Below, piece after piece: positions 1 to 64,000 of a stretch of DNA of 64,000 nucleotides. The notes below the pieces were generated by a model that saw only the letters and a list, made by a program, of their open reading frames with translations, searched no databases and had not been told where the DNA came from. Both the position numbers and the translations under genes were made by a program. The stretch covers positions 62,001 to 126,000 of the forward strand of contig NW_013657631.1 of the NCBI RefSeq assembly GCF_000142905.1. Reading direction: 5' to 3'. The stretch's first letter is position 1; every line of letters begins with the position of its first letter. This DNA comes from Thecamonas trahens ATCC 50062 (taxonomy: Eukaryota; Protista; Apusomonadida).

Positions 1-702
1 GTACCGAAGACGTCGAAGGCTCTCCCGGCCGCGAGTTGGGTCCCACGAGCGTACCAATGACCACTCGTGAGCCCCAATTGAGAGAGTTAGACATACCGGC
101 CCCGCCTCTTTCCTCTCCTCACCAGTTACGTTATGTCAGTGGAGGGTGAGGGGGGGGGGGGGGTGGAGGGGAAGAGGGTGGAGTGGTTCGCCTTGTGCGT
201 GGGTAGGTGGGTGGCCGTGGTGGCTGGCCGTCTGACAGCATTGGCGTTTGCTGACGCTTGCTCATCAATAGCTGGGGAACAATAATTGATATGCGTGGGT
301 TTCGGGGGGGGGGGGGGGGAGGGGCGTTATGGGAAAATATTTATATCGGTTGGGAGAGGGAGCAAGTGGGAGCGAGGGAGGATTGGAGGGCGAGAAGATG
401 GAGAGCAGAGGGAGTGGAGGCAAAAGAAGACGGATGGAATGTGTAGAATGGGTGTATGGTTGCATGGTGGGGTGAGGACATGCCCAGAGATGGGTTGGTC
501 TGTCCCCAGGGTAAATATTTTTCAACTTTGCCGAGCCACCACCGACACTTGGGGTGGGTTTTTTTTTTGCTCGGTGGGAAGGGAAGGCTGACGGCGGCAC
601 GCGCGGAGAGAGGACACGACCTCCGTTTGGGGCCATGACGGTGTGATGGGAGCATGGCGGGCACTTTGGAGCAAGACCCATCTACGCAAAGGCTAGGAGA
701 AT

Positions 703-2588
703 ATGCTGGCTAGTTTGGGACAAAGAACTGCAGCTGTAGCTTCTGTGGTGGCGGTGTGTGTGATATGCCTTGCGTGCGGGCAGGGGACGACAGGCGCACT
801 GCTGCCAACGGAGCAGCTCGAAGCAGCCTTTGCCGGCGATGGCTTTGCCATTGTGGGACGGAAGGAGTATGGGGGGTATCGCGGGCTGATGGGCGAGTCA
901 AAGGAAGCTACTATTTTTCGGACGGGCAAGGGCAAGCCGATGCTGTATGTAGAGGGCAACGCGACGTCGTACGGTTGGCTCACGGGCTATCTCGCAAGAG
1001 AGAGTGTCGAGGCCATGGTCGGTCCGTTTCTGGAGCGCCTCCCGCTCGAGTTGGTGGCCAAGGACTATGTCATGAAGCACTGGAATGAGAGCCTGTTTGT
1101 CGAGCTGGAAAAGGTTGTCGATCACTTGCTCGGCTCGGTCTCGGTCAAGCTCTTTGACGACGCCATCGCCGCCGGCATCATTCCTCGTTCTCGGCTGGAA
1201 GAGATGGAGGGAGTGGTGGCGGGAGCGAGTGTTGCCGCCGCCGAGCGCGGGACGACGTCTCAAGTCAGCCTTGAGAAGCTCATTGCCATCAACTTTGGCT
1301 TTGATGTCATCACCGCTCGAGTGTTCTCGGGTCATTTTCTGGGCTCTGCCCTTCAGGAGCTCGCGCGCAAGCTGGGCCTCGTTCAGCTCTCCGACGACCG
1401 GTTTTACGAACGGCTGGATGCGGTAGGCGGGAGCACCAGCTCTCTTTTTGTCCCGCCAGCATTCTGCGATGCCATCGGGGTCCGCGGCCCGTGGACGGCG
1501 AGCACCGGAGAGGCGTACTTTGGACGGTCATACCAGATGGTGACGGGCAACACGCTGCAGGATGTGATCACGCTTGTTGTGTACGCGCCAGACGACGGTG
1601 GAGCGACCAAACCACTTGTCTCGGCGACAGCGCCGGGCATGGTCGGCTGTCTCGCCGGAATGAACGGCGACGGGGTGGCGATGGGGGTGGACACGATCCG
1701 GGCGCCCAATGCCAACCCCAAGCAGCCCGGGCTCAACTCGCTGCTGCTTCTTCGGTCGACGCTCGAGGTTGCTGGCGATCTGGATGAGTTGGTGTCGTAC
1801 GTGGTGGACGCGCGTCGCGGTGCACCGTTCCTCTACCCAGCGTGTGACGGGAGCGGCGACTGCGCGGTGCTCGAGGCTGGGGCTTGGCTCCCGGACGGTA
1901 CGCCCGAAGATCCGCTCCAGTATGTGGAGCGCAAGCTGCAAAAGGCTGGCCTTGTTCCAGACGCCGCGTTTTGACGGCGCATCCAACGCCGCCAGGCGTC
2001 TTTCGCAACGGGCTCTACGCCCGGTTCATGAACTACACCGATGCCGACTCGCCGTACCTGGCGTTCAACAAGGACCTTTTCGCCGCCGCTGGCTACCCGT
2101 ACTCGGCAGAGGGCTTTGAGCTCGGGCACTTTCTCTTTCCCAACTTTACGGCCGACCTCGCGGCGCAGCCGATTCTGCGCAACAATCTGTTCTTCCCGCA
2201 GAAAGAGCAGGATCCGGACCTTGTGCTCCTCACCAACTTTGCCGTGGTGCCCGCGGACCGGCTGACGATGATGTCGTACTGGGACAACGTGTTTGCGGCG
2301 ACGGGCGAAGCCATCTTTTGGCGGTACGACAAGCTCCTCGAGCTGCTCTACGCCAAGCGCGGGGCAATCGACTACGCGACGGCGATCTGGATCATGGAGT
2401 TTCTCGCGCCGGAGCGGACGCCCGGGTACTGGAAGAACGAGCTTGTGCCGGGCAACGTCAACTCGACCATCGTCGAGGGCTCGCTCACGGTCTACGATCT
2501 GGCCAACCGCGTCATCTCGTCCAAGTCGGGATACTGGGGCGACAAGTGGATCTCGCTCAAGCTGCTCAAGTACGTCGAGGTGGCGTGA
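703..2588 (+). CDS. Secreted Ntn-hydrolase, peptidase C45/acyltransferase-like; one frame break at ~1969-1972
   Basis: Hydrophobic N-terminus (AAVASVVAVCVICLACG). Putative Cys nucleophile in PPAF-CDAIG, plus YFGRSY and GMVGCLAGMNGDGVAMG, resemble C45/NAAA-like enzymes. ORF 703-1974 joins ORF 1884-2588 if TTTT is read as TTTTT (PDAAF-LTAHP). Confidence 0.6.
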
Positions 2589-2612
2589 GGGAGAGGACGT
2601 CTGCACGCGATG

Positions 2613-4180
2613 TTATTGAATGACCCGAAGCTGGCCGAGGAGAGCCGACGCCGACGGCTTTGCCGGTGGCGGGGGCGCCGACTCAGTGTCGGCGTCGGCT
2701 GGCTGGGCGGTAGGGTGGTCGATCGAGCGGGGGCGGGGCAAAAGGGCGCGACGCTTGGACGGGCGTGGGTTGGGCGCAAGAAGGATTGAGGCGTAGCCGC
2801 GAGTAGCCGGGCCGGTGGCGCTGGCGTGATACTTACGGGTGACATTGCCGCGGCGCGGGGGGTTGGCGAGCGACATGGGTAGGGCGCCGAGCGGCAGCGG
2901 GCGCCACTTTTCAACTGAGACCCGAGACCAGGCCGACGATGATGGCGCCTGCGGGCAGAGGACAGGCGCCGGGGGTTGGTCGCCGGCAGAGAGTTCAAAG
3001 ATCTCGACAAGGGCGTCAAAGCGGGCGGCGAGAGTAGGCGGTAGCTGGGCGGAGGAGCGCTGGACAACACGCGAGACAAGCTTGCGGAACGAGGGGGTGG
3101 GCTGGGCGGCGGCGAGCTCGAGAAGGAGGGTGAGCGGGAGGATAGCGGCAAAGTTGGAGCGGATGAGGAGCGAGGCCCAGCGGAGAGCGCGCGAATGGGA
3201 CCAATTTTGGGTCGGCGTCGAGGAGATGTGCATGAGGCAGCGGGTGAAGAGGTCCGGGATGAGCGAGGGCGCGCGGAGGCCCAGCGCGTAGAGCACGTCC
3301 CACCAAAAGACTTTGGCCGGCTTGGGCTCCGAGGCAAAGGCGGCGGTGATGACGAGGAAGCTTTCAAAGAGAATCTCACCGAGGAGGCCGGCAGTGTCCT
3401 TTTTGGCGATCTTGGTGATCATGTCAAGCTCCTGCTCGTCGAGGCCGCGGACGGCGTCGGGCGGGACGACGCCGTCGCTCAGACGCATGCGCTGGGCGCG
3501 AATCTTGGCGGCACGGGTGACCATAGCGGTCAGTCGCGTCCTCTCGGTCCCGATGGCCGCCTTTTGGGTGTTCCAGTAGCGATGAGCGAGCCAGGCGAGA
3601 CCGCAGCGTGCAGCGTGGATGAGCTGCGGAAGCGCCGGCATGTGGCGATGGGTGGCCTCGTGACGGACCTCGACACAGACAATGGGAATGCCGAGCGAGT
3701 TTGCAGCGCGAGAAACGGACGCACCTGCCTCGCCCATGATGCGATCGGTAGTGCCGTTGACAAAGCGAGTGATGGCCATGGCGAGTTCCAAGCGCTGAGC
3801 CCAGCCATGACTGCCTGCGTACGCGACGGCGGCCGAGACCGACTCGGACTCCTCCTGCCGACTCATGTCAAGAGCCTGTTGATCAAGATCATCGAATTGC
3901 TCGCTATGCACATCGACATCGCCATCGTTCTTTGCATTGGTCATGGAATCATTTCCAAGCGCAGAGTCGGTAGAGGTGCCACTCAGTGGCCACTCGGCAG
4001 TGGTGAGCAGGGCGCGGAGGAGTCCAGCGGTGGACTCGACCGAGATAGGCACCGGGCCACGGGCCATCCAAGCCGAGACGACAGAGAGAGCAGAAGTGAC
4101 AGAGCTCTGTTCACGGGAGAACAGTCCTTCCGAACTTCATTCCACTCGTCCCATGTCGCCCATGGTGTCGGCTCAAGCAT
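2613..4180 (-). CDS. LAS1: Las1-like pre-rRNA processing endoribonuclease; frame break at ~4125-4132
   Basis: The N-terminal PWATWDEWNEVR is in ORF 3983-4180. AWMARGPVPISVESTA, LAMAITRFVNG, VEVRHEATH (RHxxxH HEPN motif) and WLAHRYW are in ORF 2613-4067. Confidence 0.85.
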
Positions 4181-4288
4181 ACTGCAGTCAAGTCGTACCC
4201 CCTTCTGTTGGTCAGGAGGGGAGGGGGACGGGGGATGGACGGATGGGCGGCCGGCGGCTGGCGGCTGGTGGCCGGTGGGGCGATGGGG

Positions 4289-4757
4289 GATGGGAGGTGG
4301 ATGGGTGATGGGTGATGGGAGGTGGATGGGTGATGGGTGATGGGAGGTGGATGGGTGATGGGTGATGGGTGATGGGAGGTGGATGGGTGATGGGTGATGG
4401 GTGATGGGAGGTGGATGGGTGATGGGTGATGGGTGATGGGAGGTGGATGGGTGATGGGTGATGGGTGATGGGAGGTGGATGGGTGGTGGGTGATGGGTAG
4501 TGGGTGATGGGTGATGGGTGATGGGTGATGGGTGATGGGTGATGGATGGGTGATGGGTGATGGGTGATGGGTGATGGATGGGTGATGGGTGATGGGAGGT
4601 GGGTGGTGGGTGATGGGTGATGGGTGATGGGAGGTGGGAGGTGGATGGGTGATGGGTGATGGGTGATGGGAGGGTGATGGGTGATGGGTGATGGGTAGTG
4701 GGTGATGGGTGATGGGTGATGGGTGATGGGTGATGGGTGATGGGTGATGGGTGATGG
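4289..4757 (+). repeat. G-rich minisatellite, 7-bp unit GGGTGAT with GGGAGGTGGAT variants
   Basis: Directly visible tandem array between the divergent LAS1 and gephyrin genes. Confidence 0.95.
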
Positions 4758-4803
4758 CCCTAGCTGATGGCCCTAGCTGATGGCCCTGGCTGGTAGCCCT
4801 GGT
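4752..4803 (+). repeat. 13-bp tandem repeat TGATGGCCCTAGC (~3-4 degenerate copies)
   Basis: Seen directly at the end of the minisatellite. Confidence 0.8.
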
Positions 4804-4966
4804 GGCTCATCAGCCGATCACATCCCCCTCCGCCACATTAGCCACTTCAATCTGATGTGTGTGCTTGGCTGAGCCACCGCCTGCTCACCACCACGGCCAC
4901 CACCACCACCACCACCACGGCCACCACCACGGCCACCACGTGACTAGTCCCCGCCCTCTGCCCGAC

Positions 4967-7080
4967 ATGACAGACCGACTCCGCGTGGGGATAGTGACCG
5001 TGTCTGACAGTGTGAGCCAGGGAAAGAGCCGGGACGCCACGGGTGCCGGCCTCATTGCCCTCCTCTGCAGCGAGACGTGGAGTGAGAGCTTCTGTGTGGT
5101 TGGTGGCCATGAAGCGCATGTGGTATGCGATGATGAAGAGGCCATCGGAGGCCTTGTGGAGGACATGATGGCTGACGGATCGGTGGATGTGGTGGTCACT
5201 GCGGGTGGTACTGGTCCATCGCCAAGGGATGTCACACCGGAGGCTCTGGCTCCTCTCCTCGGCAAGCGCTTTCCTGGCATCGTTGCACTCATGCACATGA
5301 TCTCGGCTGAGAAATCACCCTCTCCGTTTTGGTCCCTCTCTCGCCCGGTCGCCGCTCTCGCGGCTCGGTATCCCGTCCTCGTCATCGCTTTGCCAGGCTC
5401 GCCAAAGGGTGCCATCGAGTGTCTCGAGCCGGTCCTTCCCTCGCTCGTCATATCGTTGATCTCGCCCGGGGTGGTGATGGCGGTCATGGCAGCCGCATCG
5501 CCCCGCATGAGGCAAAGGCCCACGCCAAATCCGTCGCCGCAGAGAGACTCTCACACGGTCACAGCCACGGTCACGGTCACCGCCACGGTCACTCTCACTC
5601 CCATGGCCTCTCTCATGGCCACGGCCACTCGCACGGCCACTCCCATGGCCACTCCCACGGCCACTCCCATGGCCACTCCCACGGCCACGCCTCGAGTGAT
5701 CCGTGCTTTGCCGCCGGGCCGTCGCGCCGCGGGTCAAAGTACCCCATGATCCCGCTGGCAGAGGCGACAAAGGCTGTGCTCGACGCTGTGGCTGGCCTCC
5801 CGTCGCCAGACACCATCACGGTTGCGCTGGAGGCCGCCGTTGGACGCGTCCTTGCCGAGGACGTCGTCGCTCATGCCGACTTTCCTCCGTTTCCGGCGTC
5901 GATGAAGGACGGCTACGCCGTGGTCGCCGCAGATGGCGCGGGCACGTATCCAGTTGTCGACGACGTTGTCGCCGGCGCCAACGAGGCTCCGCCGAGCCTG
6001 CAGCCGGGCTCGGTTGTCCGCATCACCACCGGTGCCCCGCTCCCGCCCGGCGCCGACGCCGTGGTCATGGTTGAGCGGACTGAGGTCGCCGACGCCGGGT
6101 CCGGCGATGGACCCGAGCTCGCCGTCACCATCCTCGACAGCGTCCAGGCCGGGGCCGACGTCCGGCCGCCCGGATGTGACATCGCCGCTGGCACCACCGT
6201 CCTCGCCGCAGGCACCGTCCTCACGCCGGCTGACATTGGCCTCCTCGCCACCCTCGGCGTCGTCGCCCCGCGTGTTGTCCGCGCTCCGCGCGTTGTCCTC
6301 CTTTCAACCGGCACCGAGCTTGTTGAGGCCGGCACCGAGGGTGAGCTTCCTCGCGGCCGGATCCGTGACTCGAACCGGCCCATGCTCGCCGCCCGCCTCG
6401 CCGCACTCCCGGTCGAGGTTGTTGACCTCGGCATTGTTGCCGATGACGAGGCCGCCGTCGCTGCCGCGCTCGCCCATGCCGCCGCGCACGGTGACCTGGT
6501 TCTCACCTCAGGCGGCGTCTCGATGGGCCAGAAGGACCTGGTCAAGCCGCTGCTCGCCACCATGGGCTCCATCCACTTTGGCCGCGTCTGCCTCAAACCA
6601 GGCAAGCCGACGACGTTTGCCACCTTGGCGCGGACTCCGGCGTCGGCAGACGCGGCGCCGCCTGCGCCCGGGGATGCGGTCCTCGCCTTTGCACTGCCAG
6701 GCAATCCGGTCTCGGCGCTCGTCACCTTTGAGCTCTTTGTGGCGCCAGCCCTCGCCCTTCTTGCCCTTCCGCTCGCGACACGAACCGCAGCCATAGCCGC
6801 AGCAGGCGTCCGCGATCCGTCGGCGCCCGCTCTCATGCCGGGCCTTGCGCTTGCTGGCGCCGTCCTCGGCCACGCCATCGCGTGCGACCCGGCACGCCCC
6901 GAATTTCATCGGGTTGTGTTGCAGTGGTCGGCGCGGGAAAGTGCCTTTGTCGCCAACTCGACCGGTGTGCAGCGCTCATCGCGTCTCGCCTCAGCATCAG
7001 GCGCCTCTGCCCTCGCCTTTATCCCGCAGCAGTCCGAGCCGCTGGCCAAGGGCGCGGCCGTCGATGTTGTTCTCCTTTAA
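4967..7080 (+). CDS. GPHN: Gephyrin (MogA-like G domain, His/Gly-rich linker, MoeA-like E domain); frame break at ~5438-5450
   Basis: G domain: VSDS, GGTGPSPRDVTPEA, LPGSPKG. E domain: PPFPASMKDGYAV, ITTGAPLPPGADAVVMVE, IRDSN, TSGGVSMG, KPGKP, LPGNPVS, QRSSRL. Confidence 0.92.
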
Positions 7081-7083
7081 CCC

Positions 7084-7574
7084 TTAACGGTACGGTCGTT
7101 CGGACGCGTTGTCGCGCGTCTCAAAGTGAACAACGCGATGATGCTTGATTTCCAGGCTACCGGCAGACGCTGCGCGACGCCTACTTGGCCTATGGCTTGA
7201 TGGGAGGCGCGCCTGTACGTGATGGCGGCCAACACGTAGACGCCCGCCTGAAGGATACCCGACCTGGGAGCATGGGCGAGGTGCGCGAGGTGCCGTACGG
7301 CGCCGCTCTTCCGGATCGGCGGGCGCGAGCGCCAAGTCGAGCACCGAGTTGATGTCGAGGACGCTCGCGGCGCCGCTCATGACGGCCCTGACGTCGTGCG
7401 CCGTGAGCGTGCGCATCATAGCCGTTACAGCTGTCGTCTTCTCGCGCCCGGAGTGGTCCTCGGCGTGCGCCAACTTGTTGACGTTCTCGGCGGTCATGAG
7501 CGCGGCGCGCGCCACCTCGACCTCGGCCTTGGCATCAGCAAACTTCTCTCGCACCCTCTTCAGAATTTAAACAT
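7084..7574 (-). pseudogene. Possible small gene or gene fragment of unknown function
   Basis: Coding-like codon usage over ~7310-7560. The only nearby ATG (7574) is out of frame by one base and lies 2 nt after the WRKY stop. Confidence 0.25.
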
Positions 7575-7576
7575 AG

Positions 7577-9049
7577 TTATTGCGGTGCCATTAGCGACGA
7601 GGCCATGGCATACGCGGCAGAGGCGGTCGAGTCAAGCAGGTGAGCGCGCTTTGCTGCTGGCATGCCAACGCCCGGCATCAAAACGCCGCCGGACTGATCG
7701 AGAGTCCGCTTGGCACCGACGGCGGGGTATGGTGCCGACGGCAGCGGGTTGGACGGCAGCGGGATGCTTGCCGGGTGCTGCGACATGATCGAGAGGTTGT
7801 AGTTGGGGTGCATGTGCTGCTGGTGGTGGTTGTGCAGCTGGAGAGCGTGAGCATGTGCGGCCTGGTTCTGGACACCAAGGCCAGCCTGGATCTGCATGTG
7901 CTGCTGAGCTTGGAACTGAGGCGGGGAGTGCGCCTGAGTGCGAGCCTGGGCTTGGGCCTGGAGCTGGGCCTGGACTTGAGCCTGGGCCTGCTGCAGCAAC
8001 TGCAATTGTAGCAGCTGCTGCTGCTGCTGCTGCTGCATGCGGTACTGCATATTGGCCTGCTGCTGCGCCTGCTGGGCTTGTTGTGCCTGCTGAGCTTGCA
8101 GCTGCTGGTAGTACACCTGAGCGTTGGCGGCCTGCTGAGCCTGCGCAGGCAATGCGGAAGACATCGGCATCTGCGGGTTCATCGAGGAGGCGGACAGGTG
8201 CACCCCTGCGACCGAGAAGGGTGAAGCAGACGAGAGGGCCGACGCGTGGCCCGTGGCACTGTGGTGGGCAGAGCGTGAATGCGGTGGCGAATGAGAGTGC
8301 TTGCCACGGTAGAGCACATGTTCCTTGACGACATGCTGCTTGGTCGTCTCATCAAACTCCTTGGAGAGGATTTCGACCTGCTTCTTGGCCTTGCACTCGG
8401 TATTTGAGCACTTGTAGTAGGCGCGTGGGAACGCGTGGCCCTTAACGTGCTTCTGGCCGTACTTGCGCCATTTGTAGCCGTCGTCGAGCGGGCGGCGCGT
8501 TGACTTGCCGTCATCCTCAGCCATCGAGTGGGTATGGACGACCGACGACGAATCGGCCGGATACGGAGAGGGGATGGCAGGCGTGGCAAGGGAGAGAGGA
8601 GAAATGAGCGTCATCGCACCGATGCCTGGGGAGACCATCGGCGAGACAAGCGGCGAAGGAATGCCCATGGTTGCGCCAAACTGCATCGGCGAGATCATGT
8701 TGACAGCACGCGACATGCTCATCGGCGCTGCTGGAAGCTGCGAGAGCGCCGCGTTCGAGTTTTGCGCCGCGCGCAAAGAGCTGGAGGGCATGGCGACCAC
8801 AACACTGAGATCGGGGCCTTCATCGCTGGTCCGAGCATCTTCTGACGAGCTCAAACGCGACGAGGCCGAGGTTGATTGCGGCCTCGGCGAGGTTGAGCTA
8901 CACGTCGCCGAGCCAGCCGATGCGGGAGTACCCATGGAAAGGAGCGACTTGACCGCCACCGCAGGCGACGGCTCAGCCGATCGGCAATCGGCCACGACGG
9001 GCGTGGGCGATGTGGACGAGGTCGAGGTTGACACGGAGAGGCCTGGCAT
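7577..9049 (-). CDS. WRKY-domain transcription factor with polyQ region (start may be 9049 or 9130)
   Basis: [23 protein letters not shown]-x4-C..KKQVE..Y.GKHSH at 8291-8485. Ser/Pro-rich N-terminus and Gln-rich C-terminal region. Confidence 0.93.
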
Positions 9050-9310
9050 CTCGTGCGGGGAGTTAATGGGCGAGTGACGTTTGTGTTCCGCTCGGATCAA
9101 TTGCCTAAAACAATAATGCCGCACCAACATGTCACAAACGTTTTGGGTGAGTGCGGGGCAAGATGGCAGGAACGCTCCCCAAAGGCGGGGAATGCGGAGG
9201 AAAAGCCCCCTTGAGTGTGGCAAGCTCACAACGGCTAAGGACACCAGCTGAGGGCATAACACGCACAAGGCCACATATCCCTGGGAGGCATGGTCATACC
9301 GGCCATGGCA

Positions 9311-10207
9311 GGTCAAGTCGTGACCTGACGTTGACCAAATTGCCACACGCTATGGTTCAAGCAAACGTTTGGCTTGCACAATGCATTGGCCAGATGCGAC
9401 CAGCCGGCGATACGGGTCCTCACCGAGGAAACATGCATCTACCAAGTACAAATGATAAAGCGGAGAAGGGGGAGCGTGTGGGGAGGTGATGCGAACAAGT
9501 TGGGAGAAATAGGCATCTGCGTACTGAGTGGGTATGTAATTGGTTGGCAAGGAGAGTGTCACCGCACGTGCAGACTGGCGCGAGCGAGGTGTGGTCTCGA
9601 CTCGCCAAAAGACTGTCTCATCGACAGGTAAATTGTTTTCCGCAAGCTTCTTGACCACTTTCACGAACACCCGTGTATCTGAGCCGCACTTTTTGCGCCG
9701 CGTCTGACCCACAATGCGGACGTTTTGCTGGGCTGGGCTGCGTTCGCTTGAGCGCATATGGAAGAGCCCACATGGGCACCATTTAGACCTGCGGTTGCCA
9801 AACGGACATGGTTGTCACCAGATCCGCCGCCAGCTTACGTGAGTCAACGTCGTTGGCTTGCGTTGTTGCCGTGGATGCGGTCAATATGTGGTCAATTACG
9901 CACTGATTTGGATGCGGGTTGCGAGCAGGAGCCCGCTGCGGGACTAACAACCCGCAATGCGACGCACAGCAGATCGTGAAAATGCCGCACCGATAGCTGT
10001 AACGCAAGAAGAGGTGCACGTTGGAGGCCTTGTGGAGGTAGGCGACAGTGGAGATCCGCACGCGTGCGAGGGAGGGCAGCGGTATGACGGACTCGACTGC
10101 CTGTCACTCGCGAGGATTTTGACTATCAAAGATGCCACCACCTGCCTGCCAATACCACGAGGATGCCGTATCAGTGCAGAGCTCAGTGTGGCGCGGACTC
10201 GGGTCAA
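9311..10207. promoter_or_regulatory. Cluster of 8 W-box elements (TTGACY) in the WRKY/TTLL divergent intergenic region
   Basis: TTGACY or RGTCAA at 9311, 9331, 9651, 9842, 9879, 9890, 10119 and 10202. Function is inferred. Confidence 0.55.
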
Positions 10208-10273
10208 GCACTTGCGCCCATGGCCCATCTGTCGAGCCACACCCCACTACGAGTCGCAATTGGCTGCGACTTG

Positions 10274-11875
10274 ATGACTCGGTACTTACAAGCCTCACGT
10301 GCACGGCCAGCGCTGGTGCTGGTGTTGGCGCTGGCGATGGCGGCGGCGGCGGCGGCCGGGAAGGATACGGCGGGGGGCGCGAGCAGGGCGGTGCCGAGAG
10401 GGTGGAATGGGACCGGGCGCAAGTACGTGGTGGAACAGGTGGCATCGAACCACACGCTGGTAGCGGCAGCGCTGGCGCAGCGCGGGTGGCTGCCGTGTCC
10501 GCCGCGGCGGTTCGGGCGCGGCTGCCGGGCGGCGGCGCTCAAGTGGACGTGGTCGCCGGAGCGGTTTGCCAGCGAGCCGGAGGGGCGGGTGCTGAACCAC
10601 TTCCACACTGCTGCTGTGATGACCCACAAGGACTTGCTGGCCGAGGCCCTGCTTGCCACCCACGGGGAGGACGCTGCGTGGGAGCTGCTGCCGCGGTCGT
10701 ACATTGTCCGCGCCCCGCTCCCGACGGGCGAGGATGACGACGAGGGGAGCGTCAACGGCGAGACGGTCGACGACGACGGCGAGGCGCTGCTGGCTGCGCT
10801 GACGGGGCCCGATGCTACCGCTACTACCGACGACCCGCTGAGCGGCGACTCTTGCTTGGCCGGAGCATCCGTGCCGGACGTAGCCGGCGGTGGCGAGGTG
10901 CGGGCCGATGGCGGCGGCGACGGCGGAGGTGCCGAGCGCAAGGTGTGGATTGTCAAGCCTGCGGCGGCGGCGCGAGGGGTGGGCATCGAGCTGTTTGACG
11001 ACGGCGCGGCGCTGGTGGAGTTTGTCAACCGTGAGTTTGCGCGGTCGCACGCCGAAGCAGCGTTTGTGGTGCAGGAGTACGTGGGCAACCCGCTGGTCAT
11101 CCGCGGCAAGAAGTTTGACATCCGCCAGTTTGTCCTCGTCACCTCGCTCAACCCGCTGACGGTCTTTGTGCTCGACGACGCGTACCTGCGGTTCTCGACT
11201 GAAGACTACACGCTCGACAACCTCGACGACCGGTTTATCCACCTCACCAACCACCAGGTGCAGAAGGACTCGGCATCGTACGCATCGTCGGGCATTCCGG
11301 GCAACCAGTGGTCGCTTGCCCAACTCACAGCGCATCTGGCGGCCGAGTATCCGGACACGCCGCAGCTCTCACCAACAGCGCTGCGAGCCAACATGATTGA
11401 TCTAGTGGTGAAGACGCTCGACGCGTGGGGCCCGGACGGCCACCGCGAGCGGTCGTTCGAGCTCCTTGGTTTTGACGTCCTCGTCGACGAGACCGGCAAA
11501 CTCTGGCTCCTCGAAGTCAACATCTCGCCGGGCCTGCACTTGACGACCGACATAGTGCGGGCTCACCACAGCCATGCCATCGAGTCGCTGTTCCAGGTTG
11601 TGCTCGACGATTCGCAGACCGCCTTTCCGTCGCCGTCCGCCCACGCCAGCCTCTCGCCTGACGAACGCGCCGCCGCCGCCGCCGTCCGCGCCGCCGCCAT
11701 CCTGCCGTGCTCGTCGGCAACTTCCTCGCCGCTGCCGCCGTGCGAGATCAAGGTCGGCGGGTGGGAGCTAGTCCGCCGCGGCGAGTACGACGCCGCCGCC
11801 GCTACTGCTGCCAGCGGCGCCTTTGCTGAGTTTCAGGCGAGCAGCGCGTCGCTCTCCATCTCCTCGATGAGCTAA
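10274..11875 (+). CDS. Tubulin-tyrosine ligase-like (TTLL) ATP-grasp enzyme, glycylase-like motifs
   Basis: WIVKPAAAARGVGI, VVQEY, KKFDIRQFVLV, IHLTNHQVQK, SFELLGFD and WLLEVN. Confidence 0.9.
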   Translation: MTRYLQASRARPALVLVLALAMAAAAAAGKDTAGGASRAVPRGWNGTGRKYVVEQVASNHTLVAAALAQRGWLPCPPRRFGRGCRAAALKWTWSPERFASEPEGRVLNHFHTAAVMTHKDLLAEALLATHGEDAAWELLPRSYIVRAPLPTGEDDDEGSVNGETVDDDGEALLAALTGPDATATTDDPLSGDSCLAGASVPDVAGGGEVRADGGGDGGGAERKVWIVKPAAAARGVGIELFDDGAALVEFVNREFARSHAEAAFVVQEYVGNPLVIRGKKFDIRQFVLVTSLNPLTVFVLDDAYLRFSTEDYTLDNLDDRFIHLTNHQVQKDSASYASSGIPGNQWSLAQLTAHLAAEYPDTPQLSPTALRANMIDLVVKTLDAWGPDGHRERSFELLGFDVLVDETGKLWLLEVNISPGLHLTTDIVRAHHSHAIESLFQVVLDDSQTAFPSPSAHASLSPDERAAAAAVRAAAILPCSSATSSPLPPCEIKVGGWELVRRGEYDAAAATAASGAFAEFQASSASLSISSMS

Positions 11876-12051
11876 GAACAGAGTTTATGTGTGGAAGTGG
11901 TGGGAGTTGTGGAGGTGGAGGGGGAGGAGGGGAGTGTGAACCGTCGACGCGCAGCAGGCAGGCGTGGCCCGGTGATGCAGTCAGAAGCCAGAGGCCTGCC
12001 GCCCACGCATCGGCGGCGGGGCGGACGGCGGTCGTGCCAGGCGACCGACGG

Positions 12052-12677
12052 CTACGACGGCGGGGCGGCGGCGCGACCCGGCTGGACTGACGGGTAGGCC
12101 GGCGCCGACGGCTGAGTAAAGTACGTGGTGACCTTCTCGATAAGCATGCCAACGCCCTCAAAAACGCCGAGGACGGCGCCGCCCGCGATGCCGTGCTGCA
12201 GCGCCTTGCGCGGGCCCTGGCGAATGGCAAGGAGGGCGCCGGTGAGGGCGCCGGCGGCCACCGGGTTGAAATGGTCCTCCTTGCCGCGGGCGCCGGCAAT
12301 GGCGCAGTCGAACGAGGAGAACAGAGCCATCCAGATGGCAAAGGCCCCGCCGGTCACCGCAGCACGGTTCTTCACCGCCGCCACCATTCCGGCCATCCGC
12401 ATGCCCTATCTCAACATAGCCAGTCGCCCTGTGGCGTGAGTGTGCGCCCGCTGCCCCCCCCCCCCCCTGTCGGCCCCCCTCCTTCTCCCTCCAATAACCG
12501 CCCGATCAAGCGGCGATCCGCAGCCGCCGGCATGACGCGGCAGAGGCTGGCACGTACCTTGGGCGCTGCGCGCGCGCCCTTGAAGGCATGGAATGCCCCA
12601 GAGCCGATGGTGCCCATGGCAAAGGCCGACCCAATGTCGTCAAGGATGCGGTACGGGCACGGGTCTCTTCCGTCCAT
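12052..12677 (-). CDS. TIM17: Mitochondrial import translocase Tim17; exons 12677-12558 and 12405-12052
   Basis: [48 protein letters not shown]. Phase-0 intron GTACGT...TAG at 12557-12406. Confidence 0.95.
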
Positions 12678-12942
12678 GGTGGTGCAGGCGTGGAGTGGTG
12701 TGGCTTGTCGGGGGCGAGCGAGTGGGCGGTGATGGCTGGCGGGTGGCTGGCAACAGAGTAAGTAGGCGGCCGGCGGTCGGCGGCCGGAGGTCGGCAGCTA
12801 GAGAGAAGAGACGACGGTGGCAAGTTTACAGATATGGCCATCGGCACCGGGGCCGCAACTAATCCGAGCGGGCGGAACGGGTTTGGAGGGGGTGGAACGG
12901 ACGTGGGACGGGGCTGTGGTACGTAGCAGCGATGAACAGCTA

Positions 12943-13763
12943 TCACGACGGCAGCGCAGTCGATTGGTTGGTGGCGCTGGGCTCAGGCTCGGACTCGGGC
13001 TCAGACAGAGCGTAGTGGAGAGTGAGCGAGTACTCGAGGTTGTCCCAGTCCCAGTTGGTGAAGAACTTGTCGGGCGCGCGATCGAGCGGGCGGTTGGGGA
13101 TCTTGACGGCGACGTTGGAGTATGGGTCTGCGGCAAAGACCAGATAGAGGTAGTCTTTGTCGGGCGCCTCATGCTTCTGCTCGTACGCCGACATGAACTG
13201 GTGCCGCGGCTGGATGCCGTCGGCAATCTCCGGGTAAGCGATCGAGATGCGTAGGCCGACCTGTTGAGTCTCGGGATCGAGCAGCCGCTCGACGGCGTGG
13301 TGCGGGACGCCGATGGTGGCCCGCCGCGGCGCGCGCCGCCCACCCGCGGCCGCCGCAGGCTGTGGCAGCGGCGCCGCCTCGGCCGCCTGCGCCTGCCGCG
13401 CCTGCCGCTTGGCGAGGTTCTGCCGGTGCTTGCGGGCCTGGGTGTGCGCGAGATACGAGCCCTCGTTCGAGTGGTGTGTGAGGCAGAGCGAGCACTCGTA
13501 GTGCCCATGGTGGGTGCGAGTGAAGAACGGGTCCTGAGCGCAGAAGGGGGAGGGGGGGGAGGGGAGCGTGAGTGGTTAGGAAGGGTGGGGGAGGGGAGGT
13601 GGGGGGGGGGGGGGAAGGGGGGAGGGAAGGAGGAGGGTAGACGTACCGACTTGAGGTCAATGGTTGTGAGTGCGAGCGCACGGATACGTTCTCTGCGTGC
13701 ACGGTTGGCGACCGAGGCCGAGGCAACTGCACCCGAGCCGGTCTTGCCCTGGGCTTGGTCCAT
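12943..13763 (-). CDS. SF3A2: Splicing factor 3A subunit 2 (SAP62/Prp11); exons 13763-13647 and 13533-12943
   Basis: GKTGSGAVAS..NRARRERIRALALTTIDL-(intron)-DPFF..GHYECSLCLTHHSNEGSYLAHTQARKH, PRHQFMSAYEQ and YLVFAADPY. Phase-0 intron GTACGT...CAG at 13646-13534. Confidence 0.93.
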
Positions 13764-14327
13764 GGGGGGGAGTGGAGAGAGGGGTGGGGGAGGAGAGGCA
13801 GGGTGCCGGGTGGCGGGCTTCGGATCGCGACGAGGTGAGCTGAAGCCACCGACCCAACACCGCGTTTTCGAGCGGTTGGAAGCGGATTCATTTCCGAGCG
13901 CATTGAGGAGAGCGTTCTTGATAGCGGTCTGGGAGCGGTCTCGCAGTGGTTCCATGGGGTCGCTGTGTGTGCGTGTGTAGGGGGGGGGTACACCGCTGGC
14001 TGTACTGGCCACGGCAGTGGTGCAGATCGTGTTTTACTTGGCCATGAGGCCGCCGTCATGCTTGGGTGACTTGAAATCGAATCAAAGTTAATCATAGTTG
14101 TCATGTGCATCCCTGTACCCCCCCCCCCCGCCGCCGCCATGCCCGGGACAGACGTCACCCTGCCGTCCACACCACCCCTTCCCGACCGATGCACAAGCAG
14201 ATGCTCTCAGAGGCACATCCTTACTACGGATAAGACGAAGGGATACTAGCCTCTCGTCTTATGCATGCGTACCGTTGATATGCCCAAGCCCCCGACCCGA
14301 AAACGACAGCGACCACATTGAGCACGT

Positions 14328-14466
14328 TTAAAGGGATATAAATATATATAAATATATGGATTTAGAATATATGAATATATGTGTGGGAAATAGAAAACTT
14401 TAATTGTTAAAATCTTTGTAATATTTATATGTTATTTTGGATCCAAATGTCATTGGTAAAGATTTC
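14328..14466. other. Sharply bounded AT-rich island
   Basis: About 140 bp of mostly A/T (e.g. tataaatatatataaatatat, taattgttaaaatctttgtaatatttatat) in a strongly GC-rich window. Confidence 0.85.
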
Positions 14467-14772
14467 TACGGTCTGCTGCACCCGATCCCCACTCGCGTTC
14501 ACAGAGAACCTGGTCCTGTCTTGCTACGCACTACTTACAGCATACAACAGATAGTGCATGTCCTGTTAGCTGCTTTCCTCCCGCTCTTGACACTCTAGCT
14601 CTCTCACAGCACTCACAATCTTCCACAATATTTTCCCTTGCAACCGGCCGTCAGACTTGCCGAGTCGGGCACGGGCAACCAACCGCTACCACCCACGTGT
14701 CTCGCGCACAACTGCTCTTCAAGCTGCAAACACCGTACTAACACAGCGTAGTTTTACCACGGCAGAGTCGGC

Positions 14773-17048
14773 TCACGATGACGACGAAGCAGAGTACGAG
14801 GCGGTCGAGTAGCGTGTGGTGAACGAGTTGCCGGACGACGAGGATGAGGTGAGAGAGGACATCGAGGGCGCGCCGGTCTCGGTGAGGTGCGGAGCCAGGA
14901 GCGGCTTGGTCTCGCGCGGTGCCGGGCCGCAGCAGCGGAAAGCAACAAGGCGCGAGGCAAAGCGGAGCCACTCGGTGTGCGAGTCGCCGCGGTGGGAGCG
15001 GGCGCCCGAGATGACGCCAAGGAAGCGCTTACGCTCGGCCTTGGGCAGAGTGAGGAAGCCGTCAAACTCGGAGGCGTGCGGGACCGAGTCAATCCACGAG
15101 CCCATGGGGGTAACAATGGTGTGCTCGGTAAGGTCGCCGAGGGTGGTGCCGAGGCGGACGGCGGTGGCCGAGTAGCGCGACGAATCGTCGGACGAAGGGG
15201 CCGACTCCTCGTCGGTGTGCGACGACGGGCCGAGCGGTCGTACGAGAGCGAGTCGATGTCCTCAGCCGTTCCCGGGCAGCACGCAAAGAGCGAGGTCGGG
15301 TGGGCACGGGCATGGCGGAGCTTGCGGCGGGTCTCGGGATCGTCGACATGAATCCACAAGTAGACGTTGATCTTCTCGTCGGCATCGTAGGCGGTGCATC
15401 CCATACGGAGATCGCCGGGGAGGATGGCGTGACCCGAGACGGCGCAGACACAGTGGCGCTGGGCAATGTCGACACGCCAGAGGCCGACGCCCGCCGGCGA
15501 GTCGTCCATGATGTCGGGCATGAGCGTGTGGCCACGCGAGACAAGCTTCTCAGCTGCGGCGCGGATAGAGCGGACATGGAGGAACTGCTGGGTCCGAAGG
15601 AACTGGATGGCCACCTCGTTGAGCGCAGTGAGGGCGGTGACGTCGTGGACAGCGGCGTGGGTGAGGTCGATAATGACGTGCTCCAGCTCGGTGTGCTGCT
15701 CCAGCTCGAGGTCGACGATGCGCTGGTGGAGGGCGCGGCCCGAGCCGAAGAACATGGGCCCAAGAATGGAGATGTGGGCAACAGGCCCGCCGGTGAGGCT
15801 CGACTTGGAGACCTGAACCGAGGCCTTCAGCTCGCGGGTCGAGTGCCACGCGTAGATGAGCGCCGAGAGAACGACACCGCAGAAGATGCCAATGGCAACG
15901 TCGACAAAGATGGTGACGAGGGTAACAACGGCAATGATGACGAGGTCGGTCGTCGGCACACGGCGGTTGACAAAGAGATCCGCAGTCCGAAGATGCCAGG
16001 TGTGGACAACAACGCCAAACATGATGCCGGCAAGGCCGCCGAGCGGAATGCGCTCCACAACCGGGTGCGCAAACAGCATCGAGGCCAGGAGCAGGAGCGA
16101 CGAGACAAAGCCCGAGAGCCTGCCCGACGAGCCGCCCAGAACGTTGATGAGGGACTGGCCCACAAGCGGGTCGCCGCCCATCGAGCCCAGAAAGCCGGCT
16201 ACAATGTTGGCCACGCCCTGCGCCGTCAGCTCGCGCATGTCGTTCGACCGCCGTTTGACAATCATGCCCACAATGTTGGCCGTCATGATGCCCTCCACAA
16301 AGATGACCGCTGCATACCGCAAAGAGTGCGGGAGAATAAGCACAAACGTGTCCCACGTGTACTCTACGTCCGGGAGGCCAAACGAAGGCAGGTCGCCCGA
16401 GACAGGCGTGATGTCGCCCACCTGCCGCGTCCCCAGCTCAAACACATGCTCGATGAAGAGCGCGCTGAGAATGGCGACCAGCGTCGCAGGGAACCGCTTC
16501 GTGACAAACGGAAAGAGCATGACAATGGCAAAGGCAATTGCGCAGTGCATCAGCGTCAATGCCAGCTTGCTCCCGCTCACGTAGCTCCCATCGTCGTCCT
16601 CAAAGTTGGGCAGCTGCGAGAGGCCGATGACCACCGCCAGACCGTTGACAAAGCCCACAAAGACCGGGAACGAGACTAGCTGCATGAAAGCCGAGACCCG
16701 GAGGAGCGCAACCACAATGAGGATCGGCCCAAGCAGAATCGTTGCCGCATACAGATACTGCTCGCCATCCGACTCAACAATGAGCGCCTGAATGACAGCG
16801 AGCGCGCCCGTCGTGCCCGAGATCATCCCGGGCTGCCCGCCAAACACAGACGTGATGAGCCCGATGATGAACGAGGTCCGGATGCCGATGAGCGGGTTGA
16901 CTCCCGCAATGATACTGAAGGCAATCGACTCAGGCAGCATCGCCATCGAGACCGCCAGCCCGTTGAACAGGTCCAGCCAGAACGCCGCCCATGTTGTGAT
17001 CCAGTGCTCGCGCCGGAGGAAGGCCTCCACTTTGTCAACCACCGCCAT
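14773..17048 (-). CDS. SulP/SLC26 anion transporter with STAS domain and C-terminal zf-PARP-like extension; frame break at ~15227-15229
   Basis: PESIAFSIIAGVNP..G, GGQPGMISG, FVGFVNGLA, RELTAQGVANI, multiple TM segments, and STAS motifs GPMFFG..DVTAL. ORF 14773-15105 continues it after a one-base correction. Confidence 0.9.
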
Positions 17049-17565
17049 CTGACCGCCGCATCCACCCGCTCCCCGTCAGTCTGTCCACCCTGTCGGCTTG
17101 CTCCCTCCCCCCTGCTCTTCTCCACTGCGGCCCTGGCCATGTTTCGCCCTCACCCGCCCTCGCCTGCCCCTTCCCGCGCCTTGCCTGTCCCGCCCCCGGG
17201 ATGGATGAAAACGGCGCGATCCCTCTCCCGCTGCTGACCCGCCACATACCTCGATGCGAATGAGCGACAAGTGACCGCACCTCCCACTCCCTCCGCTCCC
17301 CGCCCCGACCACCTTCCACCGCGCAGTACCACGCAAAGCTGCTGCACTGCAGCAGTGCAGCGCAGCGCAGGAGTACTTCTGTGACAGGGCGTGCCGCCAG
17401 CCCATCGGCTCTCGCAACTCAGGCATGCGGCCCAGTGGCGGCAGTCGGAACGGATGCTCGCGATGGTACTGCAGGCGCAGTCTCTCTTGGAGCGACCTAC
17501 GGGCTCGCCACCATCTTTGTCGATGAGATCTCATCGTTTGAGCCAATGGCATAGTAGCTGGGACC

Positions 17566-18193
17566 ATGCACGAGCTGCCAACCTCGTGCTCACTGGGGCA
17601 CCACGGTCACCGACGCACGACGCATGGTTCGTCGGCTGGCGAGCGACATTCGCACAACTTCTGCGGCCATCGAGTCATTCGGAGCCAATGTCATCGGCCG
17701 CGGGTCGACACCTTCAACTTTCTCATCTCGTACTACGAGGATGGTGTCGAGCACAAGCAGACGATCCGCTTGATACGCGACGACGAGTCGCTCGAGATCT
17801 ACGACGACTCTGCTGGTGACCGGGCACTGAAGATGGTTGGATGGTCGGAGCAGGAGAGCCAGTGAAAGCAGTGGAGCTTTGACCATGGCCGATCTTGCCA
17901 GTGGGCCGGAAGAGCTCGGCAGTGGCGCTGCTGCCTCTCCGCCCTCTCGCCAGTTTGTCGAGCTCGACCACAACGCCGCCCTGGGAATGTTTAGCCGCGT
18001 TGATGACCTGCAAGCTGCTACGCAAAAGGCTGTGCGTGACATCATCCAATCTCTCTGGTCCCTACTCTACAACTGTAGCGTCGCCCTCGGACGGGCCAGG
18101 CTCATCTGCGCGCCGTCGCACTCGGAACGTGGTGCTCAACGAGTTTCATCCCATCACACTTTCCGGCCAGCCATAGCAAGTGGCTATACATGA
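17566..18193 (+). pseudogene. Short coding-like fragments, unassigned
   Basis: Patches with coding-like composition (FNFLISYYEDGVEHKQTIRLIRDDESLEIYD; FVELDHNAALGMFSRVDDLQ) are broken by stops and frame changes. Confidence 0.3.
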
Positions 18194-18641
18194 GCGATCG
18201 CATCACGACCGTCGTGCACGCCATCATCGAGTGGCGCGCAGGCTTCACGGCCAAGTACGCCGTCGGTACAAGGACAAAGAGATAGCACCCGCCTGCAGCT
18301 GCAGCGCCCCGCGCTCACCGAGCAATACCGCGTTGAGCTATCTCAACACCCTCTGGTGCAGCAATCGCTTACTTTACCGTGTTGTACAGCAATGCGAGAA
18401 TCATTCAGACAAGGGTCCACTATCGCGTCTGGGTCGACATCCTACCTCGCCGCAGACAGCAAGACTTGCTACGCCAATTCAGCCAGGACTTCAACTTCTT
18501 CACCTAAATCACGGAGCCGCATCATTCCCTCTTCCACTTGCTTGCAGGCTCATCCATCATCGCCCGCGACCAACGCGGGCTACGTCCTCGCCCGGATCGG
18601 ACCGATTCGGATCGGGAGTCTCTCGCTGACGTTGCGCTCCC

Positions 18642-18863
18642 TTAGTTGTAGAACATCTCAAAGTTGAACCCGTCGGGAATCTCGTAGTCGCCGAGTGTGA
18701 TGTGGTCCTTGTATACTCGGTCGGCCTTCTGCAGGCGGATGCGCTCCGGCTGCAGGCCCGTCTGCGACGCAATCATCAGCTTGAGCTCGCCGACCGTGTC
18801 GTCGTCGTTCATGAGCACCGCCAGCTTGGTCCCGAGCCGGTCATTGACAAACACCTCGAGCAT
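18642..18863 (-). CDS. UBL5: Ubiquitin-like protein 5 / Hub1
   Basis: 73 aa; MLEVFVNDRLG..DTVGELK..IASQTG..YKDHITLGDYEI.DG.NFEMFY matches the Hub1 pattern and length. Confidence 0.92.
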   Translation of the reverse strand: MLEVFVNDRLGTKLAVLMNDDDTVGELKLMIASQTGLQPERIRLQKADRVYKDHITLGDYEIPDGFNFEMFYN

Positions 18864-19164
18864 GCACGTGCGTATGTGTGTGTGTGTAAAGTATTTCGTG
18901 TCTATGGGGGGAGTGGGGTGGCTGTAGCGGTGGTTATGGCTATGGCCGTGGACGTGGCCGTGGTTCGACGCTGTCGCTCACCTTGAGAGCCAGACTCTGG
19001 GACCGGCATCGCGTGGCCGGGCTCGCATAGGCAGCAGCAGCAGGGGACGGAACCTCGGGTGGCGGCGGAGAGATTGGCGGCAAGGGCATCGTGAAACAGC
19101 CCACCACTCCCCCCTAGCGACTACACATATATGTAGTCGCTGGGGGGCAGTGGTGGGCTGTTTC

Positions 19165-19330
19165 ACATCGTGGCCAGCGGCAGCAGCAAGAACGGCGGCA
19201 TCGAGCTCGCCGTCGTCGCGGCCGATGGTGGTGGCAGTTGGATCGGCGTTGCAGGCGAGCAGTAGCTCGGCTATAGCATCGTAGCCCACGTGGGCGGCAA
19301 GGAGAAGCGGGTGAGAGTGGGCCCAGTCGT
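19165..19330 (-). pseudogene. Isolated ankyrin-repeat fragment
   Basis: HPLLLAAHVGYDAIAELLLACNADP and AAVLAAAAGHD, with no credible start or flanking coding sequence. Confidence 0.5.
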
Positions 19331-19835
19331 CGCCGCGGGCGCGGGACTCGACATCGACCGCTACCGCAACGCTCAGTCCCTGGCACCTGCTGGCTGTCCT
19401 AGCCGCAGACTCAGACCAGCCGCATCGGCGGCTCCGCAAGCCACGCCAGGGGCAGGAGCAGCAGCAGCAGCTCCGGCGGCCGGCTCACACGAGCCCCAAG
19501 TGGCGCAATCCGTGCTGCCTGGCGGTGGAGTCGCTTTCCGCTCTAAAAACATCCTTGCACACGTTAGCCAGGTCGCATACCACCGACCCGCTCCGATGCC
19601 AGTCAGGCCGAGCAGGCCCACCACGACCATCCATGAGCAACTTGCGGCTCACGGTATGGTGTGTAGGGCGGTGAAGAAGGGCAGGGGCGAGGTCGGCTCC
19701 CTCTGTAGATGTGCATCCGTGCCCTGGTGGCGCGCGGAGCAAGCGCGTGCCGCCTCGTTTGCTCCTTTGCTCCTTTGCTAAAAGTACGTGCCGCAGGAGC
19801 CAATTTGCCGGCCACTTGACGCCTGTCCCGCCGGC

Positions 19836-22800
19836 ATGAGCCCTCTCCCGCATCGGCGCCCACGGGCACGACGATGGCGAGGCGAAGCGATTGTTGCAGG
19901 CATAGTGGCTGTGTTCGCCCTTGTTGTGGCTGCGGGCGGGGCCGAGGTCTGGCTCTCGGAGCTTCACTACGATAACGGCGGGCTCGACGTGAACGAAGGT
20001 GTCGAGGTGACGGCGACGGCCGGCACGCTCATGAACGGCTACAAGGTGGCGATGTACAACCAGCTCGGCGATGTCTACGGCTCGGTCACCCTGCCTGCGA
20101 GCACCATGCCCGACGAGGGCGGATCGGGATACGGCGCCATGTGGGTCGCCTACGCGGGGCTGCAGAATGGCCCACAGGACGGCATCGCCCTCGTCCGCAT
20201 CGCAGACTCGGCCGTCCTCCAGTTTGTGTCATGGGGTGGGACGACGACCGGCACCGCCGGCGAGGCATCGGGCCTCACCTCGCACGACATCGGCGCTGTC
20301 GAGGGCTCCACCACTGCAGAAACCTCATCGCTCGGCCACGCAGGCATCGGCGTCGCCGCTGTACTCGCCTCGCCATGGTCCGTCTACGCCCCCGCCTCCC
20401 CCGCCGCCATCAACTTTGCTCCGGCGGGCCCAGCATCGCCGCCACCTCCTTCTCCTCCCCCACCGCCGCCTCCCTCACCGCCGCCTCCGCCACCCTCACC
20501 GCCGCCGCCGCCATCGCCGCCGCCATCACCGCCTCCATTGCCGCCTCCCTCACCTCCGCCTCCGCCTCCGTCACCGCCGCCGCAGCCATCGCCGCCACCA
20601 TCGCCCCCACCTTCACCTCCCTTTCCTCCCTCTCCTTCTCCCCCTCCGTCCCCACCGCCGTCGCCGCCACCTTTGCCCGCGTGCGGCGACGGCATTCTCC
20701 AGCGTCCGGCTGAGCAATGCGACGACGGCAACGATGAGGCGGGTGATGGCTGCTCGGCCTCGTGCGCGATTGAGGGTGGCTATGCATGCCTGACGCCCGG
20801 AACGCCGTGCACGACGTGCACCGAGCATTCCAACGGTATGGACTGCGCCGGCACTTGCGGCGGCGTGGCATACATCGACAAGTGCGGTGAGTGCGTCGGC
20901 GGCACAACCGGGCGCGGGCCAGGCGCCTCGCGCGATGAGTGCGGCGTGTGCTTTGGCGACAACGCGGCCAAAGATGCGTGTGGCATGTGCTTTGGCCATG
21001 ACGCGGCGCTCGACGGCTGCGGCGTGTGCTTTGGCGACAACTCGACGTGCGCCGGATGCGACGGTATTCCGCATTCGGGCGCGGTCCGCGACGTTTGCGG
21101 TGTGTGCGCAGGCGATGGCTCGACTTGCGTTGGCTGCGACGGTGTGCCCATTCCGTCGGGTGGCGCCGTGTATGATGCTTGCGGCGTGTGCGGCGGCAAC
21201 GCGACCGTCTGCCGATTCGGCTGCGACGGCGTCTACGCCTCGGGCGTCCACTTTGACTGCCACGGCGTGTGCGGCGGCAGCGGCATTGTCGACGACTGCG
21301 GCATGTGCGCCGGCGGGAATGTCTCGACGCCTCTTGCATTCAACTACCATCGTGACAGTTGCGGCGTGTGCTTTGGTCAGGACCTGACCTGCACCACATG
21401 CGCGTCGGGCGTTCTTGACGTGTGCGGTGTGTGCGACGGCGACAACTCGACGTGCGCCGGCTGTGATGGCGTGCCTATCGCCCTCGGCGGTGCCGTTGTT
21501 GACCTCTGCGGCATGTGCGGCGGTGATAGCTCGTCGTGTGAGGCCGGCTGCGACGGAGTGCCCAACTCGGGCGTTAGCTACGACTGCGCCGGCGAGTGCG
21601 GCGGCTTGGCAGCTATCGACAGCTGCGGCATGTGCTACGGACCGGCTCTGCTCGTCACGACCGCAGAAGTGTTCCTCGATCAGTGCGGCGTTTGCTTTGG
21701 CGGCAATGCCGGACTAGACAGTTGTGGCAAGTGCCACCGCTCCAACGCCGATCGCGATGAGTGTGGCGTGTGCTTTGGCAATAATGCTGCCAAGGATGTG
21801 TGCGGTGAGTGCTTCGGCTCCGGCCTTGCTCTCGATGTATGCGGCGAGTGCCGCGGGAACGGGACGACGTGTCTTGGTTGCGACGGAGTGCCCAACTCGG
21901 GGCTTGTCTCCAACGAGTGCGGCATCTGCGCGCTGCCGGGCGTCGCCTGCCCTGTGACAAGATCCAAGACAAAGGCCTGGCGCAACTCGCAGTGGGCCGG
22001 CATCGCCATGGGCTCCTCGCTCTTACTCTTTCTCATCATCGGTGGCGTCCTCCTCGCCGTCTTCCTCCGGCGCAAGCGCACCGTCCGCATCCTCGCCTAC
22101 CAGGCCAAGCTCGAGTCCGAGGCGCCGAGCGGCAAGCTGGCCATCGTCACCTCGGACATCCAGGACTCGACTGCGTTGTGGGAGGCCGAGCCTGATCGGA
22201 TGGCCGACGTCCTCGACATGCACAACGATCTGATGCGCCGCGCCATCGAAAAGTCCGGCGGGTACGAGTTCAAGACCGAGGGCGATGCGTTCTTTGTCGT
22301 CTTTGACGCCGTCACCGACGCTGCCGCCTATGCTGTCGACGTCCAGCGTCAGCTTCTCGCCGCAGACTGGCCCGAGTGGGTGGGCGATACTGGTGGCTTT
22401 CCGGCCGTACCTTGCTACAGCTCTAACGCCAGCCTGTCGATGTCATCGCTTGGCGACGCGCTGCTGTGGCGCGGCATCCGGGTCCGCCTCGGCATCCACT
22501 ATGCCGAGCCGGAGCGGGTCTTTGAGAAGCGCGCAAACCGGGTTCAGTACATCGGGCCGGCTATCAAGATGACAACCATGGTCGGTGACGTCGCCAACGG
22601 CGGCCAGATCCTGGCCTCGCGCAGCGTAGTCGACGAGCTGCTGGCGTGCGAGGCTCCCGTCCAGCAAGCGTCCTCGGCTGGCTACGGCCTCGCGCCGTTT
22701 GCACGCGCCTCGTTTGGAGCCTTTCATGACAGCGTTGAACTGTGGCATGTCGCGCCGCATGGTCTGGAGCAGCGCATCCCAACATTCACTTTTGACCGCC

Positions 22801-23510
22801 TCGAGCGCGAAGCTGATGTTGTGACTGCGCTGATACCGGAGCCCGAAGTCATGTCGCGCATCCGCAACGCGAACCTTGCGATCTTGCCACTCCCCAACGC
22901 GCCGGCAGCCGCCATCTGCTCGGGCACCTCGGCTGCGCCGTCCCTCACCATCGATACCTCGAGCAGCTACCGGCCCAGAACTGATGCCTCGCCGCGGGTC
23001 CGCAAGGCAAGCATGGGCCCGGCGCGGAGCATGCGTCGGTCGCGCGCCAACTCGGTGACGGTCGCCATGGTGGGTTCGCTGCAATCCGATGCCACTGGCA
23101 AGAAAATGGTGTCCTCGCCACGCACCGCCGCTATTCGGCGCAACATCTCGCGGCAACGCTCATCGTCTCGTGGCTCGGTCGTGTCGCGAACTTCCGTCTG
23201 CAGCTCCGAATCCCACGACGACCTGGGCTCGGGCTCGGGCAGCCCGAGATCGTTCCGGCGAACGACCAGCCGCAGCCGTCGCGTTGGGCCACTCCGAGCC
23301 CACGCCCACTCGCACTCGGGATCCGGCCTGAACCATACTCGTTCATCCCGAAAACCCGGTAGAGGACTCAACAACTCGCTGCCGGTTGTCTTGCTTCGGT
23401 CACAGACCTCATCGAAGCTCGAGACCTCTTGCTCGTCCGTTGACATGTATGCCACCGTTGAAGAGCCGATCGACACCGACCACCTCTCATCAATGCTCTC
23501 GGACGAGTAA
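19836..23510 (+). CDS. Single-pass receptor-type class III nucleotide cyclase-like protein (signal/anchor, lamin-tail-like domain, Pro-rich stalk, Cys-rich repeats, TM, cyclase, Ser/Arg tail)
   Basis: AIVTSDIQDSTALWE, EFKTEGDAF, GIRVRLGIH and GGQIL. TM at ~21990-22066; many DxCGVCxG repeats; CGDG..EQCDDGN..GDGCS.SC. Confidence 0.88.
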   Translation: MSPLPHRRPRARRWRGEAIVAGIVAVFALVVAAGGAEVWLSELHYDNGGLDVNEGVEVTATAGTLMNGYKVAMYNQLGDVYGSVTLPASTMPDEGGSGYGAMWVAYAGLQNGPQDGIALVRIADSAVLQFVSWGGTTTGTAGEASGLTSHDIGAVEGSTTAETSSLGHAGIGVAAVLASPWSVYAPASPAAINFAPAGPASPPPPSPPPPPPPSPPPPPPSPPPPPSPPPSPPPLPPPSPPPPPPSPPPQPSPPPSPPPSPPFPPSPSPPPSPPPSPPPLPACGDGILQRPAEQCDDGNDEAGDGCSASCAIEGGYACLTPGTPCTTCTEHSNGMDCAGTCGGVAYIDKCGECVGGTTGRGPGASRDECGVCFGDNAAKDACGMCFGHDAALDGCGVCFGDNSTCAGCDGIPHSGAVRDVCGVCAGDGSTCVGCDGVPIPSGGAVYDACGVCGGNATVCRFGCDGVYASGVHFDCHGVCGGSGIVDDCGMCAGGNVSTPLAFNYHRDSCGVCFGQDLTCTTCASGVLDVCGVCDGDNSTCAGCDGVPIALGGAVVDLCGMCGGDSSSCEAGCDGVPNSGVSYDCAGECGGLAAIDSCGMCYGPALLVTTAEVFLDQCGVCFGGNAGLDSCGKCHRSNADRDECGVCFGNNAAKDVCGECFGSGLALDVCGECRGNGTTCLGCDGVPNSGLVSNECGICALPGVACPVTRSKTKAWRNSQWAGIAMGSSLLLFLIIGGVLLAVFLRRKRTVRILAYQAKLESEAPSGKLAIVTSDIQDSTALWEAEPDRMADVLDMHNDLMRRAIEKSGGYEFKTEGDAFFVVFDAVTDAAAYAVDVQRQLLAADWPEWVGDTGGFPAVPCYSSNASLSMSSLGDALLWRGIRVRLGIHYAEPERVFEKRANRVQYIGPAIKMTTMVGDVANGGQILASRSVVDELLACEAPVQQASSAGYGLAPFARASFGAFHDSVELWHVAPHGLEQRIPTFTFDRLEREADVVTALIPEPEVMSRIRNANLAILPLPNAPAAAICSGTSAAPSLTIDTSSSYRPRTDASPRVRKASMGPARSMRRSRANSVTVAMVGSLQSDATGKKMVSSPRTAAIRRNISRQRSSSRGSVVSRTSVCSSESHDDLGSGSGSPRSFRRTTSRSRRVGPLRAHAHSHSGSGLNHTRSSRKPGRGLNNSLPVVLLRSQTSSKLETSCSSVDMYATVEEPIDTDHLSSMLSDE
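20431..20680 (+). repeat. Coding SPPPP (extensin-like) repeat
   Basis: Translates as (SPPP/SPPPP)n within the cyclase ORF. Confidence 0.9.
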
Positions 23511-23931
23511 AGTCTGCATAGCATCTCACACGGCTCCACGCCTTATCACCACTCTTTCCACCGTTCCACTCTTTCCACAACACAGCAGCGATGAGAGACC
23601 TCCCTCGTGCTCACCGCCTGCCCTCGAGACGATGGTGACGATGACCGCGGCACGACGAAGATACACCCCACAAACATCAGCAAATCGGTCTCATCTTCAT
23701 CCATAGTCACTCTCCTCAATATACACAACGCTCATGTCGCTGCCACTGCCTCCCTTCCCGGACGATCGCTGGAATGCCAACTCCTCCCGCCCACCGCCCA
23801 CACTGACCGGCGCCAGCCAGTGATCCACGGTCACTCGCCGGCTGGCGACCACCCCGCGAACCACCCCTTGCCCCGAGCAGCCGTGCGGGTTCCCCCCACG
23901 CCACCCCACGTCTCTCCCCCATTCCGGCACC

Positions 23932-24774
23932 ATGTCAGCAAGTCGCAACGACAAGCGGAACCGAGCGCGTGCAGCGGCGCGGGGAGCAGCACTTGCGCAG
24001 TTCCGGTCGGCCGAGTCTGTGGTGAAGAGCGTGGTACTTGCGGCAGCGGTAGCTCGCGGAGCGCGAGTGGGCGAGCTGTGGGGCGGGCCGGGCGAGGTGA
24101 GCAAGTACGCCAACCAGGGCATCTCCGTCCTGGCTGCTGTACAGCCTGCAGGCGAGGTGGTAGAGGCGCTGGCGGCCAAGGTGGCGGCAAAGGGTGCGCC
24201 GTTTGCCCTTGCGCCCGTAGCGGCCGATCCGGCCAAGGTCGTCCTCGGTCCTGAGCTCATTCCCGAGGTCGACGTGGTGACGGCCTTTGGCGACGCGCTC
24301 GGTGGCGGATGGGCGTCGCGGAGGGCAGCAAGGACCATGCTACGCAACGTGGCGGCCATGCTCCCGTCAGGCGGCCTGTTTGTCGGCACCGCGCCCGACT
24401 CGGCCTCGATGTGGTACAAGGCCCAGAAGTCGGCCACCGTCGCCGTCGCCAACTTTGTCGGCCCGCTGTACAAGGTCGAGTTTGCCTCCAACGAGACTAT
24501 GTCCATCTTTGCTGCCTCGGCTTCGCTCCGCCTCTCCGATGGCGAGCTGCGCGCCTGCCCGCTCATCCACTTTGCCACTCTCATCGAACTCGCTGCCGCA
24601 GAGGGTCTCTTTGTCGTCGACATCCAGAACGCCGCTGCTTTCTTTGCCGACCACGCCGCCGACCATCCCGAGATTGTCAAGGCCTTTGCCGTCTTTGCCA
24701 ACTTTTCCTCGCTCCATCGCGATGCCGAAGACTTGCTCTCGCTCTTTACCACCTTTGTCTTCCGCAAGGCCTAG
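23932..24774 (+). CDS. mRNA cap guanine-N7 methyltransferase-like protein, divergent
   Basis: ARTMLRNVAAMLPSGGLFVGTAPDS, LYKVEF, LIHFATLIELA..GL and LLSLFTTFVFRK resemble the RNMT/Abd1 C-terminal half. The SAM motif is degenerate (VGELWGGPG). Confidence 0.7.
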   Translation: MSASRNDKRNRARAAARGAALAQFRSAESVVKSVVLAAAVARGARVGELWGGPGEVSKYANQGISVLAAVQPAGEVVEALAAKVAAKGAPFALAPVAADPAKVVLGPELIPEVDVVTAFGDALGGGWASRRAARTMLRNVAAMLPSGGLFVGTAPDSASMWYKAQKSATVAVANFVGPLYKVEFASNETMSIFAASASLRLSDGELRACPLIHFATLIELAAAEGLFVVDIQNAAAFFADHAADHPEIVKAFAVFANFSSLHRDAEDLLSLFTTFVFRKA

Positions 24775-24810
24775 CCCACCCGCTCTCGATCTCGGACCGC
24801 GACAAGCGGC

Positions 24811-25830
24811 TCACTCGACCTTGACCCACTCGTCCGAGTCAGAGCCGCCACCGTCCAATTCAGAGCCCGCCTCGGCGGCTGCATCCGCGCTCGCGCTCGA
24901 TGCAAACGCCCGTGCTCCGTCCTCGGTCAGCGTCGGCGGTGCGAGGCTCGCTGTGTCGATGCCGCCAAGCGCGGCCATGCTCGCCTCGCGCCCGGCCTGC
25001 GCGAGTGCACACAACTGGAGCGCCACCACAGCGGCGCTTCGCGAGAGTGACGAGCACTTGGCCTCGGTCCACACCCGCTTAAGCACCACCCGCGACACGC
25101 CGGTCGCCTGCAGGAGCGCGACGAGCCTGGCCTTTGCCGGCCGTCGCGTGCCGCGATCAAAGGACTTGGCGACCAGCGCCCGGTACGCCGCTCGGATCTC
25201 TGCCGCCCTCGCTGGCCGCGGTGCGTGAGCGAGGACTGGTGGCGCGCGCTGTGGGGGGTCGTCGGCGACTTTGGCCGTCAGCCTGTCGTCGCGGACCGGT
25301 CGGCTCGGCACCTCGTGGCGCGCGTCTGCGTCGGCAGCGGCAAGAGCGGCAGTGAGCAGCCAGTCGTCATTGGTAGCGCTGATCGAGTCCCACACGTCGA
25401 CGTCTGCCGTCGGTGCCTCGGCGTGAGTTGGCAGCAGCGTCCCGATCATCACGGGTTCGACGGCCTGGGCGGCGAGGACTGGCGACGCCGCGCGCTTGCG
25501 TGTAAACAGATCATCGTCGTCATGGCCATGATCATGACCATGATCATCACTCCAGCCGTCGTCCTCCACCTCCCGCCCGTGTCCAAACACGTCATGATCA
25601 GCTACGTTTGCGCCGACCGGCAGTAGCGCCGACCCGGCCGCGTCAGCATCGAGGACAGGTAGCAGGGCGGCATGGCCAGCCTGCGGAAGGCACAGTTCGC
25701 CCAGGGAGGAGCCCACGCCCGCCATGCCCGAGCCCATGCCCATGCCCATACCTAAGCCGTCCATGGGGTCGGGCGGAATGAGTCCGCCGTCGCCACCGTC
25801 GCCAACCATGCCCTCGCTGGCCCACGCCAT
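24811..25830 (-). CDS. Acidic protein with C-terminal EH-like domain (synergin-gamma-like trafficking accessory)
   Basis: LVALLQATGVSRVVLKRVW..LSR..VVALQLCALAQAG follows the EH pattern; acidic-aromatic motifs DDGWSDD, DDDDLF and DSDEW. Confidence 0.55.
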   Translation of the reverse strand: MAWASEGMVGDGGDGGLIPPDPMDGLGMGMGMGSGMAGVGSSLGELCLPQAGHAALLPVLDADAAGSALLPVGANVADHDVFGHGREVEDDGWSDDHGHDHGHDDDDLFTRKRAASPVLAAQAVEPVMIGTLLPTHAEAPTADVDVWDSISATNDDWLLTAALAAADADARHEVPSRPVRDDRLTAKVADDPPQRAPPVLAHAPRPARAAEIRAAYRALVAKSFDRGTRRPAKARLVALLQATGVSRVVLKRVWTEAKCSSLSRSAAVVALQLCALAQAGREASMAALGGIDTASLAPPTLTEDGARAFASSASADAAAEAGSELDGGGSDSDEWVKVE

Positions 25831-25958
25831 GTCGTTGGTGAAGTGAGTGGGAGGGAAGGAGGGTGCGGTGGGCGAGAGTCGCGTGTGCGACTTGGCTCGC
25901 TGCCGTTGAGTCATCGAGCCATTGCCCACCCATATCCCCCCACCCACCCATCCACCAC

Positions 25959-26163
25959 CCACCCATCCATCATCCATCACCCACCCATCCATCACCCACC
26001 CATCCATCACCCACCCATCCATCACCCACCCATCCACCACCCACCCATCCACCACCCACCCATCCATCACCCACCCATCCATCACCCACCCATCCACCAC
26101 CCACCCATCCATCACCCACCCATCCATCACCCACCCATCCACCACCCACCCATCCATCACCCA
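25959..26163 (+). repeat. 15-bp tandem repeat CCACCCATCCA(T/C)CAC, ~13 copies
   Basis: Directly visible; lies between divergent start codons at 25830 and 26239. Confidence 0.95.
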
Positions 26164-26238
26164 CACACCATCGCCCGCCACCCGCCGCCCACCATCGCCC
26201 ACCACCCACCTCGCCACCCCACCACCCCACCCGGGGGA

Positions 26239-28833
26239 ATGCGCTCGCCACGGGTCTCCCTCTCCCGCCCCACCGGCAGCCACCCGCCCACACCCTCCAG
26301 CCCCACGGCACCCAGCCCCACGGCGCCCACACCCTCGGCCACCACCACCACGGCGGCATCGGCTGCCCGTGGCGTCTCCGCCGTGGGTCCGTTCCTCCGC
26401 CTCGCCGTCTCCTCTGCACAGACTGCTGCGGCAAAGGCTGCTCTCCCGCCTGACTCTGCCCGACTCCTCGCAGCAGCTGCTGCGAATGGCTCTGCCCCGG
26501 CTACCCGCGCTGGCTCTGCCCACCAGCTCATCAATCTCCTCCACGCTGCCCCTGCTGCTGCTGCTGCTGTCCTTCATCGTCTCTCTGTCTCCGATCTGTA
26601 TGCGCTGAGAGCAACGTCCAAGAGTGCTCGTCGGCTGGTCGATGCTGCTCGCTCGTGGGCTCATCTGCCGCCCGAGCTATGGCCGTTGAGGGAGCTCTCC
26701 CACTCGGCCTTGATCGGTTGGGCCTCGTCTGGCCCGCTGGCCTTGGTCACAGCCCTGGACCTCTCTTCCTGCCATGCTGCTAGCGAAGAGATGCTGCTGG
26801 CTCTGGCTCGCTCCACCCGCGCCCTTACTCGCCTCATCCTTGTCGCCACACGCGGGGTCACCGACGCTGCCGTCGCTGCCCTCACCGCTGCCAACACCGG
26901 CCTCATCGCGATCCGCATCTCCCGTGCCCGCGCCCTTACTGATGAGGGCGTCATGGCCCTAGTGGACGCCGCCCGCGACCTCGAGCGTCTCGAGCTATCG
27001 TACTGCCCCAAGCTGACAGACGTCTCGGCAAAAGTGGTGGGCGGCATCCTGGCAAAGCTCTCCTGGCTCGTCCTCGATGGCCTGCGCAAGGTCTCGCCCG
27101 AAGGCGTCGCTGCTCTGGCCAACGCTGGCCAGAAGTACGCGCACCTCTCGCTCACCGGCCTGCGTGGCGTCGACGCACCATCCCTGGCTCGCCTCGCCCC
27201 TGCCCTGGCGCCTGCTGGCCACCTTTGCCTTGCGTCGTGTCCGCGCCTCTCGGCTGCCGGTCTCCGCGCCCTTGCACTCTCCCCTTCCTTTACTCCAGGC
27301 ACGCTCGTGTTGCGCGCTACCGGGCGCGACTGTAGCGATGCCGCCGCCGGCCTGCTGCACACATCGCCGCAGACCGCCTTTGCCAGTCTTGCCACCCTCG
27401 ACCTTTCGTCTTGCGCCGGACTTGACTCTGCCGTCATTGCCCATCTCGCCACGGGCACCTTTCCAGCCCTTACCCGCCTCGCCCTCGAGGGCCATCCGCG
27501 CCTTGGCGACGCCAATCTTTCCCAGCTCCTCCTCGCCGCACCGGCGTTGACCTCGATTGCACTCACCGGCTGTCGCATGCTCGGCGACACGAGCCTCAGC
27601 GTCCTCGGTTCCCGCGGGCCAGGTCTTGTCCATCTGGCACTGGCCGGTGCTGAGCTCGCCACGCCAGCCGGCTTTGCCGCCCTTGCATCCGGACGTGCGC
27701 TTGCGAGGTGTACTTTGCTCGATCTAGCCAACTGTTGCGGTCTGCGCGGCGATGGCCTGCGCGCACTCGCTGCTGCCGCTCCACAGCTTACCGAGCTCAA
27801 TGTTAGCGGCAACACTGAGGTGCTCGCCGCCGACGTGCTGGCGGTGCTGGCGGCGCTCGGCCCACACATGCTCAGAAAGCTCGACGCGAGCTACACTCAC
27901 GCGCCAGCGGCGCTTGAACAGCCTGCTGTCGAGTTGGACCCGCAGTTTGTGCCGTCGGCGCTCCCGCGGATGACGGAGCTCTCGTTCGCCGGCTGGCCGG
28001 TGGTCGACGCGGAGCTGCTGACCGCTTTTGCTCGCGGCCCGCTGCCAAGCGCCGCCCGCTCGCTCACCCACCTCAATCTCGAGGCATGCACCCAAGTCGA
28101 CGATGAGAGCGTCCGACTTGTGGCATCGGCGCTGCCGCATCTGTCGGTGGTCAATTTCAACTGGTGCACTCGGGTGACCGACGCCGGCGTGGTGGCTCTT
28201 GTCGCGCTGACTGGCCCGCGGCCGGGCCGAGACGGCGGGAGTGGCGGCGACGACGGCGACGAACTCGGCGAGTCAGACCCGTTTGCCGACGATGCGCTGA
28301 GCGGCTTTGTGGGCCTCTCGTCGTTTGCCTCGGCCCACCACGTGGCGTCGACGTCGTCGGCGACAGGCATTCCGGCAGCGTCGCCACAGCCACTTGCCTC
28401 GATCGCGCCCACACGATCGCGCTCGCGGTCCAAGTCGCGGTCATCGGCCAAGCCGCCTGCTGCAGGCGGACAACTGCCGACGAGCAATGGCAAGAAGAAG
28501 CACAAGAAGAAGAGAAAGACGCACCAGAAGTCCGCGCTCGGGAACCGGCTGGTCTCTGTCGACTCGCTCGTCGATGATAGCGGCGACGGCGGCGACGGAG
28601 GAGGCGGCGACAAGGTCTCGTTGCCGTCGGTATCGTCGTCGCTCCTCTCACGGATCGGGCTCTACGGCTTGCACCAGCTGACCGACGCAGCACTCGACGC
28701 GCTCGGGCTCTGCCGCTCGCTGGAGCAAGCCAACATTGGCTCGTGCCCGCGGCTGTCCGAAGGCGGACAGCAGCGGCTCCTCCACGCGCTGCCACGGGTG
28801 GTTCTTGTTTACGCCGAGCCACGCAATCCTTAA
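26239..28833 (+). CDS. F-box/LRR-repeat (FBXL-like) protein
   Basis: F-box-like VLHRLSVSDLYALRATSKSARRLV, followed by Cys-containing LRRs (LELSYCPKLTD, LNLEACTQVDD, FNWCTRVTDAGV). Confidence 0.85.
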   Translation: MRSPRVSLSRPTGSHPPTPSSPTAPSPTAPTPSATTTTAASAARGVSAVGPFLRLAVSSAQTAAAKAALPPDSARLLAAAAANGSAPATRAGSAHQLINLLHAAPAAAAAVLHRLSVSDLYALRATSKSARRLVDAARSWAHLPPELWPLRELSHSALIGWASSGPLALVTALDLSSCHAASEEMLLALARSTRALTRLILVATRGVTDAAVAALTAANTGLIAIRISRARALTDEGVMALVDAARDLERLELSYCPKLTDVSAKVVGGILAKLSWLVLDGLRKVSPEGVAALANAGQKYAHLSLTGLRGVDAPSLARLAPALAPAGHLCLASCPRLSAAGLRALALSPSFTPGTLVLRATGRDCSDAAAGLLHTSPQTAFASLATLDLSSCAGLDSAVIAHLATGTFPALTRLALEGHPRLGDANLSQLLLAAPALTSIALTGCRMLGDTSLSVLGSRGPGLVHLALAGAELATPAGFAALASGRALARCTLLDLANCCGLRGDGLRALAAAAPQLTELNVSGNTEVLAADVLAVLAALGPHMLRKLDASYTHAPAALEQPAVELDPQFVPSALPRMTELSFAGWPVVDAELLTAFARGPLPSAARSLTHLNLEACTQVDDESVRLVASALPHLSVVNFNWCTRVTDAGVVALVALTGPRPGRDGGSGGDDGDELGESDPFADDALSGFVGLSSFASAHHVASTSSATGIPAASPQPLASIAPTRSRSRSKSRSSAKPPAAGGQLPTSNGKKKHKKKRKTHQKSALGNRLVSVDSLVDDSGDGGDGGGGDKVSLPSVSSSLLSRIGLYGLHQLTDAALDALGLCRSLEQANIGSCPRLSEGGQQRLLHALPRVVLVYAEPRNP

Positions 28834-28859
28834 AATCTTTGTGTCCAGCTTGTTCCATG

Positions 28860-30296
28860 CTAGCGAACCTCGTCGTACTCGTACTCGTACGCGTACTCGA
28901 TTTCGATAGTTGTCTCACCGGGCCCGCCGAGCTCACAGTGCGAGCCGTCGCTGACATAGCCATCGCTCCGGCTGTCGTACGAGTACTCGACTGTGTCGCT
29001 GCCCGAGGTCTCAACGGAGTCTGATGCCGACTCGACGTCGACCATGCCGAGCTCGCGGGTTGGTGAGTCGTGCGCCCCGCAGGTAGCTGCTGCCGCCACC
29101 GCCAAAGGTGCATCGAGATACTCGGGCCGCGGCGTGATGGCCGGCGCGTGCGGAAAGGCAGAGTCACGGCTAGCCGCGCGCGCCTCCTCCCGCTCGCGGA
29201 GAGCCTCCAATCGCGCGTTGCGCCGCTCCAGCCATGCCGTCTGGCGCATGTAGAATGCAGCCGAGACCGGCTGCGGCTGCAACGACGGTACGGGATCGCG
29301 CCCCGTGTGCAGTCCGAGCGCAGAGTTGAACGAGCGCAGCGGCCGCGGTTGCCGCGAGCGATCTTTCTTCGGCCAATCTTTCTTGGGTCGCCGGCGGCGG
29401 CGCGCTGATGGCGGCGTGGCAGCAGCTGTTGGCATCGCGCGCGTCCGCATGGCGAGCGTCGGCGAAAACGTGCACTCGCGCATGCGCTCGCGCTCCAACT
29501 GCGCCGCCATAGCCGCCACCTTGGCCTCATTCTTGGCCGCCTTCATGTACGCCGCCTCACCTGGGTGATGAACCGAGGCCATTCGCCGTCGTGCCGCAAT
29601 CTGCAGCGAGTGCTCGTTGAGCTGCGGCCGAAAGGTGAATTGAGCAGCGACTTGCGCCGCGACCGCGGCCCGGCGGCGCGCAAACTTGGCAGCTGCCGCA
29701 TACGCATGCGCACCGAGCGCTTGCCGTGACTCACGAGTCATGCGCGATGGCTTAGCGGCGGCGGCAGCCTCAGCGGCGGCTTGCCTGCGACGCGCCGTGC
29801 GCCGTCTCCGTGCAATCGCCCGCTTCTGCCGCGCATGGGCGGCCTTCTCTGGCGAGCCCGCCCGCTCCTGGTCGGCGCGGATGCCCTCAACATGGCGGGC
29901 AGCCCAGGACGAGAGCGGCGGTGACGCCTGTCTTCGGACCGGCGATGGCGTCCGCAGCGCCTCCCACACCGGATCGACGCCGTCCGCCGCAAACCAGCCG
30001 TCACCGCCTGTGCCTCGGCTTCCGTCCGCCGCCTCGCCCACCGCCCTGCCTGCCACCAGTGAGCGGATTGGTGACGACCATAGCACCGAGTTGCGCCTGC
30101 TTGTCCCCGCGTCTGCGTCTGCCAGCGCCGTTGCTGCCGCCAGCGCCGCCGCCCTCGCCGCGATGTCCCCGCTTCCCACCACCGGCACTGCCTCTGCCCC
30201 TGCCTCGGCCCGCGCCGCCTCGCCCGGCACCCTGCCCGGCACCACCCTCACAGGCTCGCGCCCATCCAACGAGTACACTGGGCCCTCGACGTGCAT
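28860..30296 (-). CDS. Hypothetical basic coiled-coil protein with TFxP motifs (cytoskeletal/ciliary-type)
   Basis: FTFRPQLNEHS, ECTFSPTL and FPHAPAI motifs; acidic Tyr-rich tail. Confidence 0.6.
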   Translation of the reverse strand: MHVEGPVYSLDGREPVRVVPGRVPGEAARAEAGAEAVPVVGSGDIAARAAALAAATALADADAGTSRRNSVLWSSPIRSLVAGRAVGEAADGSRGTGGDGWFAADGVDPVWEALRTPSPVRRQASPPLSSWAARHVEGIRADQERAGSPEKAAHARQKRAIARRRRTARRRQAAAEAAAAAKPSRMTRESRQALGAHAYAAAAKFARRRAAVAAQVAAQFTFRPQLNEHSLQIAARRRMASVHHPGEAAYMKAAKNEAKVAAMAAQLERERMRECTFSPTLAMRTRAMPTAAATPPSARRRRRPKKDWPKKDRSRQPRPLRSFNSALGLHTGRDPVPSLQPQPVSAAFYMRQTAWLERRNARLEALREREEARAASRDSAFPHAPAITPRPEYLDAPLAVAAAATCGAHDSPTRELGMVDVESASDSVETSGSDTVEYSYDSRSDGYVSDGSHCELGGPGETTIEIEYAYEYEYDEVR

Positions 30297-30514
30297 GCCT
30301 ACGCCTGCTGGCCCTGCTGGAGTGCCGTGCCGTCTGGCCCTGGCTCTGGCCCTCTCGCCTGCCACGCTGTCCAGTTCGAGCGGGCTCTTCGGCTGAGTCG
30401 CGCGGACAGGCCAATTTGCGGATTGGCGCCAAGCCCCCCCCCCCCCCCCCCCAACCCCTCTCTCCCCCTCTCGCCCCGGAATCACTCACAGCCACCGCCT
30501 GCAGCCTTTTACAC

Positions 30515-33500
30515 CTACAGCTCGAGATTCAAAAAGTCATCGCCGGAAAGATCGGCGACGAGGTCGTCGACAAGCATGCCATGATCGGTTGGACCCGACG
30601 AGACGACCCGGGCGCCGCCGCTGGGAAGGGCGGTGCGCAGCGCGCTGGCGGGCGGTGTCGTCCCCGACCCGCTGCCGGCCGCACTTGTTCCGGCAAACGA
30701 CGGTGTGCCGAGCTCGTTGAGAAAGTCTTCGAGGTCATCGTCGCCGAGGTCATCGTCGCCGAGGTCGTCGTCGAGCGGCGAGCCACCGCCATACCCGGCC
30801 GCTCGCCCGCCGGCCGTCCGCGGTCGGCTCACCCGTCCGCGGTCGCCCACGTTGCGTGAGCCGCGGCGCGAGCTGCGACGGCTCGACCCGCCGCGGCTCC
30901 GCGACGACGAGTGGCTCGCGCCGCGCCGCCGCGAGAAGCCGGACGTTGGCCCGGTCATCCCTGCCCGCGCCCGTGCCACGCTCGTCTCCACCCGTCCCTC
31001 GCCGGACGCGGCGGCAGTAGCGCTGGCCTCCACAGCTGGGCTGTTCGGCTCGTGATCAAAGAGCACGTCGTCCCAGTCGCAGAGTGACGTCTCAAGCTCG
31101 TCGTCCTTCTTGGAGCTGGCACCATCGTCGGCCGCCGCGGCTGCTGGCCCGGGCGACGGCGACGGGCTCAGCTCAAGAACGTGCGATGAGTGCAAGCCGG
31201 GCGAGGCGAGCGTCATCGCGCCTGCCGGCGACGAGACTGACGAGATGTTGAAGGATGACGCGGCACGCACCGCGCCAGCCGCGCTGTCGCTCGACTCGAC
31301 GCCATCTGCACCGTCCACGTCGTCGTCGTCATCGTCATCGTCATCGCCGCCCAGCATCGGGATCGTCGGGATGTCGCACGAGTCCGAGGTCGCGCCGCCA
31401 ACAACAGCCTGTTCGTCGTCAAGCCGCACCACGCCGCCATCGACAACCAGCGAAGCCGTAGCTGGGCCTGGCGTCGCGGGCTCGGCCACCCGCTTGGACG
31501 GTGAGCTGCGCTTGCGCCGTTTGCGCCGCTTCGACGAGCTCTCGAGCAGCGCATTGTTCTGCTCGATAATGGCGTTGTTGTTGGCAATGACCTGCGACAT
31601 CGGCGACAGCGCCTCGACAGCAGCCACTGCTTCCTCATCGTGGTCATCGCCGTTATCGAGAACATCTTCCACCATCAGTGAGCCTTGTCCTGCGCTGCCG
31701 GCAGGCACCGGAGTCTTGGCGGGCGTGGCCTCTGGCGTTTGCTCGCTGTTGCCGGCAGCTCCAGACGCCCGAGTTCTCCGCTTCCGTCGCTTCACCCGGC
31801 GACTGCTGCTGGTGTTGTCCGCACTGGCAACCGAGGTCTTGTCGTCGTCGACGTCGTCCACGAGCGCGTCCGCGACGTCCTCGACAATCATCTCGACTAC
31901 TTGTGTCTCAGCCGGAGCCTCGCCCACTGAGTCTGCAGCGGGTGCCACTTCTGCTGCGACTGGGGTGCCGTCACCGTTGGCCTCGCCTCCGGCCTCGTGA
32001 CGAGGCCGGCGGCGCTCTTTTTGCGCCGACGGCTGGGAGTAGCCTCGAGCTCGGGCTCGGGCTCGGACTCTGGCTCGACCGAGCGCTTGCTCTCGTACAG
32101 CGAGGCGAGCATGTTCTCGTTGTCGTTCTCGTTGTCGCTGACGGGCGGCGGCGCAGTCGACGCCACCACGGCAGCCAGCGCCTCCATCTCGGCTTCAACC
32201 TCCTGACGGGTGGCGTCGTAGGCCGGCCCTTGCAGATGCGGCGCCGTCCGGCTCGTCCTGGAAGCCTCAAAGCGCTCCTGCGCAAGTGCAAGCTCCCGCT
32301 TTGAAAGACCGCCATGGCGCGCTTCGGCCTCGGCTGCTCCAAGCGTCGACAGCTCGGCACTCACCTCAGCGTCGACAACCTCGGACTCATACCTGATGTC
32401 CTCGTCATCGTGCTCAAATCGGGTCTTGAGGTATGACTTGTCGCCAGAGAGCGAGTGGATCTTGGGCATGTCAGCGAGTGAAGTCGAGAGAACCGACGGC
32501 TCGCCAGCGCCGGCAAGCTGCGGCGTGGATTGTGGCGTGGACTGGCGCTGCGGCTGCGCTTCTGGCTCGCGGCTCTCCTTGCCCTTGGACCGCCGCCGCC
32601 GCTTGCGCTTCTTCGACGGCTTAGCTTCATCGATGACTGCTGCTGCTGCTGCTGCTGCGGCCTCGACCGCCGGCAGCGACTCGCCGAGGTCCGAAACGTC
32701 AAAGGCCGAGTCCTGCTCGGCAGCCACAGGGACTGCAAGCAGATGCGACTCGTCGCCAACCAGCACCTCGACAGGGGTCAGCTCCGGGCCGATGATCTCC
32801 TTGCGCGACTCGTCCCGCGAGAGCTCGTGTGCCACCACCTGCCGCTCCTCAGGCTGCATGGGGTCGGGCCGCTTGCTGCGGCGCCGGCTGCGACGCCGAC
32901 GCTTGCTCGAGCTCATCGATGCCGGCGTTGGCTCGGGTTCAGGTGCCGGCACGTCGACTGCCGCTTCATCGGCATCGCAGATACTCTCGTCGCCGCGGCG
33001 CTTGGTCCTCCGGCGCCTGCGTCGGTGCGACGACCGCGTCGACCTGACGCCGCCAGTGTCGGCAGCCGAGCTCCCCACAGCAGGATTGACACTCTGCTCC
33101 TCGTCGGCGTCGCGGAGCTCGCCAATGGCTGCCGGCTTGGCTGGGCTCGCCGAGGCCATAGCCTCGAGCTGGGCCTGAAGCCGCTTGTTCTCGTCAGCGA
33201 GCTTGCTCATTTCGGCGGCTGTCTCGCGAGTGTTGGCCTCCTGCGCCGCCAGCTTGTCGGTCACGACCGCAAGCTTGTCCTCCAGAAACTCACGCATCGA
33301 CTCGTCGAGGCCGCTGGCGGCGTCGCCGCCGTCGGCGTCGACGAGGCCGCCGATGACCAAACCCGAATCCATGCCGACGCCCTGCGGCGCCTCAAGCTGG
33401 AACCGCATCTGCTCGAGTGCCGCTGAATGTGCTGCCTGCATCTCGGCGCGCTGCGCTTCCAGCTGGTCCTGGAACTGGCGCTGCATCTGCTCCAGCTGGG

Positions 33501-34605
33501 TGGTGAGCGCCGCTAGCTGGGCTGCGGCGGCCGGATCGGGGGCAGCCGTGTGTGCTGGTGCTACTGGCGCAGTCTGCCGGCTCTCTAGCGCCGCCTTGAG
33601 CTGCGCCTCAAGCCGCTCCTCCAGACTTCCGACCGACTTGAGCTGGTCCTGCGATGCCTGGGCCGCAGCGCGCCACTCTTCCATCTCCTTTCGGAGCTGG
33701 GCGACCTCGTCGGCCTGTGCTGCGGCTGCGGCCTGTGCTGCAGACGCGGCGGCGGCGGCGGCAGTGACTGCAGCGGCAGCCTCGTTGCCAGAGGCAGCCT
33801 TGCCCATCGGCAGGCTCGGGGCGGCAGCCTGTTCCTGCGGCGGGGCATTCTCGTTGGCGGGAGCAGCCGGCATCGCTGCAAACGCGTCGGCGTGTTCTGG
33901 GTGTCTGCGAAGGACATGCGAGCGAACGTAGTAGCTGTTGAGAAATACCTTGCTGCAGAACGGGCAGCCGTTGAGGTCTGTGGTAAGCCCGGCGACGGCC
34001 GGTGCGGTTTGGGCCGGCACGCCGACCGCGGCCGGGAGCGCCGAGTCGGGAGCCGAGCCCAGCAGGCGCTGGTAGGTGTGGACAATCTTGCGGAGCGACT
34101 TGAGTTCCTTCCGCATGCCCCGGGCGTCATCGTCTGCGGCGGCGAGCTTGCGCTGCGCGGCGGCGAGCTCAGCCTGCGCATCTGCGGCGGCTGCAGCAGC
34201 GGCGTCTTTGCGCTCCTCGAGGTAATCCTGACCCTGCAGCAGGTAGTCGATGATGAGCTGGGCGAGCTTGAAGAGCTTGACAAAGTTGGCGTCGACGCCG
34301 CGGAGATCCTCACCCTCGATGTCGGCAAAGGTTACGTTCTCCAGCACGGCTTGGAGGGCGCCAAAGTCGAGGTGCTTCTCGATGGCCGCCACGTCGAGGC
34401 CCGAGACCAGCCGCCAGTCGATGCCCCCGGCCCGAGGCCGAAAGTAGAACGCAGGCGGTCCGGGCGAGTCCCTAGCCCCCTCCCCCCGGCCAACCCCATG
34501 CCATCCACCACCATCTGTGTGAGTCGCACTACCGTCTGCCACCGTTCGCTGCAGTCGCCGGCCGCCGTTTTGGCGCCAACAGCCGCCTACCACAGCCATG
34601 GCCAT
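30515..34605 (-). CDS. DZIP1: DZIP1/Iguana-like basal-body zinc-finger protein; frame break at ~32015-32022; start uncertain
   Basis: Dzip-like N domain FYFRPRAGGIDWRLV..LENVTF..FVKLFKLAQLIIDYLL, C2H2 CPFCSKVF..SHVLRRH and coiled coil. ORF 30515-31948 has the same acidic and RRKRR style and joins with one added base. Confidence 0.82.
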
Positions 34606-34821
34606 CCTGCCGTAGTGAGGGTGGTCCCCCCCCTCCCCCCCCCTCCCCCCCCCTCCCCCCTCCTCCCCCATATCCCCCCTCTCCCTCCCCTCTTTCATCC
34701 CTCCCTGCCCTCCTTCCACGTACATCCCTCCTGCAGTCGGGTGTGGGTGGTGTGCGGAGAAGGGGTGTGGCCAGGGCTGTGGGGCATTCGATGGTCGCCT
34801 GCCGAACCGAGGCATTTAGTT

Positions 34822-34888
34822 GAGGCATGGGCCAGACCGAGGCATGGGCCAGACCGAGGCATGGGCCAGATCGAGGCATGGCCCACAC
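34822..34888 (+). repeat. 17-bp tandem repeat GAGGCATGGGCCAGACC x3 plus a degenerate copy
   Basis: Directly visible in the DZIP1/PP2C divergent intergenic region. Confidence 0.9.
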
Positions 34889-35351
34889 AGGGTCAAGCCA
34901 AGGCCAGCTGTCTTGGTCGATCCCGTGATGATGATGGATGGCAAGTGATAGAGTTGGGGGCGATTAATCGTAGCTCTGTTGTTCTTCCAATCGTTGGTCT
35001 TCTCCTCGCTTGCTCGCCGTCTGCGATCCCCCCTCTCCTCTTCCTCCTTGCCTCCCCACCATCCATGGAGACCCCGATCTCTGTCTCCTGCCCTGCCCTC
35101 CCCTCTCCCTCCCCTCTCACCGTCCATCTCCTCTCCTCCCACCACTTCCGCCCCACCCCACCCATTTCCACCCGTCCCCTGTGCACATCTGCGTTTTGGC
35201 GCGAAGCGGGGGGAGAGGGGGGGAGGCTCGTCGGGTGCGGGCGAGGGTGGTGACGGCCTGGCTGGCACTGGGCCACCTTGTTGACGGAAGCGGAGCGGGA
35301 GGAGCAAGACCTAACTCGCGACTGATCGAGTACGGTTGCAAAGAGAGACCG

Positions 35352-37709
35352 ATGTGCGACGCACTGTTTGGAAGCCGTGCGCCTGCGACGTCTGTGGATG
35401 GCTACCTCCTTGGCCCGTCCAAGAAGATTGCTGTCGAGACCGGCTCCAATGCATGGATAGAGTACGTGGCCGTCTCCATGCAGGGCTGGCGGGCGAGCAT
35501 GGAGGACGAGCACAACGCCATACTGGACATGATGCAGTTCAAGGACAAGGTATCCGGTGCTGCTACCGCTGCTCAAACCAGCAAGAAGTCGGCCTCGTCG
35601 CCGGCCTCGTCGCCGGCCTCGTCGCCGGCCTCGTCGCCGGCCTCGTCGCCCGCAAACTCGTCCTCGCCACGCGACGAGTCCGAAAGTCATTGCCGGCGCC
35701 GCTCAGACGATGGCTCGGACGCTTCTGCCTTTGACTCGACCGCAGATCGGTCAGACTCGTCGTATCGCTCATACTCGGAGGCCCAGGAGGAGCCGCGCCG
35801 GTCGACCAAGGGCCGGTCGACCAAGGGCCGGTCGAACAAGGGCCGGTCGAGCAAGGGCCGGTCGAACAAGGGCCGGTCGAACAAGGGCCGGTCGAACAAG
35901 GGAAGCTCCAAAGGCCGGTCGAACAAGAGCCGGTCGAACAAGGGAAGCTCCAAAGGCCGGTCGAACAAGAGCCGGTCGAGCAAGGGCAGCTCCAAGGGAA
36001 GTTCCAAGCACAAGTCCTCGGCATCTGGCTCGACGTCATCAGCAGACACTCTGTCGCCGTCCAACGTTCGCGTGCAGAGCAAACGCAAGTCAAGCAGCAA
36101 GGGAAGCTCCAAGCGGAGCAAGGGCAAGCGCTCGGCCGGGAAACAGGTATCACCGTCAGCGTCTGACTCGCCCTCATCGTCCCATTCGCCCACACCGGTC
36201 ATCTCCGAGTCAACGTCCGAGTCCGACCCCGAGTCTCAGCCCGAGCCCGAGTCCGAGTCTGAGCCCGAGTCTGAGCCCGAGTCCGAGTCTGAGCCCGAGT
36301 CCGAGTCCGGGTCGTCGAGCCCGGGCTGCGAGAGCGCAAAGTCATCTGCTGACCAGGAGAGCCGCAACGACAGTGACAAGGGCAAGGGCAAGGGTAAGAG
36401 TAAGGGCAAGGGCAAGGGTAGGTCGCGGTTCAGCTTCCTGATGCGCAAGCGACCTGTGCCCGAGGACGCGCCGCTGATGTACTTTGCTGTGTACGACGGA
36501 CACGGCGGCGACGAGGTGTCCAAGCTGTGTGCGGCGGTGCTACCTGCGGCGATTGCGCAGCGGATTCCGCACGAGTACTCGCCCAAGGACCTTGCGCGTG
36601 CGATGAAGGAAACGGTGCTGCGGCTGGATCGCAAGCTTATTGCTGACAAGTTTGAGCTGGGGACAGAGCCTGGCTCGACGGCGATCATGACCCTTGTCTC
36701 CCCGACACACTTTGTGGTGGGCAACGTCGGCGACTCGAGGGCGCTGCTATGCCGTGACGGCGAGCTTGTGGCCATGTCGCGCGACCACAAGGCGAATCTG
36801 CCGCACGAGCGGCGGCGGATTGAGCGCGCTGGCGCGGTGGTCGAGCACTCTGAGGGTGACGACTACCGGGTCGGTGGCCTGGCCATGTCGCGGTCGATCG
36901 GTGACGTCGACCTCAAGCGAGTCCGCGGGCGGTCGCAGCTGCAGCAGCCGGTCATTGCCGACCCAGAGTTTGCGGTCCGGCCCAACGACGGGCGGGTCTC
37001 GTTTATGGTCGTCGCCTGCGATGGCATCTTTGACGCCAAAACCAACCATCAAGTTATCGCTTTTGTCAAGAGCCGCCTAGACCGCGGCCACTCGCTCAAA
37101 AAGGTGGCAAAGGCGCTCCTGCTCGACTGCCTCGACCCGCAGGCTGTCAACGATCTCAACAACGCTAGCAGCGAGCACGGCGGGCGATCGACCGCCCACG
37201 GCTCGACGGACAACATGACCGCCATCCTCATCCGCTTCAAGACGTTTGACCCGTCCAAGGCCCAAGGCCTCGCTCGCGCCGACTCGACCGCCACCACGAC
37301 CGCCACCGCCACGGCCTCGGGCTCTTCGCTCACCTCCTCAGCCTCGGGCTCATCTCTCAACGCCGACGCCGATGCCGAGAGCGACAGCGAGTCAGACGCG
37401 GCCTCGAGCTCGGAAGACGACGACGACGAGTCGTCGGCCTCAGCCTCGCCGTCAACCGAAGTCTCGGTCAATCTCGAGGACTATGTCGAGCGGCGGCCAC
37501 AGCGCGGGTCGCGGCGGTCTAGCCGGCGGCGTGGGCGTGGGCGAACTAGCTCAGGCTCGGGCTCGGGCTCGGGCTCCCCGGCGCGGACCACGACGCGGTC
37601 TGGCCGGATTCCAGCGTCGCCGCGGCGGAGCCGGTCGCGCCATGAGTCATCGGGCGGGAGTACGCCGCGCGACTCGCGCCGGCGCTCGTCGCGCTCCGCC
37701 CGCTACTAA
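35352..37709 (+). CDS. Protein phosphatase 2C with large low-complexity insertion
   Basis: SMQGWRASMEDEH, YDGHGG, GSTA, NVGDSRA, SRDHK, LAMSRSIGD, VACDGIFD and DNMT. Confidence 0.93.
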   Translation: MCDALFGSRAPATSVDGYLLGPSKKIAVETGSNAWIEYVAVSMQGWRASMEDEHNAILDMMQFKDKVSGAATAAQTSKKSASSPASSPASSPASSPASSPANSSSPRDESESHCRRRSDDGSDASAFDSTADRSDSSYRSYSEAQEEPRRSTKGRSTKGRSNKGRSSKGRSNKGRSNKGRSNKGSSKGRSNKSRSNKGSSKGRSNKSRSSKGSSKGSSKHKSSASGSTSSADTLSPSNVRVQSKRKSSSKGSSKRSKGKRSAGKQVSPSASDSPSSSHSPTPVISESTSESDPESQPEPESESEPESEPESESEPESESGSSSPGCESAKSSADQESRNDSDKGKGKGKSKGKGKGRSRFSFLMRKRPVPEDAPLMYFAVYDGHGGDEVSKLCAAVLPAAIAQRIPHEYSPKDLARAMKETVLRLDRKLIADKFELGTEPGSTAIMTLVSPTHFVVGNVGDSRALLCRDGELVAMSRDHKANLPHERRRIERAGAVVEHSEGDDYRVGGLAMSRSIGDVDLKRVRGRSQLQQPVIADPEFAVRPNDGRVSFMVVACDGIFDAKTNHQVIAFVKSRLDRGHSLKKVAKALLLDCLDPQAVNDLNNASSEHGGRSTAHGSTDNMTAILIRFKTFDPSKAQGLARADSTATTTATATASGSSLTSSASGSSLNADADAESDSESDAASSSEDDDDESSASASPSTEVSVNLEDYVERRPQRGSRRSSRRRGRGRTSSGSGSGSGSPARTTTRSGRIPASPRRSRSRHESSGGSTPRDSRRRSSRSARY
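35797..36010 (+). repeat. Coding 15-bp repeat (KGRSN) inside PP2C; flanked by SSPA (35589-35651) and ESEP (~36215-36305) repeats
   Basis: AAGGGCCGGTCGAAC units visible. Confidence 0.9.
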
Positions 37710-37723
37710 GCGCCATGCGAGAT

Positions 37724-39199
37724 CTATTTCCTCTGGCGTCCTGGCTTCAGAAACTGTGCCTTGGGTGGCGAGCCTGCGGCTGCAGCCCGACTGGCCAGCT
37801 CCGGAAAGTGCGGCTGGGTCGGTGTGCCTGCGGCCGAAGCCGACTCGGAGCCAGCAACAGCCTCGAGGGCCCGACGTGCTTCGCGCTCGCGGCGCTGGCG
37901 CCGGTGCTTGGACTTGCGCTCGGCACGGTGGCGCTTGATGGCATGCGCTGCCGACGTCTGGTCGATACAGAACAGCGGTGTGCGGCGGATAAACCGTGAC
38001 GACGGCTCGAGGCGGATCCCGAGCGGGTTGTGGAGCCGAGACGGTGCAGCCTCTGTGGCCGTTTCGGTCGCCATCCGGAGCGCGGCCGCGTTTGTGAGGA
38101 GGCCAGTCGAGACTACGCCTGCATCAGCAGAGCTACTCTCCGGGTGCGCCCCACTTGTGTTGGCGAGGCCTTCCGAGACGGCGATCATAACCTCCTCACA
38201 CGCCTCGCACGGATTGCCTGATAGGGTGATCATGTTGACGTTGACGTTGGCGTGGAGGCCGGCGGCAAGGTCTCTGGCGCCGGTGGCTGTGATGGCGTTA
38301 GCGTCGAGGTGCAGGCGCATGAGGCGCTTGTTGGCGGCGAGGCCGGCCGCAAAGGCGGAAGCACCATCATCAGCGATGGTGTTCGACTTGAGGTTGAGCT
38401 CGAGGAGAGTGGCGTTGGATGCTAGCGCCTTTCCGAGGGCGGCCGCGCCGTCGTCGCCAATGCTGTTGTACCCGAGGTTGAGCGCGGTGAGGCCGGCTTC
38501 CGAGCCGGAGAGGACCGAGGCCAGGAGTGTGGCGCCTATGTCGCCGACCTGATTCCAGTACAGATCAAGCGCGGTGAGCGTCATGCCGCGGGCAACGTCG
38601 ACCGAGGTCATGGTGGCCATGGCAAACTCGAGATAGACCGAGGGCTGGGAAAGGCCATCGCCGGCATCAGCGGCAGCACTGGCTTCGTCCGAGAGGAGCT
38701 TGGTTGCTGACGGCGACTTGGCGAGGCGGGCGGTGGAGGCCTGGCCGGCAGCGGCGAGGAGCGAGCCGTTGAGCGCGTCGACGAGATAGGCGAGGCCGAT
38801 GGCGGAGATGCCGTTGGCGGCGAGCGAGAGCTTGGCCAGTGAGCGAGCAGCAGCGACTCCGCGCGCGACGCCGTGCATGGCCGCATCACCGAGCTCGTTG
38901 AACCCGATGTCGAGTGAGGCGAGGGTCCGAGCCGAGGCGAGCAGCGATGCGAGGACATCACCGGCCGTATCGCTGAGCTCGTTGTTCCGCAGCGAGAGGC
39001 TGGTCAGCGAGGTGTTGACATGCAGCGCGAGAGCGAGCTCCTCCACCCCGGCCGTCGTGATGGCGTTAGACGAGACGTCGACGTGCGTCACCTGCGACGA
39101 CTCGAGCGTCAGCTCGTGGGCCAGCGCCGTCAGCCCGTCATCGTACATGGCCGAGTTGGCGAGCATCACCTCCTCCACCGTCGCCCCGAGCAGGTCCAT
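37724..39199 (-). CDS. RNI-like leucine-rich repeat protein
   Basis: 28-aa LRRs such as LTSLSLRNNELSDTA, LDLYWNQVGDIGA and LNLGYNSIGDDGAAALGKAL. Confidence 0.88.
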   Translation of the reverse strand: MDLLGATVEEVMLANSAMYDDGLTALAHELTLESSQVTHVDVSSNAITTAGVEELALALHVNTSLTSLSLRNNELSDTAGDVLASLLASARTLASLDIGFNELGDAAMHGVARGVAAARSLAKLSLAANGISAIGLAYLVDALNGSLLAAAGQASTARLAKSPSATKLLSDEASAAADAGDGLSQPSVYLEFAMATMTSVDVARGMTLTALDLYWNQVGDIGATLLASVLSGSEAGLTALNLGYNSIGDDGAAALGKALASNATLLELNLKSNTIADDGASAFAAGLAANKRLMRLHLDANAITATGARDLAAGLHANVNVNMITLSGNPCEACEEVMIAVSEGLANTSGAHPESSSADAGVVSTGLLTNAAALRMATETATEAAPSRLHNPLGIRLEPSSRFIRRTPLFCIDQTSAAHAIKRHRAERKSKHRRQRREREARRALEAVAGSESASAAGTPTQPHFPELASRAAAAGSPPKAQFLKPGRQRK

Positions 39200-39410
39200 C
39201 GTGCTCTGGGGTGGGGTGGGGTGGGGTGGGGTGGTGGGGTGGGTGGGTGGGGGAGGTGAGGGTGGAGTGGTGGTGAGCGGAGGTCTTGCTGCTCCCCACG
39301 GTCATCGCATCTCGCATCAGTCCCGCTTCACCCAACGCAAGCCACATGTGGCGATCTGGCCCGCTACTCCCTTTCCTCTCATCGATGCTCTCTCTCTCTC
39401 TGCCTATGGA

Positions 39411-39496
39411 TCGGCCCATGACTCGGCCCATGACTCGGCCCATGGCTCGGCCCATGACTCGGCCCATGACTCGGCCCATGACTCGGCCCATGACTC
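39411..39496 (+). repeat. 12-bp tandem repeat ACTCGGCCCATG x7
   Basis: Directly visible in the LRR/VPS26 divergent intergenic region. Confidence 0.95.
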
Positions 39497-39651
39497 GCTC
39501 GGTTCTTGCTAGCAGTTGAATGAGGAGTGGGCTGGCGAGCCGGCGGGTTGGCTCACTGGCACGAACGGGTGGGCGAACGATGGTGGCGACGAATCGTCAC
39601 CAGCCGTCTCGTGACCGCCGCCAGCCAGCGAAGGTTCTGAACGACAGTGGG

Positions 39652-40587
39652 ATGTCCAAGGTGCTGGGCTTCCTCAAGGGGAAGCGAGTGGAAGTGGAGG
39701 TCAACTACCGGTCGACAGGGCGGGAGGACAAGACGGTAGGCTCGGAGACGCTGCCGGTCTTCCTCGGCGACCAGGCTGTGGTCGGAAGCGTCGTCGTCAA
39801 TGCCAAGAAAAAATTCGAGCACCTGGGCATCCAGTGCGAGTTTGTGGGCCAGATCGAGCTCTCGCACGCGCGCGGCAAGCCGGTAGTCTTTATCTCCGAC
39901 TCGATCCAGTTGGCTAAGGAGGGCACGCTCGACGGCTCGCAGTCGTTCGACTTCAATTTCGATGACGCCGACAAGAGCTACGAGAGCTACAACGGCATCA
40001 ACGCCCGCCTCCGCTACTTTGTCCGCGTCACCGTCCTCCAAAAGTACGGCGACGTGGTCAAGGAGGCCGACCTGTGGGTCATCAACTACCAGGCCGCGCC
40101 CGAGGAGAACCGTGGCATCAAGATGGAGGTCGGCATATCCGAGTGCCTGCACATCGAGATCGAGTACGTCTCCACCAAGCACCACCTGCAGGACGTTGTC
40201 ATCGGCAAGATCTACTTCCTCCTCTCGCGCATCAAGGTCAAGCACATGGCGGTCTCGCTCGTCCGCAGAGAAACTGTTGCTGTCGGCAAGGAACATGTCT
40301 CGGAGCGCCGCATCCTCGCAAAGTACGAGATCATGGACGGCGAGCCTGTCCGCGGCGAGTCCATTCCCGTCCGCATCTTCCTTGGCGCCTACCCGCTCAC
40401 TCCGACCTACCACAAGGTTGAGAACAAGTTCTCGCTCCGCTACTACCTCTCGCTTGGCATCATCGATGCCGAGGACCGCCGCTACTTTAAGCAGCACGAG
40501 ATCGTGCTCTGGCGCCGCCCAGAAGAGGCCACCCAGGACCGCCGCGGCCTCGAAACCTACCGCTCGGCCCTCACCATGCTCAAGTGA
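39652..40587 (+). CDS. VPS26: Retromer subunit VPS26
   Basis: EHLGI..EFVGQIEL, KSYESYNGINARLRYF, IKMEVGISECLHIE, GKIYFLL, KYEIMDGEPVRGESIPVRIFL and RRYFKQHEIVLWR. Confidence 0.97.
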   Translation: MSKVLGFLKGKRVEVEVNYRSTGREDKTVGSETLPVFLGDQAVVGSVVVNAKKKFEHLGIQCEFVGQIELSHARGKPVVFISDSIQLAKEGTLDGSQSFDFNFDDADKSYESYNGINARLRYFVRVTVLQKYGDVVKEADLWVINYQAAPEENRGIKMEVGISECLHIEIEYVSTKHHLQDVVIGKIYFLLSRIKVKHMAVSLVRRETVAVGKEHVSERRILAKYEIMDGEPVRGESIPVRIFLGAYPLTPTYHKVENKFSLRYYLSLGIIDAEDRRYFKQHEIVLWRRPEEATQDRRGLETYRSALTMLK

Positions 40588-40659
40588 TCGCCGTTTGGGC
40601 TTGTGCCCCAACCGCCGCGCTAAACCTGTAAAAACAAGGCCGTGCTCGAGCTCGGCGAT

Positions 40660-41598
40660 TCAGTCCACATACCAGTGCAGGAACAAGACCGTGAACGAGG
40701 CGCCGATGAGAAACGCAAGCATGTAGATGCGATACGAGACCGAGGACTCGCGGTACTTGCGGAGTTCAGTGTTGCCGGTCTCCATGTTGGCCACAGACAC
40801 CGACGCGTTGTGCAGCAGTGCGTCAATGAGCTCCGCCTGCTCAGAGAGCCGCGAGGCCATGACCGAGTGCAGCTCGTGGATGTGAACCATCTTGCGCTCG
40901 GCCTCGCGGACTTGGTCCACCATTGTGGCCACCTCGTCGGCCAGTGCCCGGTTCTCCACCGCGAGTTGTGCCGCGAGCGCTGGCGACGTGCTCGCCGCCA
41001 CGCTCGCGCCCACCGCATCGGTAGCAAAAAACGATTCGGCCGCGATCTCGAGAGGCTCAGCGCCCATCAGAGGATCGTATGCACTCGCTCCTGCTCCTGT
41101 TCCGCTCCCCGCGCCCCGCGCCCCGCACGCCAGCGTCGCCACGTCCAGCTGCAACCGTGCCTTCTGCGCCGCCGCTCCCGCCCGCGCTGCCCGCAGCGCC
41201 TTGAGCTCCTCGTCAACCTCGAGCATCTTGCCGTTGAGCGCGCGGAGGACCGAGAGATGGAAGGCTCGCAACGCCGGCGGAACTGCAGCCTCGGCCTTGG
41301 GCGACGAGATCCGTCCAGCGAGAGCGTCGAGCTCGGCGCAGAGCGTATGCAGCGCCGTCTCGAGCGCTTTGTCCACTCCATCCTTTTCAGCCTCGGTCGT
41401 CGGAGCGCCCTCACGCAGCGCCTCCATTCCGGACTCCATCTCCACAAGCGTTCCGTACATGGCCAGCGTCGCGTCCGAGAACCCGCTCCGTGCCCGCCGC
41501 GCCTTCCTCATCATTGTCTCGCCCACCGCCCGCCCCTCTTCCCGTGCCTGCGCCCGCGCCGCAGCCCGAAACGCCTCCAGCCGGTCCACGCCACCCAT
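40660..41598 (-). CDS. Qa-SNARE, syntaxin-18/Ufe1-like
   Basis: SNARE heptads with central Q (LSEQAELID..NMETGNTEL) and C-terminal TM ending FTVLFLHWYVD. Confidence 0.8.
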   Translation of the reverse strand: MGGVDRLEAFRAAARAQAREEGRAVGETMMRKARRARSGFSDATLAMYGTLVEMESGMEALREGAPTTEAEKDGVDKALETALHTLCAELDALAGRISSPKAEAAVPPALRAFHLSVLRALNGKMLEVDEELKALRAARAGAAAQKARLQLDVATLACGARGAGSGTGAGASAYDPLMGAEPLEIAAESFFATDAVGASVAASTSPALAAQLAVENRALADEVATMVDQVREAERKMVHIHELHSVMASRLSEQAELIDALLHNASVSVANMETGNTELRKYRESSVSYRIYMLAFLIGASFTVLFLHWYVD

Positions 41599-41802
41599 AC
41601 CCAGCCACCTCCTTGCTGCACAGCTTGCACAAGAGTCAGCTGCCCGGTCCCAAGCCTGGGCTCGAACCCAAGCCCCACCTCCCGACGGGCGCCGGCCAGC
41701 CCCAACTCAGCTCACAATCGAGCGCCCGCTGTGGCCTTCTCAGGCAAGCCAGAAATATCTCGGTCTACACTGGCACGATTCTGGGCTACACGTCAATCAA
41801 AA

Positions 41803-42731
41803 TTGACTGCCCCCCTCCCCTCATACCTGTCAAGCTACGCTGCGATGCGAGCTGGCCACCTGGCCACCACCGTCTACGTAGAGGCCGTCTCGTACCTGGC
41901 CACCGTCCAACACATGGAACAACTTCACCATCGTACTCCCTCCCCCAATCTCGCTCCCCTTCAAACTTCGCTCCCACATCTCTCTCTCCCCCCCCCCCCC
42001 CTCCTCTTCCTCCCTTTCTTTCCTTTCGTTGTAGCTCTGCACCAGGCACGCGTCGATTCACGTGCCGCTTGCTGGCACAAAGGAGTTGCGCGTGCGGCTG
42101 AGGTTGACCGACATGCGCTCCACGGCTTGACCTCGTCGGCACAGCGTGTATTCTACACACCACAGCTGGCCACAGCTAGCAAAAAACCACAGCCAACAAG
42201 CTTAAGAGGTCCACGCGCAGCCGTCTCCCACCCCTCACGGTCTGGTCTAGCCGCGGCCTTTGTCCTTGACTGGCAACGAGCTGAGCTCGGAACAGGTCGC
42301 GGTGGTCGATTGACAGGCCAAAAAAACGCCCTTTGCTGGCTGGCTGGCGCAAGTGCGCTTTCGCGAGTCACCGCCGACACACCACCGTGGTACCGCAACA
42401 CCCGCACCACTCGACTGGCGTTTGCCGCAGTAGGAGGTAGAAGAGGGCCTACGGGTACTGCCCACACTACCTACAGTACGTAGTCTTGGTTTCCAGTGCC
42501 CCTGACCGTGTGTCTCTCCCCTCCCTCCCCCCCCCCCCCCTCCCCCTCCCCTCCCCCCCCCTCCTCGCCCCTCGTCCGCCCCTCCTCGCCCCTTCTTTTC
42601 CTCCTTGTTGACTTGCCACGTAAGTCTCCCCGCGCTGCCACGAGAGCGCGACCGTGCTTGGCCCCCCTGGCAGCGAGCAAGTAGGAGTGCAGGTCGCGTC
42701 CACGACACTCACCCGCGCTAATTCTGGTCAA
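41803..42731. promoter_or_regulatory. Second W-box (TTGACY) cluster, 6 sites, in the syntaxin/PPR divergent region
   Basis: Sites at 41803, 42104, 42127, 42266, 42608 and 42726. Confidence 0.4.
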
Positions 42732-42874
42732 TTTGGCCCATTCTCCTTCAAAAACTTGGCTCTCGTTTGCCAACCTGTTTTTGGTTGCTCGTCTCACATC
42801 GAACCGAAAGGAGGCCATTTTCTCACCGACCGACAGGCAGCAGACCAAGGGCAACTTCACGCTCACTTGCCGCT

Positions 42875-43708
42875 ATGGCGGACTCTCAAAGAGGAGCTTG
42901 GGGCATGAATGGAGGGGGAAGCCTATGGGGTGCACCGTCAGGTGGCCCAGGTGTACCTCCGGGCACATGGGCCCCACCAAGCGCCGCCCAATCGGGTTGG
43001 CCGACTGCGACAAACCCACGTGGGTCGTCGCCGGCCGCGCAAGGCGCAGGCTTGCCGTCCACAGGCGCAGGCAGCGGCCGCCAACCAGGCTCTCGCACCG
43101 GTAGCAGTGCAGACGGTCATGGTAGCCGCTTTGCCCATAGCTTTGATGCCGGTGCTGTCGGCAGGCAACAAGCCGCCCAAGGCGGCGGTGGTGGAGGCCG
43201 CCCGCGCTACCCGGCACGTGCGAGTTCGCACTCCCGCAAAAGCCGCACCACTCCACCGGCTTCTCCTACCGAGCCCACCACTCCGGGCGCCCGCAGACGC
43301 GGCAATCAGCGCTCACACCATCCAGGGCCTCCGGGCACTCTAAGCGCACCTGCCCACAACTCGGCCGACTCACGAGCCGGTGGCAAAACCGGCGGTAGAG
43401 CCGGAAACGCCAGCCCTGACTTTTGCAACACTAGCTACTCTGGCAAAGCAAGCCGCCGGCCTGGCGCAAATGCCGAGGCTAGGCAGGTTGGCGGCAGGAG
43501 CGGCCGCCGTCGCGGTAATGGTGACGGCAACAGCAATGGCAATGGCAATGGCAATGGCAATGGCAATGGCAATGGCAATGGCAACTCGAACAGCTATGAC
43601 GGTCGCAGCAACGCCAAGGGTGGCGGCGGCCGGAGCAGCAAGAACAGCCGGCGCAATAGGTCCGGCAAGGCACGGAACGGCTCGAGCAACAAGAACAGCA
43701 ACAACAAG

Positions 43709-43745
<37 letters not shown>

Positions 43746-46054
43746 GCAACAACAAGAGCAAGAACAAGAACAGCTCCAACAACCTTTCCTCAACTGCATC
43801 GACCACAGCTACTGGCGGACCGGGGCGATGGGGAAGGCGGGCCGGCAAAGCGCCGTCGGCCGAGGCGCTGCGCAACCCGGGCAAAGAGTTGTCACGGCTG
43901 GTGAGTAAGCGCGACATAGAGGGCGCTGAGGCCCTCATGTCGTGGCTCAAGGTCAACGGCCCGCCGCCGGGCCTCATCATGTATTCCAAAATGATGCGTG
44001 GCTACACTCGCATCGGCGAGATGGACAAAGCCGAGGATCTTCTCCGCGAGATCGTCGACGTTGGCCACACTCCACACGACGTAGTGTACAACACCCTCAT
44101 GCAAGGCTACGCCGAGGCCGGCCTCATGGACGAGGCCGAGCGCGTCATGCACCGTATGGTCGACGCAGACGTCCTCCCCGACGACTTTTCGTTCAACATC
44201 CTCGTCCTCGGCTACACCCGCCGCCTTAAGATGTCCGAAGCCGAAGCCATCCGCACGCGCATGGAGGCCGCAGGCCTCACTCCGGACCGCTACACGCTCA
44301 ACGCCCTGCTCAAGGGCCACCTCCGCTCCAGCAACCCGGTCGGCGTCCGCGACATCCTGCACGACATGCAGCGGCTCGGCGTCAAGGGGGAGGTGGAGCT
44401 CACCGAGTCGGCCCGCAAGTTTCTGGCTGACATGCCGCCGCAGCACGGTATGCAGGTCTCAGGTAGCTCGGCCGACCTCCCGCGGGCAATGTCTATCTCG
44501 TCGGCCGGCTCTGCCATGTCAACCTCGTCGCTCGCTCCGCTCAACCTGTCCGGCTCGTCACTCATCCACTCGTCGTCAGGTGCCACCACCTCGAGCGCCT
44601 CACTCGTTAGCGCATCGACAAGCGGCACCTCGCTCTCGTCGTCGACCCGCGATCCAGCCGACGTAGGCTCGCCATCCTCGCTCCGTGCCCAAGCCGCCAT
44701 CGAAGCAGGCACTCGCACCCTCCCGAAGCCACTCTCGCTCGACGTCACCCGCCCGAGCCGCGGCCAAGCCGGGTCGTTCTCGCTCTCGCCGCGTAAAGCC
44801 CGCGGCGGCGGCAATTCATCGCCCAGCGGGCGTGGCCGTGGCTGTGGCCGCGGCGCTCGCTCGCTCTCGCTCTCGCCGTCGGGCGGCGGTGTTGGCTCGC
44901 CCAAGTCGGCCACCTCGCCGCTGGTGGTTGCCCAGCCCAACTCGAAGCGCACCATCCGCAATTTGCTCAAGGCCGACAAGACCGCCCCCGTCTCGCACAT
45001 TGTCTCCACCATGAAGGCCGAGGGCATCGTGCTCTCGGTCGTCTCGTACACCCAGCTCCTGCGCGGCCTTGCAGAGTCCAAGCGCCTCGACGCTGCTGAG
45101 GAGGTCCTCGCCCACATGAAGGCCGATGGCGTCGCTCCCAACGTCGTCACCTACACCACCCTCCTCAGAGGCTACGCCAAAATGGGCAACACCGCCGCCG
45201 CCGAAGAGGTCCTCGTCCGCATGAAGACGGACGGTGTGGCTCCCAACGACTTTACGTACAACACTCTCCAGCAGGGTTACGTCCGCAAGGGCGCCCTCTC
45301 CGCCGCGGAGACCATCCTGGATCGCATGCGCGCTGACGGTGTCGATCCAGACCTCGTCACGTACACCCAGATCATGACGGGCTACGCCCGTAAGGGCATG
45401 GCCGACGAGGCCGAGGCTGCGCTCGCCGCCATGAAGGCCGAAGGCATCCCTCTTCGTCACTCGGTCTACTTTCCGCTCGCAAAGGCCCATGTCAAGGCCG
45501 GCAACATCGAAGGCGCCCAGAACGTCGTTGTCCGCATGAAGGCCGAAGGCATCGCCGTCACCTCGGAAATCCAGACCCTTGTCGCCAACGCCATCACCGC
45601 TGCGGCTTCGGCGAACTCCTCGCGCTCTCGCTCCCGTGGCTCGTCTGCAGAGGCCACCGCCGCCGCTCTCCGCAAGACTCAGTCGGACCTTGGCGACTCG
45701 TTCCGCCGCGCCAACAACGCCACAAAGTCGCCGCAAAAGGCCAGCCGTCTCGGAAGCTCGGCGCAACTGCCTCGTCCTCCGTCTTCGGCACAGCACTCAC
45801 TGCACCCTGCCACTTCCTCGCTGGCTCGCTCGCAATCGGATCCTGCGACCAACGTCAACTCGGCACTCCACTCGGCACCCGCGCCCGCTGCGACAGCCGC
45901 CCCACAGCCGCCCGCCCTCGTCGACCCCTCGCTCTACCTTGCCGACCTGTGGCCTGTCTCGCATCTCGAACCCACAGCCGTCATCTGCGCGCGAGACCAC
46001 CGCGCCATCGCTTCCCTTCTCACCCGCGGGCATGTCTCCCGCTGGGTCCAATGA
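42875..46054 (+). CDS. Pentatricopeptide-repeat protein with two PPR blocks and long disordered regions
   Basis: 35-aa repeats such as PNVVTYTTLLRGYAKMGNTAAAEEVLVRMKTDGVA at ~43960-44380 and ~45030-45560. Confidence 0.92.
43534..43755 (+). repeat. Coding microsatellites (AATGGC)n = (NG)n and (AAC)n = polyN
   Basis: Directly visible. Confidence 0.9.
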
Positions 46055-46262
46055 ATCGGCTGAAGCGACGGCGCACGGCGCGCACATGTGCGGGAGTTGT
46101 CGCCCGTCAGTCAGTCAACAGTTTTGTTTTTTCACTGCAACCCACGCACTGTTTGCGGCGAAACTACCTCCCCCCCCCCCTCCCTCCCCCCCCCCTCCTT
46201 CCTACCCACACGATCGTATACCTATCTCAACATAGGCTAAACTCACGTAGCAAGCCCAGACT

Positions 46263-49200
46263 ATGTCCCGTACTGCGCTTCTCATTCTTATGGCCACGCT
46301 CCTCGTGGCCATGGCCTCTTGGGCGGACGCACAGGATGTGCCGCGGACGTATTTGGCGGTAACGAAAATGACGCCCATCCATGCAAGCCGCCCTGCCGGG
46401 GCGGGGGTCACCCCGCGCGTTGCGTACGACGACAACTACATCTACATCGCCTCACGTGACGAGGGCAATGGAGGTCGCCTCCTTGTCACTCGCTGCTCTT
46501 TTGAAGGAACTGCATGTTCCTACATCGACGTGTCCGAAGCGGCTGGCCAGGGCGACGACTCGATTCAGCTGCCTTTTCTTCTCGTCACCAACAACACGCT
46601 CTACGTGGCAGGCTCGAATCCAGCTGCCGCTCACAAGCCCGCCATGTACCTTTGCAAGCTGCCGGCAGTTTCGCCGTGCCAGTACATTGACTTGGATCCA
46701 ACCAGCTCAAGCGTGGTCGTCACCGAAGCCCACATCACTGTCCAGCGGACGACCGGGAAATCCTGACAATTTTCAGGGACAAGAGCAACTCCAACTCGTT
46801 CAAGTTCTTTGTCTGCGAGGCCGATGGCTCGTCGTGCCTGGTCAGGCGTGACAACTCGTTCTTTACTACCCACCGCAATGCCATGTACACCCCAGTCATG
46901 ATCTCGCTCAACACCACCGAGTTGGGCGAAGTGCTACAGATCCGTGGCGAAGACCGGTCCCACTGGAGAGGTGGAATCCGGTATGTGGTCGTCAATCCGA
47001 CGACGTACACAACACCAACGGGTACCTCATACGTGAGCAACCTTCTGCGAGCGACGCATCCAAGCTCAATCTCGGTCACCGAGGTTCCTGAACGCGACGA
47101 GGCATGGATCGCGTACACCGGCAACGACAACAGCTACAATTCCAAGCCTGTCAGTCACCTCAACAATCTCCTCGGCATCACACGATGCACCCCCTCTACG
47201 TCCACCCTGAGCTGCAATTCGGGCGGCTACATCGACATCGATGCAGGCCACAACTACGGCGACACCGGGCTCAGCCCGTCCATGATGTTTGATGACGCTG
47301 GCGACAACATGTTTGCCGTCAGCCGCAATGCCGGCGCTGGCGATCGGCTCTTCCTCTGGTCGGCAACCTCGGAGTACGGTCAGGCTCTCGGCGAGGATCT
47401 TTCCGAGGCCGTTGGACGTGGCAATGGGACTGTCTCTTCGGCCCATGCCATCATGGACACCACCCGCCGGTACATCTACTCGGTAGCGGAGAACCCCTCG
47501 AATGGCAATCGCACCGACCTGTTCATCACCGGGCGGATCCCGATCATTATTCCGTTCTTTGGCGAGTGCATCGCCGGCTGCGTGCTCGGCAGCGGCGGTG
47601 GCGCCGTCAACATCTCGGTCCAAGACTTTGTCCTCTCCGCCAACACCATCACGGTCAACGGCGTGGCGCCGTCGACGCTCAACATCTCCGTCAGCCTCGG
47701 TAGCACCGAGGTTGAGGTCTCGCCCTTTGCCTCGCGCCGCCGCAGGCTCCTCACTCGCATCTCCACCCTCGATCTTGTCTTCCCGCCTGGCCAGGAGTAC
47801 GGCTTTCCGGTCATCACCGCCACCAACACTCGGACCGGCGACGTCCAGACGCTCACAGGCCTCGTTGCCATCGATCCAGGTGTTGATGCGGGCTGCGGCG
47901 CCATCGGCCAGTGGTACTCGGGCGGAGTGTGTCTGCCGTGCCCGACCGGAGGAGTGTGCCCCGGCGGCAGCCGGGTCTGGCCGCGCGACGGCTACTGGTC
48001 GGCGTCGGAGCTCGAGGCGCCCGTCAAATGCACCAGCAAGGCATGCTGCGGCGCGATGGGCACCCGCGACGAGTGCCCTGCCCGCGAGCTGGCCTCGGGG
48101 CGACGCGATACTGCGCGATGTGCACCCGGCTCCGGACGCACTGGTCCGTTGTGTGAGGAGTGTGTCTCTCCGGGCTGGTACCGCGACGCCGGCACCTGCC
48201 GCCGCTGCGACTCACAGGATCGCTCCGCGTTTGCCGGCTATGTCACGGCCGCGGTCATCATTGTCCTCGTCGTCTCACTTGCCGTTGCCGTTCTGCCCGG
48301 CATCATGCTCGCCCGCATCGTCGCCCTCGTTGTCGCCACGCAGCAGTTTGTGGCGGTCGGGCGGACGGCGTCGGCGCGGCTGACCGGCGACTCGGGCACC
48401 TCGATCGCTGACGTCTTCCGTGTCCTCTCGGTCGTTCTCTTTGACATCGAAATGATCCAGCCGGCGTGCTACGTCGACTCAACCATCGACTTTGGCGACA
48501 TTGTCCTCGGCATGTTGGCTCTCCTCGCCATCGCCCTCACCTGCGTCACCATCGCCTCGCTCGTCTTTGCTGCCTGCGGTCATTCGGTCGCCGCCCGTCT
48601 GCGGCGGCAGCCGACCAACAACGATGGCGATGACAATGACGATGACAAGGCTGCAACACCAAGCGCGGGCACCAGCTCGGACATCGAGCTCATCTCGGAC
48701 GCTGCTGCCGACTCGGAGTACTCGGAGGAGCAGGAGGCATCGTCCAGCACCGAGAGCCACGACGAGAGTTGGGACGACTCGTTTGCGAGCGCGTCGAAGC
48801 CAGTCACAACTGCCAACATTGGCCAGCGAATCTGGCAGCGGACGTCGATGGCGATCATGGTCCTCGCGTTTCTGGTTTACTACCAGGTTGCGCTGCGGGC
48901 GTGCCAGGCTGTGGCGTGCCAGGAGGAGACAACCGACGCGGCGTCACCTGAGAAGCGGCTCATCATCGAGCTGAGCACGGTGTGCTACGAGGGTTCACAC
49001 ACTACTACCGCCGGCATCGGCTGGGCGCTGCTCATTGTTTTTGTGGCCGGCCTCCCTCTCATCGCGTTCATCGCCCTCACCCGCGAGTACCTTCGCGGGA
49101 GCATCAACTCGCTCGACAATGGCGGCCTCTGGCTGGTGGTCCGCAGCACCAAGCCGCACTTTACTTCTTCCGCCTCGTCTCGCTCCTGCTGTCACTCGCG

Positions 49201-49605
49201 CTCGCTGCCAACCAGGCATCGGCATCGGCGGGTGACACGAAGCTCTTTGTCTCGGGCCTGATCTTCTGCATCAACATGGTCCTCGTCGGCAGCCTGCTTC
49301 CGTTCAAGACCTTGCTCTCCAACCTCGTCCCCATCATCGCTGGCCTCGCCGCGGCCATCCAGATGGCTGTCTTCCTCTCGGTCACCGACAATGCCGACCA
49401 CGCCCTCCTCCATGCCCTCATCGCCATCATTTCCATCTCGGTCGTCGTCGTCGCCGCCGCATTCGCCGCCCGTCGCGCGAAGGGGAACTCGGCCAGCGCC
49501 GATGCCGACGGCAAGTCTCTCTCTACCGATGACGACTACACAATGGCCACTGCATCATCGGCGGCCTCGTCTCTCTCGTCGGCTGTCTCATCGATCAGCT
49601 CGTAG
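46263..49605 (+). CDS. Large surface receptor-like protein: signal peptide, beta-rich ectodomain, Cys-rich module, multi-TM region; two frame breaks (~46755-46760, ~49160-49162)
   Basis: Signal MSRTALLILMATLLVAMASWADA; CLPCPTGGVCPGG..GYW..GRTGPLCEEC; at least 7 hydrophobic segments. ORFs 46263-46766, 46883-49261 and 48982-49605 join with one added base each. Confidence 0.75.
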
Positions 49606-49672
49606 TTTGTTGCGGAGGATCAAGGTAAACGCCGCAGTTTCGGACCACACTTGACGCTCGATTATCGTAGTC

Positions 49673-50694
49673 ATGTCGTCGATCGCAGCATCCATATGGT
49701 TCGGCGATACATTGCGTGGGTGGCGTAGCGGGTCGTCTCGGGTAGCATTTGCCGCAGCGGTGGCGGGGCAGGGGTGGTGGCGGCATGTGTCGGCGCGGCT
49801 GTTGCTCTCCTCCGCGCGCCGATCACTGCTTTGGCCATGGCGCGGATTGTGACCGTGCTGTGGCGATCTGGCCACCGCGGACAGTCCGCCTCCACCGCGT
49901 TTGTCTCGCTCGCCTTTCTCGCCGCCTCCCCCATCTTCGGCGCTCTGCTCTGGCTCTCGCACACCATCAATCCGGGCCGGTGCCTCCTCCCGGCCGAGCG
50001 CAAGATCCTCTCCTCGGGCGTCTGGGCTGCACTATCAGAAGCTGCACACGCACAGGCAGCAACCGAGCTCGCGGAAAACGGAACAGAAGCGACCGAGCTG
50101 ACCGAAGGCAGGAAGAGGAGCAAGAAGAGCAAGAGCGGCGGGGCGCTGCGCGTAAGAGACTTTGATCCACAGGTGGTGGTGGGCATCCGCCGCGAGGCGT
50201 GGATCCCTTGCGTGGTCCACGAGCTCGACGATGTTGTGTGCGACGAGGAGGCGTTCGTACGCCTTCTCAACCGCATGCGCATTCACCAGGGCCATTCACC
50301 GCTGTCGTGGATGATGTGCGTGTGGGACGCGTCGACCTACGGCTTTTCCCTTGCCCACCACATCCACACCTCGTACCGCCGTCCAGGCACCACCACCGCT
50401 GCCTCGTCCGCCAGCCGCTCCGTCCGCCTCACCGCAGAGACTCTCCGCCATGAGTTTGTCCACTCGCTCCAGTCGCTGGCCACATCCCGCGGCGAGCTGG
50501 AGCCCTTTCTTGCTGCCTATGTCGGCGAGATCCTCTTCCTCGCCGCCACCGCCTGCTTGTTTGGCTCTGCCGTCGACCTCTACCACGGCCTCTCCTTTGA
50601 GATCCAGGCCTACGCTCTGGAGGACCTCGTCCCATCGTCACTTATTCGCCCGCGCCGTACCAATCGCCGGGCGCCGTGTCGTCGCATCTCCTGA
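49673..50694 (+). CDS. Membrane protein with HExxH metallopeptidase-like motif; start uncertain
   Basis: N-terminal hydrophobic segments; LRHEFVHSLQ..FLAAY..Y..FEIQAY. ATG 49673 needs one added base at GGGG 49765-49768; otherwise the start is ~49837. Confidence 0.6.
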
Positions 50695-51073
50695 TCTACT
50701 TGCCGTCCTTCTGCCTTGGAGGAGAGCGCTCCGCCTCCCCTCCCCCTCCCCCCCTCCCCCCCTCTCCTTCCTAATATTGCCAACCCGCCCAGCCCGCCAC
50801 ACCTGCTCACTGTACCCTACCCATACCCATACCCAATCTATCAACCCAATCCCCCACCGATCGTGGTCCCCTCGCCGATCCCCGCTCCTCCCTCGTCCGT
50901 CGGCCCCCAAGCCGGCCAACCCACCCAAGCCGCCCGACCCGCCCAACCTGGTGCGCTCACTACTCGACTCACCCCCCCTCACCCTCACCCCCCTCACCCC
51001 CCTCACCCTCACCCCACCCCTCCACCCCCACCCCTCCACCCCCTCCCCTTTCCACCCTCACCCCAATCCCCGC

Positions 51074-54000
51074 ATGGAGCCAAACCAGACCCCCCTCACC
51101 GGTCATGGACAACCGCCTCACTGCTCGTCCTCTGCCTGGCAGCCATGATCTGGCTCCCTGCCCATCCCTCCACAGCCACCTCTTCGCATCATCCATCACC
51201 GTCCCCATCGTCGTCGTCATTGCCGTCATCGCCGCATCCGCAACCGCGCCATTCCATCTCTCCCCATCATTGGCTCCCGCTCGATCCGCACGCTCTCAAG
51301 TCGCAGACAGAGGCCATGTTTGTCCATGCCTACTCGGGCTATGTCGCTCATGGTTTCCCTGCCGATGAGCTCCGTCCGCTTGTCTGTCGCCCGCGCGGTC
51401 CTCAGCTTGGCCGTCGTCGTCCTCCACGCTCTCGATCGTCTGCAAGACACGCCTCGTACCATAGTGCTGATGCCGATGCCGGTGCTGCTGCTGATGCTGA
51501 TGCGGGTGCAGAGTCGCGCTCCCGCTCGCCGCGCTCTGCTCACGCTGACGCTGAGCTTGCTAAATGGGCGCGAGACTCGGTCCTCAACTCGCTCCGCATT
51601 CCGCAGCTGGTCGAAGAGGAGGAGGAGGCCGAGGTCGGGTCGGCCGAGGCAGCGCGCGGGACGCTCGATCACGCCTTTGGCGGCTTTCCGCTCACTCTCC
51701 TCGATGCCATGGACACATTGGCGGTGATGGGCGCGTGGGACTCCTACGTCGATGCGCTGTGGGCCTTTGTCGATGCCACGCCTGCCTTTGACACCAAGGT
51801 CGATGTCAACGTCTTTGAGCTCACCATCCGCGGCCTCGGCGCCCTCCTCGGCAACCATCTCTTGCTCGAGCCGCTGGATTCGGACCTGGCTTCTCCAGTG
51901 CCCGCCGCCGCCCTTGCCGCCCATCCGTCCGGTCGCGCATATCGCGGCGAGCTCCTCGCCCTGGCCGTAGACCTCGCCGACCGCCTGCTGCCGGCCTTTG
52001 ACACCCCGACTGGAATCCCGCGGTCGATGGTCAACCTTGGTGTGGCCAAGCCAGCGGCAGCGTTCCCGTCGGAAACCTGTACTGCCGGCGCTGGAACGCT
52101 CACGCTCGAATTTGTCGTTCTCTCGCGCGTCACAGGCGATGCCCGCTACGAGGAGGCGGTGATCAAGGCGCTTGTCGCTCTCCACGGCGCCCGGTCACAC
52201 CTTGGCCTCATGGGCAACACCATCGACGTCAACACCGGCCGCTGGTCGCGTTCCGACTCTTCGATCGGCGCAGGCATCGACTCCTTCTTCGAGTACCTAC
52301 TCAAGGCCCATGTCGTAACCGGCGAGGCGTGGTACGCGGACATGTTTGACTCGGCCGCCGCCGCCGTCGAGTCCCACATGCATCGCGGCGTCTTCTACCG
52401 GGTCGCTGAGATGAACACCGGCCGAGTCATCCGCGCCTCCATCTCGTCGCTCGGCGCCTTTTGGCCGACCGTTCTCACCCTTGACGGCCAGCTCGCCGCG
52501 GCGCAAAACGCGTTTGAAGGCTTCTATGCTCTTTGGCGCAAGTTTGGCTTCCTCCCCGAGGTTGTCGCCCTCACCGACGGAGGCGCCATCTCGCCGACCT
52601 CGCCGCACTATCCGCTTCGTCCCGAGCTCATCGAGAGCGCGTACTACCTCTACCGCGCCACCCGCGATCCCTACTACCTCGCTGTCGGCGCAGACGTCCT
52701 CCATGCCATCGCCACGCACTGTAAGACCCGCTGTGGGTACGCAGGCGTTGCCGATGTTCGTACCCGCCGCCTCGATGATCGCATGGACTCGTACTTTCTT
52801 GCAGAGACCCTCAAGTACCTCTACCTGCTCTTTGACGTCAACGAGACTTCGTTTGTCCACAACACCACCGCTGCGTCCTTCCCGCCAGGAGGCTACATCT
52901 TTACCACCGAGGCTCACCTGCTCCCAGTTTCGCAAGCCGTGCATGCTGCTGCCCCGCAGCCCGCAGCCCACACTGCGTCGTATGTTGTCCGCCTCGCCGC
53001 GCCCGACATCGCCCCATGGATCACGTCGCTCTCAACGCACCCCCGCCGCCGCAGCTCGGCACCGCAGCCACAGGGCGTCCCGCGGACGTGCTCGACCGAC
53101 GAGTGGCGGACGGCGGCAGATCCGTACGGCCCATCGCCGTATGCCGCCGAGGCTCGCGCCCTGGCAGACACTGCCGTTGGCCTCACCTCGCCCGAGTTTG
53201 CACCCGAGGCCTGGGCCGAGGGCGGGACCTCGCTCGAGGCTGCTGCTGCTGCCGCCGCTGCCGTCGCGGCCGCGGCCGCCGCTGCGCTCCCCGACGAGCT
53301 CGAGCTGACCCAGGCCCCGCCAGGCCCTGCCGCCGCCGACCTCGGCGCCAACGTCGCGGTCCTCTATCTCTACACCAAGACCAGCTCCGGCTGGCGCCGC
53401 ACGGAGCTTGACATGGCCGAGACCGGTCTAGGTATCGCTAGCGAGCCCGGCCGTGCCGGCATGGTCGTTCACACCGTCGACGGCAAGCCTGTCGACTCGC
53501 CCGACATTCACCTGGTCATGCTCACCAACCCGCCGGCCAACGATCGAGACCATGGCTACTGCGTCGACACGGCACCGGTCGTCCTCGCTGTCGACGGCAG
53601 CGGCGACGAGCTGCCGCCGCAAGAGTATGCCGCCGCACCGGCGCTCTTTGGCCCGCGAGTTCCTGAAGAAGGTGTACACGCTCCCATGGTGCTGGCTAGC
53701 TCCCTTGCATGCATCCGCATTCCGCGGACCACCACATCGTACGCGGGCCGCATCGTTCTTGTCTCGCGCGGCGGGTGCACATTTGCCGACAAGGTGGCCA
53801 ACCTGGCCGCTGCTGGCGCCACTGCAGTCGTCGTTGCCAACCACGGCTCCGGCGACGTCTCGCCCGATGTCGTCTTCAAGATGATCGGCTCCGGCTACCG
53901 CGCCGCAGACCTTGTGCCTGCCCTCATGGTCTCGCGCTCGGTCGGCAACATCTTGCGAAGCCGCATCCGCGACCGCGAGACCTCGCACCAGCCTCCTCTT

Positions 54001-54189
54001 GTCGGCGCGCTCTGGGCGCTCCCGTCGTCAGCCGGCCAGGTCGTCGACGCCAATCTGCTGTCGTACTCGGACGAACCGGTCGTCAACATCCGCGTCTTTT
54101 GGCATGGCGTTGAGCTCGACGACATCCCGCAGCTCATCGCCCACCAGTCGCGACCGCCGCGCCCGGTCACCCCGCGCCTCGAAAAGTAA
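51074..54189 (+). CDS. EDEM3-like GH47 alpha-mannosidase with PA domain
   Basis: MFVHAYSGY..FPADELRPL, LTLLDAMDTL, VFELTIR.LG, GAGIDSFFEYLLK, YPLRPELIES, SYFLAETLKYLYLLF, YIFTTEAH; PA domain IVLVSRGGCTFADK. ATG 51074 needs one extra C at 51090-51095; in-frame alternative ATG at 51145. Confidence 0.92.
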
Positions 54190-54222
54190 CATCGCGTGCC
54201 ATCCCTCCTCCTCCGCTCCGTC

Positions 54223-54966
54223 TCACCTCTGCCTTGCCAGCGCCTCTGCCGCCGCAGCCAGCGCGTCCGCATCTAGCGGATCCAGACCCGGCCCAAGCAG
54301 ACCGTCTGCCGGCGAACCAGCCCATCCCGCCGCCCCGTACCGATCCGCCAGCGCCACCACATGCTCCGGCGCCAGCGCTGCCACCGCCACTGCCCGCCGC
54401 GCAACTAGCGCCGCAAGCCGCTCCTCAAACACCTGTCCAGCCCCAGCCTCTCCATCGCCTGGCGCGAGTTCGGCCAGCCGCTCTGCATACTGGTTGGCGG
54501 CAAGAACAAACATGTGCGCATCGTGCGCTGCGGCGCGCACCAGCTCGGCCTCGTCATCGTCGCTCTCATAGTCTCCATAGTCGTACGAGTCGTCGCCAGA
54601 ACCAATGCCGAGCTCGATCACCCCAGCTCGTCCGCCTCTCCCGACCGCACTCTCGAGCTCGCCGGGCTCCATCACCCTTGCGCAGCGCATCACCGATCCG
54701 ATCTCGTCCTCGCTGCGGACCACCACCCTCACCTCGTCCTCGCCGTCCTCGCCGTCGTCTCCTTCATCCGCCACGTCTTCCATTGTCCTTCGATGCCGCG
54801 AGACCGGGACTGCCGCAGCATTCTCATCCTGACCATCATCGCCATCATCGCCACCACCGCGACCGCAATCTCCCTCCAGTTCTCCCCTGGCCATTGCGGG
54901 ACTCGCCGCCGCCCGTGCAGCACCCGCCAAGTTCCTGACACGCTTCCTCACAGGCTCACTCGACAT
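54223..54966 (-). CDS. Hypothetical acidic protein
   Basis: 247-aa ATG-initiated ORF with coding-like codon usage that fills the space between EDEM and 6PGD; no recognised domain. Confidence 0.55.
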   Translation of the reverse strand: MSSEPVRKRVRNLAGAARAAASPAMARGELEGDCGRGGGDDGDDGQDENAAAVPVSRHRRTMEDVADEGDDGEDGEDEVRVVVRSEDEIGSVMRCARVMEPGELESAVGRGGRAGVIELGIGSGDDSYDYGDYESDDDEAELVRAAAHDAHMFVLAANQYAERLAELAPGDGEAGAGQVFEERLAALVARRAVAVAALAPEHVVALADRYGAAGWAGSPADGLLGPGLDPLDADALAAAAEALARQR

Positions 54967-55447
54967 GTCTACGCCCTGCCCTCACACGTGGCTCGGAGAG
55001 ATTGGTGGACGATCTCTTTCTCGCAACGAGGTGGCGCGGGGCAGGGGTGGGGGGAGGGGGCAAGGCCGGCGAGGTGTTCGCGATCATGATCACGATCAAC
55101 CCACTTGATCACTCACCTGATCATCAACCCTATCCACTACCTACCTACCACACCCGCCATCCCACAGCACACCACAACCGATCCATGAACACAGTGTCCT
55201 GAGGGAGGATGGGGGAGAAGGGAAGACAGTGTATGTGTGTGTGTGTGTGGGGGGGGGGGGGAGGGGGGAGATGACACGGCATGTGCTGTGGCGGTGGCTT
55301 GTCATGTCATCGTCGTGGGAGCGACATGACGTGGAGCTGACAATGATGACGACATGGTTTGGTGGCAAAGCATATAAAGTGCAGCCTTTTTGGCAGAGGG
55401 AGTCAGGCAGAGCCGCAGCGGTTACACAGCTCTAACTTACTTCTACA

Positions 55448-57062
55448 ATGGCAGAGACCAAGGGCGACATGTATGTGTGACAGAGGAGGAGCAGACGGGG
55501 CGGTGGGTGTGGTGGGTGTGGTGGGGAGGGACATGGGGGGAGAGGGAGGAACTCACATGAGGGCGGTGATGACCCATGCCATGGCTGGCTGTCCCACCGA
55601 ACACGTGGCGAATTGGGGCTTGGCGGCGCTCAGTGGGCTGATTGGGCTGGCGGTCATGGGCCAGAACCTCATCCTCAACATGAACGACAAGGGCTACACC
55701 GTGGTGGCGTACAACCGAACGCAGGCCAAGGTCGACAAGTTCCTTGCCGGCGAGGCGAGTGGGACCAAGGTGCAGGGCGCGTCGTCGCTGGAGGAGCTTG
55801 TGGGCAAGCTCAAGTCGCCGCGGGTGGTCATGATCATGATCAAGTCGGGCTCGCCTGTTGACGGCGTCATCGACGAGCTCAAGCCGCTGCTCTCGCCGGG
55901 CGATGTCATCATCGACGGCGGCAACGAGGACTACCGCATCACCAACCGGCGGGTGAAGGAGCTCGGCGAGGCCGGCATCCTGCATCTCGGGTGCGGCGTG
56001 TCGGGCGGCGAGGAGGGAGCTCGCTTTGGCCCGTCGCTCATGCCGGGCGGAGCGCCCGAGGCCTGGCCCATCGTGAAGGACCTGCTGCAGGCGACGGCGG
56101 CCAAGACGCCCGACGGCGAGCCGTGCTGCGATTTCATGGGCTCGGGCGGCGCCGGGCATTTTGTCAAGATGACCCACAACGGCATCGAGTACGGCGACAT
56201 GCAGCTCATCTGCGAGGCGTACTCGCTCATGCTTGCCCAAGGCATGGACCACGACGAGCTTGCCGCCACCTTTACCGAGTGGAACTCGTCCGAGCTTGAC
56301 TCGTACCTCATCGAGATCACCGCAGAAATTATGGCCTTCCGCACCGACGACGGCGAGCCGCTGCTCCCGCTCATTCTGGACAAGGCCGGCCAGAAGGGCA
56401 CCGGCCGCCTCACGGCCATCTCGGCCCTCGACTTTGGCATTCCGGTCACCCTCATTGCCGAGGCCGTCTTTGCCCGCTGCCTCTCGGCGCTCAAGGACCA
56501 GCGCGTGCGCGCTGCGCCGCAGCTGAGCGGCCCGGCCGCGAGCTCCGCCGACGACCGCACCGCCTTTCTCGACAAGCTTCGCTCGGCCTTGTACGCCGCC
56601 AAGATCCTCTCGTACGCGCAGGGCTTTATGCTCCTCGCTGAGGCCTCGGCCAAGTTTGAGTGGGAGCTCAACATGGCGTCGATTGCCCTCACCTGGCGTG
56701 AGGGCTGCATTATCCGCTCGGCCTTCCTCGGCAACATTGCCGACGCCTACCACAAGGACCCGAGTCTGGAGAACCTGCTCTTTGACGACTTTTTCAACGC
56801 CGCCATTACCAAGCACGAGTCTGCCCTCCGCGAGGTGGTGGCCTATGGCGTGCTCAACGGCATTGCGCTCCCTGCCTTTTCGGCCGCGCTCTCGTTCTAC
56901 GATGGCTTCCGCACCGCAGATGGCTCGGCCTGCCTCATTCAGGCCCTGCGCGACCGCTTCGGCGCCCACCAGTACGAGCTCAAGTCGAACCCTGGTACCT
57001 TTATCCACACCAACTGGACCGGCCACGGCGGCGACGTGGCGTCGTCGACGTACAACGCGTAG
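55448..57062 (+). CDS. PGD: 6-phosphogluconate dehydrogenase; exons 55448-55470 and 55634-57062
   Basis: Spliced N-terminus MAETKGDI-GLIGLAVMGQNL, GVSGGEEGA, GHFVKMTHNGIEYGDMQLI, GQKGTG and QALRDRFGAH. Intron GTATGT...CAG at 55471-55633. Confidence 0.97.
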
Positions 57063-57146
57063 TGTGAAGGAAACAAACGAGTTCATTGTGTGCCAGTGAG
57101 AAGGGCAGGCGGGGAGGGGGGGGGAGAGGGATGCGCTGCGCTGATT

Positions 57147-60100
57147 CTATGGGAGCGGCGGCGGCGGGGCAAAGACGGCCGGTGACGGCTTGGGCGGGAG
57201 CGAGTCGCGCCGGCGCGGCGGCTTGTTGGGCGGTGGCAGCGAGATCTTGCGCGGGATCGGCGGCGGGCGACCGGGCGAGGCGGCAGGCGACGAGCCGGCC
57301 GACGACGAGTGCAGTCCGGCGGGCGGCATGGGCAGGATGTCGATGTCAAAGTCGTCGTCGGGGAGTGGCGGCGGCGGGCCTGTGATACGCGACGGGGCGC
57401 CAAAGATCGACGGCGGCGTCGAGTTCCGCCGCTCGCTGGGGACAAAGTTGGGAGGAATGGCCGACCGCGGCGCGTCCGACGCCGGCGAGCCCGGGATGGG
57501 CGGCGGCGGCTTGGGCATTGCCGACGCTGCAAGGGCGGCGACGAGGTCCGGCGGTGGTGGCGGAAGTTCGTCCGCGGGCGGAGGCGGGAGCGGCGACGGG
57601 TGCGCCGCCGGGAGCGGGCCTGCAGCGACGGCGGCGGCGGCGATGGCGGCAGCGTCCAGCTCGGCGACAGCGTGGGGGGTGCGGGTCGACGAGGCAAGAG
57701 GCGACTGCTTGCGCGGCGAGGCGGCGCGCGAGGCAATGTCGGAGATGCGTTGCGAGAGCGAGGCGCGGCGGGTACGGCGGATGGCTGAGGCCGCAGCGGC
57801 GACGGGCGCGTCGGCGGCCTTTTCGGCCTTATTGGCCTCAGGCGCGGCGCGGGCCTCGCGCTCGGCGTCGAGGCAGTGCCAGAGCAGGACCGGGTAGATG
57901 ACGTCGCGCGGGGCGGCGTTGGCGGCCGGATCATTCTCGTCGGCAAGGAGCGCCTCAACTTCAGGCGGCGAAAAGGCAGGCAGTGCCTCGCGGGCCATGA
58001 ACAGGGCCTCGAGAAGGAGGCGGACGGCACCGACCTCGTTGCCGAGGAGAATGGCAGTCTCGGCGAGCTTGCGCCGGGTAGCGAGGACGTGGACAAGCGG
58101 GACGCGGGTGAGGTCCAGCGAGAGGAGTTTGTCACGGATGGCGTAGGCCGCGTCGTAGTCAAAGTTCTTCATGGCGCGGGTGGCGAGGATCTCGGCGTAC
58201 TTGATGGCCTTTGCCGGCATGTTCGACGAGCAGTAGTGGCGGAAGAGCGCCTCCATGTCGGTGGCGAGTGCGCCAGAGAGCGCCTCGAGGCAGAGCGCGA
58301 TTTCGGCGTGGAGGAGTGCGCGCTCGCGGTAGGGCAGAAGGTCGTAGACAACGTCATGAATGACCTTGTTGCAGAAGCGGAAGACCGAGCTCGGCGTGAG
58401 GGCCGCCGAGTCGGATCGCACCGCCTGAAGGTGGGCAAACATGTCGCTGGACGAACCCGAGAGATTGGTCCCGCCCGAGCTCGCCGACGGGAGCGAGCCC
58501 GAGTTCGAGAGTGTTCCCGAGCCGTCGAGCGCTTCGTGCGGCTGCGCGGCAGCGAGTTCGATAAAGCCGACAGCGATGAGGGCCTGGAGCTCAGCCTCGA
58601 CGGTGGGCCAAAGCGCGGGCGTGCCCGACGCCGACGGGGCGGCGGACGGCCCGGTCCGCGACGGGTGGACTTGCATGAGGATCGAGGCCGAAAAGGTCAT
58701 GCCGATGCAGGCTGCAACCTTAGAGACCTTGGCAACCGAGGGCGCGAGCCGGTCCATGCGCGACACAATGTACGCCTGCAGCGGACCGGGAACCGGCATG
58801 GAGCGAATGTCCTGCGAGGAGACGCCCGACGGGACGACGCAGTAGCCCGACTCGATGTGGACAAGCTTGCGGTCCTTCATGGCGTGGACCATTTGCTCAG
58901 CAAAAAACGGGTTGCCGCCGGTCTTGGAGACCACAGTCTCCTCGACAACTGACGGCAGCTCCTTGACCTTGAGGCGGGCGGCGGCGATTTGCCGGATGGC
59001 GCAAGGAGGAAGTGAGTCGAGCGAGACGGTCATCGACCGCTGGCTCCGCGCATCTCCGCGGAGCTCGGCGTAAAAGCGCGGGACGTGGCCAAACGGCCGG
59101 GCGCCAGTCATGACCATAAGGCCTGGCAGCTCAGCGTTGACTGCGGCGACGAGCAGATTGCGCGACGACGAGTCGAGGTGGTTGATGTCGTCCATGAGCA
59201 GCAGCGTCGGCGCGCTCCGCGACTGCCACTCGAGAATCGCCATGCAGAGCTTGCCGGTGGCGTCGAGCTTGGCTCGCCCGCCGAGCGACGGAGCACCCGG
59301 CCCATCGACTGGGATGCGAGCGTGGAGCTTGAGGCCTGGCAGAACGCCGGCAAGGAGGTAAATGGGGTCGATGTTGTCAAGGCTGGCCGAGAGGCCCGTG
59401 TCCTCGTAGATCTTGTACACCAAGTTGGCCTGCTGGGCGGGCCCTCGGCGCGCGGCCGGCGGCCCGGCGGCGTGCAGGGCGTCCGACTCGGCGTCGTTGT
59501 TGATGGGGAGGAGAGAGTCCGAGCTCCGAGCGCCAGCGAGCACGTCCGAGAGCACGCCGGCAAACGACGAGTACTGGATGCTCTTGGAGATTTCCGAGCC
59601 GCAACCCTGGACGACCGAGTAGCCGAGGGCAACGGCGTACCGCTGGGCCTCTTCCAGCAGGCGCGTTTTGCCCTCGCCGGCCTCACCCTCAACGCACACC
59701 ACGCGGAGGCCCGTATTGTGGTTGACGGCGCCGGTGCGGGCGCGGAGAGCGCGAGCAACAAGCAGCATTTCGCGGTTTCGGCCGACAAGCGGCACGTTGC
59801 GGCGCTCCATGTCGACGAGCGACTTGAGCGCCTTGCGCTCAGCAATGGCAGCGGGCGCCCAGACCTCGATCTCGTTGGCCTTGCCCTTGAATTTTTTGCG
59901 GCCGATGCGCTCAAACTGGACCCGCCGCCCTGTGGCATAGCATGACGAGACGGTGGCGCGGTCCATGGCGATGGCGTCGGGGTAAAGGTCATGAGCCGCG
60001 CCGCCGTATTGACGGCATCGCCAATGACGGTGTACTCGCGCCGCTCCTTGGAGCCGACGATTCCGCAAAAGGCAGTGCCGGTGGTGATGCCGATGGCCGA

Positions 60101-61346
60101 GACAACCTGGATCAACGCGAGTTGCTCCTGTGACTCGAGCGCGGCGAGAACCGCCCGCTCGGGATCGTCCTCGTGCGCAAACGGCGGGAGGCCAAAGCCG
60201 GCGAGGATGATGAAGCCCTTGTCGTCAAGTAGGATTTTGTTGATCACACCACCGTACCTGTAAAAGGCGGTCTGGATGGTGCGGACGACCTGGTGCGCCC
60301 GCTCGAGCGACGCCGCGTTGGTCAGCTTGACATTCTTGATGCACATAAAAACATGGTGAGTCGGCGGAGCTCGGCGACCTGGGTCAGCTCGCCGGGCTTG
60401 GTGTTCTTCTGAATGACCTTGGGAATAAACATGCGGAGTGAGCCGGTGACCCGTGCCTCAAAGGCCGTCTTGACCACGGCCTGCGTCATGACCGGCGCGT
60501 CTTCAAAGGCAGGCTTGGCGCCGAGGATCTGTACAAAGCCGTCGGCCTGGTCAGCAAGTGACGCGGCAGCGGCCTTGATGTGGACCGGGCCGCCGTCAAA
60601 CATGGCGTCGACGAGCGACCAGACTTGCGGTGAGACGACGGTGCCGTGCGAGGAGAGCGAGCCGCCGAGCGCAATCTGCGCCAGCGGCTCGCCACACAGC
60701 AGGTATGTCCATGAGTCAGCGACGCCACCGACCTGCAAAAAGTGCAGCTGGCCGGCGCCCACGCCCATGTGCAGCCGCGGCTCGTCCGAGTTGGGATCCG
60801 AGTTGACCGCCTCGTCGATCGTCGCGGCGCATTTGACTGCCGCAAACGCGCACTCGCGCAGAATCTCATCCGGCAGCGCCATCTTGTGCTCCGAGTTGTG
60901 CTTTGAGCCCCACATGGCAATGAGCGCGTCGCCGGCAAACAGAATGACGTCGCCGCCGTGCTCGTGCACCATTCGGATCAGCCGTCCAAAGTACTGGTTG
61001 AGGAACGAGACAAGCTTCTCGGCTCCGTCCGGGCCCTCACGTGCATACTTTTCCGTCAGCGGAGTAAAGCCCGCAATGTCGCAGAACACCACTGCGCCGT
61101 CAAATGACTCGACCCGCGGCGCCCATACCTCGCCAGCCTGCATCGTGAAGCAGTGCCGGACCGTCGCCAGCGGCACGTACGATGCCAGCGTCTCGGCCAC
61201 CACCAGCGATGATTCGGCATGACCCGAGCCCTGTCCGGCCTGCTTGAGATGCACACCTCCACGAAAGTGTGTCGCTTCTATGTACATATCCGCCCGCACT
61301 GCCAGCCGCGTCCTCGTCTTTGCCACCTTGTCATACTCGCTGTGGC
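57147..61346 (-). CDS. Soluble adenylyl cyclase-like (ADCY10-type): tandem cyclase domains, STAND NTPase, helical region, Pro-rich tail; two frame breaks (~60347-60351, ~59984-59986); 5' end uncertain near the gap
   Basis: C1: VFCDIAGFTPLTE..GAEKL..FAGDA. C2: INKILLDDKG..EYTVIGDAVNTAARLM. LVGRNRE, Walker A GEAGEGKT, Walker B LLLMDD and GGNPFF. Possible acceptor CAG ends at 61347. Confidence 0.9.
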
Positions 61347-61606
61347 CTGTGTGTGTTGAGAATGATGAAGATGACGACCATGATGACCATGACCATGATG
61401 ATAATGATAACGTGAGTACGACGAGGGTATGTCGTGTTTCACCCATTGTGTGGCAACAGAACGCAGTGAGACTGCCATGCCACCCCCTGTGCACACCAGC
61501 AAGCGAGGGACGAGAGGCGAGGGGCGAGGGATGGAGGAAGACGGGGGGAAGGGGGGGGGGGGTCGGGGGGGGGTTACCGGGTCCCCCGTACCCGTGGGGA
61601 GGCTGG

Positions 61607-61886
61607 NNNNNNNNNNNNNNNNNNNNNNNNNNNNNNNNNNNNNNNNNNNNNNNNNNNNNNNNNNNNNNNNNNNNNNNNNNNNNNNNNNNNNNNNNNNNNN
61701 NNNNNNNNNNNNNNNNNNNNNNNNNNNNNNNNNNNNNNNNNNNNNNNNNNNNNNNNNNNNNNNNNNNNNNNNNNNNNNNNNNNNNNNNNNNNNNNNNNNN
61801 NNNNNNNNNNNNNNNNNNNNNNNNNNNNNNNNNNNNNNNNNNNNNNNNNNNNNNNNNNNNNNNNNNNNNNNNNNNNNNNNNNNNNN
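61607..61886. other. Assembly gap (280 N) flanked by G-run-rich sequence
   Basis: Run of n in the sequence. Confidence 1.
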
Positions 61887-62933
61887 TGGCATTCCCGAGA
61901 AGAAGAAGGGGAAGGGGGAGGGGAAGGGGGGCCGGGGCGAGAAAAAGTGGTGCCACACAATTGGTTGCTATTGACACGCGCACATTGGAGGAAAGGCAGA
62001 AACGGCGACAAGGGGGGAGGGGAGGGGGGGGAGGAAGGACATGCGGTGGTGGTGGTGGGTGTGGGTGTAGAGGGGGAGGGAGTGGACGTACTGGCGGCAA
62101 GAGTGGCTGCGCGGTGTGGGTTCCGTCGCTGCTCCTCCTTGAGCTTTGCTGCAAGCCTCCGTATGCACATCTTGTTCGTCTTGTGCACACGATGACCATG
62201 GACTACTTGCACGTCACTGGCAACCGTAAGTGCTCGGCCGCAGCACCAGCAAAGGTCACTGTCCGACATGCCAGCCCTCCTCGCACAAGCTCTCGCTCTC
62301 CACTTGCACAACGAGAAGTGCCTTTCCCCCCCCCCCCCCCCCCCCTTCCTTCTGCACCCACCCCCGCCAATAAGCCTGAACATGGCATCACATACACAAA
62401 CTACCAATGTTCCGGTCACAATTGGTGAAACACGTGCACACAACAGGTCGACCTGGTCAGCCAGCGATGGTTGGGGCGGGTACCATTGCATTGACCTGCT
62501 ACTGGTCTCTGCCTGGAATGATACACACTACCATTGACATACCCCAATGCCATAAGCTTGGTTTTGTCGTGCCACCCGATGATCTCAAGTCGGCGTACAT
62601 ACCAAGCCAGAGGTGGTGGGTAGCAGCCACCACTACCACCCGGATACGAACGATGCCGGCCTTGAAGCCCGATCCGTCCTCACCCGATATGGTATTCATC
62701 CATGCCCCCATCGTTACCCAGCTCAAGCCTCTCCCCTAGCCGCCTGCTCGGTTCCAGTGAGCCCAGCCGTGGCTTGTCTGGCGCACCTTGTCGGTGGTCA
62801 TCGAGATGTGATCGACGTCGATCTCGAGTTAGCCTCTAAGCAGTCACACGGTTGGTCTGACTCGGCCAGGAAAGACGTCCGGAGCTGGCAAGAGGCCGGG
62901 CGGAGGTACTCTCGTCGCGCATATTCTGCAGAC

Positions 62934-64000
62934 ATGAGCGAGGACGACCCGTTTGCGCCAGCATCCCCTCCGCCTACCTCTGCCCAGCAGCAGGCTGAGG
63001 GTGATGACGGTGATGCCCAGGGTGCCGAGGAGACGACCGATAGCTCGTCCAAGAAGAAGGACCTCAGCCCCGAGGAGCGTGAGGCCCGCCGGAAGCGGAA
63101 GGAGGCCAAGCGGAAGAAGAAGCAAGAGGACAAGCGGAAGCGCGAGGTAAGCAGTACATGTGAATATATTTCATTCCCATCCCCTTCCCCACCATCTTTC
63201 CCGTGTGCCCCCCTCCCCTCCTCTCCCCTTCTCTGTCCGCTTGCTGGCGCATGTCGTCGTCCAAGTCACGTTCGCCTGAACTGGCTCTCCTGCCGCGGCA
63301 AACCAAGGCCAGCACGCGGCATGCAGACCAGCTACTAGCTAGTCACATCCTCAAGATTGTTGAACATGCTGCATACATACGTTGTGCCGACTTTGTCCTC
63401 GCTGTCTCCTTTGGTTCAGCAGGCGGCGCCCTGGAGGGCGTCGCCCTCGGGCTCGTCTCGCGCCGACCCCTTTTTTGGGTAGCTGCGATGCGACGCTCCT
63501 CCTGCTTGCTCGCCCGTTTTACTGGCTTGATCGGCGGTGACGCAGTGGAAGCGCGCGCTGGCTGAGGGCCTTCTGTACTGAGGGATGTCGCATGTTGTGC
63601 AGAAAATAGTGTGAATGGGCAACTTACGCTTGAGGATGGTGTGGTGTGCGGATTCGCGGTGATGATCCGGATCGATGGCCATGGTGTGGCGCTGACGGCG
63701 ATGTCGGCCGGTCTCGTTGGTACGGTGGGCTTCTACGTCATGATGTGGACAGATCATTGTGAGCAAGGAGTCGTCGGCGTATGGCCACTTTCAGTCTGTG
63801 CAGCCGGAGCCGAGCAAGAAGCTCTCGACGCTGCACACGACTGCGTACATTGCGCCCGAGCAGTCGCGGTTCTTTGACGCTGCGGTGGACGATCCGGTGA
63901 AGCATGGCGATGGGTTTTCGGCGTACACAACGTACCGGACCCGGGTCAAGTCGTCGGATCCCGAGTTTGCACCGATGGTCGACATCCGGCTGCGATACTC
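62934..64000 (+). CDS. PX-domain sorting nexin, 5' part; exon 62934-63146, then 63804 to window end
   Basis: Exon 1 ends GAG|GTAAGC; acceptor TGTGCAG|CCG is phase-compatible. Exon 2 reads AAVDDPVKHGDGFSAYTTYRTRVKS..F..IRLRYS, matching a PX-domain start. Confidence 0.8.

What the first reader, a model, noticed from the sequence alone, without database searches (positions are those of the whole stretch)
7577..10207. Non-plant WRKY gene with a dense W-box cluster in its own upstream region: candidate plant-style autoregulatory loop
Seen: 8 perfect TTGACY sites in 897 bp upstream of the WRKY gene (9311, 9331, 9651, 9842, 9879, 9890, 10119, 10202), including closely spaced pairs, plus extra TGAC cores at 9292, 9321 and 9326. 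Uniform base composition gives about 1 site per kb, and by eye most other intergenic regions here have 0-1. Known: WRKYGQK domains bind TTGAC(C/T), and plant WRKY promoters often carry W-box clusters used for auto- and cross-regulation. Inference: a WRKY/W-box circuit operates in this protist lineage and may co-regulate the divergent TTLL gene.
Basis: partly seen in the sequence, partly recalled or inferred. Interest (0 to 1): 0.8.

Follow-up and report, generated by a model that had tools for sequence, protein, structure and literature searches.

The report
W-box cluster upstream of protist WRKY gene
A non-plant protist carries a canonical WRKY transcription-factor gene whose 1.1-kb promoter, shared with a tubulin-tyrosine-ligase-family gene, holds seven to eight perfect copies of the DNA word that WRKY proteins bind, far more than chance gives, so the factor probably feeds back on its own gene as in plants and Giardia, though binding is untested.

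Summary
All 8 TTGACY sites are at the stated coordinates. Seven lie in the strict intergenic region 9050-10162 and the eighth is 40 bp inside the annotated TTL-family ORF.

- **Background rate:** the genome-wide density is 0.893 sites/kb, so about 1 site is expected here.
- **Chance:** dinucleotide shuffles of the region give P(>=7) = 5e-5.
- **Rank:** this is the densest 1.1-kb window in 274 kb sampled, where counts are otherwise Poisson-like.
- **Genome scale:** random placement of all sites gives about 0.5 such 8-site clusters per genome.

The gene encodes a genuine WRKY domain (Pfam E = 1.5e-18) with an intact WRKYGQK strand and zinc ligands, and an 8-residue longer loop. The organism groups with Amoebozoa and fungi, not plants.

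Caveats:
- Two sites come from one 11-bp tandem duplication.
- About half the sites lie nearer the TTL-family gene.
- The genome's only other WRKY gene (a WRKYGEK variant) has no W-box upstream.
- Other words are also over-represented in the region.
- No orthologue exists beyond the domain, so conservation cannot be tested.

Verdict: a real, non-random W-box cluster and a plausible WRKY autoregulatory and/or TTL-regulating module. This is a new member of a known kind, because plants and Giardia are precedents. The scan also noted a second, weaker cluster at 41.8-42.7 kb in this window.

The parts
7577..9049 (-). WRKY transcription-factor CDS, about 490 aa from the first plausible ATG at 9049-9047. 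It has a Ser/Pro-rich N-terminus, one WRKY domain and a Gln/Ala-rich C-terminus.
   Evidence: ORF; Pfam WRKY E=1.5e-18, 67.2 bits against a 21-bit cut-off.
8291..8485 (-). WRKY DNA-binding domain. It carries a WRKYGQK strand, PRAYYKC, and C-x4-C-x31-H-x-H zinc ligands, with about 8 extra residues in the loop before the HxH.
   Evidence: Pfam residues 190-254. Alignments to solved WRKY domains and DNA complexes 6j4f, 1wj2/2lex and 2ayd give E 1e-14 to 1e-16.
9050..10162 (.). Divergent intergenic region shared by the WRKY and TTL-family genes. It holds 7 perfect W-boxes, is 55.8% GC and is unique in the genome.
   Evidence: no Rfam match; the 135-aa ORF at 9350-9757 has no Pfam hit.
9292..9336 (.). 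Group A: W-boxes at 9311(-) and 9331(+) in divergent orientation, plus three more TGAC cores (9293, 9321, 9326). It lies 262-287 bp upstream of the WRKY ATG.
9651..9656 (+). Isolated W-box (TTGACC), 602 bp upstream of the WRKY ATG.
9842..9895 (-). Group B: three same-strand W-boxes at 9842, 9879 and 9890. The last two lie in an 11-bp tandem duplication (9875-9896). The group is 268-321 bp upstream of the TTL-family ATG and 793-846 bp upstream of the WRKY ATG.
10119..10124 (+). W-box (TTGACT) 39 bp upstream of the annotated TTL-family ATG.
10202..10207 (-). W-box 40 bp inside the annotated TTL-family ORF. It would be upstream if translation starts at 10274.
10163..11875 (+). Tubulin-tyrosine-ligase-family (TTL/TTLL) gene, transcribed divergently. 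It is a possible co-target or the main target of the W-box groups.
   Evidence: Pfam TTL E=7.6e-57; 570-aa self hit P0050.
41803..42731 (.). Second, weaker W-box cluster: 5 sites in the 1015-bp divergent promoter 41707-42721 next to a PPR-repeat gene, plus one site at 42726. It is a candidate further target but is not individually significant after multiple testing.
   Evidence: Poisson P(>=5)=2.4e-3.

Best explanation
The minus-strand gene 7577-9049 encodes a single-domain, canonical WRKYGQK zinc-finger transcription factor with a Gln-rich, activation-like tail. Its 1.1-kb divergent promoter carries a homotypic cluster of perfect W-boxes (TTGACY). One tight group lies about 270 bp upstream of the WRKY ATG and another about 270-320 bp upstream of the TTL-family ATG. 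The most likely working is that the WRKY protein binds these sites through the beta-strand that carries WRKYGQK. It would thereby feed back on its own transcription and probably also drive or gate the neighbouring TTL-family gene. The sign of the feedback is unknown. Shown here: the gene, the intact domain, the sites and their statistical excess. Inferred: that this domain recognises TTGACY, that it occupies these sites, and that occupancy changes transcription.
For: The sites are exact. The excess holds against dinucleotide shuffles (P=5e-5), against the genome-wide rate of 0.893/kb (P=8e-5) and against a 274-kb empirical sample in which this is the densest window. Among 2,048 patterns of the form 5-mer+Y/R, TTGACY ranks joint first in this region. 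Random placement of all 25,612 genomic sites gives only about 0.5 clusters of 8 within 902 bp per genome, and the observed one sits at one of only two WRKY genes. The domain keeps WRKYGQK, PRxYYKC and all four zinc ligands, and aligns to DNA-bound plant WRKY structures. It is the only canonical WRKYGQK protein in the genome, since the paralog reads WRKYGEK. The region is unique, not a repeat, and contains no Rfam RNA. Precedents: W-boxes are enriched in plant WRKY promoters and are bound by WRKYs (PMC4012195). Giardia WRKY is autoregulated through sites in its own promoter (PMC3280250).
Against: There are no binding, expression or transcription-start data. Two of the sites arose from one 11-bp duplication. 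Four of the eight sites are closer to the TTL-family gene than to the WRKY gene. As an unbiased motif discovery the enrichment is not family-wise significant: 11.8% of shuffles contain some pattern as extreme. Other words (CCGCAY, AAACGT) are equally or more enriched. The paralog has no W-box within 2.3 kb upstream. W-boxes are at chance level in non-coding DNA generally, and inverted close pairs are at chance genome-wide. The zinc-finger loop is 8 residues longer than in any characterised W-box binder. Conservation cannot be tested because there is no orthologue beyond the domain.
Confidence: 0.5

Rival explanations
1. The WRKY protein binds the cluster, but the regulated gene is the divergent TTL-family gene only. 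The WRKY gene is then merely the neighbour and there is no autoregulatory loop.
For: Group B (9842-9895), site 10119 and site 10202 lie within about 320 bp of the TTL-family ATG and 800-1150 bp from the WRKY ATG. Other divergent promoters in this compact genome are short, for example about 300-640 bp at the paralog.
Against: Group A (9292-9336, two perfect W-boxes plus three TGAC cores) lies 262-287 bp from the WRKY ATG and more than 800 bp from the TTL-family ATG. Bidirectional promoters commonly share elements.
Confidence: 0.15
2. The cluster is functional but is read by another factor that recognises a TGAC core, such as a bZIP or TALE-homeodomain-type protein. Alternatively it is part of a composite promoter whose key words are different ones.
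For: TGAC cores of several flavours are in excess: 17 against about 9 expected, with TGTCAC 4 times and TGACGT twice. Other words are as enriched as the W-box: CCGCAY 11 against 2.15, AAACGT 6 against about 0.2, a perfect CAAACGTTTG palindrome and an exact 11-mer repeated twice.
Against: The full 6-bp W-box, not just TGAC, carries the excess (7 against 1.1), and it ranks joint first of 2,048 comparable patterns. The adjacent gene encodes the one factor family known to read exactly this word.
Confidence: 0.15
3. It is a chance cluster inflated by a local microduplication and by the reader looking for this word because a WRKY gene was present.
For: Random placement gives about 10.7 clusters of 7 sites in 1113 bp, and about 0.5 of 8 in 902 bp, somewhere in a genome of this size. 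Two sites share one duplication. Family-wise, 11.8% of shuffles have an equally extreme word. The paralog and the genome at large show no W-box signal.
Against: The hypothesis was fixed in advance by the gene next door. The chance that a given 1.1-kb region reaches 7 sites is 5e-5 to 8e-5, or about 6e-4 with 6 independent events, and only two WRKY genes could have been tested. The 274-kb sample is otherwise Poisson-like, so there is no hidden over-dispersion.
Confidence: 0.2

Closest known systems
Plant WRKY promoters with W-box clusters (auto- and cross-regulation; Dong et al. 2003 and Robatzek & Somssich 2002, as reviewed in PMC4012195)
   Same: A canonical WRKYGQK domain gene has multiple perfect TTGACC/T sites, including closely spaced pairs, within about 1.1 kb upstream. 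[quoted passage not shown]
   Different: The organism is an Amoebozoa/fungi-like protist with only two WRKY genes, so there is no family network. The paralog lacks W-boxes. The promoter is bidirectional. The zinc-finger loop is 8 residues longer. Nothing has been tested experimentally.
Giardia lamblia WRKY (Pan et al. 2009 J Biol Chem, as summarised in PMC3280250 and PMC7866390)
   Same: [quoted passage not shown] It is the direct precedent for a non-plant WRKY loop.
   Different: The Giardia protein has two WRKY domains and comes from an unrelated lineage (diplomonads). Its loop was shown by experiment, whereas here there is only sequence statistics.
Non-plant WRKY genes of dictyostelids, Acanthamoeba, Fonticula alba and Mucoromycota (Rinerson et al. 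2015, PMC4350883)
   Same: A WRKY gene in an Amorphea-type protist. The domain most resembles an unnamed two-domain metagenomic protein, P0031 (51% identity over the domain).
   Different: The protein here has a single domain and no detectable orthologue outside the domain. That paper does not analyse promoters.

Membership tests
WRKY transcription factors (Pfam PF03106) | Match to the family profile above the curated threshold | tested here: met
   67.2 bits against a 21-bit cut-off, E=1.5e-18, profile positions 1-58 of 59; confirmed in the genome scan at 70.1 bits.
WRKY transcription factors (Pfam PF03106) | Invariant WRKYGQK heptapeptide on the DNA-contacting strand | tested here: met
   [16 protein letters not shown] is read directly and aligns column for column with AtWRKY2, AtWRKY4 and AtWRKY1 structures.
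WRKY transcription factors (Pfam PF03106) | C-x4-5-C-x22-23-H-x-H zinc ligands | tested here: inconclusive
   All four ligands are present, but the spacing is C-x4-C-x31-H-x-H. HMMER places an insertion of about 8 residues in the loop before the last strand. The ligand requirement is met; the canonical spacing is not.
WRKY transcription factors (Pfam PF03106) | Sequence-specific binding to TTGACY | not testable with these tools
   Needs EMSA, PBM or DAP-seq.
W-box-mediated WRKY autoregulatory loop (plants, Giardia) | Multiple perfect W-boxes in the gene's own upstream region, in excess of background | tested here: met
   7 sites in 1113 bp against about 1 expected: P=5e-5 by shuffles and 8e-5 by the genome rate. 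It is the top window in 274 kb.
W-box-mediated WRKY autoregulatory loop (plants, Giardia) | The factor occupies its own promoter and changes its own transcription | not testable with these tools
   Needs ChIP or CUT&RUN, reporter assays, and over-expression or knock-down.
W-box-mediated WRKY autoregulatory loop (plants, Giardia) | Conservation of the site cluster upstream of orthologues | tested here: inconclusive
   No orthologue beyond the WRKY domain was found in the word search, in JGI metagenome contigs or in 1.84 billion representative proteins. TTL-family relatives at 35-39% identity have different neighbours.
W-box-mediated WRKY cross-regulatory network (plants) | W-boxes upstream of the other WRKY genes of the genome | tested here: not met
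   The only other WRKY gene (C10, a WRKYGEK variant) has no TTGACY in its divergent promoter or within 2.3 kb upstream.

The most novel reading that the evidence does not exclude
The WRKY/W-box recognition code and the habit of homotypic-cluster autoregulation operate in an Amorphea protist that is unrelated to both plants and diplomonads. This would mean the factor and its self-regulating promoter logic are either ancient eukaryotic features or were re-established after gene transfer. The loop would also be coupled through a bidirectional promoter to a tubulin-tyrosine-ligase-family enzyme, linking a WRKY switch to cytoskeletal or secretory modification.
Probability: 0.4. Interest if true: 0.55.

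Novelty: new member of a known kind. Interest (0 to 1): 0.42.

Why it matters
Non-plant WRKY genes are usually discussed only as phylogenetic oddities, and apart from Giardia their targets are unknown. Here the sequence alone gives a sharply defined, statistically strong and cheaply testable prediction. One recombinant domain and two short probes would show whether the W-box code holds in this lineage and whether the factor regulates itself. A positive result would give a first handle on a small WRKY regulon in an amorphean protist (its own gene, the TTL-family gene and possibly the PPR-gene promoter at 41.8-42.7 kb). It would also bear on whether WRKY promoter logic travelled with the gene. 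A negative result would be a useful caution on reading motif clusters next to cognate factor genes.

Tried and rejected
1. **Composition artefact.** Rejected. Non-coding and coding W-box densities are equal (0.94 against 0.97/kb), and shuffles of the region itself expect 1.09 sites.
2. **Repeat or transposon.** Rejected. The 1113-bp region matches only itself in the genome. The only internal repeat that touches the sites is the 11-bp tandem duplication.
3. **Hidden gene or RNA.** There is no Rfam match. The 135-aa ORF at 9350-9757 has no Pfam hit and shows weak codon periodicity.
4. **Genome-wide tail.** I used whole-genome pattern counts and simulation instead.
5. **Paired W-boxes as a genome-wide architecture.** Not seen. 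Inverted pairs number 208 and 174 against about 177 expected (my calculation from the site counts). Direct pairs are at twice expectation, but by my count about 80 of the first 100 listed are spaced in multiples of three, which points to coding repeats.
6. **Synteny and conservation.** TTL-family relatives P0055 and P0053 have PI3-kinase and phosphatidylserine-synthase neighbours, not a WRKY gene. The best metagenome WRKY loci match only the domain, and the best of them are probably plant DNA, judging by intron-split matches and a Populus protein as the top hit. The exhaustive representative search found no match to residues 1-140.
7. **Own-genome annotation.** It is withheld in the look-up of encoding contigs, so the annotated WRKY gene model and the organism name were not available. 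Pan et al. 2009 (PMC2709367) is not held and is cited only through PMC3280250.
8. **Structure prediction of the domain.** Not run, because it could not settle DNA specificity.

Full report
**Observation**

The DNA search finds TTGACY at 9311(-), 9331(+), 9651(+), 9842(-), 9879(-), 9890(-), 10119(+) and 10202(-), exactly as reported. The window holds 59 sites in all. The additional TGAC cores are at 9293, 9321 and 9326.

The minus-strand ORF 7577..9346 contains the WRKY domain. Its first plausible ATG is at 9049-9047 (sequence). The 99 codons upstream of that ATG look non-coding and show low codon periodicity.

The plus-strand ORF 10163..11875 is a TTL-family gene (Pfam TTL, E = 7.6e-57). Its 570-aa self hit P0050 shows that the annotated start is 10163.

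The strict intergenic region is therefore 9050-10162 (1113 bp, 55.8% GC) and holds 7 sites. The eighth site is 40 bp inside the annotated TTL ORF. It would be upstream if translation really begins at the signal-peptide-like Met at 10274.

**Is it more than chance?**

- **Genome-wide rate.** There are 17,361 TTGACC and 8,251 TTGACT sites in 28.68 Mb, which is 0.893/kb. About 1 site is expected in the region, and the Poisson P(>=7) is 8e-5.
- **Shuffles of the region.** 20,000 dinucleotide-preserving shuffles give a mean of 1.09 and P(>=7) = 5e-5.
- **Empirical sample.** I could assemble 274 kb: the window, C1:1-200000 and 10 kb of C10. The 2,593 sliding 1.1-kb windows have a Poisson-like count distribution with mean 1.06. 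There are two outliers, this region (8 sites, the maximum) and 41.8-42.7 kb in the same window (6 sites). The next best window has 5.
- **Non-ORF gaps.** Of 67 gaps, 59 have 0-1 sites, and this one is the top with 7.
- **Composition.** Non-coding and coding densities are equal (0.94 against 0.97/kb), so the lower GC content of the region does not create the excess.
- **Random placement.** Placing all 25,612 sites at random gives about 0.5 clusters of 8 within 902 bp per genome, and about 10.7 clusters of 7 within 1113 bp. The observed cluster sits at one of only two WRKY genes in the genome.
- **Close pairs genome-wide (gap 0-30).** Inverted orientations are at chance: 208 and 174 against about 177 expected from the site counts. 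Direct pairs are at twice expectation (712 against about 354). By my count about 80 of the first 100 listed are spaced in multiples of three, which indicates coding repeats. The Poisson null is therefore adequate outside coding repeats.

**Qualifications to the statistics**

- Sites 9879 and 9890 lie in an 11-bp tandem duplication (9875-9896). With six independent events P is about 6e-4.
- Judged as unbiased motif discovery, TTGACY is joint first of 2,048 patterns of the form 5-mer+Y/R in this region. However, 11.8% of shuffles contain some pattern as extreme. The significance therefore rests on the word being specified in advance by the neighbouring gene.
- The region also over-represents CCGCAY (11 against 2.15) and AAACGT (6 sites against 0.175/kb in the sample). 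It contains a perfect CAAACGTTTG palindrome and an exact 11-mer repeated twice. It looks like a composite, word-rich promoter.

**What the gene is**

The Pfam WRKY match has E = 1.5e-18 (67.2 bits against a 21-bit cut-off) and covers profile positions 1-58 of 59.

Against solved structures the domain aligns to AtWRKY2-N (6j4f), AtWRKY4-C (1wj2/2lex) and AtWRKY1 (2ayd) at E 1e-14 to 1e-16. WRKYGQK, PRxYYKC, the two Cys and the HxH are all in register. About 8 residues are inserted in the loop before the last strand, giving C-x4-C-x31-H-x-H.

The residues on the DNA-contacting strand are therefore intact. W-box recognition is a reasonable inference from the structural work summarised in PMC4350883 and PMC3834811, but it is untested for a domain with this loop.

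The protein has one WRKY domain, a Ser/Pro-rich N-terminus and a Gln/Ala-rich C-terminus.

The genome has one other WRKY gene (C10). It carries a WRKYGEK variant (Pfam E = 7.6e-19). It has no TTGACY in its divergent promoter or within 2.3 kb upstream.

**Organism**

- The TTL-family protein's best named relatives are dictyostelids at about 36% identity.
- Vps26 (39520-40584) is 77% identical to an unnamed metagenomic protein and about 55% identical to Amoebozoa and fungi.
- The lineage is therefore an Amorphea-type protist, not Archaeplastida, and "non-plant" is supported. I could not name the species because own-genome records are withheld.
- Non-plant WRKYs are known in diplomonads, dictyostelids, Acanthamoeba, Fonticula alba and Mucoromycota (PMC4350883).

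**Anatomy and likely working**

The sites fall into two tight groups plus singles.

- **Group A (9292-9336).** Two perfect W-boxes in divergent orientation plus three TGAC cores in 45 bp. It lies 262-287 bp upstream of the WRKY ATG.
- **Group B (9842-9895).** Three same-strand W-boxes. It lies 268-321 bp upstream of the TTL-family ATG.
- **Singles.** Sites at 9651, at 10119 (39 bp from the TTL ATG) and at 10202.

This near-symmetry suggests that each gene of the divergent pair has its own W-box group. My best reading (about 0.5) is that the WRKY protein binds both groups, feeds back on its own gene and co-regulates the TTL-family gene. The sign of the feedback cannot be inferred.

The rivals are:
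- the WRKY protein binds but only the TTL-family gene responds (0.15);
- another factor that reads a TGAC core, or the other enriched words, are what matter (0.15);
- chance plus a microduplication (0.2).

**Conservation**

This could not be tested.

- The word search returned only domain-level hits, mostly plant group I WRKYs.
- The JGI metagenome scan returned 80 loci, all limited to the domain.
- The exhaustive HMMER search of 1.84 billion representatives returned 4,049 hits at E <= 0.001. Among the 150 best that are listed, none reaches N-terminal of residue 96 and nearly all matches begin after residue 135.
- TTL-family relatives at 35-39% identity have unrelated neighbours.

**Comparison with what is known**

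W-box enrichment in WRKY promoters, and WRKY action on their own promoters, are well established in plants (PMC4012195). In Giardia, WRKY binds target promoters and is reported to be autoregulated through sites in its own promoter (PMC3280250, citing Pan et al. 2009, which I could not read).

The present case is therefore a new member of a known kind. It is a well-supported in-silico instance in a third, unrelated lineage, with a bidirectional-promoter twist and an atypical zinc-finger loop.

There is no sign of a large W-box regulon in this genome. The second cluster at 41707-42721, next to a PPR-repeat gene, has 5 sites and P = 2.4e-3. It is suggestive but not significant on its own.

**Verdict**

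- Interest is moderate (0.42).
- It gives a clean prediction that can be tested with one recombinant domain and two probes.

Noticed in passing
window 41707-42731: A second W-box cluster lies in the divergent promoter between an unassigned minus-strand ORF (40663-41706, no Pfam hit) and a PPR-repeat gene (42722-46051). It has 5 TTGACY in 1015 bp plus one at 42726, Poisson P about 2.4e-3. It shares none of the other enriched words of the WRKY promoter.
   Followed up: partly
window 9077-9725: AAACGT/ACGTTT occurs 6 times (the 274-kb rate is 0.175/kb). This includes a perfect 10-bp palindrome, CAAACGTTTG, at 9362, the only copy in 274 kb, and a near-copy at 9136. It is a possible second cis-element of this promoter.
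   Followed up: partly
window 9115-9125 and 9981-9991: The exact 11-mer AATGCCGCACC occurs twice in the intergenic region and 3 times in 274 kb. The related words CCGCAY/ATGCGG are over-represented (11 against 2.15 in shuffles).
   Followed up: partly
window 9875-9896: An 11-bp tandem duplication, ATG[C/T]GGTCAAT x2, creates two W-boxes one helical turn apart.
   Followed up: yes
L003:5640-7439 (G000:C10, minus strand): The genome's only other WRKY gene has a WRKYGEK variant heptapeptide. It shares a W-box-free divergent promoter with an Iml2/TTC39-family gene.
   Followed up: partly
window 10163-10365: The annotated TTL-family start (10163) precedes a signal-peptide-like segment that begins at the Met at 10274. 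The true start may be 10274, which would put W-box 10202 in the promoter or 5' UTR.
   Followed up: no
G000:C1:1316-1353, C2:1312-1349, C8:608171-608208: A conserved 38-bp element, bounded by inverted W-box-like words, lies near contig ends. It is probably a subtelomeric repeat and it explains the 4-site cluster at C1:770-1450.
   Followed up: no
P0206-P0210: The strongest library matches to the WRKY domain are unnamed proteins of 840-930 aa with 4-5 separate WRKY-domain stretches, an unusual multi-domain architecture.
   Followed up: no
window 8490-9049 (minus strand): The N-terminal half of the WRKY protein is rich in Ser-Pro dipeptides. This resembles the MAP-kinase-targeted SP clusters of plant group I WRKYs (from general knowledge; not tested).
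   Followed up: no
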